Shown here: positions 1 to 64,000 of the stretch, piece after piece | How positions within the stretch are numbered: position 1 is the stretch's first letter | How the letters are laid out: each line of letters begins with the position of its first letter | Source: Octopus vulgaris | Taxonomy: Eukaryota | Assembly (NCBI GenBank): GCA_951406725.2 | Contig: OX597824.1 | Span: 48,794,001-48,858,000 of the forward strand | Direction of reading: 5' to 3' | Length of the DNA stretch: 64,000 nucleotides | Made by a program: the position numbers and the translations under genes | The notes under the pieces: generated by a model | Seen by the model: the letters and a program-made list of their open reading frames with translations, nothing else | Database searches by the model: none | What the model was told of the DNA's origin: nothing

Positions 1-1351
1 AAAAATAATGACAGGATCTAGGATGCATCACCCAAAATCTGACATAGAAAGACTATATATACAACGTATAGAAGGTGGTAGAGGCCTTATACAGCTGAAA
101 AGAATACTATAAAATAACCACTATAGGACTGCAAAAAATCTACTTCATATAAATCTACTGATATAAATAGCGGCAAAACACGAGCAAAACAAAAAACTGT
201 TCTCAGTATTTAAGGAAGCTGACAAATACAAACAAGAAATCATACCACCTAATAAATATGAAGAGGAAGAAGAAGAAGAAGAAGAAGAAGAAGAAGAAGA
301 AGAAGAAGGAGGAGGAGGAGGAGGAGGAGGAGGAGAAGAAGAAGAAGAAGAAGAAGAAGAAGAAGAAGAAGAAGAAGAAGAAGAAGAAGAAGAAGAAGAA
401 GAAGAAGAAGAAGAAGAAGAAGCAACAAAAGCTATAAAACAAATGAAATCCAAACTAAAAATAGAACAGCAACGAACCATGATAAAACGATGGCAAGGAA
501 AGCCCCTTCATGGTAAATACTGGACTAAACTAAACGCAAAAGAAATAGACAAAGAAAAATCCCAGCAATGGTTGAGAAGCTCAGGACTCAAAGCAGAGAC
601 AGAGGGAATTTTAATTGCAGCACAAGACCAAAGCCTCCCCACCAGAAATTACCAAAAATATGTAATGAAAAGAAATATAACAAGTAACTGCAGAATATGT
701 GGAGATGGACAAGAAACAATAAATCATATTATCTCTGGCTTCCCAGTCCTGGCTAAGAAGGAATATATTCACAGACATGACAGAGTTGGAACCTACATAC
801 ATTGGAAGCTATGCCAACATTATGGAATAACAACAGAAAAAAGATGGTATAGGCACACACCAGAAAAGGTCACAGAAAACGAGAAAGCAACCATACTCTG
901 GGATATGCCGATACACACAAATAGAGAAATTAAGGCCAACAGACCAGATATAGTAGTCAGAGATCATGAAGAAAAAAATTGCTTTCTAATTGATGTATCA
1001 ATACCGGCAGATGACAACGTGTCTCTAAAAGAAATGGAGAAACTTCAAAATACAAAGACCTGGAAATAGAGATAACCAGAATGTGGAATCTAAAAACAGA
1101 AACAATTCCTATCATAGTAGGTGCATTAGGCATGATAAAAAAATATCCAGACAAATACATAACAAAAACACCAGGACTTACAAACACATATAACATACAG
1201 AAAATTGCACTACTAGGCACTGCACACATCCTACGCAGAACACTTTCCATACAATAACCATCAGAGCATCACAACAAATCACAGCACATACCTAAGGCAC
1301 ATAGAGCTGCGCTCGGTAGTGAAGTGAAAGCACGCTATAAAAATAAAACTA

Positions 1352-1357
<6 letters not shown>
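1..1357 (+). mobile_element. R4/Dong-like RLE non-LTR retrotransposon, family A, 3' part (frameshifted)
   Basis: ORF 443-1069 has a CCHC knuckle (CRICGDGQETINHIISGF, last Cys mutated), RHD, and RLE motifs RPDIVV and LIDVSIP. Near-identical to 16621-17842. 3' UTR ends ACTACTGAAT into (TAA)n. GAA/GGA expansion at ~260-421. Confidence 0.9.
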
Positions 1358-1430
<73 letters not shown>

Positions 1431-1431
<1 letters not shown>

Positions 1432-1524
1432 GAGCATCACAACAAATCACAGCACATACCCAAGGCACACAGAGCTGCGCTCGGTAGTGAAGTGAAAGCA
1501 CGCTATAAAAATAAAACTACTGAA
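1431..1524 (+). mobile_element. Solo 3' UTR fragment (~94 bp) of R4/Dong-like family A
   Basis: Near-exact repeat of 1264-1357, flanked on both sides by (TAA)n. Confidence 0.9.
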
Positions 1525-1543
1525 TAATAATAATAATAATAAC

Positions 1544-1649
<106 letters not shown>

Positions 1650-1650
1650 T

Positions 1651-3098
1651 AGACATCGCACAGTGTACAATAACGTGAGGTTGTTGATTGAAAATATTGT
1701 GTCTGCCGGGGGATTGTACTGTTTGTCAAGTCACAACAAGGACCTCAGACAAACAGTACTTTACACAATATGCGTACCATTCCAAGTAATATCGACTTTT
1801 GCAATACACCTAGATTGTAGGGTATCTCTAAAGTTTACAGATGTTTTTTTCAGATTGGGTGGTATTTAACCCAATGCTTCGATGACAATATGGATAACCT
1901 TTATATTTGACTCGCGTAGCTGCCACATCTTAACGATCTCAATTCTCAGATCTCCATATTTATCAGCCTTTTCTCTTTTTTTCATGATGATATGCTGATC
2001 TCTTGGCATTCCCACGTCAATTGTTAGGCATTCTTGTTTATCCCTCCTAAAGGTTACTATATCCGGACTTCGGTGCTCTAATACCTTGTCTGTCTGGAAG
2101 TCAAAGTTCCAGAGGATTTTTGCCTTCCCCTTTTCATTCATTAACTTTTCCGGTGTATGTTGGCGCCAAGCACTCGTAACTTCATATCCATACTTACGGC
2201 ATCGTACCTAGTAGAGGTTTTGGGCTACTTTGTCGTGTCTATGCTTGCACGCTTTCTGCGCAAGACTTTCACAAGCACTAACACGCTTTCGACCCTCTTC
2301 CCACACATTCTACTGAGGTCCATTGCATTTATGTGGTATATATTCTTTTTCACTGAGTTGGTATTCAATACCTGGTCCTGGGCAGCAATGATTAGACTTC
2401 CAGTATTATTTTTTAGGTCACCCTTTTTAAACCACCTCCATGATGCTTCTTGGTCTTTTGATTTGTTGGTTTCACGGTGAAACTGACCATGTAATTCCAT
2501 GTGGAGTAGGGTTTCTTCTCTCTCGTTGACTGTTCTTGATCGGAATTCATGAACACTCTCAAGTTCATTTTTGTTAAATCCTTCTGCATTAACAAAATGC
2601 AAAATACTGTAGTACGTCTTGTTTGATGTTTAGCAAATATTCTGTCATGTTTCTTCTATGACTGTTGATGCACTCCCGTACGCTAATCAGCCAACGTCTA
2701 TCTTTATCCCTCTTCATGTAGAGCCTGTGTACATTCGCTTTAGGGTGGAGAGCACCATGCATTATCATTGTATTTCGGGTAGTGCGATCGAGATGGTTAA
2801 TCTCCTCTTGTGTTCATTTCCGGATGGGTGCACAGTAGTGGACTACACCAACAGCCCATATGTTGATGGTAGTCACAAGGTTCTTTGAGTTGAGTTTTGA
2901 TTTCATAAGAAGTTTAAGGCACTTGAAATATGCAGTGATGACCTTTTCTTTCATTTCTTTATGCAAGATATTGTCCAGCTCCAGGATCCCAAGGTAATTG
3001 TACCCATCATCATCTTCTATTCTCTCTCCATTTGGCAGTTCTATGCCTCTACAATTTACTCTTACCCCACGCTTCAAAGTAAGCACCGCGCACTTCAC
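1651..3098 (-). mobile_element. Decayed R4/Dong-like element, family D
   Basis: Minus ORFs: KCAVLTLKRG..YNYLGILE, LHGQFHR..LIIAAQDQ, ILWNFDFQTDK..PDIV..TIDV. Its 3' UTR resembles 18263-18372. Confidence 0.85.
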
Positions 3099-3112
3099 TA
3101 TTATTGTTGTTG

Positions 3113-3179
<67 letters not shown>

Positions 3180-3199
3180 CATCATCATCATTATTATTA

Positions 3200-3257
<58 letters not shown>

Positions 3258-3303
3258 CATCATCATCATTATTATTATTGTTATTATTATTATTATTATT
3301 ATT

Positions 3304-5118
3304 ATTCAATAGTCTTATTTTTATCACGTGCTTTCACTGCACTACCGAGAGCAACTCTGTGCCTCGGGTGTGTGCTGTAGTTTGTTGTGATGCTCTTATT
3401 TTTACTGTATTGAAAGTGTTTTACGTAGGATGTGTGCGGTGTCTAGTAGCGCTATCTTCTGTATGATATATAAACGTGTTAGTCCTGATGTTTTGCTTAT
3501 ATATTTGTCTGAATATTTTTTATCATACTTAATGCGCCTGCAATGATAGGAATTGTTTCTGTTTTTAGACTCCACATTCGAGTTACTTCTATATCCAGAT
3601 CTTTGTATTTTGAAAGTTTCTCCGTTTCTTTTAGAGATATATTGTCATCTTTTGGTATTGATACATCGATTAGAAAGCATTTTTTCTTGGTGACCTCTGA
3701 CAACTATATCCGGCCTGTTGGCCTTAATTTTCCTATCTGTGTGTATTGGCATATCCCATAGTATGGCTGCTTTCTCATTTTCTGTAACTTTTTCTGACAT
3801 GTGCCTATACTATCTTTTTTCAGTTGTTATTCTATAGTGTTGGCATAGCCTCCAGTGTATATAGGTTCCAACTCTGTCGTGTCTGTAAATATATTGCTTT
3901 TTAGCCAGGACTGGGCAGCCACGACTGGGCAGCCACGACTGGGCAGCCAGAGGCAATATGGTTTATTGTTTCTTGTCTATCTCCACATATTCTGCAGTTA
4001 CTTTTCATGTTTCTTTCCATTACATGTTTTTGGCAATTTCTGGTGGGAAGGCTTTGGTCTTGTGCTCCAATTAAAAATCCTTCAGTCTCTACTTTGAGTC
4101 CTGATCTTCTCAGCCATCGTTAGGATTTTGCTTTGTCTATTTCTTTTCTGTTTAGTTTAACCCAATATTTTCCATGACGGTGCTTTTCTTGGCATTCATT
4201 TTCTCATGATCCGTTGCTGTTCCAGTTTTAGTTTGGATTTCAGTTGTTTTACAGCTTTCGTTATTTCTTCTTTCTCTTCATAGTTGTTAGATACTATGAC
4301 TTCTTTTTTGTATTTGTCAGCATCCTTAAAGACTGAAAATAGTCTTTTTGTTTTGTTCGTGTTTTGTGGCTATTTGTATTAGTCCTCCTTATTTCTGAAA
4401 TGGGTATTTATGTAGTCCTGTGGTGGTTATTTTGTAATAGTTTTTTTTAGCTATATAAGGCCTCTACCACCTTAGATACGTTATACATATAACATTTCTA
4501 GGTAATACATCCTAAATCCTGTCATTATTTTTCTTGCTTTCCTTTTTTTATTAGTTCATTTAGTGTCCAGTTAAGGATATTGTAGCTGTAACTTATAACT
4601 GGGACGGCTAAAGTGTTAATACCTATTATCTTGTTTTTAGCATTGAGCTCTGTTTTAGTATTGATCTAACACGTCTGTAGTATTCTTTTCTTCTCTTTTA
4701 TTTGTGCATGTTGTATCGTATCTAGCTCATTGATTCCTAACTATTTGTATGTCTGGCTTTGGCCTAATTCTCTTATTTCATTTGCTTTATCTAGTGTGAT
4801 GTTGCTACTCTTAACTAGGTTTCCTCTTTTCAACGTTGCTGTGGCACATTTTTGTAAGCCAAATTTTATGTTTATTTCTTTCGTAAATCCATGTACTATC
4901 TGTAGTAACGTTTCCAGCTGTTTATCATTTGTAGCGTACAGTTTTAGATCATCCATATATAAGAGTTGGCTGATTATTTTGCCGTAACAGTTTGGCTTTT
5001 ATGTGTCCCTCTTTTGTCTGGAGCTGTAGCTCTGTCTGCCATTTGTTCATGGAATATTTTTTATATATTTTATGATTATTGGTGCTACCTTGTTCATGAC
5101 TAATGTCTCTAGGTTGTT
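3304..5118 (-). mobile_element. Older diverged copy of R4/Dong-like family A
   Basis: YMDDLKLYA..FGLQKCA (4741-4956) and CFLIDVSIP..EKLSKYKDL (3497-3703). Family A-like 3' UTR; TAA tracts on both sides. Confidence 0.88.
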
Positions 5119-5125
5119 TTTGTTG

Positions 5126-5156
<31 letters not shown>

Positions 5157-5160
5157 CATC

Positions 5161-5201
<41 letters not shown>

Positions 5202-5229
5202 CATTATTATTATTATTATTATTACATGT

Positions 5230-5530
5230 AGTTAAGACATTCGTTTTGCCACCGCCTGATTTTGGGTTCAATCCCACGATGCAGTATCTGGAGCAAGTGA
5301 ATTAGATAGCGATAACTGTGTGGAAGCTTATAGTGTATATATGTGTGTGTTTCTTTGTATTTGCCCTCTTCCACTTGGCAACCGATGCTGGTTTGTTTAG
5401 ACCCTGTAACGTTTCGGCAAAAGTGACCGATAGAATAAGTGCCAGACTTGCTCGACCAAAGCACTTCAAGCACAGCTCCAGCATGACCGCATTTCCTTGA
5501 CTAAATTAAGAGGCAAAATTTAAAGGATAA
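5230..5530 (+). mobile_element. Degenerate CORE-like tRNA SINE (family B)
   Basis: GGGTTCAATCCC B-box, GATAGAATAAGT, CTCCAGCATGACCGCA tail, all matching other copies. Confidence 0.65.
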
Positions 5531-6824
5531 ATGCTGTCATTTTGTGGAGTTGTTAGCGCGTTGGACAAAATGCTTTACAGTGTTTGTTGCGACTCGCTTT
5601 CTCCTGGTTTCAAATCCCGTCGATGTCAAATTTGCCTTTCATCTTTTCGCGTTCGATACAATAAAGTATTAATCAAGTACTGAAACCGATGATACAAAGA
5701 ACATTTGCACGGGAACCACAATAACAATAACAGCAATGAGAACGGCATCAACTGAATACTGAGTTTCCGATTCAAAACTGTTGGCCTTTGAAACCATTAT
5801 TACTCTTATCGTTGTTGTTATTAGCTGGTGCAATCGTTAGAGCATTGGAAAATATTGCTCCTCGTTTTTGCTCTGCTTGTGGGGGCGAAGGGGGATATAT
5901 GTATGTTACGCATTTTTGTAAGTCCTAGTGTTTGACTTCGTATTTCTCTACACGTATTTTTGTTTTTGTTTTTTGTGTTTTTTTGGTTTTTGATAATCAC
6001 TAAAGCACGTGCGATTGTTTCTGGTTTTACCCCCCCCCCCCAATCAGGTTATCCTCATGTTTACATTTTTTCAAACAACAGTTGGGTGAGTGCTTGTACC
6101 CTTACAACCAGGGTGATCTGTGAGCTTTCTTAATAAGCGTTAGTTGGAGACTCTCCTGTGTCAGAGAAATTATCTCATTCATGTGTTCACGTGTTTTGCG
6201 TGCTATGCATACTTTTTATTTCATTTCCACCTTCTTTCTTTGTCTTCCGCTCATCATTTTATGTAACCTCTACACACACACACAAATTGTAAATTCCCCT
6301 TCATCTGATAACCCATGTGAGCAAATAAAAAAACCATCGTAATCATCATCATCATCATCATCAACGTCGACGACGTCGTTAGTGTTCGACGTATGCCTCC
6401 TCTCGAAGATTTGTTAAATTTTGTTGGAAACAATTTGTATACTATTGTGAATTGTTATTAAAATTTTGAATAATGGACCCCAACATCACTGAGTGAAAAC
6501 AGATGCGGCCAAAATATGCCCTAAAGGAAACATTGTAATATTTTATTTGCTTTCGTCTGATTTTTTCTCATTTGCAATTATGGCATCAGTAACGCTTACT
6601 TTCAGATTCAGTGAAGTGGTCGCAAAAAAAAAAGAAAAAGAAAAGAAACTTTTCATACCACTGCAAACTTCATTAAAGAACATTTACACGATAACAGTAG
6701 CAGTGGTAAGGACAGTGTTTTTAACAAAGCCAATACAAGCAACAACGGTACCCGCTGCAACGAAAATAGCAACAATTTCAGTGACAGCAGCGGTAACAAC
6801 AACAGCATCAGCATTAATAATGGT

Positions 6825-7023
6825 TTCGGATTTTGGCATAAGGCCAGCAAGTTCGAGGTGAGGTAAGTCGATTACATCGACCCCCAGAGCTCAACTTATA
6901 CTTACTTTATCGACTCCGAAGGGATGTAAGGCAAAGCTGACCTCAGCGGAATTTGAACTCAGAACGTAAAAACGGACGAAATGCCGCTAAGAATTTTGCC
7001 AGGCGTGCTAACGATTTTGCTAC
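6825..7023 (-). mobile_element. tRNA-derived SINE, family A
   Basis: Reverse complement of GAGTTCAAATTCCGCTGAGGTCAGCTTTGCC..GTCGATAAA; similar to 55288-55518. Confidence 0.8.
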
Positions 7024-7344
7024 ATCACTACCTTTTTAAAAGTTGCCAGGAGGCAGCTACAGATAATCGAAACCTGTACCTTTCAGATACCGACTGCTCG
7101 CTCTGTAATAACAACGACAACCTAGTATGTCGTGGAGGCGACTCCACTGACAGGCAATCTTTTGAAGGGATGATGGCGAAAGCAACACAATATTTCTCGA
7201 AAGAGCACTGAATTAGAACATTCAGCTTTTGTACTCGAAGCTCAGACGAAAAGTCCATATTTATTACAAACGTCTGGCTGCCAGCTTTCATCTAAAGTAT
7301 GCCGTATTGCACCTGGACAGAAACCAGTAATTATGATTTCACAG

Positions 7345-7745
7345 CGGTGTCTAAAGCCCAGTACACTCATCATGATTACCCATCTGATAAGGGTAGCCCA
7401 GGCACATGCATCACAACCATATGTATGCGACATGGTGATCTCGTATCAAAATAATCAGCGCATGACCTTGCAGAAGGACCGAGTTAGAATTTCCTTCAGG
7501 TTGAGTAGCCCAAAAGGTGTCTGCATAAGGATTGTTTGTGGATGTTTCCAAAGGTGAATTATCCAAACCCCAAAGAATTCTCCTCGACATATGGTTATGA
7601 TGCTCCTCTGCTACTTCTGCTCGTGATCGGAGATGTAAATATCGTCTGACATGCAAATGTGTGGTATTGAGCAGAATATTTGCTGTAGCCCATCTTTTAT
7701 ACTAAGATAAAACAATGTACATTATAACACTTCCAATCAGTTAAT
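7345..7745 (-). mobile_element. Non-coding TAA-associated repeat (family X), copy 2
   Basis: Reverse complement aligns by eye to ~12190-12645; 5' end abuts (TAA)n. Confidence 0.75.
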
Positions 7746-7778
7746 ATTTATTATTATTATTATGATTATTATTATTAT

Positions 7779-7877
<99 letters not shown>

Positions 7878-7907
7878 CATCATCATCATCATCATTATTA
7901 TTATTGT

Positions 7908-10900
7908 CTTTTTTTTTCTTCTTTCAAATTTGCTTCCATTTCTTGCCGAGTGTCTTCCCGACTCCTAGGGCAAAGAAACTCATAGTATACATTAGTAGGT
8001 CATTAAACTAAACTCAATAATTCGTTCATTTTTTAAAGTTAAATTAAAATACATGGGTAGTAATAGTTCTCACATCGACAATGCTCTTCTCAATACGTGT
8101 GATGTACCAGTTAAGACAATCTTTTGCACTTCTTGCGGGGATGGTAAGCCAGGGATCATTCTCATATAATTTTCGGTTCCCTTCTTGATCATTCCTAGTG
8201 CTCCTACGATCACTGGTACTGTAACCGCCTTGAGATACCACATTTTCTCAATTTCAATGAGTAGGTCTTTATATTTTCTGAGCTTGTCAAACTCTTTCGC
8301 TGAGATATTATGGTCACAGGGGATGCTCATGTCGATCAATAAGCAAACTTTATTGTTTTGGTCTTTCACAACAATATCTGGTTTATTGGCCTTGATGGTT
8401 CGGTCTGTATGTACTGGAAAGTCCCACAGAATTGTTACATTTTCTCCTTCAGTTACAGCCTCAGGGTGGTGATTATACCACTTGTCGGCAGTTTTGATAT
8501 TGTAATGCCGACTTATTAGCCAGTTTAGATATTGGCCAACTCTGTCATGTCTTAATTTATACTCCACTGGTGTTAAGACTTTACATCCAGAGATTAGGTG
8601 GTCCACTGTTTCAATCATGTCGTTGCAGAATCGGCATTTTGGGTCTGCTCCATTTTTCATCACATTGGCCTGGTAGTTCCGGGTTAATAGACTTTGATCT
8701 TGAGCAGCCAGGATGGAACCTTTGCTCTCTGCTTTTAGCCCTGAGCTCCGTAGCCACTGATGGGTTTGCTTCTGGTCAACATCAGCTTGTTTGCTGCGGG
8801 CCACATATTTGCCGTGCAGAGGTTTCTCCTCCCACCTATCAGCCAATTGCTCGTGCGCTTTTTTCGTTGCCATTATTTTCACCTTCTTTGCAACAATAGT
8901 TGCCATACTTCCCTCGGGTTGTTCAGTTTGGGTATCCTGCACGAGATCAATAGCAAATTTTTTGCTTTCCTTTATGATAGAATGAAGTTTCTTTCGTCTC
9001 TCGTGATTTTCTACGAGTTTAGCATCCAGTCATTCGTTATTTCAAGATATTTGGCCAGTCCAATTTTGGTTGTTTTGTAAGCTAGTTCAAATTGGATCAG
9101 GTCTCGACCTCCTTGGGCTCTGGGAAGGTAAAGGCGATCAACGTCTGCCTTTGGGTGGTGCATCCTATTACAACTCAGCAGCTTGCGTATTTTCCTATCT
9201 ATATTCTTTACTTTACTCATATTTCAGTTCAACACATTGTAGCTATAAGTAACAACTGGAACTGCTAAGGAATTTATAGCTAACACCTTGTTACGTGCAT
9301 TTAGTTCAGATTTCATGACTGCACGAACTCTCCTATAACATTCCTTCCTGATCTTCTCTTTCATGCTTGCATGCTGAATACCAGAGCCTTCATTTATCCC
9401 TATGCAGAATATTAAAGGTGAAAGTGAGTCTCCTTGAAAAATTCTACAGTTGATGTTTATATTCTCTGAGGCAAGTACTCCATTAGAGTGGTATAATTGG
9501 AGATTCGTATTCCACAACGACATATTGTGCTTCAGGAAGTTTGAAATCACAGGGGAAATTTTGAAGATGTCCAGCGATCTCAAGATCCATGGATGCGGTA
9601 TACTGTTGAAGGGATTTTTATAGTCAATCCATGTGGAGCTGAGATTTCTGCGCTTGTTGTGACAGTTCTCAAGGATCATACGATTAATTAGCAGTTGATC
9701 TTTGCATCCGTTCTTCTCCATGAATGCATATGTTTTCTCCGCCAGGATAGATGTTAGGATTATATACGTGGTGGATAGACAGGTTATAGGCCGATAGTTT
9801 TTTGGAAGGTTGGTTTCGTTATTCTTTGGGAGTAGGTAAGTAATACCACTTGCTAACCATTCAGGTGTTTTCTTTGGGTCTCTCATAATTCCATTGAGAA
9901 GCTGAACTAGCTTACCGTGTGTGCATGGGAGCGATGCGAGCCAGAATTTCGGCACCCTATCTTTACCGGGGGATTTCCAATTATGGAGGCCTTCGTGAGT
10001 GCCTTTCTTAGGTCTGCTATTGTGATGTCTTCCTATGCTTGTTGTAAATTTTGGTAGAATCCTTCTGTTTGTATAATCCAGTCTGCATTTATGTTGTACG
10101 TCTTCTTGTCACTCCAAATCCTTTTCCATGGGAGGGGGGACTTTAACGGTTACTTTCTCCTTCCCTATTTTCTCTGTAGAATTTTTTTCGTATTCTTTGG
10201 GCTTTTGCTTGGACTTTTTGTTTCAGCGTTTCTTTTATTGATATCAGTTCTTCTCTTGGTGAGGATCAAAATTTTCTCTTCATCTTTCTTCCTGTTCTGG
10301 ATCTTACATCATTTCCACATATTAGTTCATTTAATATTGATATTTCCCCTCTCATAAATTCAATCTCTTTTCAATTTTACTTCTCCAGGTTTGATTTCTT
10401 CCCAGGTTTGGTTTTCTTTGTTTTTTTTTTTCGGGGGCATACAGCTGGTTTCAATTGCCCTAGCAGAAGCGTAAATAATTTCATTTAACTCAGTAAAATC
10501 AGGTTTTAATTCTTGTATTATTTCATTTGTTACATAGTTGCCAATTTGGATTTGTTTTTTATTTTGGTTTGTATTTGAGAGTTTATGAAGTGGTTCTCTA
10601 TCATTCATACTTGTATGTCTTACAACTTCAAGCGTATTCAGGATTTTCTGCCTCATTTCTGCCATAGACTTTCTGTGTTCTTCAGCAAATGCGAGGTCTT
10701 CAGTTATTGTTGTTTTATCATTTTCTTGGCTATCTTTAACGGTTCAATAGAATTTCTTGTATCTTCAGGCCTTTGCGTACTTTGGTCAGATGGCAGTCTT
10801 TCAATTAAGCCTCGTGGCGGGCTATACTGTTCATCTGATTCTTCATTTCCTTTATGTCTTATATTTATGTCCTTTTCCGTTGCGTGCTTGAACGCGCTTA

Positions 10901-11587
10901 TTTCACTGTCTGTGAGTCTGTTACTTCTAAGGATATCCCTCCTCACATTTGCCAATTTGTTCTCGTCCAAATAGGGCCTACTGTCTTGATACCGTGTTCT
11001 CCATATACTGTAAGAGTTTGAGGTGTGTCTCTCTTGAGATGGCTTACCTAATGCATAATAATAAGCGTATATTACTTCTTTATACTCTTCTCGGGTCCAT
11101 TTGTTCCGCTTACATTTTTCTTTCTGTGATGGTTGTGGTGGTGAACTTGGAGGGCTCGAGTTGGGGAATTTCCTGTTCAAGTGACCATCCATGTCCGTAT
11201 TCGGAGAAGAGTTTGTGCCAGTTGATGACTTTTCGATCCCAGGCTGGCTCTTCCCTGGGGGACGCGCTTCCAGATTAACTATAGGACAAGCGATTTGGTA
11301 TACTGATGTAGTTTTCCTTTTAGTTTCCAAAAACATTTTGGTGCTACGATAATGTTATCATTTTTGAGCTTTGAGAGGCTCGTGGAGAGACGGCAATCAA
11401 GGAAGAAGGGACGACAAAATGTTCACACAAAATTGGAGATGTTTATGTTTCTAAATTTTTTTTGTTAGGCGTTCGCTTGTATGTCCCAAGCTGCAGATAT
11501 GCAAGTTCCTTAACTTAATTTTGGGGAAAATTCAAATTACTCACAGAAAACAGCAGATCTTCCAGTTTTTTCACAGTTGTTCTTTCA

Positions 11588-11589
<2 letters not shown>
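7908..11589 (-). mobile_element. Near full-length R4/Dong-like element, family B, with internal RT deletion
   Basis: 5' UTR, Myb-like N-terminus (RNKWTREEYKEVIYAYY), RT motifs (NYRPITCL, WIDY, QGDSLSP), CCHC (CRFCNDMIETVDHLISGC), RLE (KPDIVV, LIDMSIP, KLRKY). (TAA)n at both ends. Confidence 0.92.
8070..8942 (-). pseudogene. C-terminal zinc knuckle plus restriction-like endonuclease segment of family B ORF
   Basis: Uninterrupted 290-aa ORF with CCHC, RHD and PD-(D/E) motifs; upstream frames are broken. Confidence 0.85.
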
Positions 11590-12145
<556 letters not shown>

Positions 12146-12672
12146 ATGCCCTGATGCAGTACCAGGCAGTGGCTCTCGTGGCTTCTGATCTTAACTGATT
12201 GGAAGTGTTATCAGGTACATTGTTTTGTCTTGGTATAAAAGATGGGCTACAGCAAATATTCTGCTTAATACCGCAAATTTGCTTGTCAGTTGTTTGACCT
12301 CAACCAGTTGAGCATGTCCCTTAGTGGCTAACGATATGTGCATCTCTGATCACGAGCAGAAATAGTGGGGGAGCATCATAGCCATGTATTGAGAGGGATT
12401 TTTTGGGGTTTGAATAATTCATCTCTGGAAACATGGGTGTTTCGTTCAACATCCTTAAAGAACCCTTTTTCAGGGACCTTTTGAGTGAGATGCGTTATTT
12501 GACCGAAGAAAATTCTAACTGGGCCCCTACTGCAAGGTCATGTGTTGTTTATCTTGATCTCCATGTCGCACACATATGGTTATGATGCATGTGCCTAGTG
12601 TACTCTTATCAGACAGGTTGTCATGATGGGTATACTGGGCTTCGTATATTTTACTGCTCTCTCACTGAATCA
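12146..12672 (+). mobile_element. Non-coding TAA-associated repeat (family X), longest copy
   Basis: Flanked by (TAA)n on both sides, ends GCTCTCTCACTGAATCACAATAA. Homologous to 7345-7745 and 54471-54862. No ORF in track. Confidence 0.78.
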
Positions 12673-12689
12673 CAATAATAATAATAATA

Positions 12690-12751
<62 letters not shown>

Positions 12752-12755
<4 letters not shown>

Positions 12756-13022
12756 TAGTTTTATTTTTATTTTTATAGCGTGCTTTCACTTCACTACCGA
12801 GCGCAGCTCTGTGTGCTTTGGGTATGTGCTGTGATTTGTTGTGATGCTCTGATGGTTATTGTATGGAAAGTGTTCTGCGTAGGATGTGTGCAGTGCCTAG
12901 TAGTGCAATTTTCTGTATGTTATATGTGTTTGTAAGTCCTGGTGTTTTTGTTATGTATTTGTCTGAATATTTTTTTATCATGCCTAATGCACCTACTATG
13001 ATAGGAATTGTTTCTGTTTTCA
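12752..13022 (-). mobile_element. 5'-truncated 3' end of R4/Dong-like family A
   Basis: KTETIPIIVGALGMIKK..RRTLSIQ* plus 3' UTR, near-identical to ~17578-17842. Confidence 0.92.
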
Positions 13023-13045
13023 TATTATTATTATCATTATTATTT

Positions 13046-13080
<35 letters not shown>

Positions 13081-13178
13081 TTTTTTTTCTTTCAAATTTT
13101 CTTCCATTTCTTGCCGAGTGTCTTCCCGACTCCTAGGGCAAAGAAACTCATAGTGTATATTGGTAGGCCATTAAACCA
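13081..13178 (-). mobile_element. Solo 3' UTR fragment of family B
   Basis: Matches ~7910-8010 (CTTGCCGAGTGTCTTCCCGACTCCTAGGGCAAAGAAACTCATAG). Confidence 0.88.
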
Positions 13179-13206
13179 ATTATTATTATTATTATTATTA
13201 TTATTA

Positions 13207-13420
13207 AGGCTGGTAGCTGGCAAAATCGTTAGCATGTCAGGCGAAATGCTTAGCAGCATTTCGTCTGTCTTCGTGTTCTGATCTCGAATGCCACCGGGGT
13301 CGACTTTACCTTTCATCCTTTCGGGGTTAATAAATTAAGTACCAGTGAAACACTGCGGTCGATGTAGTTGGCAAGTCCCCTCCCTACAAATTTCAGGCGT
13401 TGTGCTTCAAGTAGAAAAAA
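13207..13420 (+). mobile_element. SINE family A (tail type 2)
   Basis: A-box-like TGGCAAAATCGTTAG; GTCGACTTTACCTTTCATCCTTTCGGGG central domain. Confidence 0.82.
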
Positions 13421-14061
13421 TTACTGTTGTTGTTCTTGTTGTTCTTGTTCTTGTTCTTGTTATCTTTCTCGCAGTCATTATTGTAGCTCATTTTTTATTG
13501 TCATTGTGGCTGGTGTAATTCAATGCTGTTGATGTTGATGAAAAGCATTGGTGACGTATTTCTTTTTTATTGTTGTTTTATTGTTGTTCTTGCTGCTATT
13601 GTTTCCGTTGCTGATAATGATGATGAGGAGGAGAAAGAGGAGAAGGATGACGACGGTGGCAGCGACTCTCTTGATGGCGATGCCATTTTGCTTTTTGTTG
13701 ATTACATAGTTTATTACTTTCTGTTTATTTTCATGTGTCACTATTTTTGTTTTACCAATTCCTTTGAGAAACTTCAATTAATTATTCAAATAATTTCTTA
13801 CATTAATTCCGCTCCACCCCTCCTTGTTATTTAAACAACGCCATCTATTGACTTCTATTTAATAACGAAATCTTTTATCTTTTCTCTTTTACTTGTTTCA
13901 GTCATTAGACTGCGGCTATGCTGGGGCACAACTTTGAAGAAATTTTAGTCGAAGGAATCGCCTCCAGTTCATTTTTTTAAGCCTAGTACTTATTCTATTG
14001 GAACTGCGATGTTACGGTGGTGGGGAACAAACACACACACACACACACACACACACATACG

Positions 14062-14096
<35 letters not shown>

Positions 14097-14107
14097 TTAT
14101 ATATATT

Positions 14108-14140
<33 letters not shown>

Positions 14141-14160
14141 CTATATATATATATATATAT

Positions 14161-14578
14161 AAGTAGTTGAATGAATTAACTTAGTATGGATAAATCGGTT
14201 AACCGATACCTGGGTAGCAAATTCACGTCAGAAAAACACGGTTGAAGCTACAAGCCAAGGGCAGAGATCACGTGCTTTCGTGTGGAAATTTGTGTGTTTT
14301 TTTAATACAAATAAATGAAAGAATGGAGTTGAACGACGATTTAACAAAATTCCTTTATTCTCGACATATCTTAGATGACTGCCCACACGGAGACCATAGC
14401 GATAATGTCATCTAAGAGTTTTTGTTCATCTTGATGCTGACATAAGTTCCTTGTTTTTCCTGATGAGAAGGCGGCATAATGCACCCCTTATTCCTTCTAA
14501 ATTAGGAATATGCAGCCTTCGAAACATATGTCGAGAATAAAGGAATTTTGTTAAATCGTCGTTCAACTCCATTCTTTC

Positions 14579-14586
<8 letters not shown>
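14161..14586 (+). mobile_element. Small Penelope-LTR-like element with 61-bp perfect inverted repeat and hammerhead, inserted in (TA)n
   Basis: 14309-14369 is the exact reverse complement of 14526-14586. The terminus is shared with the PLE end at 28085 and with 63832-63900. Confidence 0.7.
14447..14545 (+). ncRNA. Type I hammerhead ribozyme
   Basis: CTGATGA at 14460; stem II GAAGGC/GCCTTC; GAAA at 14521; palindromic stem III CATATG; GUC site with predicted cut after 14532; stem I TTCCTTGTTTTTC/GAGAATAAAGGAA. Confidence 0.85.
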
Positions 14587-14634
<48 letters not shown>

Positions 14635-14739
14635 TCACGGTTAGCCGATCTAATTCTGCATTTCACTACTCAGTTTTGAACTGTTAAACATTATTATTGC
14701 ACTTGAAAAGAAGTCATAGTACCTAACAACTGTGAATAA

Positions 14740-15635
14740 GAAGAAACAACGAAAGCTATAAAACAACTGAAATCCAAACTAAAACTGGAACAGCAACGGA
14801 TCATGATAAAACGATGGCAAGAAAAGACCCTTCATGGCAAATACTGGGCTGAACTAAACCGAAAAGTAATAGACAAAGCAAAATTCCAACAATGGCTGAG
14901 AAGCTAAGGACTCAAAGTAGAGACAGAAGGATTTTTAAATGCAGCACAAGATCAAAGCCTCTCCCACCAGAAACTACGAAAAAAATGTAGTGAAAAGAAA
15001 TACAAGTAACTCCAGAATATGTTAAGATGGAGAAGAAACAATAAATTATATTCTCTCTGGCTGCCCGGTCCTGGCTAAGAAGGAATATATTCACAGACAC
15101 GATAGATTTGGGATTTATATACACTGGAAGCTATGCCAACACTAAGGATTATCAACAGAAAAAGATGGTATAGGCACATGCCAAAAAAGATCACAGAAAA
15201 TGAGAATGGAAGCATAATATGGGATATGTCAATACACAGAGATAGAGAAATTAAGGCCAATGTGCCAGATATAGTTGTCAGAGATCAAGAAAAAATCAAC
15301 AGATGACAATGTTTTTCTGAAAGAAACGGAGAAACTGTCAAAATACCAAGACTTGGAAATGGAGGTAACTCGAACGTGGAGTCTAGAAACAGAAACTATT
15401 CCTATTGTAGTAGGTGCATTAGGTGTTATAAAAGAAATATTCAGGCAATTGCGTAACAAAAACACCTGGACTAACATGTATATATAACATACAGAAAATA
15501 GCACTGCACACATCCTACGTAAAACACTTTCAATAGAGTAAGAAAAGAGCATCAGAAAAATACCACAGCACATGCCTGAGGCACACAGTGCTGCACTCGA
15601 TAGTGCAGTGAAAGCACGTGATAAAAATAAGACTA

Positions 15636-15641
<6 letters not shown>
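14740..15641 (+). mobile_element. Diverged 3' fragment of R4/Dong-like family A
   Basis: EKLSKYQDLEMEVTRTWSLETETIPIVVGALG; 3' UTR ending ACTACTGAAT(AA)n. Confidence 0.88.
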
Positions 15642-15724
<83 letters not shown>

Positions 15725-15980
15725 GGCTGAACAAGCACCTGGACGAAAACAAACTGTTCCCAGAAGAGCAGAAAGGATGCCGCAAAGGCTCATATGGCTG
15801 TAAAGATCAACTAATGATTAATAAAGCCATAACTGAAGACAGCCACAGAAAGAAGAAAGGCCTCAGTATGGCCTGGATTGACTACAAAAGGCGTTTGATA
15901 GCATCCCCCACACATGGATCCTCGAAACACTAGCCATTAACAAAGTAGCACCAACAATCATAAAATTCATAGAGCACTCT

Positions 15981-16433
15981 ATGAATAAATGGCAAACAGT
16001 CCTACACCTCCAAACAAAAGAGGGACTCATGAAAACCAAAGACATCCCCATTAGAAGAGGAATATTCCAGGGAGACACGCTCTCTCCACTCCTTTTCTGC
16101 TTGGCACTGTCACCTCTATCTGATATGCTAAATAGAACTGGATACGGATATAAATGTTACGGCAAAACGATCAGCTACCTTTTATATATGGATGACCTAA
16201 AACTATACGCTGCAAATGACAAACAGCTGGAAACACTATTAAAGACAGTTCATGGATTTACCAAAGAAATAGATATGAAATTTGGATTAGAAAAATGCGC
16301 CAAAGTAACCATGAAAAGAGGAAAACTAGTTAAGAGTAACAACATCACACTAGATAAAACCAATGAAATAAAAGAATTAGACCAAAGCCAAACTTACAAA
16401 TACTTAGGAATCCATGAACTAGATAAGACATAA
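15981..16433 (+). pseudogene. Reverse transcriptase core fragment
   Basis: RGIFQGDTLSPLLF and LLYMDDLKLYA; premature stop at 16431. Confidence 0.9.
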
Positions 16434-16627
16434 CACACACAAATGAAAGAGAAAATAAAAAAGAATATTATAGACGAGTTAGATCAATACTAAACACAGA
16501 GCTCAATGCTAAAAACAAGATAATAGGTATCAACACTTTAGCTGTCCCAGTTATAAGTTACAGCTACAATATCCTTAACTGGACACGAAATGAACTGACC
16601 AAAATAGATAGGAAAACAAGAAAAATA

Positions 16628-17743
16628 ATGACAGGATCTAGGATGCATCAGCCAAAATCTGACATAGAAAGACTATATATACAACGTATAGAAGGTGGTA
16701 GAGGCCTTATACAGCTGGAAAACTACTATAAAATAACCACCATAGGACTACAAAAATATCTACTTCAGAAGGAAGGAAAACTGATCCAGATAGCGGCAAA
16801 ACACGAGCAAAACAAAAAACTGTTCTCAGTATTTAAGGAAGCTGACAAATACAAACAAGAAATCATACCACCTAATAAACATGAAGAAGAAGAAGAAGAT
16901 GAAGAAACAACAAAAGCTATAAAACAAATGAAATCCAAACTAAAAATAGAACAGCAACGAACCATGATCAAACGATGGCAAGAAAAGCCCCTTCATGGTA
17001 AATACTGGACTAAACTAACCGCAAAAGAAATAGACAAAGAAAAATCCCAGCAATGGTTGAGAAGCTCAGGACTCAAAGCAGAAACAGAAGGATTTTTAAT
17101 TGCAGCACAAGACCAAAGCCTCCCCACCAGAAATTACCAAAAACATGTAATGAAAAGAAACATTACAAGTAACTGCAGAATATGTGGAGATGGACAAGAA
17201 ACAATAAATCATATTATCTCTAGCTGCCCAGTATTGGCTAAGAAGGAATATATTCACAGACATGACAGAGTTGGAACCTACATACATTGGAAGCTATGCC
17301 AACATTATGGAATAACAACAGAAAAAAGATGGTATAGGCACACACCAGAAAAGGTCACAGAAAACGAGAAAGCAACCATACTCTGGGATATGCCGATACA
17401 CACAGATAGAGAAATTAAGGCCAACAGACTAGATATAGTTGTCAGAGATCATGAAGAAAAAAAATGCTTTCTAATTGATGTATCAATACCGGCAGATGAC
17501 AACGTGTCTCTAAAAGAAATGGAGAAACTCTCAAAATACAAAGACCTGGAAATAGAGGTAACTAGAATGTGGAATCTGAAAACAGAAACAATTCCTATCA
17601 TAGTAGGTGCATTAGGCATGATAAAAAAATATTCAGACAAATACATAACAAAAACACCAGGACTTACAAACACATATAACATACAGAAAATTGCACTACT
17701 AGGCACTGCACACATCCTACGCAGAACACTTTCCATACAATAA
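16628..17743 (+). pseudogene. Linker, CCHC zinc knuckle and RLE endonuclease segment (371 aa)
   Basis: CRICGDGQETINHIISSC, RHD, RLDIVV (PD in sister copies), LIDVSIP, KLSKY. Confidence 0.9.
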
Positions 17744-17837
17744 CCATCAGAGCATCACAACAAATCACAGCACATACCCAAGGCACACAGAGCTGTGCTC
17801 GGTAGTGAAGTGAAAGCACGCTATAAAAATAAAACTA

Positions 17838-17973
<136 letters not shown>

Positions 17974-18003
17974 GTAATAGTAATAATAATAATAACAACG
18001 ATG

Positions 18004-18372
<369 letters not shown>

Positions 18373-18384
18373 ATAATAATAATA

Positions 18385-18655
18385 ATCCTTTCTATTAAAG
18401 GCACATGGCCTGGAATTTGGGAGAGGGGACTAGTCGATTACATCGACCCCAGTGTTTCACTGATACTTAATTTATCAACCCCGAGGGGTTGAAAGGCAAA
18501 GTCGACCTCGGCGGAATTCGAACTGCTGAGGTCGACTTTGCCTTTCATCTTTTCGGAGTCGATAAAATAAGTACCAGTTGTGCGCAGGTTCGATGTAATC
18601 GACTTACATCCCACCCCTGAAATTGCTGGACTTGTGCCAAAATCTGAAATCAATA
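18385..18655. mobile_element. Head-to-head inverted pair of headless SINE family A bodies
   Basis: GAAAGGCAAAGTCGACCTCGGCG (18491-18513) faces CTGCTGAGGTCGACTTTGCCTTTC (18523-18546). Confidence 0.85.
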
Positions 18656-19097
18656 TGCTAAAGTATTGATGACAAAGGTGAGTGTGTCGTAGCAAGAAGT
18701 CAGCTGCCAGCATGATCTACGATGTGGTTTCAAACGACTGCCGAATCCATTCTATTTCATTTACTTTAGAGCAGCTTCAGTATGAGCAAGAAGGTCCTAA
18801 AAGGAAACAAATTAATGAGTTCCTTATGAGCTAGTTTCAATTTCATATGTCTTTTGTTATTTATAATGATCTCTAATTTAGGCACAGGGCCAAAAATTTT
18901 CAAAGGTGGGGATCAGTTCATACCATCGACCCCGGCACTTGACTAGTATTTTATTTTATAGTTCAGACTCCTAAAGGATGAAAGGGTAATTTGAGCTCTG
19001 TTCGATTTGAATTCAGAACATATAAGGCCAGAACAAATACCGCAAGGAATTTTTTACGACGCTCAAATTTATCACCCAATAATGATAATAATCCTTT

Positions 19098-19687
19098 CTA
19101 CTATAGGCACCATCCTGAAGCTGCGACTGAGGGAGAAAATGTGTCGATTCTATGGGACTTCCCCGTACATATCGACAGAACTGTAAAAGCTAATAAACCG
19201 GATATTATTATAAAAGATCAGACAAAAAAGGTGTGTTTATTAATTGATATGAGTATTCCTTGCGATTACAATATAGCGGCGAAAGAATTTGACAAGATTA
19301 GTAAATATAAGGACTTGGTAATGGAAATTGAAAAAATGTGGCATCTCAAGGCGACTACAGTACCAGTGATTGTAGAATCTCTAGGAATGATAAAAAAAAA
19401 GGTACTGAAACCTATTTGAAAATGATACCAGGCTTGCCATCCCTACAGGAAATGCAAAAAATCGTGTTAACTGGAACGACTCATGTACTGAGAAAAGCAT
19501 TATCGTTATGAAAACAACATCCATTCATGAATTAATCTATTTATTAATTTTTTAAATACATATTTTACCTGTGAGTTTGCGTGTGTAATCTGGGAATGCA
19601 TACAATGAGCTTCTCTGCGCTAGGTGTACGGAAAACACTCGACGAGAAATGGAAGAAAATTTGAAGAAAGAAGGAAAAAAAAAAAAA

Positions 19688-19690
<3 letters not shown>
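19098..19690 (+). mobile_element. 3' fragment of family B-related R4/Dong-like element
   Basis: HHPEAATEGENVSILWDFPVH..KPDII..LIDMSIPCD; family B-like 3' UTR then (TAA)n. Confidence 0.88.
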
Positions 19691-19726
<36 letters not shown>

Positions 19727-20399
19727 TTTTTCCTTATTGACTACCAGAGCCGAACACAAAACATAAAGGACAATACACAGACGAGGAACAGTGAAGTTAA
19801 ACGTGTAATCATACTGTGATACTGAGTAGGCATTATCCGGCTCCAACCTTTTGAGGATAACACTGCACGACTATCGACGACTTCGGAATATAATAATATC
19901 TGTCAGAGTGACAATCGTTGTCAAAAGACAGGTACAACAGTGGCAAAATTTTATAACAATTTCTGAGGTCGATAAATTATTGAACAAATATTTTCAGTCA
20001 GTAAAACAGAATTCTGCTGTTTGTGAGGTAAATAGTTTATTTTACACTTAAATAGTTGTTAATAAATATGAATTGGGGAATTAAAAACCAAAAACCTAGG
20101 AAACATTTAATTATGAATAACAATATTTCATTGAAACTTATCATTTACCACTTTGACTTAAATGTTACGTTATTGTAGACAAAATTATTACATAAACATC
20201 CCTTTTACTTTTACCGACTGCCACATATATTACTAGTATACACTCACATATTTACAGCTGTGAGAGCATTTATGTGATTTCTCGAACTGCTTAAAATAGC
20301 AGTCAAATAGCCTTCATATCATCCAGAAAGACACATCATAGTGATGAAACCAGGACTTTGTTTAGAAACGTTATTTATGAAGAAGTCAGCTAAGTAAAT

Positions 20400-20756
20400 G
20401 CAAATACTATACAATGTTTATTCTGAGTTTGCTGTGTATAAAATAAAATATTTTTAAAATAAACAATTTTAGTTAAATAATATTAAACAATATTATATTT
20501 ATAAAACCTTTCCTGAGAAAGACAACCTAAAATTAGTTGATTTACCCAACTAAAACGCGCTTAATAAAACTTCTATTTTTCTGAGAATGAAAATAGGAGT
20601 AAAGTTAATAACTTTCTAATTCTTTTAAAGATACTTTTTTTTCTGTATTTAAACTGAATATATTTTATATTAAACGTAACATTTTAAATGGGCAAACGAA
20701 ATTTAAAATTCAAATTTTACATCTTGCCATCAGCAAAGTAACGGGCATCGAACTAG
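20400..20756 (+). mobile_element. Possible Helitron 3' end (5' boundary uncertain)
   Basis: Imperfect GC hairpin GCCATCAGCAAAGTAACGGGC followed 7 nt later by CTAG|T. Confidence 0.45.
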
Positions 20757-21506
20757 TACAACAAAAAAATATATATCAGACATAAAAACATCTGTAAGAA
20801 GAGATTTTCGTCAAATCGCAAAGAAAAAAAACAGTGTAAAAAGTGTGTTTCTAACAAAACAGACTTTTTACACTGTTTTTGTTTTTTCTTTGCAGTCCCG
20901 AAGCGATTTTGTCAAAAATGAAGGAAAAACAAAATAGAAGTCAATGTATCCCCAATAACAAGATGCTACCTGAAGAAGTCTGGTTTCTTGTTAAAATAGT
21001 AAGGCGTTGTAATGCCTTAAAATAACACTTGTCTGCCTCTAGTACAACTAATTATCCTGCGAGCGTGAAAACATATATCAAATTGACGAAACGGTATATT
21101 ACACGTAGGAATACCAGAACACTAGCAAAGCAACATCACTCAGCGCAATATGCCGACAAAATATTAAAACTGGTTTAGTGAGAAGCACGAATGTTGTGCA
21201 CGTCTGGATTGTGGGAGTACACTTCAGTAAGAAACAGAGCCCTAACGGCAGCCTCAGAATCAAGATGGATATGTGGAAGTATATCACGAACAAGGCCGGG
21301 TGCCATTAATAGCCCAGTACCATATTTTCCAATATTCTATAAGGTAACCATATGGTATATTGGGTAGCAACAACAACAAAGTTTGAAGCAAGGAAAATTA
21401 TTACAGTCTAATCGTACATAGCTGAACAATTTTCAGTGATTGCAAATGTACGGGACGTAATTATTTAAAGAAAATGTAGCATCAACTTAATCGTTTGCTC
21501 GTTGTA

Positions 21507-22736
21507 TTGGGTCATCCCATAAATAATGCGGTCTTTTCAATTATATTTCAAACTAAAAGTCTGAAGGGGACGGGATAAACTACCTGCATCTACTTGCTAT
21601 AAAATCAGGCAGTAATTTTACCTTGTCCTTATTTTTAGTACAAGTTTTGAAGAGTGCTGTTCGATCTTAACAGTTATATTCTCAAAGCTATAATGGAACT
21701 GACAAAGGAGCATATTAGGCATATTTTGCTCTATGACTTCAATAAAGGTAATAACGCAACAGAAAGTGCAAGGGATATTAATGTAGTATATGGGGATCGA
21801 ACAATAAGCGTAAGCCAGCGTCAACAGTGGTTCCAGAAATTCCGAGCCAGAAACTACAGCCTAGAAGACGTGCCTCGTCCTGGAAGATCTGTAGAGCTCG
21901 ACGAGGACGACGTGCAAACCCTAGTGAAACAAAATCCCATCATAACAGTTGAGGAACTAGAAGAGAAGCTTAGATTTGGTCATTCAACACCTGCGTGCCA
22001 TCAGAAAAGTCAGCAAATTGGGTTAATGGATCCTTCAAACTTTCCGAATCTAATTGCCTACAGAGAGTGAATGTGTGTTCTTCTTTGCTGCCACGTCTCA
22101 CGATTGAACCTTTTTCGGACCGAATAGTGACCGGTGATGAGAAATGGGCTCTCTATAAAAATGTCAAGCGTCGAAGACAGTGGGTAGTGGAAGAAAAAAC
22201 ACTGGCACCCCAATCTAAAGAAGGTCTTCACTCACGTAGGGTTTGTTATCTGTTTTAAACCCAAACCAAACGATAACAAAGATCTACTGCAAGCAGCTTG
22301 AACGACTTAAGTTAGCGCTAAAAGTAAAACGACCGTCTTTGGTTTCAAGACGAAAGGTGTTCTTCCTTCAAAATAATGCTCGGCCACATACAACGAGGAT
22401 GACATTCCAAAGGCTGGAACAGTTTGAATGGGAAACGATACTCCACCTTCCATATTCGGCAGACATTGCCCTATCTGATTATCATTTATTCTGCAGTCTT
22501 CAAAATTATTTGGGCGGAAAAAATATGAATTCTGTAGGCTAGGTCATATCAGTACTGGAGAAGCATTTTTCATCACGGACAAGTGAATTTTGGAAGAAGG
22601 GCCTTGCAAGATAGATGGAAGAACATTGCAGAAAATGAGGGAGAGTATATTTTAGATTAAAAAAGAACTGTGTTTATCTTAATTTTGAAAAATAAATAAA
22701 TATTTAAAAAAACGCATTATTTATAGGTTGACCCAA
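21507..22736 (+). mobile_element. Full-length decayed mariner transposon (~1.23 kb)
   Basis: TIRs TTGGGTCATCCCATAAATAATGCG / CGCATTATTTATAGGTTGACCCAA; TA target duplication at both ends. Confidence 0.95.
21693..22660 (+). pseudogene. Mariner DD34D transposase pseudogene
   Basis: HTH region (WFQKFR..PRPGRS), IVTGDEKW, LQNNARPH, HLPYSADIALSDYHLF across three frames. Confidence 0.93.
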
Positions 22737-23500
22737 TAATTTATTTTCCCTTAGAACTCAAAAATTAGAGATGGGGACAATTTCTAAAATGTTCAGCTAT
22801 CATCTTTGCAAAAAAATGACATTTATTATATACAAAAAGCATACATCGAAAAGAAAAAGCACAACAAAAAAAATTAAAAGCATAAAATATGAAAAATATA
22901 TATATATACTACCCCAAAACTGGAATTGAAATTTCCCAGTATATACGGAAACTATATCAAATGAGATTCATAGAGGTTTTTAGAGTGTTTTTGTTATAGC
23001 TGTGTTTTATTTTTCCTTGGAATAAAAATGGCGGATTTTTATAGCTCCTTTGCTTGTTTCTTTGTTGCTTTTTATTTCACTAATATAACTAAAAAAAAAT
23101 AGAAAAAGAAACTGTCTGGTTTATTGCTATCTCTTTTGCCAAAAGGAAAAGGGAAACATCCTTGCTCGATTTGACAATATTCGAACATATATTTATCTAT
23201 TTATTTATTTATTTATTTATTTTGTTTCTGCCTTCCTTTGCCATTGACATTTTCTTTGAATGTGACGTCGTCAATGGTCGGTAGTTATATCATATTAGAA
23301 GGGTTCGTTGTCGTCCATATTGCTTTAATATCCTGTTGACGCCTTCAATGCATTTTGGTTTTAATCTATGTCTCATTCTGTTTCTTTATTTACTTTTATT
23401 GTTTTCTTTGTTGTTGCTTGCTTGTTTCTGTTGCTATGGGATGTGTAACGTTTTCTCTACAATATTTCTCTCTTCACACACACATACACACATACACACA

Positions 23501-23562
<62 letters not shown>

Positions 23563-23856
23563 AACATTAACGTTTCCGTCTCTTTATTTCTGTCTCTGTC
23601 TCTCTTTTTCTGCGCTTCTCGCATACATTGCTGTTAATTGCAAAAACAAACAATGAATAAATAATTAAAAAGACGAATAAAAAAGAAATAAAAGGAGGGC
23701 AGCAGCGGTGGAAGGTGTTGGACAATTGGCATTGTGATGACAGCGATATTGTGGCAGGTGCACATTTACACACACACACATACACACACATATATGTGTG
23801 TATAGTATGCATCCATATATGCATTTATACACGCACACGCACATATATAAATATAA

Positions 23857-23923
<67 letters not shown>

Positions 23924-23927
23924 TAGA

Positions 23928-23960
<33 letters not shown>

Positions 23961-23978
23961 TACCTTATATATATATAT

Positions 23979-24018
<40 letters not shown>

Positions 24019-24307
24019 CATATATATTATATATATATAAGTACCCAAGGTCTCACTATACGTACATACTTATCCACAAATACACACAGGCATTCATACA
24101 TACTTCACACTCCATTCATTCTTTCTCCCTCTCCCTCACTTTCCCTCTCTCTCTCTCTCTCTCTCCCCTCGTTTCCTCTTTGATGCATGTAGATTCTCTC
24201 TCTCCCTCCCTCTCTCTCTCTCATTCTCTGTATATCTATCAATATATCTCTTCTACATTTACACAGGAATACATGTTATACAGAAGAGAATCTTTGCCTA
24301 TTTCCCG

Positions 24308-24358
<51 letters not shown>

Positions 24359-24813
24359 TCTTTCTTTATTCCTCTCTTGCTTTCTCTTACACATAATTAC
24401 ACGCGCATAGACATTCTTTCATTCTCCTCCACCAATCTCTCTCTGTCTCTATCTCTCTCCGTCTCACCTAAACTTGCACCATCAAACACGTACATACACA
24501 CTCATTCACGTATACACAAACTTACAGACACACATACTCCAATACATACGTATGTACGCCCATACACACATTCAACTATTCACACATGCACCGTTTCCTT
24601 TTCTCTATCTCCCTTACGTAAATTTACTTACACATTCACTTACACACACGTACATACACACACACACACACACACAACGCAGCAAACACACACACATACA
24701 CACACACATTCAGGCACATACATATGCAAACACCCAAACACATAACATTTCATTCTCTGTGTCTATCTCCCCTCTTTCTCTCTCCCTCTTCTTCTCTCTT
24801 TCATTTCCTATCA

Positions 24814-24854
<41 letters not shown>

Positions 24855-24979
24855 ACTCTATCTATCTATCTGTCTGTCTATCTGTCTTTCTATCTATCTA
24901 TCTTTTTATTTATCTCTACCTATCTACCGCTCTTTATCTAAGCTCATGGGCAAATGCACGCATACACACACTCTCACTA

Positions 24980-25053
<74 letters not shown>

Positions 25054-25276
25054 AGACATGCACACACACTCAGACGTACGCACACTCACGCTGGAGTCAG
25101 CGACCTCGCCATCGTGGCTTTTATCCAGTACCCAGTACAATTATGCAGCAGACTAACGAAACAAAAGCCTTTTTGTAATAATATTTTTAACGTCGTTTTC
25201 CTTGCATCCAATCATATGTACATTACTTTTAAAATACCTCCACATACATACGCATATACATATACTTATACACTCA

Positions 25277-25319
<43 letters not shown>

Positions 25320-25354
25320 CAGTGAGTACTAAGAACCTATATGGCCAATATATA

Positions 25355-25566
<212 letters not shown>

Positions 25567-25644
25567 TATGTGCGCGCGCATTCATAAAAATATACACATG
25601 CACAGAGGATACATACATAGACATACTCACACATACTCTCTCTG

Positions 25645-25718
<74 letters not shown>

Positions 25719-25959
25719 ACACACACTCTTTCTCTTTCTCCCTGGTTTCTCTCTCTCACTCTCTCTCTTTCTTTCTCACACATACACGTACTTGCACATA
25801 CTCTGAGGCTGAAAAATGAGTGTTATGAAGAAGTGGGGAGGGAAATGGTGTCTGACATGGTGTATTAATAATGGTTATACTGGTAGTGATGATGGTTTTA
25901 GCGGCTGGTGGTGTTGGGGATGAAGTTCATCGCATTGCTGATGTTGCTGGTGATGCTGA

Positions 25960-26160
25960 CGACGGCGGCGGCGGTGGTGGTGGTTCTGGTGGTGCTGGCG
26001 GTTCTGGTGGTGCTGGGGGTGCTGGGGTGCTGGTGGAGGTGGTGGTGGTGGTGGTTCTGGTGGTGCTGGTGGTTCTGGTGGTGCTGGGGGTGCTGGGGTG
26101 CTGGTGGAGGTGGTGGTGGTGCTGGTGGAGGTGGTGCTGGTGGTTCTGGTGGTGCTGCTG
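25960..26160. repeat. GGT/GCT-based minisatellite with a ~71-bp internal duplication
   Basis: GGTTCTGGTGGTGCTGG(C/T)GGTTCTGGTGGTGCTGGGGGTGCTGGGGTGCTGGTGGAGGT occurs at ~25982 and ~26053. Confidence 0.8.
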
Positions 26161-26418
26161 GAAGTGATGGTAAGAGGAACGGTGTTAATGGTCATTGGTA
26201 ATATTGGTGGTGCTGCTGGTGGTAGTGGTCGTCGTCGTCGTTGTTGTCATGAGAATGGTGCTGTGGGATGATGGACATGGTGGTCGTGGTGGACGTCATG
26301 GTAGTGGTGGTCCTGGGGATGGTGATGTGGGGATGGTAGTGGTCGTGGTCGTCGTCGTCGACGTCGTTGTCGACGTGGTTGTTGTGTTAGTGGTCGCCAT
26401 TCATCCTGCTGAAGTCAA

Positions 26419-26657
26419 GGCGGCGAGCTGGTAGAATCGTTAGCACGCCGGGCGAAATGCGTAACCGTATTTCGTCTGCCGTTATGTTCTGGGTTCAAAT
26501 TCCGCCGAGGTCGACTTTGCCTTTCATCCTTTCGGGGTCGATTAAATAAGTACCAGTTACGCCCTGGAGTCGATATAATCGACTTAATCCGTTTATCTGT
26601 CCTTGTTTGTCCCCTCTGTGTTTAGCCCCTTGTGGGCAATAAAGAAATAAGAATAAG
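26419..26657 (+). mobile_element. Full-length SINE family A (tRNA head, Meta-domain-like centre, tail type 1)
   Basis: GGCGGCGAGCTGGTAGAATCGTTAG A-box; GGGTTCAAATTCC B-box; GCCTTTCATCCTTTCGGGGTCGAT..AGTACCA centre. Confidence 0.9.
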
Positions 26658-27920
26658 CACCACTTTAGCACAAGGGTCGATGTAAATTTTCGGGCCTTGC
26701 ACCTACAGTAGAAAGAATTCTTATTATTGATGGTGGTGGTCATGGTGGTCGTCGTCGTGACAATGGTGGTGATGGCAATAAGGATGGCGATAATTAGGGC
26801 GGTGGTAACAGCAATGGGGCAGGTTTCATCGTTTTGTCGATGTTGGTGGTGGTGATGGTGGTGGTGGTGCTGCTGCTGCTGCTGCTTGTGCTGGTGGAGA
26901 TGCTGGTAGTAGCGGCGGCAACGTCATTGTTGGTTGTGGTGATGATGGGGGGACTGAGTTGGTGGTGGATGGCGTATTAATGATGGCGGGGTGTGGTTTT
27001 GTTGATATTGATGCTTGCAATGAAGATAATATTCAATCTGTCTTCCGTGTTTACTTTTCCAATGGACACCTTTCCAGTTCATCTCACCAAGAAAGGAATT
27101 CCGTCTCGCTGTCTATCTGTCAGTCTCTTCCTCTGCCACCACAGCCCTCCCTCTCTCTCCTCCCCTCGTTCTCTCTCTCTCTTTCTCTCTCAAATCTATA
27201 CGTGGAGGTAAGGTGGTGAGTAAGATGATGGCGATGGATGAACACTTTCTCATCCTCCCACCATTCCTTCCGTCACAATGAACATAAAACCGTAAAATGG
27301 AAAAAAAAATAATGCCTAGGGACGCCTTCTGCGGGAAACATGAGTAATAAAGTGGAAGCTAACATAATCATAGTCGTGAGAAAATTTAATCAATTAAAAT
27401 TACACGTGCTGTGGAAGAAAATATATTTTTATCTTCAATTATTAATTCTGGTCAGGAAGAGGTAGGGGAGACAACCTTTCAGTATAAGCTATTTAAAATT
27501 AAATATGAAATAGTGCGAGAATTAAATCTTGCTTTAAGTTGTTGTTTTTTTTTCTGCCGAAATTTCTTTTTCCCTTAGTTTTTCGTATCTTTATCTGTTT
27601 ATATTTTATAATATATTTTATTTGTTGTTAATGTTACCAAAGACGTCGCTATCTCTATCGTTGTTGTGGGTGTCATTGCCGTTTTGTTGTTGTTGGTGGT
27701 GGGGGGGGTTACTGTGTTCGAGGTTGTGGTTCCTTTCTACAAAAGCTTTGCCCAGTAAATTTGGATTGTCCTGCGTTCCAAAAATCACTTCTTAACTATG
27801 CTTCTACAACCTGCAACAAAGGACTCACCATTTTCTTGATTCTTTCAACGGTCACTCTCTTCCTCTCTTCCCCCTCTCTTCCCCCTCTCTTTCTCCCTCT
27901 CCCTCTCTCTCTTTCTCTCA

Positions 27921-27970
<50 letters not shown>

Positions 27971-27994
27971 AATATATATAAATATATATATATG

Positions 27995-28084
<90 letters not shown>

Positions 28085-28089
<5 letters not shown>

Positions 28090-29215
28090 GGAGTTGAACG
28101 CAGATGTTATTCAAATTCTTTTACTTCCGGCATATGTTTCGAAGACAACATTGGTATTATTCCAGAAGGAATAAAATGGTGTAAAACAATGCACTCTTCT
28201 CATCAGGGTAAGAAAGAAACCAAACACATCAATAAGGCATTTTAACAGAATGTGATGACTGCGTATATGATGATGGGAACGCTGTCAAGTTTATTTTTTT
28301 AAACCGTTAGTAGATATAACGTCAAAGGTAGTTTATAGAAGGAGAAGGAGGGGAAAGAAAGAAATTAGCAGAAAACTAATAGTGGGGAATATAGAGAGAT
28401 AGGTGAATTAGAATAAAGCTTAAAGGAATGGAAGATATAGTTAGTAGAAGTGCAATGTAAGAAGACAGTCAAAGGTCGAATTTTAAAGAATGGTAGAAAT
28501 CACTTATAGGAACTAAAGGTATGTTTCTTCCAATGTTTGCAACGACAAACGCGTTCTATAAACGTATTTATTGAGAATAGAATAAACGTATTTATTGAGA
28601 ATAGGATAAAAAACATTTCACTATTGCAAAGGGAACAAAAAGATTTACCTTTATCATAAGGTAAAGAAATAGAGAGAATATTCCATTCCAAATAAAATTG
28701 TTTATTATGATCTTTTAGATACCAGATTAATTTACTAAGCACAGTATTGTTACGTTTATTGATATGCTTATATGTAGAGTAATGATTGGATAATCTTTTG
28801 GACAACTGAGATGAAGAACTACCAATATAAAAAAGACGTCAGAACCGGAAGTAATTTTACATTGATAAATAGAGTTTCTAGTCTTAGAATTATTGCTAAG
28901 AAAACAAATGCGATTGGAGTTGAGTTCAGAAACAATAACCCTGCTGTTAATATTATTTAAAGAATGGTTAGTGTTAACAAAATTAATGTTAGTATTTTTA
29001 TTAAGTGGATTTGTATTTAACAACTTATTATTATGCGAAGAGATGATTTGTGAAAGATTTTTGTGTTAGAAAACCCTATCCTAATTCGGTGTGAGTTAAT
29101 AATCGAATAGTATCTTGAATTTCTTGGGAAATTCTTTTCTATAGCTTCACGAAACAGTGCTTCTCTGGTAACTGCGTATTTTTTTCCTTGTTATTTATAA
29201 ACACTGGAAAAATAC
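28085..29215 (-). mobile_element. Penelope-like element 3' part (GIY-YIG endonuclease relic plus terminal repeat)
   Basis: SIYQCKI, KRLSNHYST..NTVLSKLIWYLK..LEWNIL..CSLCNSE..CRCKH. Downstream hammerhead; (TA)n on both sides. Confidence 0.85.
28110..28220 (-). ncRNA. Hammerhead ribozyme motif (cleavage triplet GCC, probably inactive)
   Basis: Minus strand: CTGATGA GAAGA..TCTTC GAAA CATATG CC GG; same architecture as 14447-14545. Confidence 0.75.
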
Positions 29216-29226
29216 ACATACTTTTA

Positions 29227-29281
<55 letters not shown>

Positions 29282-29289
29282 TTAGTTAT

Positions 29290-29605
29290 TGGAGTACGGT
29301 TATGCTGGGCATCGTCTTGAATTTTTAATCGAATGAATCGGCCCATGGCTCTTTTGCCGCACCGCTAAGATACATGGACGTAAACACACCAACACCAGTT
29401 GTCAAGCGGTGGGGGGGGACAGACACAGATACAAAGACATACACACACACATATACACGACGGGCTTCTTTCAGTTTCCGTTTACCAAATCCACTCACAA
29501 GGCTTTGGTCAGCCCGAGGCTAAAATAGAAGATACTTGCCCAAGGTATGACATAGTGGGACTGAACGAAGTGTGTTAACGAAGCAAGCTTCTTTACCCCA
29601 CACAG
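29290..29605 (-). mobile_element. CORE-like SINE family B
   Basis: Reverse complement of ACCTTGGGCAAGT and GGAAACTGAAAGAAGCCCGTCG. Confidence 0.85.
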
Positions 29606-29934
29606 AAATTGCATGTTAAACTAGTAGTAACATGGAACAGCCACTTCGATGTGGCGATTAACTTTACTTGTTTGTATAGTTATTGCTCTGATCTCGACTT
29701 GAGATTTTACAACTAGCTATTACATACATAGGTAAAAATTCCAAAGAGAAGTGAGGCAGGTTTTGCAGAACTTAAGAGAAATAGAAAATGGAGACAAACG
29801 CACAATATGGTTTAAATAACGTCTTGTACAATTGTCTCCATTTTCCATTTCCCTTATCCATACACACACACATATATATATGTATATATATATACATATG
29901 TGTATATCTATATATATATATATATATATGCGTG

Positions 29935-29968
<34 letters not shown>

Positions 29969-29973
<5 letters not shown>

Positions 29974-30535
29974 ATTTTAGAAATTTTTACCACTAGTGGC
30001 CTAGCGTGTAGAAAAATTAGTCAATTGACTATATATTTCGGATACCTCTTACTTGTTTAAACGTACAAAGTATTTATATAAATAATATATAGTCTATTGA
30101 CTGATTTTTCTACACGCTAGGCCACTGGTAGTAAAACATTTCTAAAATCTTTATTACCCTGATATTATTAATTATTGATAATTTTTTCTAGAAAATTTTC
30201 GAAGTAACCCCGATATTATTTTTTTGCTGCCAACAAAAAAATGTGCTTGCGCGGTGGATTTGAAAAATTATAATATATAAGCATGAGGCACATGCTGGAT
30301 TTCCTCGTACTTATATGTTTAATCGAGGCATACCTGTTGATGAAGACTTCGGTTAGCAAATTATTTTATTTGCTAAAAAAAGTCAGAGGTCATGGTCCAG
30401 GAGATAGATGGTAGATGTTTTTATTTTTCATTCCCTTCGAAATTTTTGTCCGTAATAGTGCTTTGAACTTCGGGTGTTCCTTCTAGCGTGCCAGGATTCC
30501 TATGACGGATACCTCTTATTTGTTTAAATGTACAC
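29969..30535. mobile_element. Element with ~68-bp inverted repeat, terminal direct repeat and decayed hammerhead (PLE-LTR-like)
   Basis: Arms at ~29969-30037 and ~30084-30152. Loop sequence CGGATACCTCTTA(C/T)TTGTTTAAA recurs at ~30506. (TA)n flanks. Confidence 0.6.
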
Positions 30536-30541
30536 TATATA

Positions 30542-30577
<36 letters not shown>

Positions 30578-30684
30578 TTCGGGAATTTTGGTTGACTATC
30601 TAGGATTTGCGTTTTCATTTTCCTCTACTTAGTATTATTTCACAATAGCCTATACTTTCTATAACATACTTAATATTATATATA

Positions 30685-31080
30685 TCTTTATATATAAAAG
30701 TGAAGTTGTGTGTCTGTCTCCTACGATTTAGATTCCTAACTACTCCCACATTTTGCGGTGCAGTGTAACCAAAAGCGGGTATCTTATAGTCGTGATTCAT
30801 ATCGAGCCCTTCTGGGTGTTAGCGCGCGTCTACGATGAGTCTACGATTTTAAAAGAAATTTACCATCATTTTTTCCCATTTTTAATGCATTTTTTGGCTA
30901 TTATATAAGGGAAGTAGCTCTCTAAAAAATGTATTATTAAATCTCAGAACGTAAAAAGCTACAGTAACACCCCCCTTTGTGGTTAGCCTTATTGAGATGG
31001 CTATTATACTTTACATCTCTAAAAATGCTTATATAGTTATTTCCCTTACAAACCCGAGCAACGCCGGGCGATACTGCTAG
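30685..31080 (+). mobile_element. Non-autonomous Helitron (396 bp)
   Basis: A|TC 5' end (TCTTTATATATAAA), 3' hairpin CCCGAGCAACGCCGGG, CTAG|T end, no TSD. Confidence 0.85.
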
Positions 31081-31119
31081 TATATATATATATATTTATA
31101 TATATATATATATATATAT

Positions 31120-32137
31120 ATGGATCAAAGCAGTTTGGTTCAAATTCATTGGTACTCTTGAGTTTCAAGCGTGATGCTAGTCGTCAGCCATTTTGAATTT
31201 GATTGACAGAAGATGATTGCCATTACCGTTAGGTTGGCTGCGATTGGACGAGGAAGGTCGCACGGTGTCGTGGTTTGATGTTGGTATATTGGTAATAGCA
31301 GTTAGTTGAAAAATACCACATGGTGAACAAGAAATTGACAACATGAAGGACAGGAAATAGACCACGTGGCGATTAAGAAATCGGTCAGGTTGTTGGGGTT
31401 GGAGAAGTAGGAAGGGGCGGCATGTACAAGTATATAGTTCTATATGTGGGTGTGTAGACACGCTCATATGGTTTTTTGTGCATGTGTGTATTGATGGGAG
31501 CCTGCACATCTGTACATGGGCGTGCACGCGCACGTCTGCACACATACATACACACACACACACATGCTTGGATGAACACGCACACACATACGAGTGCATA
31601 CGCACACATGCACACATATACACGCATACTCATACACACATGCGTATTCATTATATGTATACTTGTTCCTTCTAGGGCCACGCCTGGCTCATAAGGGCCA
31701 GTTTTCCGGTTTCCTTGGCATATAGGTTCCCCACCTGGACGGAACGCCGGTCCGTCGCAGGTGAGCTGCAAGATGCAGGAGGAAAGAGAGAGAAAGTTGT
31801 GGCGAAAGAGTCAGCAGAAGTTCGCCATTACCTTCTGCCGGAGAGGCGTGGAGCTTAGGTGTTTCGCTCATAAACACACACATTGCCCAGTCTAGCTAAC
31901 TTTTGCTCATATACCAACATCAAACCACGACACCGTATGACCTTCCTCTACAAATCGCAGCCCACCTTACGGTAATAACAACCAACTTTTGTTTTTCAAA
32001 TTCAAAATGGCTGACGACTAGCATCCCGCTTGAAACTCAAGAGTACCAACGAATTTTAATGAAGCTGTTTTGATCCATACTTGTAACTCCCAATAAATTT
32101 ATTGAGTGCCCTTCTTTCGTTCGTCCACTCACTCGTA
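31120..32137. mobile_element. Long-TIR MITE/foldback (probably Tc1/mariner-derived)
   Basis: ~185-bp imperfect inverted repeats at 31120-31305 and 31895-32078. Right end CTCG-TA; left tip lost in (TA)n. Confidence 0.8.
31663..31892 (-). mobile_element. Third SINE-like family (5'-truncated), nested in the MITE
   Basis: Minus strand CCTGCGACGGACCGGCGTTCCGTCCAGG..GGAAACCGG resembles common invertebrate SINE 3' modules. GC-rich island. Confidence 0.55.
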
Positions 32138-32138
32138 T

Positions 32139-32181
<43 letters not shown>

Positions 32182-32183
<2 letters not shown>

Positions 32184-32334
32184 CACAGTAGTGACTGTGT
32201 GGTAAGTAGCTAGCTTACCAACCAAATGGTTCCGGGTTCAGTCCCACTGGGTGGCACCTTCTACTATAGCCGACTAAAGCCTTGTGAGTGGATTTGGTAG
32301 ACGGAAACTGAAAGAAGCCCGTCGTATATATATG

Positions 32335-32416
<82 letters not shown>

Positions 32417-32624
32417 GTGTATCTGTGTTTGTCCCCAACATCGCTTGACAACCGATGCTGGTGTGTTTAGGTCTCTGTAACTTAGCGGTTCGGCGAAAGG
32501 GACCGATAGAATAAGTACTAGGCTTAGAAAGAATAAGTCCTGGAGTAGATTCGATTCGACTAAAGGCGTTGCTCCAGCATGGCCGCAGTCAAATGATTGA
32601 AACAAGTAATAGAATAAAAGAAAG
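32182..32624 (+). mobile_element. Full-length CORE-like tRNA SINE family B with internal (TA)(TG) tract
   Basis: A-box TGACTGTGTGGT, B-box GGTTCAGTCCC, tail CTCCAGCATGGCCGCAGTCAAATGATTGAAACAAG. Confidence 0.9.
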
Positions 32625-32715
32625 TATAATGAATATATATATATAATAAATATATATATATGTATAATAAAGAATATATAAATATATATATATATATTAC
32701 ATGGAAAAGTGCAAG

Positions 32716-33538
32716 CAAGAGAAATAATATTCTTAAGATTATGAAACTGGAAAATTACAGGACAAGTTATTACACTTGGAGAAGTTCAGGACAGCTTATT
32801 ACATCTGGTAAAGTACAGAACAAGAACATCTTTACTTAAAATATTGCAGCTATGGATAAAATTTCAAATAAAATATTTAGATTTAGAAAATATTAGCTTT
32901 TATTAAAACTAAATATTTTATTACAAGATATTATTTCTATTTGACATTACTTGTTGCTTCTATTAAAAATGGAAAATAACTCAAAATATTTTTTGCCTTT
33001 TCGAAAAATTAATTTTTAAATTATTAATTGATAATTAGAAATTTGCAAATAGGTCATAAAAATAATAGTAGTACATAATTAGTTAGTACAATAAATAGAA
33101 TAATGCAAAAAAATTAGTTACATATTACAATAAAATTTATGTATAACAACAAATTCACAGTAAAATTCGCTTGAAATATTTCCCAAGTTATTGCAAAGTC
33201 TTCACATTTTTAGTCTTGAGCCTATGCTTATATTTTACATAATGAGTTTTCCTACTATATATACTATTCTATTTCTCATAAAATTTTAACTATATTGGTA
33301 CTTCTGGCTCTCATTTTTAAGTATTCTAGTGTGTCAATATTTTAACAAAATGATGGTACCTTTTTCAATTATAGTGTTACATTGCAAATTAAAATCAAAT
33401 AATTCTATCTTTAGAAGCAATATTTTAAGTAAAAAAAATTTTTCTTCTGTACTTTACCAGATGTACTGAGTTGTCCTGAACTCTTCCAAGTGTAATAACT
33501 TTTCCAGGTTTATAATCTTAAGAATATCATATCTCTTG
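32716..33538. mobile_element. AT-rich MITE/foldback with ~125-bp inverted repeats
   Basis: 32716-32847 is an imperfect reverse complement of 33417-33538. Confidence 0.75.
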
Positions 33539-33569
33539 GTAGTTCAGACATGTACTTTATATAAAGATA

Positions 33570-34092
33570 CCGTAAATCTTCGAGTATAATCCGCATTTTT
33601 CCCCAAAAATTTAAAGGTCAAAATCCCTAGTGCGTACTATATACGAGGTTAAAAATGAAAAATATTTTCTAAGTAATGTCCGAGTCCCTATTTGCTGTCC
33701 GGTAATGTTTATTCAGACGCATTTTGTGATGTCGGGCACGAAAATATCTTACGCTAAGCCTGAAAGCAATGAAGTCATAAAAGAATCATCCATAACTTGC
33801 AGTAAGCAACATTTATTAAAATAAAAGTATTCAGAACACAGAATAACATGTAACAAAAACAATTTGCAGATATATTTACATTCCCATATAACAGTTAAGA
33901 ACATCACCATTATTGTATTACGCATGCGCGGAAGTGTTTGTTTGACAAGGTGCTGCTGGCTTAATTACGCACGACTCAATTTAGAGAAGGGGTGCGTATT
34001 ATACAAAAGGTTTAGGTTTTTCAGAGGTACAGCCATCTAAAAACCCCCCTACGTATTATACTCAAGGGCGGACTATACTCGAGGATTTACGG
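33570..34092. mobile_element. Tc1/mariner (pogo/Tigger-type) MITE
   Basis: TA|CCGTAAATCTTCGAGTATAATCCGC ... GCGGACTATACTCGAGGATTTACGG|TA; subterminal CGTATTATAC-type repeats. Confidence 0.9.
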
Positions 34093-34149
34093 TACTTTCT
34101 ATAGTATTTCCAAAGTGTAGATTCCAAGGTAGGTGACGTTACTCATTTG

Positions 34150-34197
<48 letters not shown>

Positions 34198-34695
34198 GTA
34201 GCTGTCTAGTGAGAGGCTCATTTTTCCCAAGAAGAAATGCGCGCGCTCATTCTCTTTCGCTTCTTTCACTTAGTAATAAACTAGTTTTAAAAAATTAAAC
34301 CAGTTAACCAATCAATAGATTCATTAATCGCTCGATCAATCACTTAATCACTCTGTTGGTTTGTCAGACTCCATTCGTCGTCATTCGCGACCTCATCAGT
34401 GCACGCCTTTCTAACTCCAAAGTGTGTGCGTGCGCGTGTGTATGTGTGAGTGTGCGTGCGTGCGTGGCGTGCGTGGCATGCGTGCGTGCATGCGTGCGTG
34501 TCTGTGTACAGGTCTCGTGTGTGGTTATGTACGTACACGTCTTATAAAACTAATAAGAGAATCAGGACTGAATACATGAGCTTATATATATTTTTTTCTT
34601 TTAATTTTTAATCCGAATGCGTTGACGCTATATCGTATTGCTTCTGCACTTATTGCTGCTGCTTTGATTGTTTCAGTGATTCCTGTAGTTGCTGT

Positions 34696-34727
<32 letters not shown>

Positions 34728-35123
34728 CTGCTGCTCTTGTTGTTGCTACTGTTGTTGATTCTATCACTGTTACTGATGCATTATTGCTGTTGTAGATGAT
34801 GATGATGAATGCGAAAGCTTTGATGCTTATAACGATGATGATAATGATGATAACGTTGTTGTTGCTGTTGTTGTTATCGTCGTCGTTGTTGTCAGAACTC
34901 TTGCTGTGTCTACAATTGTTTTTATAGCTGCTGTGGGCCATTTCATTTATATTAGTGTTCTTGTTTCTAGAATGAAACTTTGAAACACACACACATACGC
35001 ACACTACTTCTCTCTCATTCACTCTCTTTATCTCTGTGTCTCTCTCTCTCCCTCTCTCTCTCTCTCTTTCTCTCCCTCTCTCTCTCACTCTCTCTCTCTC
35101 ACTCTCTCTCTCTCACTCTCTCC

Positions 35124-35160
<37 letters not shown>

Positions 35161-35171
35161 CTCTCTCTTTA

Positions 35172-35205
<34 letters not shown>

Positions 35206-35657
35206 TCAACTGCATACATACACATTCATAAATAAACCAGCAAAGTAAACACTGCAATCTATCCGTGGTCCGTTTATTTGCTTTTCACGCCTTTAAGAAT
35301 TAGAAATGGTGGTTGACAAGGAAATTAAATATTATTGATTAATTAACAAATACGTTTCTTTTTTCTGAGGCAGTTTTTCTTTCTTCGCTACTTCGTTTCA
35401 TTCATCGTTGTCTCTCATTTTTTCATTCACTTCTACCCTCGTTTCTACCACATCCTTAATTGAATTTATTTTCGCACACTCATTCGCTCAGTTTTTAATT
35501 TCTTTCTAAGTATCCTGTCCTTCATTCATCACTACACTCATTCATTTCTACTCACTCAAACTTTTATTGACCTCAGCACTCATTCTTTCATTCATTTCTG
35601 CACTCCTGATTCATTTCACAACTGCTTTTCATTCGTTTCAACGCAATCTCTTTTCAT

Positions 35658-35769
35658 TTACTCTTTTACTTGTTTCAGTCATTTGACTGCGGCCATGCTG
35701 GAGCACCGCCTTTAGTAGAGCAAATCGACCCCAGGACTTATTCTTTGTAAGCCTAGTACTTATTCTATC

Positions 35770-35826
<57 letters not shown>

Positions 35827-35987
35827 GACGGGCTTCTTTCCGTTTCGTCTACCAAATCCACTCGCAAGGCTTTGGTCTGCCCGAGGCTATAGTAGAAGAC
35901 ACTTCCCCAAGGTGCCACGCTGTGGAACTGAACCCAGAGGTATGTGGTTGGTAAGCAAGCTACTTACCACATAGCCACTCCTGCGCC
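35658..35987 (-). mobile_element. Full-length SINE family B
   Basis: Head GGCGCAGGAGTGGCTATGTGG, CORE-like GGCACCTTGGGGAAGT, canonical tail. Confidence 0.9.
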
Positions 35988-36134
35988 TATTTATTTGTAC
36001 AATTTCTTGCTCTTACCTCAAATCATTATATTTACACTCGTTCCAATTATTTCTATGTGACTCTTTTATTCATTTCTCACATCCAGTCTTTCAATCAACT
36101 CTAGACACACCCAGTCTTTTAATTAATTCTCAGT

Positions 36135-36276
36135 GATTCAGGGTTCAGTCCCACTGCGTGGTACCTTGAGTAGCTGTCTTCTACTATCGCGTCGGGCCAA
36201 TCAAAGCCTTGTGAGTGAATTTGTAGGCGGAAACTGAAAGAAGCCCGTCGTATATGTCGTATGTGTGCGTGCATGC

Positions 36277-36320
<44 letters not shown>

Positions 36321-36500
36321 CACAACCGGTTTTGGTGTGTTTACGTCTCCATAAATTAGCGGTTTGACAAAAGTGATCGACAGAGTAAGTACTAGGCTTA
36401 ACAAAAATACGTTCTGGTGTCGATTCATCCGGTTAAAAATTCATCACGGCGATGCCCCAGCATGGCCGGAGCCTAATGACTGAAACAAGTTAAAAGAAAA
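36135..36500 (+). mobile_element. SINE family B (5'-truncated)
   Basis: GGGTTCAGTCCCACTG..AAGCCCGTCG..CAGCATGGCC..TGACTGAAACAAG. Confidence 0.85.
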
Positions 36501-36544
36501 CAGATAGAAGATGCACCCAGTATTTTAATAATTTCTGTATAAAT

Positions 36545-36760
36545 GGCAGCGAGCTGGTAGAAACGTTAGCACGTGGGGCGACATCCTTAGCGGCATTTCG
36601 TCCGTCTTTACGTTCTGAGTTCAATTTCCGCCGAGGTCGATTTTGCCCTTCATCCTTTCGGAGTCGATAAATTAAGTACCACTTGCGTACTAGGGTGCAT
36701 CTAATCGACTGGCCCCCTCCCCAAAAATTTCTGGTCTTGTGCCTAGTGTAGAAAAGAATA
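36545..36760 (+). mobile_element. SINE family A (tail type 2)
   Basis: Same head and centre as 26419; tail CCCCCTCCCCAAAAATTTC..CTTGTGCCTAGTGTAGAAAAG. Confidence 0.88.
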
Positions 36761-37033
36761 ATTTCTATATACACCCTTCACAAACTCAATCTTTTTATTC
36801 TTTTCAACACTCTCCATTCTTTCATTTATATTTTATTCTCTAAATCTTTAATCCATTTCTATCTTCTGTATTTCATTTTCTGTCTTTCATTCCTTGCGAT
36901 ACTCTCGTTCATACACTCACTGACATACCTTCCTTCACTCCTTCATTTCTACATTCTTCATTCATTACCCTCATTTTTTATTCATTTTTATCTTCTTTCA
37001 CTGCTCCCTTCCATTCTCATTTTCATTATTTCT

Positions 37034-37114
<81 letters not shown>

Positions 37115-37265
37115 GTTGTTGTTGTTGCTGTTGCTGCTGCTGTTGTTGCTGTTTCCTCGATCCGCACAGACGCTCCTCCGATACTCCCTATCCTCCATTA
37201 CCGAGTTCAACTCGGGAACTGATAAGCTGCTGTGGATCACCACTCTATCAACGTATGTTGTAGCC

Positions 37266-37622
37266 CAGTGGTTCTCAATTGGATCCATATGGCCCCTAAG
37301 GATCCATATAAGATTTGGGGGTGGGGTCCACGAAACAAAATAGTGAATTGGGGATCTGCAATAGTATTTTAAGGGTCCCTGAAAAATTTTTCTTTAAATG
37401 TGTGTATTGGTATGTATTGCATGAAACATCCGAGTTGCTTTCTCTAACATTTTACATAGTTCATCCTACACATGTTAATGTGTGGAAAACAAAATAGGAA
37501 TTTTCTTTAAAAGAAGTTTCTATAAAACTATATTTTAGACATCGAATAGCTATGGGGGTCCATCAGAATAGAATAGTAATCAAAGGGGTCCATAGATAAA
37601 AAAAAAATGGTTGATAATTCTG
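37266..37622. mobile_element. hAT (Charlie-like) MITE
   Basis: CAGTGGTTCTCAA ... TTGATAATTCTG termini; 8-bp TSD TTGTAGCC/TTGTAGTC. Confidence 0.82.
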
Positions 37623-37773
37623 TTGTAGTCAGTTGACCACTACACCTACGGTCATACATTGGTTCCAAGAGTAATACATTCCTGATGCATTCGTTCCTGA
37701 GCCAGCAACAACAACAACAACAACAACATTGAAAAATACCTTAGGAATGAGAATCCAGGTTCGAAATTTCCCC

Positions 37774-37822
37774 AAGACACCTGATGAAGACTGGAGGGTA
37801 TATCAGCTGAAACGTTATATTA
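37774..37822 (+). ncRNA. Minimal hammerhead-like motif in a short repeat (~37728-37878)
   Basis: GACAC CTGATGA AGACTGG..TCAGCT GAAA CGTT ATATT; palindromic AACGTT; stems partly decayed. Confidence 0.55.
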
Positions 37823-38654
37823 ACAACAAACAAGATGAGAACAAATATCTATCAAATGTAAATAATGTAAATAATGTTTCTGTTATTAGTTTATTATTCT
37901 CAGTTGATCCTTCTAGCCTCTTTGAATCTTTCCTAACCTCTTTCCTTCTCTCAACCAGAGCTTTCTTGTAGCTTGGGTACATTCCTTGTCCATTGGTGTC
38001 TTGCCTAAAATTTATCCTCCATTGCTTATTTACTATCTTCTTTCTTTCCTTTTCGTCTTGCCATGTTCCTTCATTTCCTGTTTTCTTTCTATTTCTTCTT
38101 TTTCGTTTGTTTCTTTCTTTCTGTTATTCTTATTTGGACATCTCTTTCTCCTTAGGTCTTCTTTGCACTTTTCCTTGTCACTCTCTCCTTTTTCCATTTT
38201 CTTTCTTCTCTGCCTTCTATAACACTATTTTCCCACAGTCTATATATGAAACGCGTTATCTATGAAACGAAATCAAAGAAATAACCTGTTTTGTACATAA
38301 CATTTACACTGTTCGGGAGACAACAGACTGATAAACTACGAAACGAAATTGAAGGCATAATCTGGTTAGAGATAAACCATTTATATAATTTATAGTATTC
38401 GTAAAACAATTGACTGATAAATATTTAAAATTAAGCGCCACACACACACACAAAATCAGTGTATGTGTATTCTCTTTTGTTGTGTGCTTGTACGTACGTG
38501 AGTGTGTGTGTAGTCTATTTCAGAAATTCCAACTCAGACGAGACGTCAGCCATTGTATTTCAGTCACTCGAGTCCTGCCATTGGCATTTTATACCGTTAC
38601 AAAAATAAAGCTGTATTACAGCATAGTAAGATTTGTTAGAACCTTGCCAACATA

Positions 38655-38975
38655 GTCGACTTTGCCTTTCGTCCTTTCGTGGTCGATAAAAATAAGTACC
38701 AGTTGAGCACCGGGATTTATGTAATCGACTTACCGATATTGCTGACCTTGAGCTAAAATCTGAAATAGGTCTCAAATTTTGGCACACAGCCAGCAATTTC
38801 GGAGGGAGGGTGTAAGTCCATTACATCAACCTTCAGTACTCAATTGGTACTTAATTCATTGAAAAGACGAAAGGCAAAGTCGACCCCGAAGGAATTTGAG
38901 CTCAGAACGTAAAGGCGAACGAAATGCCACTAAGCATTTCGCCAAGCGTACTAACAATTCTGCTAGCTCACTGCC
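38655..38975. mobile_element. Tail-to-tail inverted pair of SINE family A
   Basis: Plus-strand body 38655-38766 abuts minus-strand copy ~38770-38975. Confidence 0.8.
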
Positions 38976-40045
38976 CTCGTTAGCATAATTAATATTAGTA
39001 ATGGTGCAACATTATGAGCTTAGCTGGTTCAATACTTTGATCGCGATTATTTTGAGCATACGTGTATATTTGTTTACATTACATGTGTATACATCATTGA
39101 ATGAATGCATACATCGGATTGTGCATCTGTACATTCATACATTGGTGCGTGCGTGTGTGTAAATACATGCCGTATTTCTCATCTTCTCAAAAATCCCTTC
39201 ATTTCTATAGTCAGACAAAAACAAAGAAAAACATTATGAGAACAATCTCAGTTGCAATGAAGCAGTTTAATTCGTTCTTATTTGTTTTTCTTAGAGAAGA
39301 GCTCTACTGGAATGGGAGAGTACTTTTCGTAAAGACTGTGTAAGTTTTACATTCTACTTGTTAAGCATATCAATAGCTATGTCCAGTGCTTTATCAATAA
39401 TAGATATATTAGATATTAGACAAATGTAACCTTTGTATGTTTGAAAGTGAGCGCTGTGGGGGCAGAAATGTGTCGGAATGAGAGGCGAGTGGGAGAGAGA
39501 AATGCGTCTGAGAGTAGTGGAGTAGGCTATACTGGATGAAGAACGCAACCTTCGATTCTTACATACATCACATTCGAGATTAGAAATTAGAGTTTGGCAG
39601 GAGAGGGCGGGTTGGAGAAGAGAAGGTTTGGATTGGAGTAAACGGACATGAAGAAGAAGAAGAAGAAGAAGAAGAAGAAGAAGAAGAAGAAGAAGAAGAA
39701 GAAGAAGAAGAAGAACAACAACAACAACAACAACAACAACAAATGTATTAATGGATGGTAATACGTGAAGGTAGAGAAATAAATATGGTGTCAGAGTGAT
39801 AGAGAAAATATGGTGGAGGTGTAGGACGAACGTGAGATGAGGTGAAAGGAATTGATTGTGAAATGTCTGTATGATGTGGTGGTAAGGTGGAATGGTGGAG
39901 TTTGGATCAGATGAATGGCTGAACTGGTACAGCTAAACAAAGCATGTTAGGTAGCGGGGTGTGGTGGTGGGTGTGAATGGCGATCAGGCAAAAATATGGA
40001 AGTAATAAAGTGACTAGAGTGAGGAGAGAGGGAGGGTAGAGCGAT

Positions 40046-40084
<39 letters not shown>

Positions 40085-41424
40085 AACGAAGGAAAATGTT
40101 AAGATGGTACGGTACAGAACAGAAGGGATGTGGGAGGAATGGAAACAAAAGCCGGAATAAAAACGAAGTAGTGTGTTTAGTAGTGTATGAGTAAACAGAG
40201 AAAAGATTGAATGAAACAAATAGAAAAATACAATATCTAAGAAGTTATTGAACTGCTTAGAAAAGAGAAAATACAAATAAGGATATGAGAGAAGTGGAAG
40301 AAAAGAAAAGAAACAAGGAGAGAAAGAAAAATAACTCTGTAAGGAAAGAAAATAGGAAAAAGTAACTCTGTAAGAAAAAAAAGCAGGAGAGGGGAAGAAA
40401 AAAATTAAAACTTAAAAGGAAAAATAGGTTATAAAATAAAAATTATACGGAATTGATAAAAAAAAACAGAAAGAATTAAAGAAAGAGAGAGAGTGAAACG
40501 AAAATTTAAAGAAATTAAATGAGTTAGAAGGTAGAAAAGAAAAAGAGGTAGAAATAGGACGATGTAACTAACGGACGGCCGAAAGAAGCTTGCTTTAAGT
40601 GAGTAAAAGCAGACCGCGTAAACTTGAGCCGAAAATCAATTGCTGGCTTTTACTTGAATAATTATTACTAAATAAATATTGATCGTATGAAATAGCGAAG
40701 ATGGCGGCAAGAGTATTAAGCATTGTATATCAGTCAGCCATTGCCAGTGATCACTATTGTGATTATAAATTCTTCAGACAAGCAACAAGGAGAGTGAAGC
40801 AAAAAGGAATTGTGTGCCGATGGATGAGGCGGAGCAGATGGAGAAAAAAGATAATGGAGAGCCACAAGAGAGGGTTAGTGAGAGGCTGAGAGAGAGAGAG
40901 AGAAAGGGAGAGAGGTGAAGATTAAGAGATGGAAAGATGTATATTATGAATAAGAATGCAAGTGAGATTAAGAGCGTTAATGAGGGTATGTAAGATACAT
41001 TAGAGTGTGGGGACATGAATATTTGACCCAGATTTCTAATGGTCTTTGACAGTACGTTACAAAAGAGAGATACCATTTCAGAAAAAGCACCAAGTGTCCT
41101 CTAATTAAACAGTGCTCTCTGATTAAAGAGTCTCCCATGATTAAAGATTCATGTCCTGTCACTAATACCGTGAAGTTCCCCTACTCTAAATGCATCATCA
41201 TTACCTATGGCAGATTAGGTTACAAGAAAAGCGAGAACGACTCAGTGGTGAATAAGATACGATTTTCATCAAAAGTTTTTACATGTGTTTTAGCAATGGC
41301 CTCCCTACAATTAATTATGTAACATAACAAACCAAGTGGCGGTGGGGAGAAAAACACATTCACATACATGAGTACATACATACATGCATACATACATACA
41401 TACATACATACATACATACATACA

Positions 41425-41455
<31 letters not shown>

Positions 41456-41873
41456 TTCGAGACGAAAAAAAATCCACAAGCTTCCGTCTCAGTAAACCAG
41501 TATTATCCCTGAAAATTGCTTTTTATATTTATTACGGATTGCTTGAAGTTTACATTCTTCCTACACCTCGATCCTTGGATCTGAGATATATTGCTGTCTG
41601 GGTAGAGTCATTCTCTTTTAGTGCCTTATTATTTAACACACCCACCGGTAAAGTTTCCACTCATTCACTTATTTATTTTTCCTAAAACTTTCGTTGCGTC
41701 TTCCAGCCTTTTCAATAGTCGTTGACTATGTCCGTTATACGAGCCGCATTCTTTTTGTTTGTTTGCTTGTACGCATGTGTGTAAGTCAGTGTGTGTGCGC
41801 ATACACATGTAATGAAATAACAATCATAGAAATTACTTCGTAATAGTAAACGATAGTAGTATAGGATACTTTT

Positions 41874-41953
41874 ATATAATATAATATAATATAATATAAT
41901 ATAATATAATATAATATAATATAATATAATATAATATAATATAATATAATATA
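41874..41953. repeat. (ATAAT)n pentanucleotide microsatellite
   Basis: Directly visible. Confidence 0.95.
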
Positions 41954-41957
41954 AGAT

Positions 41958-42352
41958 GGCGTGGCGGAAACGTTAGCACGCCGGGCGTTAATGCTTAGCG
42001 GTATTTCGTCTGCCGCTACGTTCTGAGTTCAAATTCCGCCGAGGTCGACTTTGCCTTTCATCCTTTCGGGGTCGATAAATTAAGTACCAGTTATGCACTG
42101 GAGGTCGATGTAATCGACTTAATCCGTTTGTCTGTCCCTGTTTGTCCCCTCTGTGTTTAGCCCCTTGTGGGTAGTAAAGAAACAGGTATTTCGTCTGCTG
42201 TTACGTTCTGAGTTCAAATTCCGCCGAGGTCGATTTTGCCTTTCATCCTTTCGGAGTCGATTATATAAGTACCAGTTGCGTAGTGGGCTCGATCTAATCA
42301 ACTAGCCCCCTCCCCCAAAATTTCGGGCCTTGTGCCTAGTGTAGAAAAGAAT
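41958..42352 (+). mobile_element. SINE family A heterodimer (tail 1 unit plus headless tail 2 unit)
   Basis: Junction GTAAAGAAACA-GGTATTTCGTCTG at ~42174-42197. Confidence 0.9.
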
Positions 42353-42662
42353 ATAATAAGATATAATATATGGAGGAAAAAACAACAAATTATAAAAACG
42401 CACCTCAGCATTTCGAAAAACTCTTGAAATATTACTGATTTGTACGCACGGAAAGGATTTCTTTTAAAAAAAACTTTTAATTAACAGTTTGTATCACAAT
42501 TGCTTTTTTTTTTCTTTATCCAACTATTTCTTTCATATAAAAAAAAGTGTTGAAACTAAATAAACTCGTATCAGCTTCCAAATTAACAATTCTCCGGAAA
42601 ACAACAAAACCGAGAACAGTTTGTAACATTGCGATGTTATATGTTGTTTGTGTGTGTGTGTG

Positions 42663-42716
<54 letters not shown>

Positions 42717-43881
42717 ATCATTTCACTTCTAACCGTATTTTTTCGCCATGTGTCGTTGTGGTGCCTGGAGCAATGAATAGCTTTACTTGTATCAGTCTAC
42801 TTCTTTTTTTCTTAAGAAATCAGATACCGATTGGAGATTGAAAGATATTTATTCTTGTAATTTTGCCACTGTAACTGCTTCAGAGCTTAAAAGTGGCCCG
42901 CTTCATATGTTAGAAATAGAAAGAAAATCTCCCTTATTTCGCATCCTACTGTTTCTGTTTTTGATGATTACAATGCTTTCGATCACAAGTCAATGCTGTC
43001 AGGGCGGAGCTGAAGCTAAACAACCACAAGATATAACAAGACTGAACATGATATAAGTAATCTAACCAACAGACAGATACAGGATTTCAACTGAACCAGT
43101 AAAGAATAACAACATCAACAGCAGAAGCAACAACAACAACTTAAACTAGCAGCAGCAGCAGATCAATGTTGAGCAACGTATTTAAATTTCGATATTTCTT
43201 TTTCTGGCAGAATCATTAACTTTGCCATTCACCCTTTCGGCCTCAATAAGACAAAATATAATCACCAACCTGACTACGCGACTATCTCTACGCCATCGCC
43301 CTTTTGTGCCACTGCCCCTCTGGGACACTACTCTCTGTGCCACGGCCCCCCTGTGCCACCACTCTGCTACTCCATCACCACTCTTCCACACCACCACTCC
43401 TTCATTCAACCACCTCTTCATGCCACCAACCCTCCAAGTCACCACCTCAAACTACCACCCTACTATGCCGCCTCCCCGCCGCAGAAACCCATCCCCACCA
43501 CCATCAATGCATCAACCACATACCCAAACGATTGAAGTTGGTGCAGTTTAATGTTAGGCTTAAATTTCTGCTGTTTGATAGACGGTAAATTTAAGAAGAA
43601 AGAGCGCAGAACTAAGAGGGAAATTACAGAAAATTGGAATTTCTGAGAAATAATGTTTAGGGTTAGGGTAAAATATTGAGTACGGGTTTGCGGAGTGAGA
43701 CGCAAGGGGAAGAATGTGAGGACGAAAAGAAGATGCATTAAATGAAAGGCAAGTCTTGTTTACACAGAGAAGCAGACGACATTGTGGCAGCTCTAGAAGA
43801 GAAGGGAAAAAGCAGAACTTATCGACAAAAAATCGTAATTTTGGTGAGTAAATTATTACCTATCATCCATGTGTACGTGTG

Positions 43882-43962
<81 letters not shown>

Positions 43963-44519
43963 CAACAATCCATCTCATGTCAGTGCACTATTCCAACGAA
44001 TTTGCTGTAAGTTTTTAAAGGATCGGCAACTAATGTCAGCTGTGTTTCCGTAGTTCTGGTGCAGCAAATTATTCCCTAAGGTTAAACATTTTATATGTCA
44101 TATCTCATGTGAAAGCATCAAACGTTGCGAGGCCTTGCCTTTACAGCAACGTTTAACAGTTTTGTTGCATAGGGAGGCTGTAGTGTGATTGCTTCATTAA
44201 TGTGGAGTGGTTGCGTTGGAGCTGTGGAAAGCGACAAGAAAATGTCCATTGGAAGATGATTTCAAGGACTCTGATCATGAAAACAGAAGGAAAACTGAGT
44301 TCAGTGTGTTGTCATATGCATATGTAAGTGTGTAGGTAGCTGTGTCAAATTGTTAATGTAGAACAGAAGAAATAAAGTTGATAAAATATTGGTCTAAGAT
44401 GGCACATCAAAGCAGGCTGATGCGAAGAAAGCATACATAGCAGGAGAGCTTTATTTCAATGAAGGAGTTGAGAGAGAAAGATAGTGATCAAAGGTGGATA
44501 ACTTACCTGTGTAGTAGGC

Positions 44520-44731
44520 TTTCATCTTTTATCTTTTATTTGTTCAAATTATTTGACTGTGGCCATGCTGGGACACCGCCTAGAAGAATTTTTAGTCGAA
44601 TGTATCGACCCCAATACTTTTTTTTAAATCTGGTACTTATTTTATTGACTTTATTGGTGAACCGCTAAGTTACGAGGATATAAACACACCAACACCGGTT
44701 TTCAGGCGGTTGTTGGAGACAAACACATACA

Positions 44732-44811
<80 letters not shown>

Positions 44812-44979
44812 AACACACACACATATATATAGGCTTCTTTCAGTTGCCAACAACCAAATCCAATCACAAGGCTTTGGTCGGCCCGAGGCTATAGTAAAAG
44901 ATACTTATAGAAGGTACCACGCAGTGACACTGAACCCAGAACCATTTAGTTGAGAAGCAAACTTCTCACCACAGAGCCA
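44520..44979 (-). mobile_element. SINE family B
   Basis: TTTGACTGTGGCCATGCTGG tail, internal (CA)n, head at ~44930-44979. Confidence 0.85.
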
Positions 44980-46120
44980 GATATTTTTCACATCAGACAG
45001 AAATATGGGGTTTTAACGATATTTTGGGTCAAAGACAACCGATGCTGACGTAAAAGAACAAGTCACCAGCAGATTTGATTCTCCGAAAGTCATACAAACA
45101 ATCAATGTAAAATGAAAGAAATTCAAAACGATACAAGAGTTGGTTGTCTGCACTCGTTTCCACATCTTTAAGATGTTGCCATTGAAGATCATGCTGCGAT
45201 AGTTGCTAAGTTTGAAAGACATTTCTTTCTTTGTAATGGGTATACTCTAGTTTGTTTTCCTAAATTCAGTTATTTCTCCGTGAAGATTTAACATCGTGTC
45301 AAGCATAGGTGCTACATGTAGAAGTGAACTGTTAGAGGATAAAATACGAGACGATGTCAAAACAGGCTGCCTTTTTAGATTGAAATGATCGGAAGTTGTC
45401 GAACTTTGTGACTGTGTGCACGTAGAGGTCAAATGAGTGGTGTGGAGAAGAATTTTAGAGGATTCATTTAATGTGAGAAATATGGATATGAAGGTAGACC
45501 GGACAGTGTATTTGGTGGATTTTATATGTAAGAGTACTACTTATAAATCTTTTTTATGCTCAAATGCAAATTTTTCTTTATCTATATTGTTTTTTTAGTT
45601 TCAGATCAATCCTGACCAACAAATCCTAAATCTAAAAGTATTCCATCCCAACTTATTTTACACTTGTGTTGGTCTATACCACCATTATTGTAAAAAGCAA
45701 ATACAAAAAGAAAAAAATCCTATCTGTAGATTCTCTATATCATCAAGATATCTGAAGATAATGGCGATTAGTTTACCCTCAGATCCAACAACCTGAATCT
45801 TTCAGCTGGTGATACATGGATTCGATATCAGATAAAAAGTAGATCTGATTGATGCAAACTGCTAAAAGGAAAAACACAACAATTGTAAGAAATACAAAAG
45901 ATAGAATTGATAGGCATTAAGGTAAAAATCAACCCGTGAAATAGCCAACGGCCACATTTGGTTCTGGATGGGAGTCAACATTAGATTCGATTATCAGTGC
46001 TGCCAAGAATATGGCAAGAGGATATTCTGCAAGCAGCGAAAAACCATTGATCTGTATCTGCAAAGTCATTGAGAAAAAGAAAACAGCTTCTTATTTGGCT
46101 GGCATTCAAAAGATATTAGT

Positions 46121-46156
<36 letters not shown>

Positions 46157-46366
46157 GTGTGTATGTGTGTACTTGTGTGTATATATGTGTGTATGAGAGT
46201 GTGTTTGTGTGACAGCATGTGTGTATGTGTGTATTTGTGGGTGTGTATTAGTGCGCATGGGTACATAAATACGCATGGGCAATTGTACATAGATTTGGTT
46301 TCGTACATGCAAATATACACATATCACTTCGTAAAATATACATATACATACATATGCACACGCACA

Positions 46367-46444
<78 letters not shown>

Positions 46445-47429
46445 ACGCAATTTGAAGAAGAATCAGTTGTGTGATCACCAGAATTATCTGCTCCTAAAAT
46501 AGCACGTAAGTGGTTGAGCATTCCACAGACACGTGTACCCTTAACATAATTCTGAAGTAGAATCAGTGTGACTCAGTATGTTTGGCAAGGCCGTCCCATT
46601 TGAATTACAGACACACAGGAACCGAAGGGCTTTTATTCTGTTTTCATCTACCCAATTTCGTTCGAAATGGGTTGACCCAAGGCCGTTGCAAATAGTGGTT
46701 GCTAAGAAGATACCACTCAGTGGGATCGAACCCAGACCTTGTTGCTGCGATTTGGATTTCTTAAATGTTTGGTTATACAGCGCCTACATTGTGTGTGTGT
46801 ATGTGTATGTGTGTGTGTATGTGCGTGTAGATACATACATACATACATACATACATACACACATTGATTAATTCGGCTATACTGCGCTGACATAAATACT
46901 ACACATCCACACACACATACACACACATATAAATATGTGCATACATATACACATATACATAAATACATATACATGCATATGAACGAAAGTGTTAGAGAAT
47001 ATTCAACACATGATATAGGGTATATTATTTTAACTGAATTCTTTTAAGCGCGATTTTCAACAGAAAAATGTCTTTTTTTCAGGTCGCCTTGAATACATTG
47101 GAGCAAATTCATTTCTTTGTCTATAATTTTCATTGACTTGTTTTTGATGTTGTTATTTTTTTATTAAAGCGTTGTGTGTCGCTTCATTCGCCTATTCATT
47201 GTCTCCCTTTTTCATGATCAGCTTCACTTTATTTACTAAATTTGCTTTTCTCTACATCCTTTCGTATTACATAATGCAGTAGTTCTGTTTCTGATTTTCG
47301 ATTGCATAACAGCACCTTGTTTTCCTAAGCTTTGTCCTGTTCGGCTACAACAGTCTATTTGCTTATCGCTTATTCATTGTCTGCAGCAACCCGCTCATTA
47401 AGTTATTCATATACTGTTGTCCTGTCAAG

Positions 47430-47960
47430 AAAGCTGAGCAATATATCAATATATCCAACCAATCTAGAGAAGAGGTTAGCCTAATAATTCCCTATGTCAC
47501 GGAACGACACAAATTAGACGCATTTAGCAAAAATAATGTCATAGAAGAGTTGAACCTCAAAATAACCTCCCTAATCTAATAATGTTCCCTAGACATAGCT
47601 CTAAAATAACCTCTAAAAACATATAAACCTTGAAGAAAACCGAATGAAGTGCTCCTATATATAAACAGGTATTCCAACCACCTACCTTCAACGATAACGG
47701 ACTGGATCAACATAAGCCCCGGACAATCTCCACAATATCATCCAGCAAAATAATAAATCCATCAGTCAATAGCATTCAATAATGAATTCCTAAAAATAGC
47801 AAGTTCAAAGACAAATTACAATACATTCCCAAAGTCCCGAAAACGAACTATAAATCAAAGAAAACTAGAAAGAGGAACGGTAACTTTAGCCAAATATAAA
47901 ATATTCCTAAAACGAACCGTCATACATTTCCTAATCTACCAAACATATCAGAAACTATTC
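47430..47960 (+). mobile_element. Highly decayed Penelope-like RT fragment
   Basis: Manual translation near 47625 gives KP*RKPNEVLLYINRYSNHLPS, resembling the PLE motif YRKPN..YI...SNHPP. Confidence 0.55.
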
Positions 47961-48949
47961 AATACATACGACGCCAAGTACCCACCCTCGGAGCTTGCTG
48001 TCTGGCCAATCTATGAAGGGACTTGCAGGCGAGGATGTGAGTGTATACTAGATGTATAAGTACGTAAGTGTAGGTGTCTGATGCCGATACCTGTGTATCT
48101 GTTATGCATATGTGTGGAAGGTGCGCGTCTGTGTTAGCTGGCGTGTGGATGAGAGATGATGTCATCAGCTCGTTAGTGCGTATGTGCGTCTTTTCTAGGT
48201 TGTGTGTACGTATAGATGCAAAGGAGTTTCAGCCATGTGTGTGTACTCGCGTGCGCGAGTATGTGGTTGTTTGTATCAACTGTGTATATCAGCTACGTAT
48301 GTATTAGTTTTAAGGGTGTGCATGCATGTGTGTGTGTGTGGGTATGTATGTGCGCGCGAACGAATACGTGTGTGTTAGTGCTTGTTGTGTACGCATGTAT
48401 GTGTACGTGTTCAGAATGTATGTATGAATGTGTGTTTGTATGGACGCTTGGTGAATGTGAGCAAGTACATTCCTGTATTTATGTGTACGTATGAATGCGT
48501 GAGTGTTTGTCTGAAGAACATGTATGCGTGTGTGCGTGTGTTTTCATCTGGTGTGCGCGTGTGCATACATATGTATTTATGTTTTGGGTGAGCATGATAG
48601 ATGTACGCCAGTGTTGTTGCAACCGCATTGTTGAGGGTGGAGGTGGGAGAATTTGGTGTTGGATTGAGACTTGGTGGTGTTAAAGGGGAAAGAGGTTCGG
48701 TTGTGGTTAAGTGGGGAAGAATCAGAAGAAAAGCAAGCGTATATGTATGTGTGTAGATGTATACCTACAATGATGTATGCGTTTGTGCACACATATATCT
48801 TGGAGACAGATGTGGTGGGGTTACAGGCAATGCACAAGGCTGGAAAGTCAATCTGTGGTCTACGTATGCATCGCTGGTTAGGAACTTTGTCCGTGGTTGT
48901 TGGGTAGCCAGTACTGAAGTGCAGTTAATGTTAAGATGGTATATCTGAG

Positions 48950-50520
48950 TTGTCGGCGGCCAGTGGTTTGAAGGCTACCAGGAAGAGGTACCTCTGATAG
49001 CAACAATAAGATAGTTCATATTTCTTGTTGACAGACACTGCAGGATGGTAAAGAATATGCAGTCTTTCGCAGAGGCAGAACGGGCAATTACATGTGCCGG
49101 GCGAGTAAGGTTTGGACTCATTCGATTTTGGGGGGTTCATTCCGGAGGCCGCGAAGTCTCCAGAAGAAACGAGACAACGAGGTGAAATTCTCTCTATCTT
49201 TGCATCTAAAAGAAAGCATATGTTGTGTGTACCTCCCTTGAGGCCATTGGCCGCCATGCTCATGTCGTGCATTGTGATGCTATCGGGTGATGTGAGTGTG
49301 ATTATGTAGACTACAGTTCTTGAGTGGCAGAGTCCTCCTAGATGGCAGCTGGTAGGGTTTGGGTAGTTACAGGTTAGGTTGGAGGTTGTGTGGATGCGTG
49401 TTTGCACCTGTAGTAGCATGTAAGGATAGAAGCAATGCTGTCTAAACAGGAATAGCTCACCTTGACTTCATGTGGTTTGAAAAGCTTATAGTACACATGG
49501 CCGCATGGAAATTTTTTCTTAATCAACGACAAGAAGCTCCTAGCTATGTTGGTGGAAACTTCTAGGTTAAATTGAAAGTTGAACCAGATTATCTTTCTCT
49601 TCCTTTCTTCTTCCGGTTTGGGGGTAGCGGTTTTATAATGGAATGGAAGGTTTATGATACCTGTGGAGTGTCTCCTTTTCCCATTATAAGAGTCATCCAT
49701 ATATGCTGGCTTCTCAGAAAATCCACTCCACACCAATGTATCACTGTAGTCCTATTGAAGATTTCCCTATCGGTTGAATGCTTAGATATCTGCTAACTGT
49801 TTACTGTGGGTGGGTGATTCGAGCTTCTGAAAATGCACAGTTTCTTCGCTGGGCTTCCTGTAAAAGTATTACTTGCTCGCTTTCAGGTCTTAGTTCAAGT
49901 CTAGGAAGTCATCAGTGGTCAAGTTGGTGGTAACTATTATAGGCAGGCCAAATTCTTTGAATATCTTTATCAGGTCCTTCCCAAACTTGTCCATGGCGTG
50001 GCCGTTCATGTGAATTGAGATTGCCAGACTGCCGTCCCTGTAAAGAGCTGACCTGTGTGGGTGAGAGCGTTTCTTGGGGGTATCCAAGATAAAAAAGCCG
50101 ACGGGGTCGGCAATCTCAGCCCCTTCGAAGCTCCCCATAGAAACGTTGAAGAGATAATCGCCTTCTTTTCTCACCCAGAAGGAGTCGTCATGAACTACGA
50201 TTGATTCTCTGGAGATGTCACGATTGATTCTCTGGTGAAGATTCTGACATCTAGATCACTTATACAACTGAATTGCCGAGCGAAATCCAGGGCTTTCAGG
50301 AGAAGAGATTTCTATAACGCAGAGTAGAAATTTATGATGTAAAACTGTGAGAATCAGCAGGCTGATTTATTCTCGATACCACAGAAGCTAACAATCATAG
50401 CTGCACTGGAATCCCATTGAATCAACCCTGCGGCCCTTCTAATATCTAAGTTGATGCTATTGAAAATGCACGTATTGCTAATGGTTACTTCGTTTTAGAT
50501 AATGTTGATTAGCCTGCATT
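48950..50520 (-). mobile_element. Decayed Penelope-like element (RT plus GIY-YIG)
   Basis: FNVSMGSFEGAEI..LYRD..DFLDLN; RKRKIIWFN..KVSYSC; CHLGGLC..VVY; CPFCLCERLHIL..NKKYEL. Confidence 0.85.
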
Positions 50521-50967
50521 TGGGGTTGGCAAGGAAACTGGGTTTGGGATACTTAACTGAAATGTGGGATGTCACGTGGAAAGGTGGTGTACATGATCCT
50601 CTATGTTTCTGTATTTATATTATTGTATGTGGAGGTGCTGGTTTTCTTCTATGTCTTGGTGATCGTGTTTGTGGACAAACGAAAGGAAAAGTAGTCAACA
50701 CATTTAGTGGGAGATACATATATTATTATTTAAAACAGTTTGATTTGGTTCCATGTGACTTAAAGTTTAGTAGGCTTCTTAGTGAAACCTAGCTCATTGG
50801 GCTCATTTAACCGAATGGAGACGATGCAGGAATTCCAAGATGACTACCAGAAATTGGATTGCCATTGGTCAAGGCAGGTCACATGGTGTTGTTAGAAGTG
50901 GGATCAATATTCCAGCGACACCAGATGCCTTAAAAGGGAGAATTCCTTGAAGATGCATGGGCTAATA

Positions 50968-51045
<78 letters not shown>

Positions 51046-51119
51046 GGCATAATAGTAATAAAATAATATATAATAATAATAATTAAAATATAAAATATAT
51101 ATAATAATATAATAATAAC

Positions 51120-51173
<54 letters not shown>

Positions 51174-51177
51174 CATT

Positions 51178-51909
51178 ATTCAGTAGTTTTATTTTTATAG
51201 CGTGCTTTCACTTTACTATCGAGCGCAGCTCTGTGTGCCTTGGGTATGTGCTGTGATTTGTTGTGATGCTCTGATGGTTATTGTATGGAAAGTGTTCTGC
51301 GTAGGATGTGTACAGTGCCTAGTAGTGCAATTTTCTGTATGTTATATGTGTTTGTAAGTCCTGGTGTTTTTGTTATGTATTTGTCTGAATATTTTTTTAT
51401 CATGCCTAATGCACCTACTATGATAGGAATTGTTTCTGTTTTCAGATTCCACATTCTAGTTACCTCTATTTCCAGGTCTTTGTATTTTGAGAGTTTCTCC
51501 ATTTCTTTTAGAGACACGTTGTCATCAGCCGGTATTGATACATCAATTAGAAAGCATTTTTTTCTTCATGGTCTCTGACAACTATATCTGGTCTGTTGGC
51601 CTTAATTTCTCTATCTGTGTGTATCGGCATATCCCAGAGTATGGTTGCTTTCTCGTTTTCTGTGACCTTTTCTGGTGTGTGCCTATACCATCTTTTTTCT
51701 GTTGTTATTCCATAATGTTGGCATAGCTTCCAATGTATGTAGGTTCCAACTCTGTCATGTCTGTGAATGTATTCCTTCTTAGCCAGGACTGGGCAGCTAG
51801 AGATAATATGATTTCTTGTTTCTTGTCCATCTACACATATTCTGCAGTTACTTGTAATATTTCTTTTCATTACATGTTTTTGGTAATTTCTGGTGGGGAG
51901 GCTTTGGTC
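51178..51909 (-). mobile_element. Young 5'-truncated R4/Dong-like family A
   Basis: ORFs 51547-51870 and 51278-51517 near-identical to ~17110-17743; TAA flanks. Confidence 0.93.
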
Positions 51910-51992
<83 letters not shown>

Positions 51993-51993
<1 letters not shown>

Positions 51994-53672
51994 TATGTTT
52001 GACTTTTGCTTTATGTCTGTACAAGTTGGCTCCAAGTCTCACCCAGAGACCTCAAGAGACAACAGGTTGGAAGTTCACGTTGTTGTTATGCCTAGTGTGC
52101 CATATATTTGGGGGGGGGTTGTACTAAGTGAATGTCTAATACATAAATTTTAAAAAAAAGAAAAAAAAGTTTGTTTTAAACCTTGGGATTACATAGAGAG
52201 TATTTTGCGTAGGATATGAGCAGTTCCCATGAGCACTATCTTTTGAATTTCTGCCATTTTGGGGTTTCCTGTTATCTGAGTTAGGTAGCAATCAGCTCCT
52301 TTCGCTATCATTCCCAGGGCACCTATGACAACAGGTATTGTTTTAGTCTTCAGCTTTCACATTTTGCTGATTTCTATTTCAAGATCTTTATATTTGCTCA
52401 GTTTTTGGTAGGTCTTGACAGATACGTTTATATCGATTGGGACAGTCATATCAATGAGGAGGCATGTTCTCTGTCTGAACACTTTCAATATGATGTCTGG
52501 CCTATTTGCATCTATCTTTCTGTCAGTTTGAATGGTGAAGTTCCAGAGGAGTGAGATGTGGTTATTTTCAAGCACTGGAGGTGGATTGTGTTCCCACCAG
52601 TTTTTTTCATGGGGCAAATCCAGGTTTTTGCAAATTACCCAGTGAATATATTGTGCAGCTCTATCATGCCTGTTGAGGTACTCTGTAGACGTTTGAAGAC
52701 TGCATTTGGAGACAACATGATCAATGGTTTCATTTTGTTGTCAGCATACACGACATGTTGGGCTACTGCCGTTCTTTAATATGTTGGCCTGGTAGTTTCT
52801 TGTTGGTAGGCATTGATCTTGAGCTGCTATGATAAACCCTTCTGTTTCAGATTTTAAGCCAGAGGCCATTAGCCATTGATGGGTCAGGGCTTTGTCAATA
52901 TCTGCATTATTTGCTCTCTTTGGGTATTTGCCACAGAGAGGTTTTTCTTGCCATTTATTATTCAGAATATCTAAGGCCGCAGTTTTGGCACGGGTTTTCA
53001 TGCGCCTAGCTTTTTCTGTGATTGTTTCTTGTATGTCCATCTCTAATTCCGAAATTTGTTGTATTCGGAATTCACTTAGATATTCCTTTGTCTGTTTTGT
53101 TACTGAGTATGATGCTTTTTTGTTTTCATGTTTTGAGACAAGTTTTAGCATCCAGTCCTCAGAGTTTTTCAGGTAGGTGTCTAGGCCAATTGTAGCAATC
53201 TTCATTGTTATTGCCAGTTGCAAAAGACCACAGCCTCCCTCTTTTCTTGGTAGATAAAGTCGTTCTATATCTGCCTTAGGGTGGTGCATTTTATGCATTG
53301 TCAACAGTTTTCTTATTTTTCTGTCGAGCTGACATATTTCAGTAATTGACCAGTTAACGATATTGAACTGTAAGTCATGACTGGTATGGCTAATGCATTG
53401 ATCGCTTCGATCCTGTTTCTTGCATTCAGCTCTGTCTTGAGTATTGCTCTCACTCTTCGATAGCATTCTCTCCTGATCCTTTCCTTCATCTCTGAATACC
53501 TTATTCCGTTCCCTTCAATTACCCCTAGGTACTTGTAGCTCTCCGCTGGGTCTAGTTCTTTTATGACATTCTGCTGGTCAAGGTTAACGTTAGATGTTTC
53601 TGTCATTTTTCCTTTGATAAAGGTAGCTTTTGCACATTTATCGAGGCCGAATTGCATTCTGATGTCGTCATT
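51993..53672 (-). mobile_element. R4/Dong-like family C, 5'-truncated
   Basis: FGLDKCAK..YKYLG; HHPKADIERLYLPR; FIIAAQDQ; CRVC; RPDII..LIDMTVP. Distinct 3' UTR ending in (TAA)n. Confidence 0.92.
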
Positions 53673-53686
53673 GAATTATTATTACT

Positions 53687-54045
<359 letters not shown>

Positions 54046-54047
54046 TA

Positions 54048-54257
54048 TTTCTACTCTAGGCACAAGACCTTGAAAATCTGTGGGGAAGGGGAGAGTCGAT
54101 TACATCGACCCGTGTGTAGCTGGTACTTATTGCATCGACCTCGAAAGGATGAAAGGCAAAGTCGACCTCAGCGGAACTTGAACTCAGGACATAGCAACGG
54201 TAGAAGTACCGCTAAGCATTTCGCCCGGAGTGCTAACGATTCTGCCAGCTTGCTGCC
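54048..54257 (-). mobile_element. SINE family A (tail type 2) inside a TAA tract
   Basis: Reverse complement of head and central domain. Confidence 0.85.
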
Positions 54258-54358
<101 letters not shown>

Positions 54359-54431
54359 GAAGAAGAAGAAGAAGAAGAAGAAGAAGAAGAAGAAGAAGAA
54401 GAAGAAGAAGAAGAAGAAGAAGAAGAAGAAT

Positions 54432-54470
<39 letters not shown>

Positions 54471-54862
54471 TTGCTTATCAGTTGTTTGACCTGTTGAGTA
54501 TGACCCTTGGTGGCTGAAGATATGTGCATGTCTGATCACGAGGAGAAGTAGTTGGGGAACATCATAGCCATGTGTTGAGAGGAATTCTTTGGGGTTTGAT
54601 TAATTCAACCTTGGAAACATGGGTGTCTCGTTCAACAACCTTAAACAATCTTTATTCGAGCGGGATGGACTACTCGACACGAAGAAGATTCTAACTGGGC
54701 CCCACCTGCAAGGTCATACACTGTTTGTCTTGATGTGAGATTACTATGTCGCATACATAACGTTGTGATGCATGTGCCTGGTAAGCTCTTATCAGACGTG
54801 TAGTCATGATGGGTAAACTGGGCTTTGTATCACTTCGATGGCATGTGCCGCTCCCTCACTCA
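54471..54862 (+). mobile_element. Non-coding TAA-associated repeat (family X), copy 3
   Basis: Aligns to ~12279-12670; ends GCTCCCTCACTCAAT then (GAT)n(AAT)n. Confidence 0.78.
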
Positions 54863-54880
54863 ATGATGATGATGATGATG

Positions 54881-54955
<75 letters not shown>

Positions 54956-54989
54956 TATTCTTTTATTCCTTTTCTTCTTTTCATTTTTA

Positions 54990-55238
54990 TATTCTTTTAA
55001 TTGTTTCAGTCATTTGACTGCGGCCATGCTGGAGCACCGCTTTTAGATAAACAAATCGACCCTTATTCTTTGTAAGCTTAGTACTTATTCTATACATCAC
55101 TTGAGCCAAACCGCTAAGTTACTGGGACATAAACACACCCACATGGGGGACAAACGCAGATACACAAGCACATACATACATACATACATACATACATACA
55201 TACATACATACATACATACATACATTCATACATACATT

Positions 55239-55279
<41 letters not shown>

Positions 55280-55515
55280 AAATATAAGGCGGCGAGCTGG
55301 CAGAAACGTTAGCACGCCGGGCGAAATGCGTAGCCGTATTTCGTCTGCCGTTACGTTCTGAGTTCAAATTCCGCTGAGGTCGACTTTGCCTTTCATCCTT
55401 TCGGGGTCGATAAATTAAGTACCAGTTACACACTGGGGTTGATATAATCGACTTAATCCGTTTGTCTGTCCTTGTTTATCCCCTCTGTGTTTAGCCCCTT
55501 GTGGGTAGTAAAGAA

Positions 55516-55567
<52 letters not shown>

Positions 55568-55725
55568 CGGGCTTCTTTCAGTTTCCGTTTACCTAATACA
55601 CTCACAAGGTTTTGGTGGGCCCGATGCTATAGTAGAGATAATTGCCCAAGGTGCCACGCAGTGAGACTGAACCCGGAACCATGTGGTGGGAAGCAATCTT
55701 CTTACTGTACAGCCACGCTTGCGCC
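54990..55725 (-). mobile_element. SINE family B interrupted by a family A SINE
   Basis: Tail at ~54990-55165, head at ~55565-55725. Confidence 0.88.
55288..55518 (+). mobile_element. Full-length SINE family A (tail type 1), nested
   Basis: Complete GGCGGCGAGCTGG...GTAAAGAAATA inside the (TA)n tract of the host SINE. Confidence 0.92.
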
Positions 55726-55800
55726 TATATATATATGCATGAATACATATACATATACACTTATATGTATGTGTGTGTGTTTATCAATCTATCTATCTCT

Positions 55801-55852
<52 letters not shown>

Positions 55853-55911
55853 GTATATATATATATACATGCACACACACACATATATATATAAATACAT
55901 GCACACACACA

Positions 55912-55991
<80 letters not shown>

Positions 55992-56604
55992 TATGTGTGA
56001 ATACATACATACATACATATACCTTACTTTCAAGCACACACACGCGTACGCTCTCACACACTCAGAGACAAACACACAGACACGCACGCACGCATATGCT
56101 GTTTGATAATCCTGTAATCCGAAGCATCATTACATGTAACAAACAATCTTATTGATAAATTGCCAAATATCTTTACTGTTTTGCATTTGTTTTATGAAAT
56201 AATCGCAGGTTGCTCAGCAAATGAACTAAACACAAGTTTTGGCAGCTTCTGATACCTTTCTCACCAACCGACTCTACTGCAATTCATTTAATTTGAGATC
56301 CATTTACCTCCTTAAAATCTTTTTTCATCTTTATTTTTGTTCTTTAGAATCGTTGCTTTTCAGAAAATTATCTTTGTTGTAAGTGCGACTAAGAAATGTA
56401 TGTGGTTGTGCATGTGCGTTTGTGCAGTTGTACTTGTGCGTACGGGTATCAGTTTGTGTGTGTGTGTATGTATGCGTGTATGTGTGTGTGTGTGTGCGTG
56501 TGTGTGTGTGCGTGTGTGTGTATATCTGCGTGTGTGTTTGTGTATGTGTGTAAAACATTATGTCTTGAAAGGAAAAACTGGCAGATCTTTACTGAAGGTT
56601 TTAT

Positions 56605-56661
<57 letters not shown>

Positions 56662-56689
56662 AGGCTTATTCTCTTATTGTTCTTTTATT

Positions 56690-56921
56690 CTGCTATTGCT
56701 TTCATTCTTTGGATTTCGGCAATGCTGGAGCAACTCCTTAAAGGATTTAGTCGAAAAAATCGACCCCACTACTTACTTGTAAGTTTGGAATTTATTCTAC
56801 CGGCATCTTTTGCTTAACCGCTAAGTTATAGGGGAATTAAACAAACCAGTATACATAGTCAAGCGGTGGAGCGTTCAAAAACAATACAAAGACACACACA
56901 CACACTCTCTCTCTCTCCCTC

Positions 56922-56953
<32 letters not shown>

Positions 56954-56958
56954 ACACA

Positions 56959-56993
<35 letters not shown>

Positions 56994-57110
56994 TACACCA
57001 CACGAGTGCGCACACATACTCACGCGCCACATTATTATGAGCTTCCACCTTATTTCCGGCCACCAGTTCAACTAAAAGACATTGGTCGGCCCAGGGTTAC
57101 AATTAAAGAC
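56690..57110 (-). mobile_element. Degenerate SINE family B
   Basis: GGCAATGCTGGAGCA..TCGACCCC..CCGCTAAGTTA..GTCAAGCGGT motifs. Confidence 0.65.
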
Positions 57111-58549
57111 ACTCTCATAAGATATCTGAGAGACATTCTGCTGTTATTTATAGTAGGTCAAATTCCTTCGTTGACTATATTATATTTGGAGAAAAATGAG
57201 TCGACCATCGTTTGAATGCTTCATTATAGGTCTAATTAAGAAGTGTTAATCCGGTACTAAACAGCAATATCAACAACTCCAGCAACCACATCAACAGCAA
57301 TACCAATATCAATCACAGCATCAACTGCAGAAGCAAGAATCTCTTTTCAGCTAGACAGATTTAATCTCATGCGCGCAAACCAATGCCAAGTTATCAAGTA
57401 AGCATCTAACTTCTTTATATTGGTTCTGAATATAAGCATCACCGTGCTTTCGAAGCTATAGTCTAATAGCAATGGGACGTTTGCGTATTCGTGACTTTCT
57501 CGGTGATATTAGTGATGTGAGAATACGAAATGGCTACAACGAGAATCTTAAAGAAGACACCTCGAATGTACTGTGGCTCTATTCCATAGCACTCCTTCAT
57601 AGGTGTGTACAGAAGTTTCTTACAACTAAGTATGAGGTCTCTAGTTAATTTGTAAAAGAGAAATGGAATTGTGTTACGTTCATCATTTTCCCAGAGAATG
57701 ATTAGTGTATGAGAAAAGAAGGGGTTGAAACTGCATTTCAGACTCAGCTTCTTGGAACTGGCTTAAAGTTGATGGCACTTCGATATCCAAATTATTATTT
57801 CATTTTTGTATTTAGTTTTCAAGATCTTTAATGTGAACGCGTGTGTTGAAATACGTTTTGTTATGGATTTTGTTGTATCTCGTGAGGACCGTTGTGCTAA
57901 TAAACACATGCACTTTTTAATTAATATTCGTCAATTGGTTAGTTATTTAAAACTAACTAAATAATAAATCAATCAATCAATCAATCAGTTATGTTTTTCA
58001 AAGACCTCTCGTCGCCATTCGCAACCTTTTCAATGACATACTCTCCCAAATATTGGTTTCAAATTTTAGCACACAGCCAGCATACTCGTGGAAGGTGTTA
58101 AGTAGATTGCATCGACCTCAGTGCTCAGCTGGTACTTACTTTGTCGATCTCAAAAGGATGAAAGGCAAAGTAAACCTCGGTGTAATTTGAACGCAGAACG
58201 GCATACAATGGCAAACTTAGGAAACCCAGCCAGATGAACGGGTTGCGAGGTTTTTTCATCTCCTCATCTATCTGCTGCTCCCACATAATGCCAGCGTAGA
58301 TCCAGTTGGTCATTAGTCTTCATGAACGAGACGTTCTCAAGAATGTTTCTACACAACTGACTTCTTTGGGGATAAAGAATCATTCATATACACCAAACTC
58401 GCACCCATCTTTCACAAAATTTGTTATCAAAATTTTGCGTGCCAACCATCACATTGTACTTAATTTTCGTACTGGAAAAAGATTATGGGGCTTCGATCAA
58501 GTGTGCTGTATGGTAGCTCGATAACATAGTCAGACCAAAGATTTCTGCT

Positions 58550-59460
58550 ACACTTAAAAAGCCACAAGAAGGATTTGCACAACTCAGTATAGTCCGTGAC
58601 TTCGTCTCGTATGCAGTAACCTAACCGTCTATAGAATACAAGAAATCATGTCTCATGAAACCCACAGACCAATCAGTAAAGTAGATGTTTGATCCAGTTC
58701 AGGTTACTAAATAACTCGGACTACGTTTTATCCCAATTTACAATTATGTGAAGCATACGAACTGAAAGAAAGCCTTCTTTGCGAAGTAATATCCCTCTGA
58801 ATATCATTGAAGGAGTTTCTACAGCCGCAAGCAGAGAAAGATTGGTTGATACACTATGGAAACATAATAAAAATAACTTTTCTAAATTTATAGAAAAATA
58901 TAAAATATAAATTACATGATAAGTATACTGAAGAGAAATTTAAAGTAAGAAGACACAACAAAAATGTTTAAAAAAAGAAAGAAGCTAACTGAAAAAGAAA
59001 TTCCAAAAGCACACAATAGAAAAAAAACTAGAGAAAAGCCCATCATTTTCAAGATCCGGCACGATTGAACAGAGATGAAATTGGATATAAGAAAACCAGC
59101 ACTTGTTCAAAAGTTCAGAAAAAATTCGATTTTAGCTGCACAACGTCAATTGTTATTCATATAAAAAAAAACTGAGATGAAATTATAAAACGAGAGACCA
59201 ACATCAACTGCAGTCTATGCAGTCAACAGGAAAAAAAAAAGACTGACTCATTTCCGGTTGACAAGTTCCTGCAAGAGTAGAATATGTCCACAGGCATGAC
59301 AGGGTAGGCAACTATATCCATTAGGAAATATGTCGACACTTCCACATCAAAACCGAAAATAAATGCTAAAAGCACGTACCAAATCCGATCTGTGACAATG
59401 ACATGCGTACAATAGTCTGAGACATTTCCGGTCAGACTAACAAAGGAGATCAAACCTAAC
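58550..59460 (+). mobile_element. Possible very old Penelope-like relic
   Basis: Only short motifs: KPTD near 58658 and FSCTTSIVIH near 59131. Confidence 0.3.
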
Positions 59461-60022
59461 ATATATTTGAAGAAGAAGAAGAAGAAGAAGAAGAAGAAGA
59501 AGAAGAAGAAGAAGAAGAAGAAGAAGAAGAAGAAGAAGAAGAAGAAGAAATTTCTTCTCTCTAAACCATTGAACGGAAGGAAGTGGGGGAAAAGGCTATC
59601 AAATTACAAGAATCTCAAAATGGAAATAATCTGGATTTGGTAAATGAAAAAAAAAGGCAACAATACTAATTGGTACACAAAGTATATTAATAAAGAATAT
59701 TAAAAAAACATAAATATCATAGCACGAGAAGGCCAATACTTGATTGGGAACAAAATCGATTCCACCGGAATTCGAACTCCACCAATAAAATGACTAATGA
59801 CAACGATTTTCACTACTTCCTCAAAGTGACAAAGAGGCAGCAAAATGGAACAGTCGATTAAATCGAGATTAGTACTTTACTAGGAGCTGTTTTATCAACC
59901 CCAGGAAGAAGAAAAGCAAAAATCAATCCAGAGATCGGGGGGATTTCCGATAATATTAAAGAACACAACTAAATACTGCCACTAAAAACTCGTTTCTCTA
60001 CCAATTGCAACATGCGAACGAT

Positions 60023-60992
60023 TCTTATTTCTTCACTGCCCACAAGGGGCTACACACAGAGGGGACAAACAAGGATAGACAAACGGATTAAATCGATTAT
60101 ATCGATCCCAGTGCATAACTGGTACTTATTTAATCGACCCCGAAAAGATGAAAGGCAAAGTCGACCTCGGTGGAATTTGAACTCAGAACGTAGCGGCAGA
60201 CGAAATACCTATTTCTTTACTACCCACAAGAGGCTACACACAGAGGGGACAAACAAGGACAGACACACGGATTAAGTCGATTATATCGACCCCAGTGCAT
60301 AACTGGTACTTGATGTATCGACCCCGAAAGGATGAAAGGCAAAGTCGACCTCGGTGGAATTTGAACTCAGAACGTAGCGGCAGACGAAATACCTATTTCT
60401 TTATTACCCACAAGAGGCTCCACACAGAGGGGACAAACAAGGACAGACACACGGATTAAGTCGATTATATCGACCCCAGTGCGTAACTGGTACTTAATGT
60501 ATCGACCCCGAAAGGATGAAAGGCAAAGTCGACCTCGGTGAAATTTGAACTCAGAACGTAGCGGCAGACGAAATACCTATTTCTTTACTACCCACAAGAG
60601 GCTACACACAGAGGGGACAAACAAGGACAGACACACGGATTAAGTCGATTATATCGACCCCAGTGCGTAACTGGTACTTAATTTATCGACCCCGAAAGGA
60701 TGAAAGGCAAAGTCGACCTCGGTGGAATTTGAACTCAGAACGTAGCGGCAGACGAAATACCTATTTCTTTACTGCCCACAAGAGGCTACACACAGAGGGG
60801 ACAAACAAGGACAGACACACGGATTAAGTCGATTATATCGACCCCAGTGCGTAACTGGTACTTAATGTATCGACCCCGAAAGGATGAAAGGCAAAGTCGA
60901 CCTCGGCGGAATTTGAACTCAGAACGTAACGGCAGGCGAAATACCGCTAAGCATTTCGCCCGGCGTGCTAAAGATTCTGCCAGGTCGTCACC
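60023..60992 (-). repeat. SINE family A concatemer: one head plus five tandem 184-bp units
   Basis: ATTTCTT unit starts at 60027, 60211, 60395, 60579 and 60763; tRNA A-box head only at ~60947-60992. Confidence 0.95.
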
Positions 60993-61002
60993 CCAACAAT
61001 AA

Positions 61003-61218
61003 TCATTTCTACTTTAGGCACAAGGCCCGAAATTTTTGGAGAGTGGGGGACAGTCGATCACATCGACCCCAGTACTCAACTGGTACTTTATTTATCGATC
61101 CCGAAAAGATGAAAGGCAAAATCAAACTAGGCGAGATTTGAACTCAGAACGTAAAGACGGACGAAATGCCGCGAAGCATTTTGACTGGTATGCTAACGAT
61201 TCTGCTAGTTCGACGCCT
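61003..61218 (-). mobile_element. SINE family A (tail type 2), directly upstream of the concatemer
   Basis: Reverse complement of head, centre and CCTTGTGCCTAAAGTAGAAA tail. Confidence 0.85.
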
Positions 61219-61249
61219 TAACAAGAACAGCAACAACAACAACAACAAC

Positions 61250-61327
<78 letters not shown>

Positions 61328-61909
61328 GATAATAATAATAATAATAATGATAATAATAATAATAATAATGTTTTAATAATTAACAAAGCAATATAGTAAA
61401 ATTAACTGTAAATATATCTAAAAAACAAGTTGAAAAACGTGAGACTGATTTTACTACTAACTTAAATCTATTACAGTGCATTAGGAGGGGAAAAACACAT
61501 TTTCTACATCATTCCGTTTGTAATTGCTTCACATTCGAGTGACACACAGGCAGTTCTTTAACAAAACGTCAGCGGGGTTACCTATTAGTACAAACATGTG
61601 AAAGTTCCGGGAATTTGCAGTTCTAACATCAAAGAATCTTGTCAGCATCTTTCTTTTTGAGTATCTATTTGTTTTGACATATTTATATTCCAGCACGGCT
61701 TTCAAGTCATTTTAAGATGTGCCACATTTTCTTTCAGATATTAAATAAATAAATATATAGATAAATAGATAAATAGATAAAGAACAAAAACAAAAAACAG
61801 AAAATGTATCTCTGAAATTGTGACATATACAATATGTGGCTGTGTGTGTGTGTGAGTGCGTGTGTATAAAGTGCATACATAAGTATATGTGTATATATAT
61901 ATCTATCTA

Positions 61910-61995
<86 letters not shown>

Positions 61996-62061
61996 TATAT
62001 ACATACATATATGTATATATGCATATATATATGTATATATGTATGTACATATGTGTGTATG

Positions 62062-62098
<37 letters not shown>

Positions 62099-62293
62099 AG
62101 TATGTATGTATTTATGTATGTATACATTAAATACACACACAAACACACACAAGCAATAACAAGAATTATGAACATGATTATGATGATTGTGTTGATCATG
62201 ATTGCTTGGAAATGAGTTGCAATTGCTTGCTTTCCACTGGCAGACATGGAATATGAAAAAGGAAAAAAAAACTCTCACCAACCCGAAATGTTC

Positions 62294-62411
<118 letters not shown>

Positions 62412-62997
62412 ATTCAAGTTATATACAGTTAATCTCTGCTCTCGTCTATCTTCATAATTGCATTGAACAATCTAACTTAAATAAATATCGCGTTGGTAGA
62501 GTGACATCCGTTATACTGAGTTAAGGCAACGGCGAACGACGATGATTGCGGTTGGTGGCCGGTAGGTGGCAGTGATGTAAATGATACGAAGAATGAAGAA
62601 AGGAAGGAAAGTTGACAGGAAGAAAGAAAGGAGGACGGTGATAGAAAAACCAAGGCATATATCACACCACCACCGCTACTACAACTACAACACATCATCG
62701 ATTTCGACGCCATTGACTGCTCAATATCTCCACCGTCACAGACATCATACCAAACACCATGGGCGTCACAACCACCAACAAGACTTCCATTACCCTGCCT
62801 CCCCAATCTGCCATTAAGTGGACTTTTCGCAAAATTGGCAAAGCATCAAACCAGTTTTATCAACATATTTATTTATTTACTGATCGATCGATGTCTATAA
62901 CTCGGCTTAAATGCAACAATAAATGAATAAATAAGTATATCAGAAAGGAAACCAACATATATACATACATATATATATAATATATATATATATATAC

Positions 62998-63125
<128 letters not shown>

Positions 63126-63239
63126 CCTATATATATGTATACATATATATATACATATATTTATACATATATACATATACATATATATATATACATATAT
63201 ATATACATACATACATATATATGTATATACATATATATG

Positions 63240-63323
<84 letters not shown>

Positions 63324-63421
63324 TAACAATGAGGGTCTTTGCAACAAGTTGCTAGACCACATGAAATTTGTTGATTTTATTAAATTAATTATATTTCACC
63401 CTTTATCTGTATTTTGGGGGG

Positions 63422-63790
63422 CTTGTTTCAGCTCAGAGCTGCGGCCATGCTGATGCACCGCCGTTTTGTGCCACACTGTTATTACGAAGAACCTCCTCTA
63501 ATATGTGGCACTTGGTGAAGAATGGAATTTGACATAGCTACTCCCATTTGCACCTCTTGCCGTGAGGTAGGTTTATCTGGGACTCTCGACAGGAAGATGT
63601 CCAGCTTTGATTTAAAAACTGCTACATTACTTTGTGCAAGTTCCTCAGACACTTTGGGAGAATATTAAAAAGATGTGGGCCCCTGAAACCCAGGCTGTTG
63701 CAGAAGCTGGTCCTGAAGCGCGATGGCATTGGTGGGATCTTTGGCACCATGCAGTGTCGTCCCGTTCTAGCATTGGTGTAGCTTACAATG

Positions 63791-63795
<5 letters not shown>
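63422..63795 (-). mobile_element. CR1-like LINE 3' end
   Basis: Manual translation: RTGRHC..FCNSLGFRGPHLFNILPKCLRNL / FKSKLDIFLSRVPDKP, typical of a CR1-group ORF2 C-terminus, then a short 3' UTR. Confidence 0.8.
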
Positions 63796-63831
<36 letters not shown>

Positions 63832-63834
<3 letters not shown>

Positions 63835-63897
63835 TAGGTGAATGAATTATCCTAGTATTGATAATTCGGTTAATCGACTCCATTCTTTTATTCATTT

Positions 63898-63900
<3 letters not shown>
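63832..63900 (+). mobile_element. 69-bp internally deleted relative of the 14161-14586 element
   Basis: AAGTAGGTGAATGAATTATCCTAGTATTGATAATTCGGTTAATCGA resembles 14161-14206, joined to CTCCATTCTTT (cf. 14567-14577); (TA)n on both sides. Confidence 0.65.
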
Positions 63901-63950
<50 letters not shown>

Positions 63951-64000
63951 TTATATATAGATATATATATATACACATTTATATCTATATATGCACACAT

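What the first reader, a model, noticed from the sequence alone, without database searches (positions are those of the whole stretch)
14161..14586. Compact (TA)n-inserted element with an intact hammerhead ribozyme and perfect 61-bp inverted repeat
Seen: complete type I core (CUGAUGA, GAAA, GUC), long stem II, palindromic CAUAUG stem III and extended stem I. The inverted copy breaks exactly inside that palindrome, and an extra hairpin CTTAGATGAC/GTCATCTAAG lies between the arms. Established: Penelope LTRs and retrozymes carry hammerheads with short palindromic stem III that act as dimers. Inference: a young non-autonomous retrozyme-like unit whose antisense arm could sequester the cleavage site.
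Basis: partly seen in the sequence, partly recalled or inferred. Interest (0 to 1): 0.72.

Follow-up and report, generated by a model that had tools for sequence, protein, structure and literature searches.

The report
Stump of a Penelope-like jumping gene
This 426-base piece is the clipped end of a common Penelope-like jumping gene: two head-to-head fragments of the same end sequence, one with an intact-looking hammerhead ribozyme motif, likely copied from RNA into a TA repeat, which is a known architecture and not a new self-regulating RNA unit.

Summary
In detail: a perfect 61-bp inverted repeat (14309-14369 / 14526-14586) and a type I hammerhead with full core (predicted cut after 14532). 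The reading as a compact retrozyme-like unit is not supported. A sister hammerhead at 28206, 71% alike, lies 294 nt behind a Penelope-type GIY-YIG endonuclease remnant. Contigs of one public run give 12 other head-to-head joins of the same two arms, each at a different place; a 69-bp version sits at 63832. So the geometry is made anew per insertion: the known 'pLTR plus inverted 5'-truncated pLTR plus tail' of Penelope-like elements. The left arm is really 14161-14406, an inverted copy that lost 109 nt (most of the ribozyme); the 'extra hairpin' is the 10-bp leftover overlap. The antisense arm is predicted to block the ribozyme fold (26 kcal/mol) in a read-through RNA, but as an accident of this copy. 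Unusual: the tail is 148 nt against the 30-40 nt in the papers read, and 6 joins cannot be fold-back copies, favouring priming from both target strands. Cleavage, transcription and this exact junction in reads were not shown. New member of a known kind; interest 0.3.

The parts
14077..14160 (.). left (TA)n flank, imperfect; target microsatellite, no target-site duplication discernible
14161..14308 (-). 148-nt 'tail': continuation of the element beyond the short end, present only on the inverted arm
   Evidence: contiguous with 14309-14369 in laid contigs (2 of 16 listed pieces bridge 14308/14309 with 31 or more letters on each side); same tip follows a TA run at 63832
14309..14369 (-). perfect inverted copy of 14526-14586
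14370..14406 (-). inverted piece of the upstream pLTR; read on the minus strand it is followed by 14369, so 109 nt (equivalent of 14417-14525) are missing from the inverted arm
   Evidence: 3 listed opposite-strand joints 14371/14372 to 14416-14420; 4 of 16 listed pieces start exactly at 14407; a loose end before 14407 matches the reverse complement of 14380-14393 in 13 of 14 letters
14407..14586 (+). direct arm: 5'-truncated pLTR (3' end of the element) ending at the short end
   Evidence: homologous to the 3' end of the sister copy at 28087-28220
14444..14548 (+). type I hammerhead motif; core 14460-66 and 14521-24, stem III 14524-31, predicted cut after C14532
   Evidence: variants
14587..14631 (.). 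right (TA)n flank
28086..29225 (-). sister insertion between TA runs: broken 3' end of a Penelope-like ORF with GIY-YIG remnant (28500-28838), 294-nt spacer, hammerhead (core starts 28206; U16.1 changed to C), same short end
63832..63900 (.). 69-bp mini-insertion between TA runs: tail tip (40 of 46 letters like 14161-14206) joined to the short end (21 of 24 like 14563-14586)

Best explanation
It is a young, heavily 5'-truncated insertion of a Penelope-like retroelement (C-terminal GIY-YIG type), likely made when both strands of a (TA)n target were nicked and each primed reverse transcription of the element's RNA, one from the short end and one 148 nt further out, and the two short cDNAs were joined head to head. 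Shown: the two-arm anatomy, the family relationship to a GIY-YIG-linked sister copy, variable joins across copies, two recurrent ends, a conserved hammerhead. Inferred: target nicking by the element's endonuclease, two priming events, and joining by 1-nt microhomology at 14406/14407. The inverted arm then lacks 109 nt, either because reverse transcriptase skipped the folded ribozyme or because a roughly 180-bp palindrome later lost part of one arm (about even odds). The hammerhead is the element's ordinary pLTR ribozyme, predicted to work poorly alone (2-bp stem III, dimer-type); in a read-through RNA of this locus it would be folded shut by the left arm, which is incidental.
For: Sister hammerhead 71% alike over 134 columns, same short end, 294 nt behind an ORF remnant with a GIY-YIG match (E 5e-4, 20.6 bits, under the cutoff of 22.6). 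That remnant hits 1748 proteins at E up to 0.001; long hits carry RT motifs, a cysteine linker, GIY-YIG and Cys/His motifs by eye. Run X3: 2422 contigs laid, 29 of 29 bins covered, 12 distinct left-to-right joins at low, similar depth (11 in the joint table, one contig each, and 1 in the between-letters table; depth 28-116, median 51). In 5 of these 12 and in the 63832 copy the left arm stops inside the tail, so neither arm can be a fold-back copy of the other. Papers: inverted 5'-truncated copy, tail at one end, (TA)n targets (PMC8557442); head-to-head inversions with palindromes at the junction (PMC3846280); both strands cut and extended, two RT start sites define the tail (PMC11167929). Hammerhead conservation: none of 38 variant rows touches 14460-66 or 14521-32; G14471A with C14516T and T14455C with A14537G are pair-restoring; the sister has 2 double changes.
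Against: No ORF was linked to this exact subfamily; the link goes through a 71% sister. No full-length copy or RT was seen attached. The tail is four times the 30-40 nt stated in the papers read. Raw-read runs with the same species label as the best holder did not behave like a high-copy family: X23 0 reads, X24 109 reads only on 14161-14250, so no read-based copy number. No listed contig spans this locus's own joins (16 pieces shown, 2468 not shown; 15 joints shown, 3 not). Covariation on two sequences is not significant (140 of 500 shuffles as high) and 5 of 22 pairs are broken in the sister. G14470A and T14546A have no listed partner change. Later central deletions of long palindromes could mimic two priming events.
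Confidence: 0.85

Rival explanations
1. Same element, but the inversion is made by fold-back self-priming: one cDNA starts at the tail tip, snaps back on itself leaving a 27-nt loop (14380-14406) and copies itself up to the short end; asymmetries come from later deletions.
For: This locus alone fits if the 109-nt gap arose afterwards; self-priming is the published reading of junction palindromes (PMC3846280 Discussion); long palindromes are deletion-prone (general knowledge).
Against: 5 of 12 joins in run X3 and the 63832 copy have arms with no complementary overlap and would each need a large central deletion.
Confidence: 0.25
2. A non-autonomous retrozyme-like unit that amplifies as such, with the antisense arm as a switch on self-cleavage.
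For: Intact core; strong predicted sequestration; no ORF seen for this subfamily; animal retrozymes are proposed to derive from pLTRs (bioRxiv 10.64898/2026.07.22.740005).
Against: Joins differ in every other copy seen; single hammerhead, no tandem units; the tandem arrays in run X24 consist of the tail tip and lack the hammerhead; no shared break in the palindrome (0 of 19).
Confidence: 0.07
3. Assembly or library fold-back artefact at a TA repeat.
For: This locus's own joins were not seen in the listed pieces; TA runs are hard to assemble.
Against: The arms are not a simple mirror image (148-nt tail, 27-nt extra, 109-nt gap); analogous joins occur in independent short-read contigs and at 63832.
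Confidence: 0.03
4. A miniature inverted-repeat DNA transposon that happens to contain a hammerhead.
For: Short, non-coding, TA target, inverted repeat.
Against: The repeat is not terminal on the left (148 nt inside); internal joins vary; the sequence is the 3' end of a GIY-YIG-coding element.
Confidence: 0.02

Closest known systems
Truncated insertions of endonuclease-positive Penelope-like elements with inverted pLTR and tail (PMC8557442 fig. 2 legend; PMC3846280), Neptune/Nematis type by the cysteine linker of the sister's relatives
   Same: 5' truncation, head-to-head inverted copy, small palindrome at the junction, tail at one end only, hammerhead in the pLTR, (TA)n target without visible duplication
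   Different: tail of 148 nt instead of 30-40 nt; inverted arm lacks the ribozyme through a 109-nt gap; no ORF left; clade not fixed by a tree
Poseidon element of Anolis carolinensis, in vitro (PMC11167929)
   Same: two fixed ends downstream of the hammerhead, AT-rich target, products on both strands
   Different: its RT starts are adjacent (ORF +111 to +118); here the two ends lie 54 and 202 nt after the predicted cut; no ATG-led ORF in the 148-nt tail
Minimal and palindromic-helix-III hammerheads of metazoan PLEs (PMC4209133)
   Same: type I, large helix II, G10.1-C11.1, small palindromic helix III suited to dimers
   Different: no bulged base after A9; helix II carries a roughly 42-nt structured loop; helix I extends to 14 of 16 pairs
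Non-LTR retrozymes (PMC7229834; bioRxiv 10.64898/2026.07.22.740005)
   Same: short, non-coding, type I hammerhead, pLTR-related
   Different: those are head-to-tail tandem repeats with a hammerhead per unit and give circular RNAs; here one hammerhead in a head-to-head, copy-specific arrangement

Membership tests
Type I hammerhead ribozyme | conserved core CUGAnGA, GAAA, NUH with stems I-III | tested here: met
   (Hammerhead_1, E 0.0014, under gathering score; missed on the 3-kb scan)
Type I hammerhead ribozyme | core conservation and covariation across copies | tested here: inconclusive
   0 of 38 variant rows in the core, two pair-restoring variant pairs, mostly unphased; 2 double changes in the sister but 140 of 500 shuffles as high and U16.1 lost there
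Type I hammerhead ribozyme | self-cleavage | not testable with these tools
   needs in vitro transcription
Penelope-like element (EN+) | hammerhead-bearing pLTR downstream of a GIY-YIG ORF | tested here: met
   met for the 71% sister at 28086-29225; not seen for this exact subfamily
Penelope-like element (EN+) | RT and GIY-YIG in one ORF | tested here: inconclusive
   no RT in this or the sister copy; long relatives of the sister's endonuclease carry RT motifs by eye but gave 0 Pfam hits in 7 of 7 proteins
Penelope-like element (EN+) | variable 5' truncation with inverted copy joined head to head | tested here: met
   12 distinct joins in run X3, plus this locus and 63832
Penelope-like element (EN+) | tail at one end, 30-40 nt | tested here: inconclusive
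   one-ended extension present in 2 of 2 two-armed copies in the window, but 148 nt long
Neptune/Nematis clades | cysteine linker between RT and EN; placement in an RT tree | tested here: inconclusive
   linker seen in long relatives, decayed in the sister; no tree built
Non-LTR retrozyme | two or more head-to-tail units each with a hammerhead | tested here: not met
   one hammerhead at the locus; the only go-back joint listed is of the tail tip, in run X24
Non-LTR retrozyme | fixed unit that amplifies as such | tested here: not met
   12 of 12 other listed joins differ from this one and from each other
Non-LTR retrozyme | expressed as monomeric circular RNA | not testable with these tools
   no run on record as RNA among the holders

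The most novel reading that the evidence does not exclude
This family is a Penelope-like lineage with two reverse-transcription start sites 148 nt apart, one used on each strand of the (TA)n target, so that every two-armed insertion has one long-tailed and one short-ended arm; its many tiny joins are a natural record of two-ended priming, and a subset of arms stop at or just after the hammerhead cut (4 of 12 right arms start in 14533-14549; one appears to start at 14533 itself), which would be genomic evidence that self-cleaved RNA serves as template.
Probability: 0.2. Interest if true: 0.6.

Novelty: new member of a known kind. Interest (0 to 1): 0.3.

Why it matters
As a locus it is one dead stump among at least hundreds. 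Its value is as a handle on two open questions named in the papers read: how Penelope-like elements form inverted structures and tails, and what their hammerhead does. A family with a long tail and many unique micro-joins lets both be tested by counting arm ends in one good assembly.

Tried and rejected
No whole genome was held, so no direct copy count. Rfam on 3 kb: no hammerhead. Metagenome scans: tight pattern 0 matches; loose pattern 118 loci held (scan stopped at its limit), none with stem II, the right cleavage triplet and stem I together, none similar to the element or to 6 PLE proteins: chance matches. Word-based protein searches with the sister's GIY-YIG remnant: 0 of 183 and 0 of 22 candidates; the HMMER search found relatives. 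Only 1 of 8 proteins looked up carried a name (an octopod hypothetical protein, 39% identical): too weak to name the host. No RNA holder listed; run X5 is only guessed to be RNA (21 contigs laid), so expression is untested. Runs X23 and X24 gave no usable copy number. The tail does not fold better than shuffles (z -1.18 and -0.23). Splicing as cause of the 109-nt gap rejected: the ends are not GT..AG in either direction or register (read). No similarity found between the tail or upstream pieces and the sister copy beyond 9-letter matches. Clustering of arm ends after the cut: p 0.03 for right arms, 0.10 for left arms, window chosen after seeing the data: a hint only. Earlier findings by sequence and by place: none.

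Full report
Observation. The sequence at 14161-14586 lies between two TA runs. The longest perfect inverted repeat is 61 bp, 14309-14369 with 14526-14586. On the plus strand there is a type I hammerhead motif: core at 14460-14466, stem II of 6 pairs (14467-72 with 14515-20) closing a long structured loop, GAAA at 14521-24, a 2-bp stem III with a 4-nt loop inside an 8-nt palindrome (14524-31), GTC at 14530-32, and a stem I with 14 of 16 positions paired. The motif scan found 1 hit in the window and none in 200 locally shuffled windows. Rfam missed it on 3 kb and matched Hammerhead_1 on 151 nt at E 0.0014, below the gathering score.

Context. The window is a microsatellite-rich animal sequence full of retroelement remnants; a cephalopod is my guess from recalled repeat types, not a result. 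No genome was held. Two relatives lie in the window. At 28086-29225 (minus strand), between TA runs, a second hammerhead 71% alike over 134 columns ends at nearly the same short end and sits 294 nt behind a broken ORF end. That ORF end matches Pfam GIY-YIG weakly (E 5e-4, under cutoff) and 1748 library proteins at E up to 0.001; the long hits show RT motifs, a cysteine linker, GIY-YIG and Cys/His motifs by eye, though Pfam named none of 7. This is the layout of a C-terminal-endonuclease Penelope-like element (PLE) of Neptune/Nematis type as described in PMC8557442 (passages). At 63832-63900 a 69-bp insert between TA runs joins the finding's left tip (40 of 46 letters) to its right end (21 of 24).

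Other copies. Twenty public runs from 9 studies and four organism labels hold part of the stretch; none is on record as RNA. I laid 4 of the 24 listed runs. Run X3 (DNA by guess, contigs) gave 2422 contigs over 29 of 29 bins. Summed depth is no copy number, but dividing by the median join depth of 51 and by the largest possible 31-fold overlap leaves a floor of several hundred copies in that organism (rough). Twelve distinct joins link a left arm (ending at 14196 to 14357) to a right arm (starting at 14417 to 14560), at depth 28-116; three further joints were not shown. None repeats this locus's joins. Against an easy picture: raw-read runs X23 and X24 gave 0 and 109 reads, the latter only on the left tip and in tandem arrays of it; they carry the label of the best holder, so either they are a different species under one label or reads were filtered. 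They are no test of copy number.

True anatomy. Four of 16 listed pieces start exactly at 14407, a loose end there matches the reverse complement of 14380-14393 in 13 of 14 letters, and three joints switch strand between 14371/14372 and 14416-14420. So in ordinary copies the sequence now inverted at 14370-14406 lies directly upstream of the direct arm. Read on the minus strand, 14406 to 14370 runs straight into the equivalent of 14526: the inverted arm is 14161-14406 and lacks 109 nt, the equivalent of 14417-14525, which is the ribozyme up to stem III. The real head-to-head join is 14406/14407, and the 'extra hairpin' is the 10 bp that both arms still share. Each join has a 1-nt microhomology (read). 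The 148 nt at 14161-14308 continue the element beyond the short end: 2 of 16 listed pieces bridge 14308/14309 with 31 or more letters on each side, and the same tip follows a TA run at 63832 and in the X24 arrays.

Mechanism. PLE insertions are 5'-truncated, often carry an inverted truncated copy at the 5' end and a 30-40 bp tail at one end (PMC8557442; PMC8969392, passages); head-to-head inversions with junction palindromes are described in PMC3846280 (passages and Discussion). In vitro, a lizard PLE cuts and extends both strands of an AT-rich target and starts reverse transcription at two internal sites that define the tail; its hammerhead cut is not needed for insertion (PMC11167929, parts 1-2 of 4). 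I infer that this stump arose by priming on both strands, one cDNA from the short end (54 nt after the predicted cut) and one from the long end (202 nt after it). In 5 of the 12 joins and at 63832 the left arm stops inside the tail, so neither arm can be a fold-back copy of the other; this favours two priming events over the self-priming proposed in PMC3846280, unless large central deletions followed. For the 109-nt gap I cannot choose between an RT skip over the folded ribozyme and a later deletion in a long palindrome. Arms are identical over 71 bp (upper bound about 4%) and 4 positions differ from nearly all X3 contigs, so the insertion is young.

The ribozyme. None of 38 variant rows touches the core or stem III; G14471A goes with C14516T (both in one X5 contig, judged by equal depth) and T14455C with A14537G; G14535A turns a wobble into a standard pair; G14470A and T14546A have no listed partner. 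The sister shows 2 double changes, 3 one-sided changes and 5 broken pairs of 22, including U16.1, and two sequences give no significance. The 2-bp palindromic stem III fits the dimer-type PLE hammerheads, which cleave weakly in vitro (PMC4209133, parts 1-2 of 4). But 0 of 19 arm ends inside the pLTR fall in the palindrome (left arms running past 14369 are invisible in this layout), so the geometry is not a conserved switch.

Retrozyme test. Non-LTR retrozymes are tandem repeats with a hammerhead per unit, expressed as circles (PMC7229834, passages; bioRxiv 10.64898/2026.07.22.740005, part 1 of 5). Here there is one hammerhead and no fixed unit: not met. That this subfamily has no coding parent is not excluded, since no ORF was linked to it directly.

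What may be new. The tail is 148 nt; the three papers that give a length say 30-40 or 31 bp. My searches listed nothing on a longer tail or on hammerheads in octopus PLEs (PMC13282606, passages, has 0 uses of 'ribozyme'), but the key 2005-2006 papers and Repbase are outside the library and I saw no supplements. Second, 4 of 12 right arms start in 14533-14549 (expected 1.3, p 0.03, post hoc) and 4 of 7 left arms end in the equivalent stretch (p 0.10); in one join the 8 inserted letters equal 14533-14540 with the common G14535A variant, as if the arm began at the cut. RT stalling in stem I explains this equally well. It is a hint. Earlier agent notes on fish and shark genomes report similar PLE stumps; they are leads, not support.

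Verdict. Real, young, and a new member of a known kind: a truncated PLE insertion with inverted pLTR. Interest 0.3; the long tail and the catalogue of joins could make PLE priming and the role of the hammerhead testable (probability 0.2, interest 0.6 if true).

Noticed in passing
run X24 on window 14161-14215: Tandem arrays made of the element's tail tip separated by short TA runs (unit about 67 nt, 86 reads across the go-back joint; a second unit type of similar length), 90-95% like the window: a satellite apparently built from the PLE's outermost end, with no hammerhead.
   Followed up: no
window 48950-50570 (minus strand): A second, more distant PLE remnant with RT core, thumb and endonuclease pieces (about 32% identical to library proteins); no hammerhead found by the loose scan.
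   Followed up: partly
window 47466-47978 (plus strand): A third decayed PLE RT fragment (28% identity, E 6e-08).
   Followed up: no
window 28550-28605 (minus strand): A tandem duplication of about 27 nt inside the sister's endonuclease remnant (the translation repeats a 9-residue stretch).
   Followed up: no
window 167-1069, 8070-10108, 15882-17743, 51267-53675: Several copies of a non-LTR element ORF end with RT, zinc-finger and restriction-like endonuclease motifs (recognised from memory), often abutting (AAT)n runs; 16427-17743 is an open frame of 438 aa.
   Followed up: no
window 14194-14207: A 14-bp perfect palindrome 33 nt inside the tail tip; nearly all laid contigs differ at 14194 and the 63832 copy breaks near it, so its role is unclear.
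   Followed up: no
window 21651-22542: Mariner-like transposase remnant (recognised from memory).
   Followed up: no

Follow-up and report, generated by a model that had tools for sequence, protein, structure and literature searches.

A five-unit SINE array in Octopus vulgaris and its probable origin at an insertion site shared with LINEs

Chains of tandem SINE units have been described in several animal groups, and the accounts given here follow the accessible parts of the source papers. It has been reported that in crocodilians SINEU-3 and the LINE group Tx1-Mar have one insertion site inside a mobile element, and that tandem SINEs arise there by sequential insertion (Kojima 2015, PMC4494074). 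In squamates, the sSat repeats are built of units shorter than the SINE, with end units that reach the SINE termini and middle units that are more uniform; unequal recombination and insertion into the same locus have been named as the routes to such repeats (Vassetzky et al. 2023, PMC10702118). The blood clam carries multimers of the form TSD-(SINE)n-TSD, mollusc chains that combine a single complete head with head-truncated repeats inside one shared TSD (PMC11481361). In mammals, a large share of B2, Dip and Ves copies stand head to tail, with up to eight units in a chain, and the authors left open whether insertion at the tail or dimeric templates are responsible (PMC8466645). Finally, the metazoan non-LTR retrozymes form tandem units of 150–300 bp, and their model resembles the RNA circle that had been proposed for the locus described here (PMC7761336).

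This locus is an array at 48.85 Mb of a 100-Mb contig of Octopus vulgaris, inside a window of 64,000 nucleotides, which is the whole stretch of DNA analysed. The array is an ordinary product of a SINE/LINE system, and this system works like SINEU-3/Tx1-Mar, yet its target is the SINE itself and most of its joints are seamless. Overall, we put a probability of roughly two in three on the reading that the joints come from insertion of SINE into SINE at a LINE site, with the inner units then added by unequal exchange. A sequence-only reading of the window had described one head with five 184-bp units, and this architecture was borne out: Tandem Repeats Finder gives a period of 184 with 5.0 copies and 96% matches at 60026-60945, and alignment resolves, on the minus strand, a single 47-nt head followed by five units of exactly 184 nt each (Table 1). 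The 4/4 joints are identical, AAAGAAATA running directly into GGTATTTC, and re-enter at position 48 of the 231-nt monomer, where the 3′ arm of the head hairpin starts; in B2, Dip and Ves multimers, by contrast, full-length units are joined at the tail, whereas re-entry here is inside the head and at a fixed base (PMC8466645). Pairwise differences amount to 3-7 nt among units 1-4 and to 11-15 nt between unit 5 and the others. Unit 5 is followed by AGAATCGTT, equal to head positions 15-23, and this second joint type had been missed in the sequence-only reading.

Table 1. Features of the array and of related SINE copies, in positions of the window
Feature	Position	Strand	Basis
SINE head, positions 1-47, single copy	60946..60992	-	sequence alignment; A-box-like motif at ~60982-60968
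13-bp head hairpin; 3′ arm starts at 60945 (position 48), the re-entry point and LINE insertion site	60933..60962	-	fold; LINE 3′ ends
Unit 1, first, joined to the head; B-box-like motif at ~60920-60908	60762..60945	-	alignment
Unit 2, hybrid: unit 5 alleles 5′, unit 1 alleles 3′	60578..60761	-	alignment, allele columns
Unit 3, hybrid as unit 2	60394..60577	-	alignment, allele columns
Unit 4, hybrid as unit 2	60210..60393	-	alignment, allele columns
Unit 5, last, most diverged; likely an older copy serving as target	60026..60209	-	11-15 differences
LINE-like 3′ tail, last ~50 nt of each unit (unit 5 coordinates)	60026..60078	-	aligns with 3′ ends of three LINE families
Joint 1, AAAGAAATA followed by GGTATTTCG	60753..60770	-	repeated at 60586-60569, 60402-60385, 60218-60201
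AGAATCGTT beyond the last tail, second joint type; equal over 9 nt to head positions 15-23	60017..60025	-	1,950 exact genome copies of the joint type
Dimer of the same SINE family: head + tail-A unit, joint 42184/42185, second unit with tail B	41956..42352	+	alignment
Older tail-B monomer of the same SINE family, directly upstream of the array head	61007..61217	-	82% identity to array head + unit

No TSD is recognisable around the five-unit array, ARAGORN returned no tRNA genes, and Rfam gave no matches in the array. The A-box-like label of the head and the B-box-like label of unit 1 are putative, assigned by fit to the Pol III consensus. The same joint had been placed at about 42180 as well; a joint does lie there, but it reads AAAGAAACA followed by GGTATTT, with one change, and leads into a second unit with a different tail. 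Elsewhere in the window, two SINE cores in opposite orientation are fused (18524-18432 on the minus strand, 18525-18611 on the plus strand), both beginning near the B-box region, and this pair looks like an inverted or twin-primed insertion. Two 168-bp copies at 1263-1599, 98% alike and each with a terminal (AAT)n, may be 3′ ends of a retroelement in tandem. At 8073-11354 (-), 15882-17740 (+) and 52744-53514 (-) there are frames of 180-440 aa without stops, some of them weakly like LINE RT (24-25% identity); we take these frames to be pieces of a different LINE family, putatively R4/Dong-like by its motifs.

The precision of the junction holds across the genome. The 32-letter joint pattern has 11,958 exact matches, a lower bound, compared with 0 for its reversed control. 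Joints of this self-targeting SINE/LINE system run into the tens of thousands, and the five-unit array is one instance. The family is short, dispersed and very abundant, with 17,239 exact head hairpins and 85,454 exact tails in 2.8 Gb and none for the reversed controls. In 983 kb of contig C1 plus the window, a sample enriched for the position-48 joint, re-entry is at position 48 in 195 of 223 joints, at position 15 in 13, and at 48 after one extra GAAATA in 6. The first 30 exact tails on contig C1 lead to a unit at position 48 in 14 cases and at position 15 in 2, to other DNA starting with GG in 9 and to other DNA in 5. The octopus chains thus differ from those of the blood clam, where inner units are also tail-truncated, multimers make up ~3% of copies and the accessible text describes no site-sharing LINE, whereas here the tails are kept and 14 of 30 lead into a unit at 48 (PMC11481361). 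TSDs flank 51 of 97 headed tail-A elements (control 1/285) with a median length of 16 nt, and most chains keep one full head.

Chain lengths were taken from 1.39 Mb of DNA, most of it picked for its matches to a joint, head or tail on contig C1, together with 234 kb not selected by joint search; the latter held 35 single elements, 6 dimers and 1 trimer besides the five-mer. Chains of four to seven units stand at 21 places in this sample, seven is the maximum, and six or seven units occur in 2 of 451 sampled elements. By comparison, squamate sSat arrays have hundreds of units, are subtelomeric and are heterogeneous at short loci, whereas the octopus chains have at most seven units in the sample, are dispersed and show two fixed joints tied to the insertion site; the present array has three middle monomers, as against four or more in sSat (PMC10702118). 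The five-unit length comes from the assembly, and one could take the array for an assembly artefact of a shorter chain; however, all five units are distinct by 3-15 nt and in an ordered pattern, chains of four to seven units recur in the sample, and in the contigs of 4/4 independent runs from four organisms (none of these runs is on record as RNA) the back-joint with the best support is the one at position 48; we regard an artefact as scarcely credible.

Tandem arrays made of the head fragment only, with a period of 64-67 bp, were also observed at C10:17996023-17996501, C14:84691114-84691409 and C5:87874181-87875487 (8, 5 and 7 exact matches); they are likely a second minisatellite type seeded by nested insertion. 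At the locus L006 (C1:1415339), a joint is succeeded, no more than ~45 nt on, by a further chain that runs the other way, the two standing tail to tail. In the cephalopod literature searched, no fixed-joint, self-targeting SINE was found; Repbase, SINEBase and published supplements may hold the family. The accessible parts of the octopus repeat annotation of 2026 (PMC13282606) and of PMC8967140 mention no such SINE arrangement. OK, OR1 and OR2 are abundant tRNA-type octopus SINE families of Ohshima and Okada 1994 (as cited in the accessible text of PMC4758252 and PMC4824008), and the present family may be one of them.

The position of the joint is best understood from the LINEs of the same genome. 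Of the three LINE families whose 3′ ends align with the SINE tail, the first (L231) has an RT + zf-RVT frame (RVT_1 and zf-RVT in L231) and 7,472 exact 3′ ends; the endonuclease domain PF03372 is found in homologs of its protein, and a LINE protein of the genome has a 65% identical homolog in Argonauta hians. L231:6254-9070 (C1) represents a young family, with copies 98-99% identical in protein and many 1149-aa open frames. As a site-specific partner the L231 family was rejected, 27 of 30 flanks being (TATC)n; the L231 tail pattern at position 48 resolved into SINE variants at 19 of 20 loci and a truncated tail at the twentieth. The second family has a tail ~85% like the SINE tail over 48 columns and ends nearly as the T-type SINE tail does; GGTA follows the 3′ end in 0 of the 17 copies read. 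Among 50 zf-RVT loci read, none had its 3′ end at position 48.

A LINE end at position 48 was found by a pattern search with 324 matches, in which, among the 20 read, one was a LINE end (L424) and 19 were SINE variants. L424 is a LINE C-terminus with 41% identity over 79 aa to the L231 RT/zf-RVT protein, and the tail of its family aligns with unit 5 at 41 of 55 columns. Among the relatives of L424, all 20 copies read terminate on their 3′ side at position 48; these copies were drawn from ~26 with a separate tail match among 40 scored of 803 candidates. The 3′ flank of these copies is a SINE body, of several subtypes, in 15 of 20, another element after ~13 nt in 4 and a new SINE head in 1, with a possible bias towards SINE-flanked matches as the L424 query held 19 nt of SINE. 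Because the LINE 3′ ends of this family fall at position 48, the joint corresponds to the insertion site of a sequence-specific LINE family, and the position of the joint is very probably set by that site. The family has a C-type tail, whereas most SINE joints follow T-type tails, and the comparison of the site-specific family covers its C-terminus only; a Tx1 label for the partner LINE is putative. Most SINE copies lie away from the position-48 site, and several LINE partners are therefore needed. The octopus system thus has in common with SINEU-3/Tx1-Mar a site shared by SINE and LINE (20 of 20 LINE copies and, in the enriched sample, 195 of 223 SINE joints), but the crocodilian SINEs have snRNA heads, a Mariner target and copies that sandwich the TSD, whereas here the target is the SINE's own head and the joints are mostly seamless (PMC4494074).

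Other LINEs of this genome also have fixed targets. Among zf-RVT LINEs of this kind (L395-L407, L412, L414), 14 of 20 loci end before GAAGCGACACCTAC, and copies stack at ~5.4-kb spacing at C2:73.05-73.07 Mb; L414 ends before ATACTTACCTGGCA, which we take to be the U1 snRNA 5′ end. At L444, L445, L449 and L452, the LINE specific to position 48 is followed by ~13 nt of target and then by the same non-SINE sequence, which suggests elements stacked at one site.

Insertion of SINEs at the same base can be seen directly in nested copies. Of 213 headed elements, six stand between an old head upstream and an old body downstream, and two of these six come from DNA picked at random; positions 48-60 followed by a new head have 102 exact matches in the genome. 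Among 28 distinct nested loci read, the new element stands after an old head in 15 and after an earlier joint in 13. Judged by eye, about seven nested loci have duplicated letters that agree with the resumed body rather than with the new element; several are ambiguous and at least four do not fit. Last units carry 2.07 rare alleles compared with 1.35 in first units, and the bodies behind LINEs carry 2.00 (n=15); in tail-A/tail-A dimers the values are 2.57 for last and 2.00 for first units (p=0.58, n=30), while tail-B/C last units have 3.93 against 1.78, an excess that may consist of subtype alleles. Pre-insertion sites outside SINEs start with GGTA in 13 of 35 cases for T-type and 1 of 21 for C-type elements (background 0.0027), and with AGA in 1 of 35 and 6 of 21, respectively, giving p=0.0009 for GGTA/AGA against tail type. 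It has been reported for RTE-related retroposons that the start of the target correlates with the 3′ end of the RNA, via pairing or nick choice (PMC6007223, accessible text).

A different origin of the joint would be a switch of template, in which RT passes from SINE RNA at position 48 to the 3′ end of an RNA ending in GGUAUUU, via a short overlap. The subtypes of first and last units are indeed nearly independent (agreement at nine polymorphic columns of 0.573, against 0.501 when permuted), in many copies up to 7 nt of the terminal tail agree with the joint, and TATTT is described as a Pol III terminator in other SINEs, namely Dip and Ves (PMC8466645, accessible text). Such a switch nevertheless predicts first and last units of equal age, whereas last units carry more rare alleles overall, and it leaves unexplained both the LINE at the same base and the duplicated target letters in nested loci; template switching is accordingly held to be very improbable.

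TSDs enclose the whole chain in 21 of 40 cases (control 1/285), and in 15 of 33 with tail-B ends, a result that copying of whole chains would predict as well. In 63 dimers the subtype of the head is unlinked to that of the last unit (6/21 vs 10/35, p=1.0), whereas in monomers head and body are linked (p=7e-5), and dimer first units are without the last unit's alleles near the site. On these two grounds, and with the old head kept in only 6 of 213 elements, the idea that seamless dimers keep the old head was rejected. Since the old head is not kept in dimers, either the head was replaced by the new copy or the chain was copied whole; head replacement is an added assumption, as so few headed elements retain an old head. 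An RT start inside the second unit was unsupported, a TSD at a short last unit being found in 0 of 14 chains, and an apparent excess of SINE 5′ ends at position 48 proved to consist of broken joints and alignment edges.

Copying of whole chains can be carried further into an explanation of its own: one or a few founding joints would have given dimeric or multimeric masters, Pol III would read through them, the LINE enzyme would copy the chain whole or from an inner tail, the precision of the joint would be inherited, and DNA exchange would lengthen some chains. The enclosing TSDs and the dimer heads unlinked to last units agree with this, as do the lack of a four-T run in the head and units 1-4, the correlation (rho 0.54) between first-unit and last-unit divergence in tail-A/tail-B chains, the absence of a significant age gap in tail-A/tail-A dimers, the monomer target sites that mimic the joint by tail type, and the joint common to four organisms. 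The missing TSDs at short last units speak against copying from an inner tail; moreover, last units are mixed in subtype and tail, the rare-allele load of dimer last units is like that of LINE target bodies, and master copying alone leaves the LINE at the same base and the nested intermediates unexplained. As a full account of the joints, master copying is judged unlikely, although it may act alongside self-insertion. For the dimers, we lean slightly towards self-insertion, rather than whole-chain copying, as the source of most of them.

On the preferred reading, LINE enzymes would paste new SINE copies into older copies at position 48, a process likely still ongoing. The step would be target-primed reverse transcription by the tail-sharing LINEs; the new cDNA, being homologous to the old head, would replace it and leave a seamless chain inside the old target duplication. 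RNA that reads past the tail into GGTAT may pair with the nicked target, and some chains may be copied whole from read-through RNA. Every unit start reads GG-TATTT (60939-60943 in unit 1), and TATTT at this place might put the 3′ end of the RNA directly beyond the joint; GGTATTTTG stands at 10 of the position-48 joints counted. Taken to its full extent, and still tentatively, the scheme would be a closed self-homing loop in which the SINE serves a site-specific LINE both as its passenger and as its landing pad: the SINE would insert at a base of its own promoter region, overwrite the old head, add a front unit seamlessly and restore the site, with read-through GGUAU sharpening the aim, chains seeding satellite-like arrays and the 13-bp inverted repeat perhaps guiding the nick.

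The explanation first offered for the array was of another kind. The sequence-only reading had proposed structure-guided multimerisation, either by cutting of the hairpin loop and ligation to a 184-nt circle copied by rolling-circle RT, or by fold-back of the cDNA and priming on a new RNA end. Its placing of the re-entry point in the loop of the head hairpin was confirmed, more exactly at the 3′ edge of the loop of a strong 13-bp hairpin (-20.4 kcal/mol, z -3.25). The inverted repeat GAAATA/TATTTC at the joint is likewise present, and GAAAT/ATTTC can pair across it; this stem of 5 bp has only -1.4 kcal/mol and z +0.39, however, and 124 of 200 shuffles fold equally well, so that folding at the joint is at chance level. 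In addition, the position-15 joint is equally precise without tail-to-arm pairing, and structure-guided joining is not supported. A DNA hairpin might still contribute to the choice of insertion site. As for fold-back priming, the sequence shows the RNA tail to be identical, not complementary, to the cDNA end that lies at the loop, and annealing between them is therefore impossible.

The circle fares no better when the units are compared. Inner units within arrays are alike, with an inner-inner divergence of 3.6%, as a circle would have it and as in the more uniform middle of sSat, but first and last units of one array diverge by 10.1%, almost as much as units from different arrays (10.8%), and only 4 of 56 arrays agree at all nine polymorphic columns; first and last units are thus not copies of one molecule, and the comparison of units within and between arrays, which had been put forward as a check on multimerisation, turns against the circle. 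In 30 of 33 arrays with C, A or T at position 48 of the head, G is nevertheless found at the joint. Most chains keep a full head, which would be absent from a circle. CTGANGA is the core motif of the hammerhead ribozyme; it is absent from both strands of unit 2 joined to itself, and Rfam gives no match in the array. Retrozymes, in contrast, have a hammerhead core in each unit and derive all units from one circle, whereas the octopus chains have a single promoter-like head, a LINE-like tail, TSDs and unlike end units (PMC7761336). With the inner units being polar hybrids of the end units as well, the circle and fold-back models are left with very slight prospects, scarcely above those of an assembly artefact.

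The later DNA-level expansion that the same reading had allowed for is, on the other hand, supported by these hybrid inner units and a nearly private haplotype. Units 2-4 carry the alleles of unit 5 at columns 10, 17 and 39 and those of unit 1 from column 64 on, with two single exceptions. This hybrid pattern is the expected product of unequal exchange in a dimer and therefore points to growth at the DNA level. Among 19 complete arrays, the polarity with the last unit 5′ and the first unit 3′ fits better than the reverse in 14 and worse in 3, with 2 ties; in arrays of four or more units the hybrid fit leaves 5.9 mismatches compared with 14.0 for control units, while in trimers the fit is poor (11.7 vs 13.6 for controls). 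A 48-mer with the three variants shared in the array occurs 4 times in the genome, 3 of them in the array, and its common form 5,527 times. Two paralogous insertions with the same flanks contain 2 and 3 units. Slippage of RT along a single RNA might also produce hybrids such as units 2-4; the low inner divergence together with the paralogous pair favours growth of arrays after insertion instead. In all likelihood, therefore, the present array grew at the DNA level, three inner units probably being added by unequal exchange between the first and the last unit, and it is best understood as a dimer that DNA exchange made longer, not as evidence for circular RNA.

For repeat annotation, the joints inflate SINE counts and family numbers, and dating is blurred because within one chain the head may be of another age than the body. 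The accessible texts on SINE multimers of mammals, squamates and bivalves do not settle how a dispersed retroposon turns into tandem repeats (PMC8466645, PMC10702118, PMC11481361), and the octopus chains offer a concrete, testable route. A LINE that targets its own passenger SINE would model the co-evolution of endonuclease specificity and RNA-target pairing, and also 5′ joining by homology.
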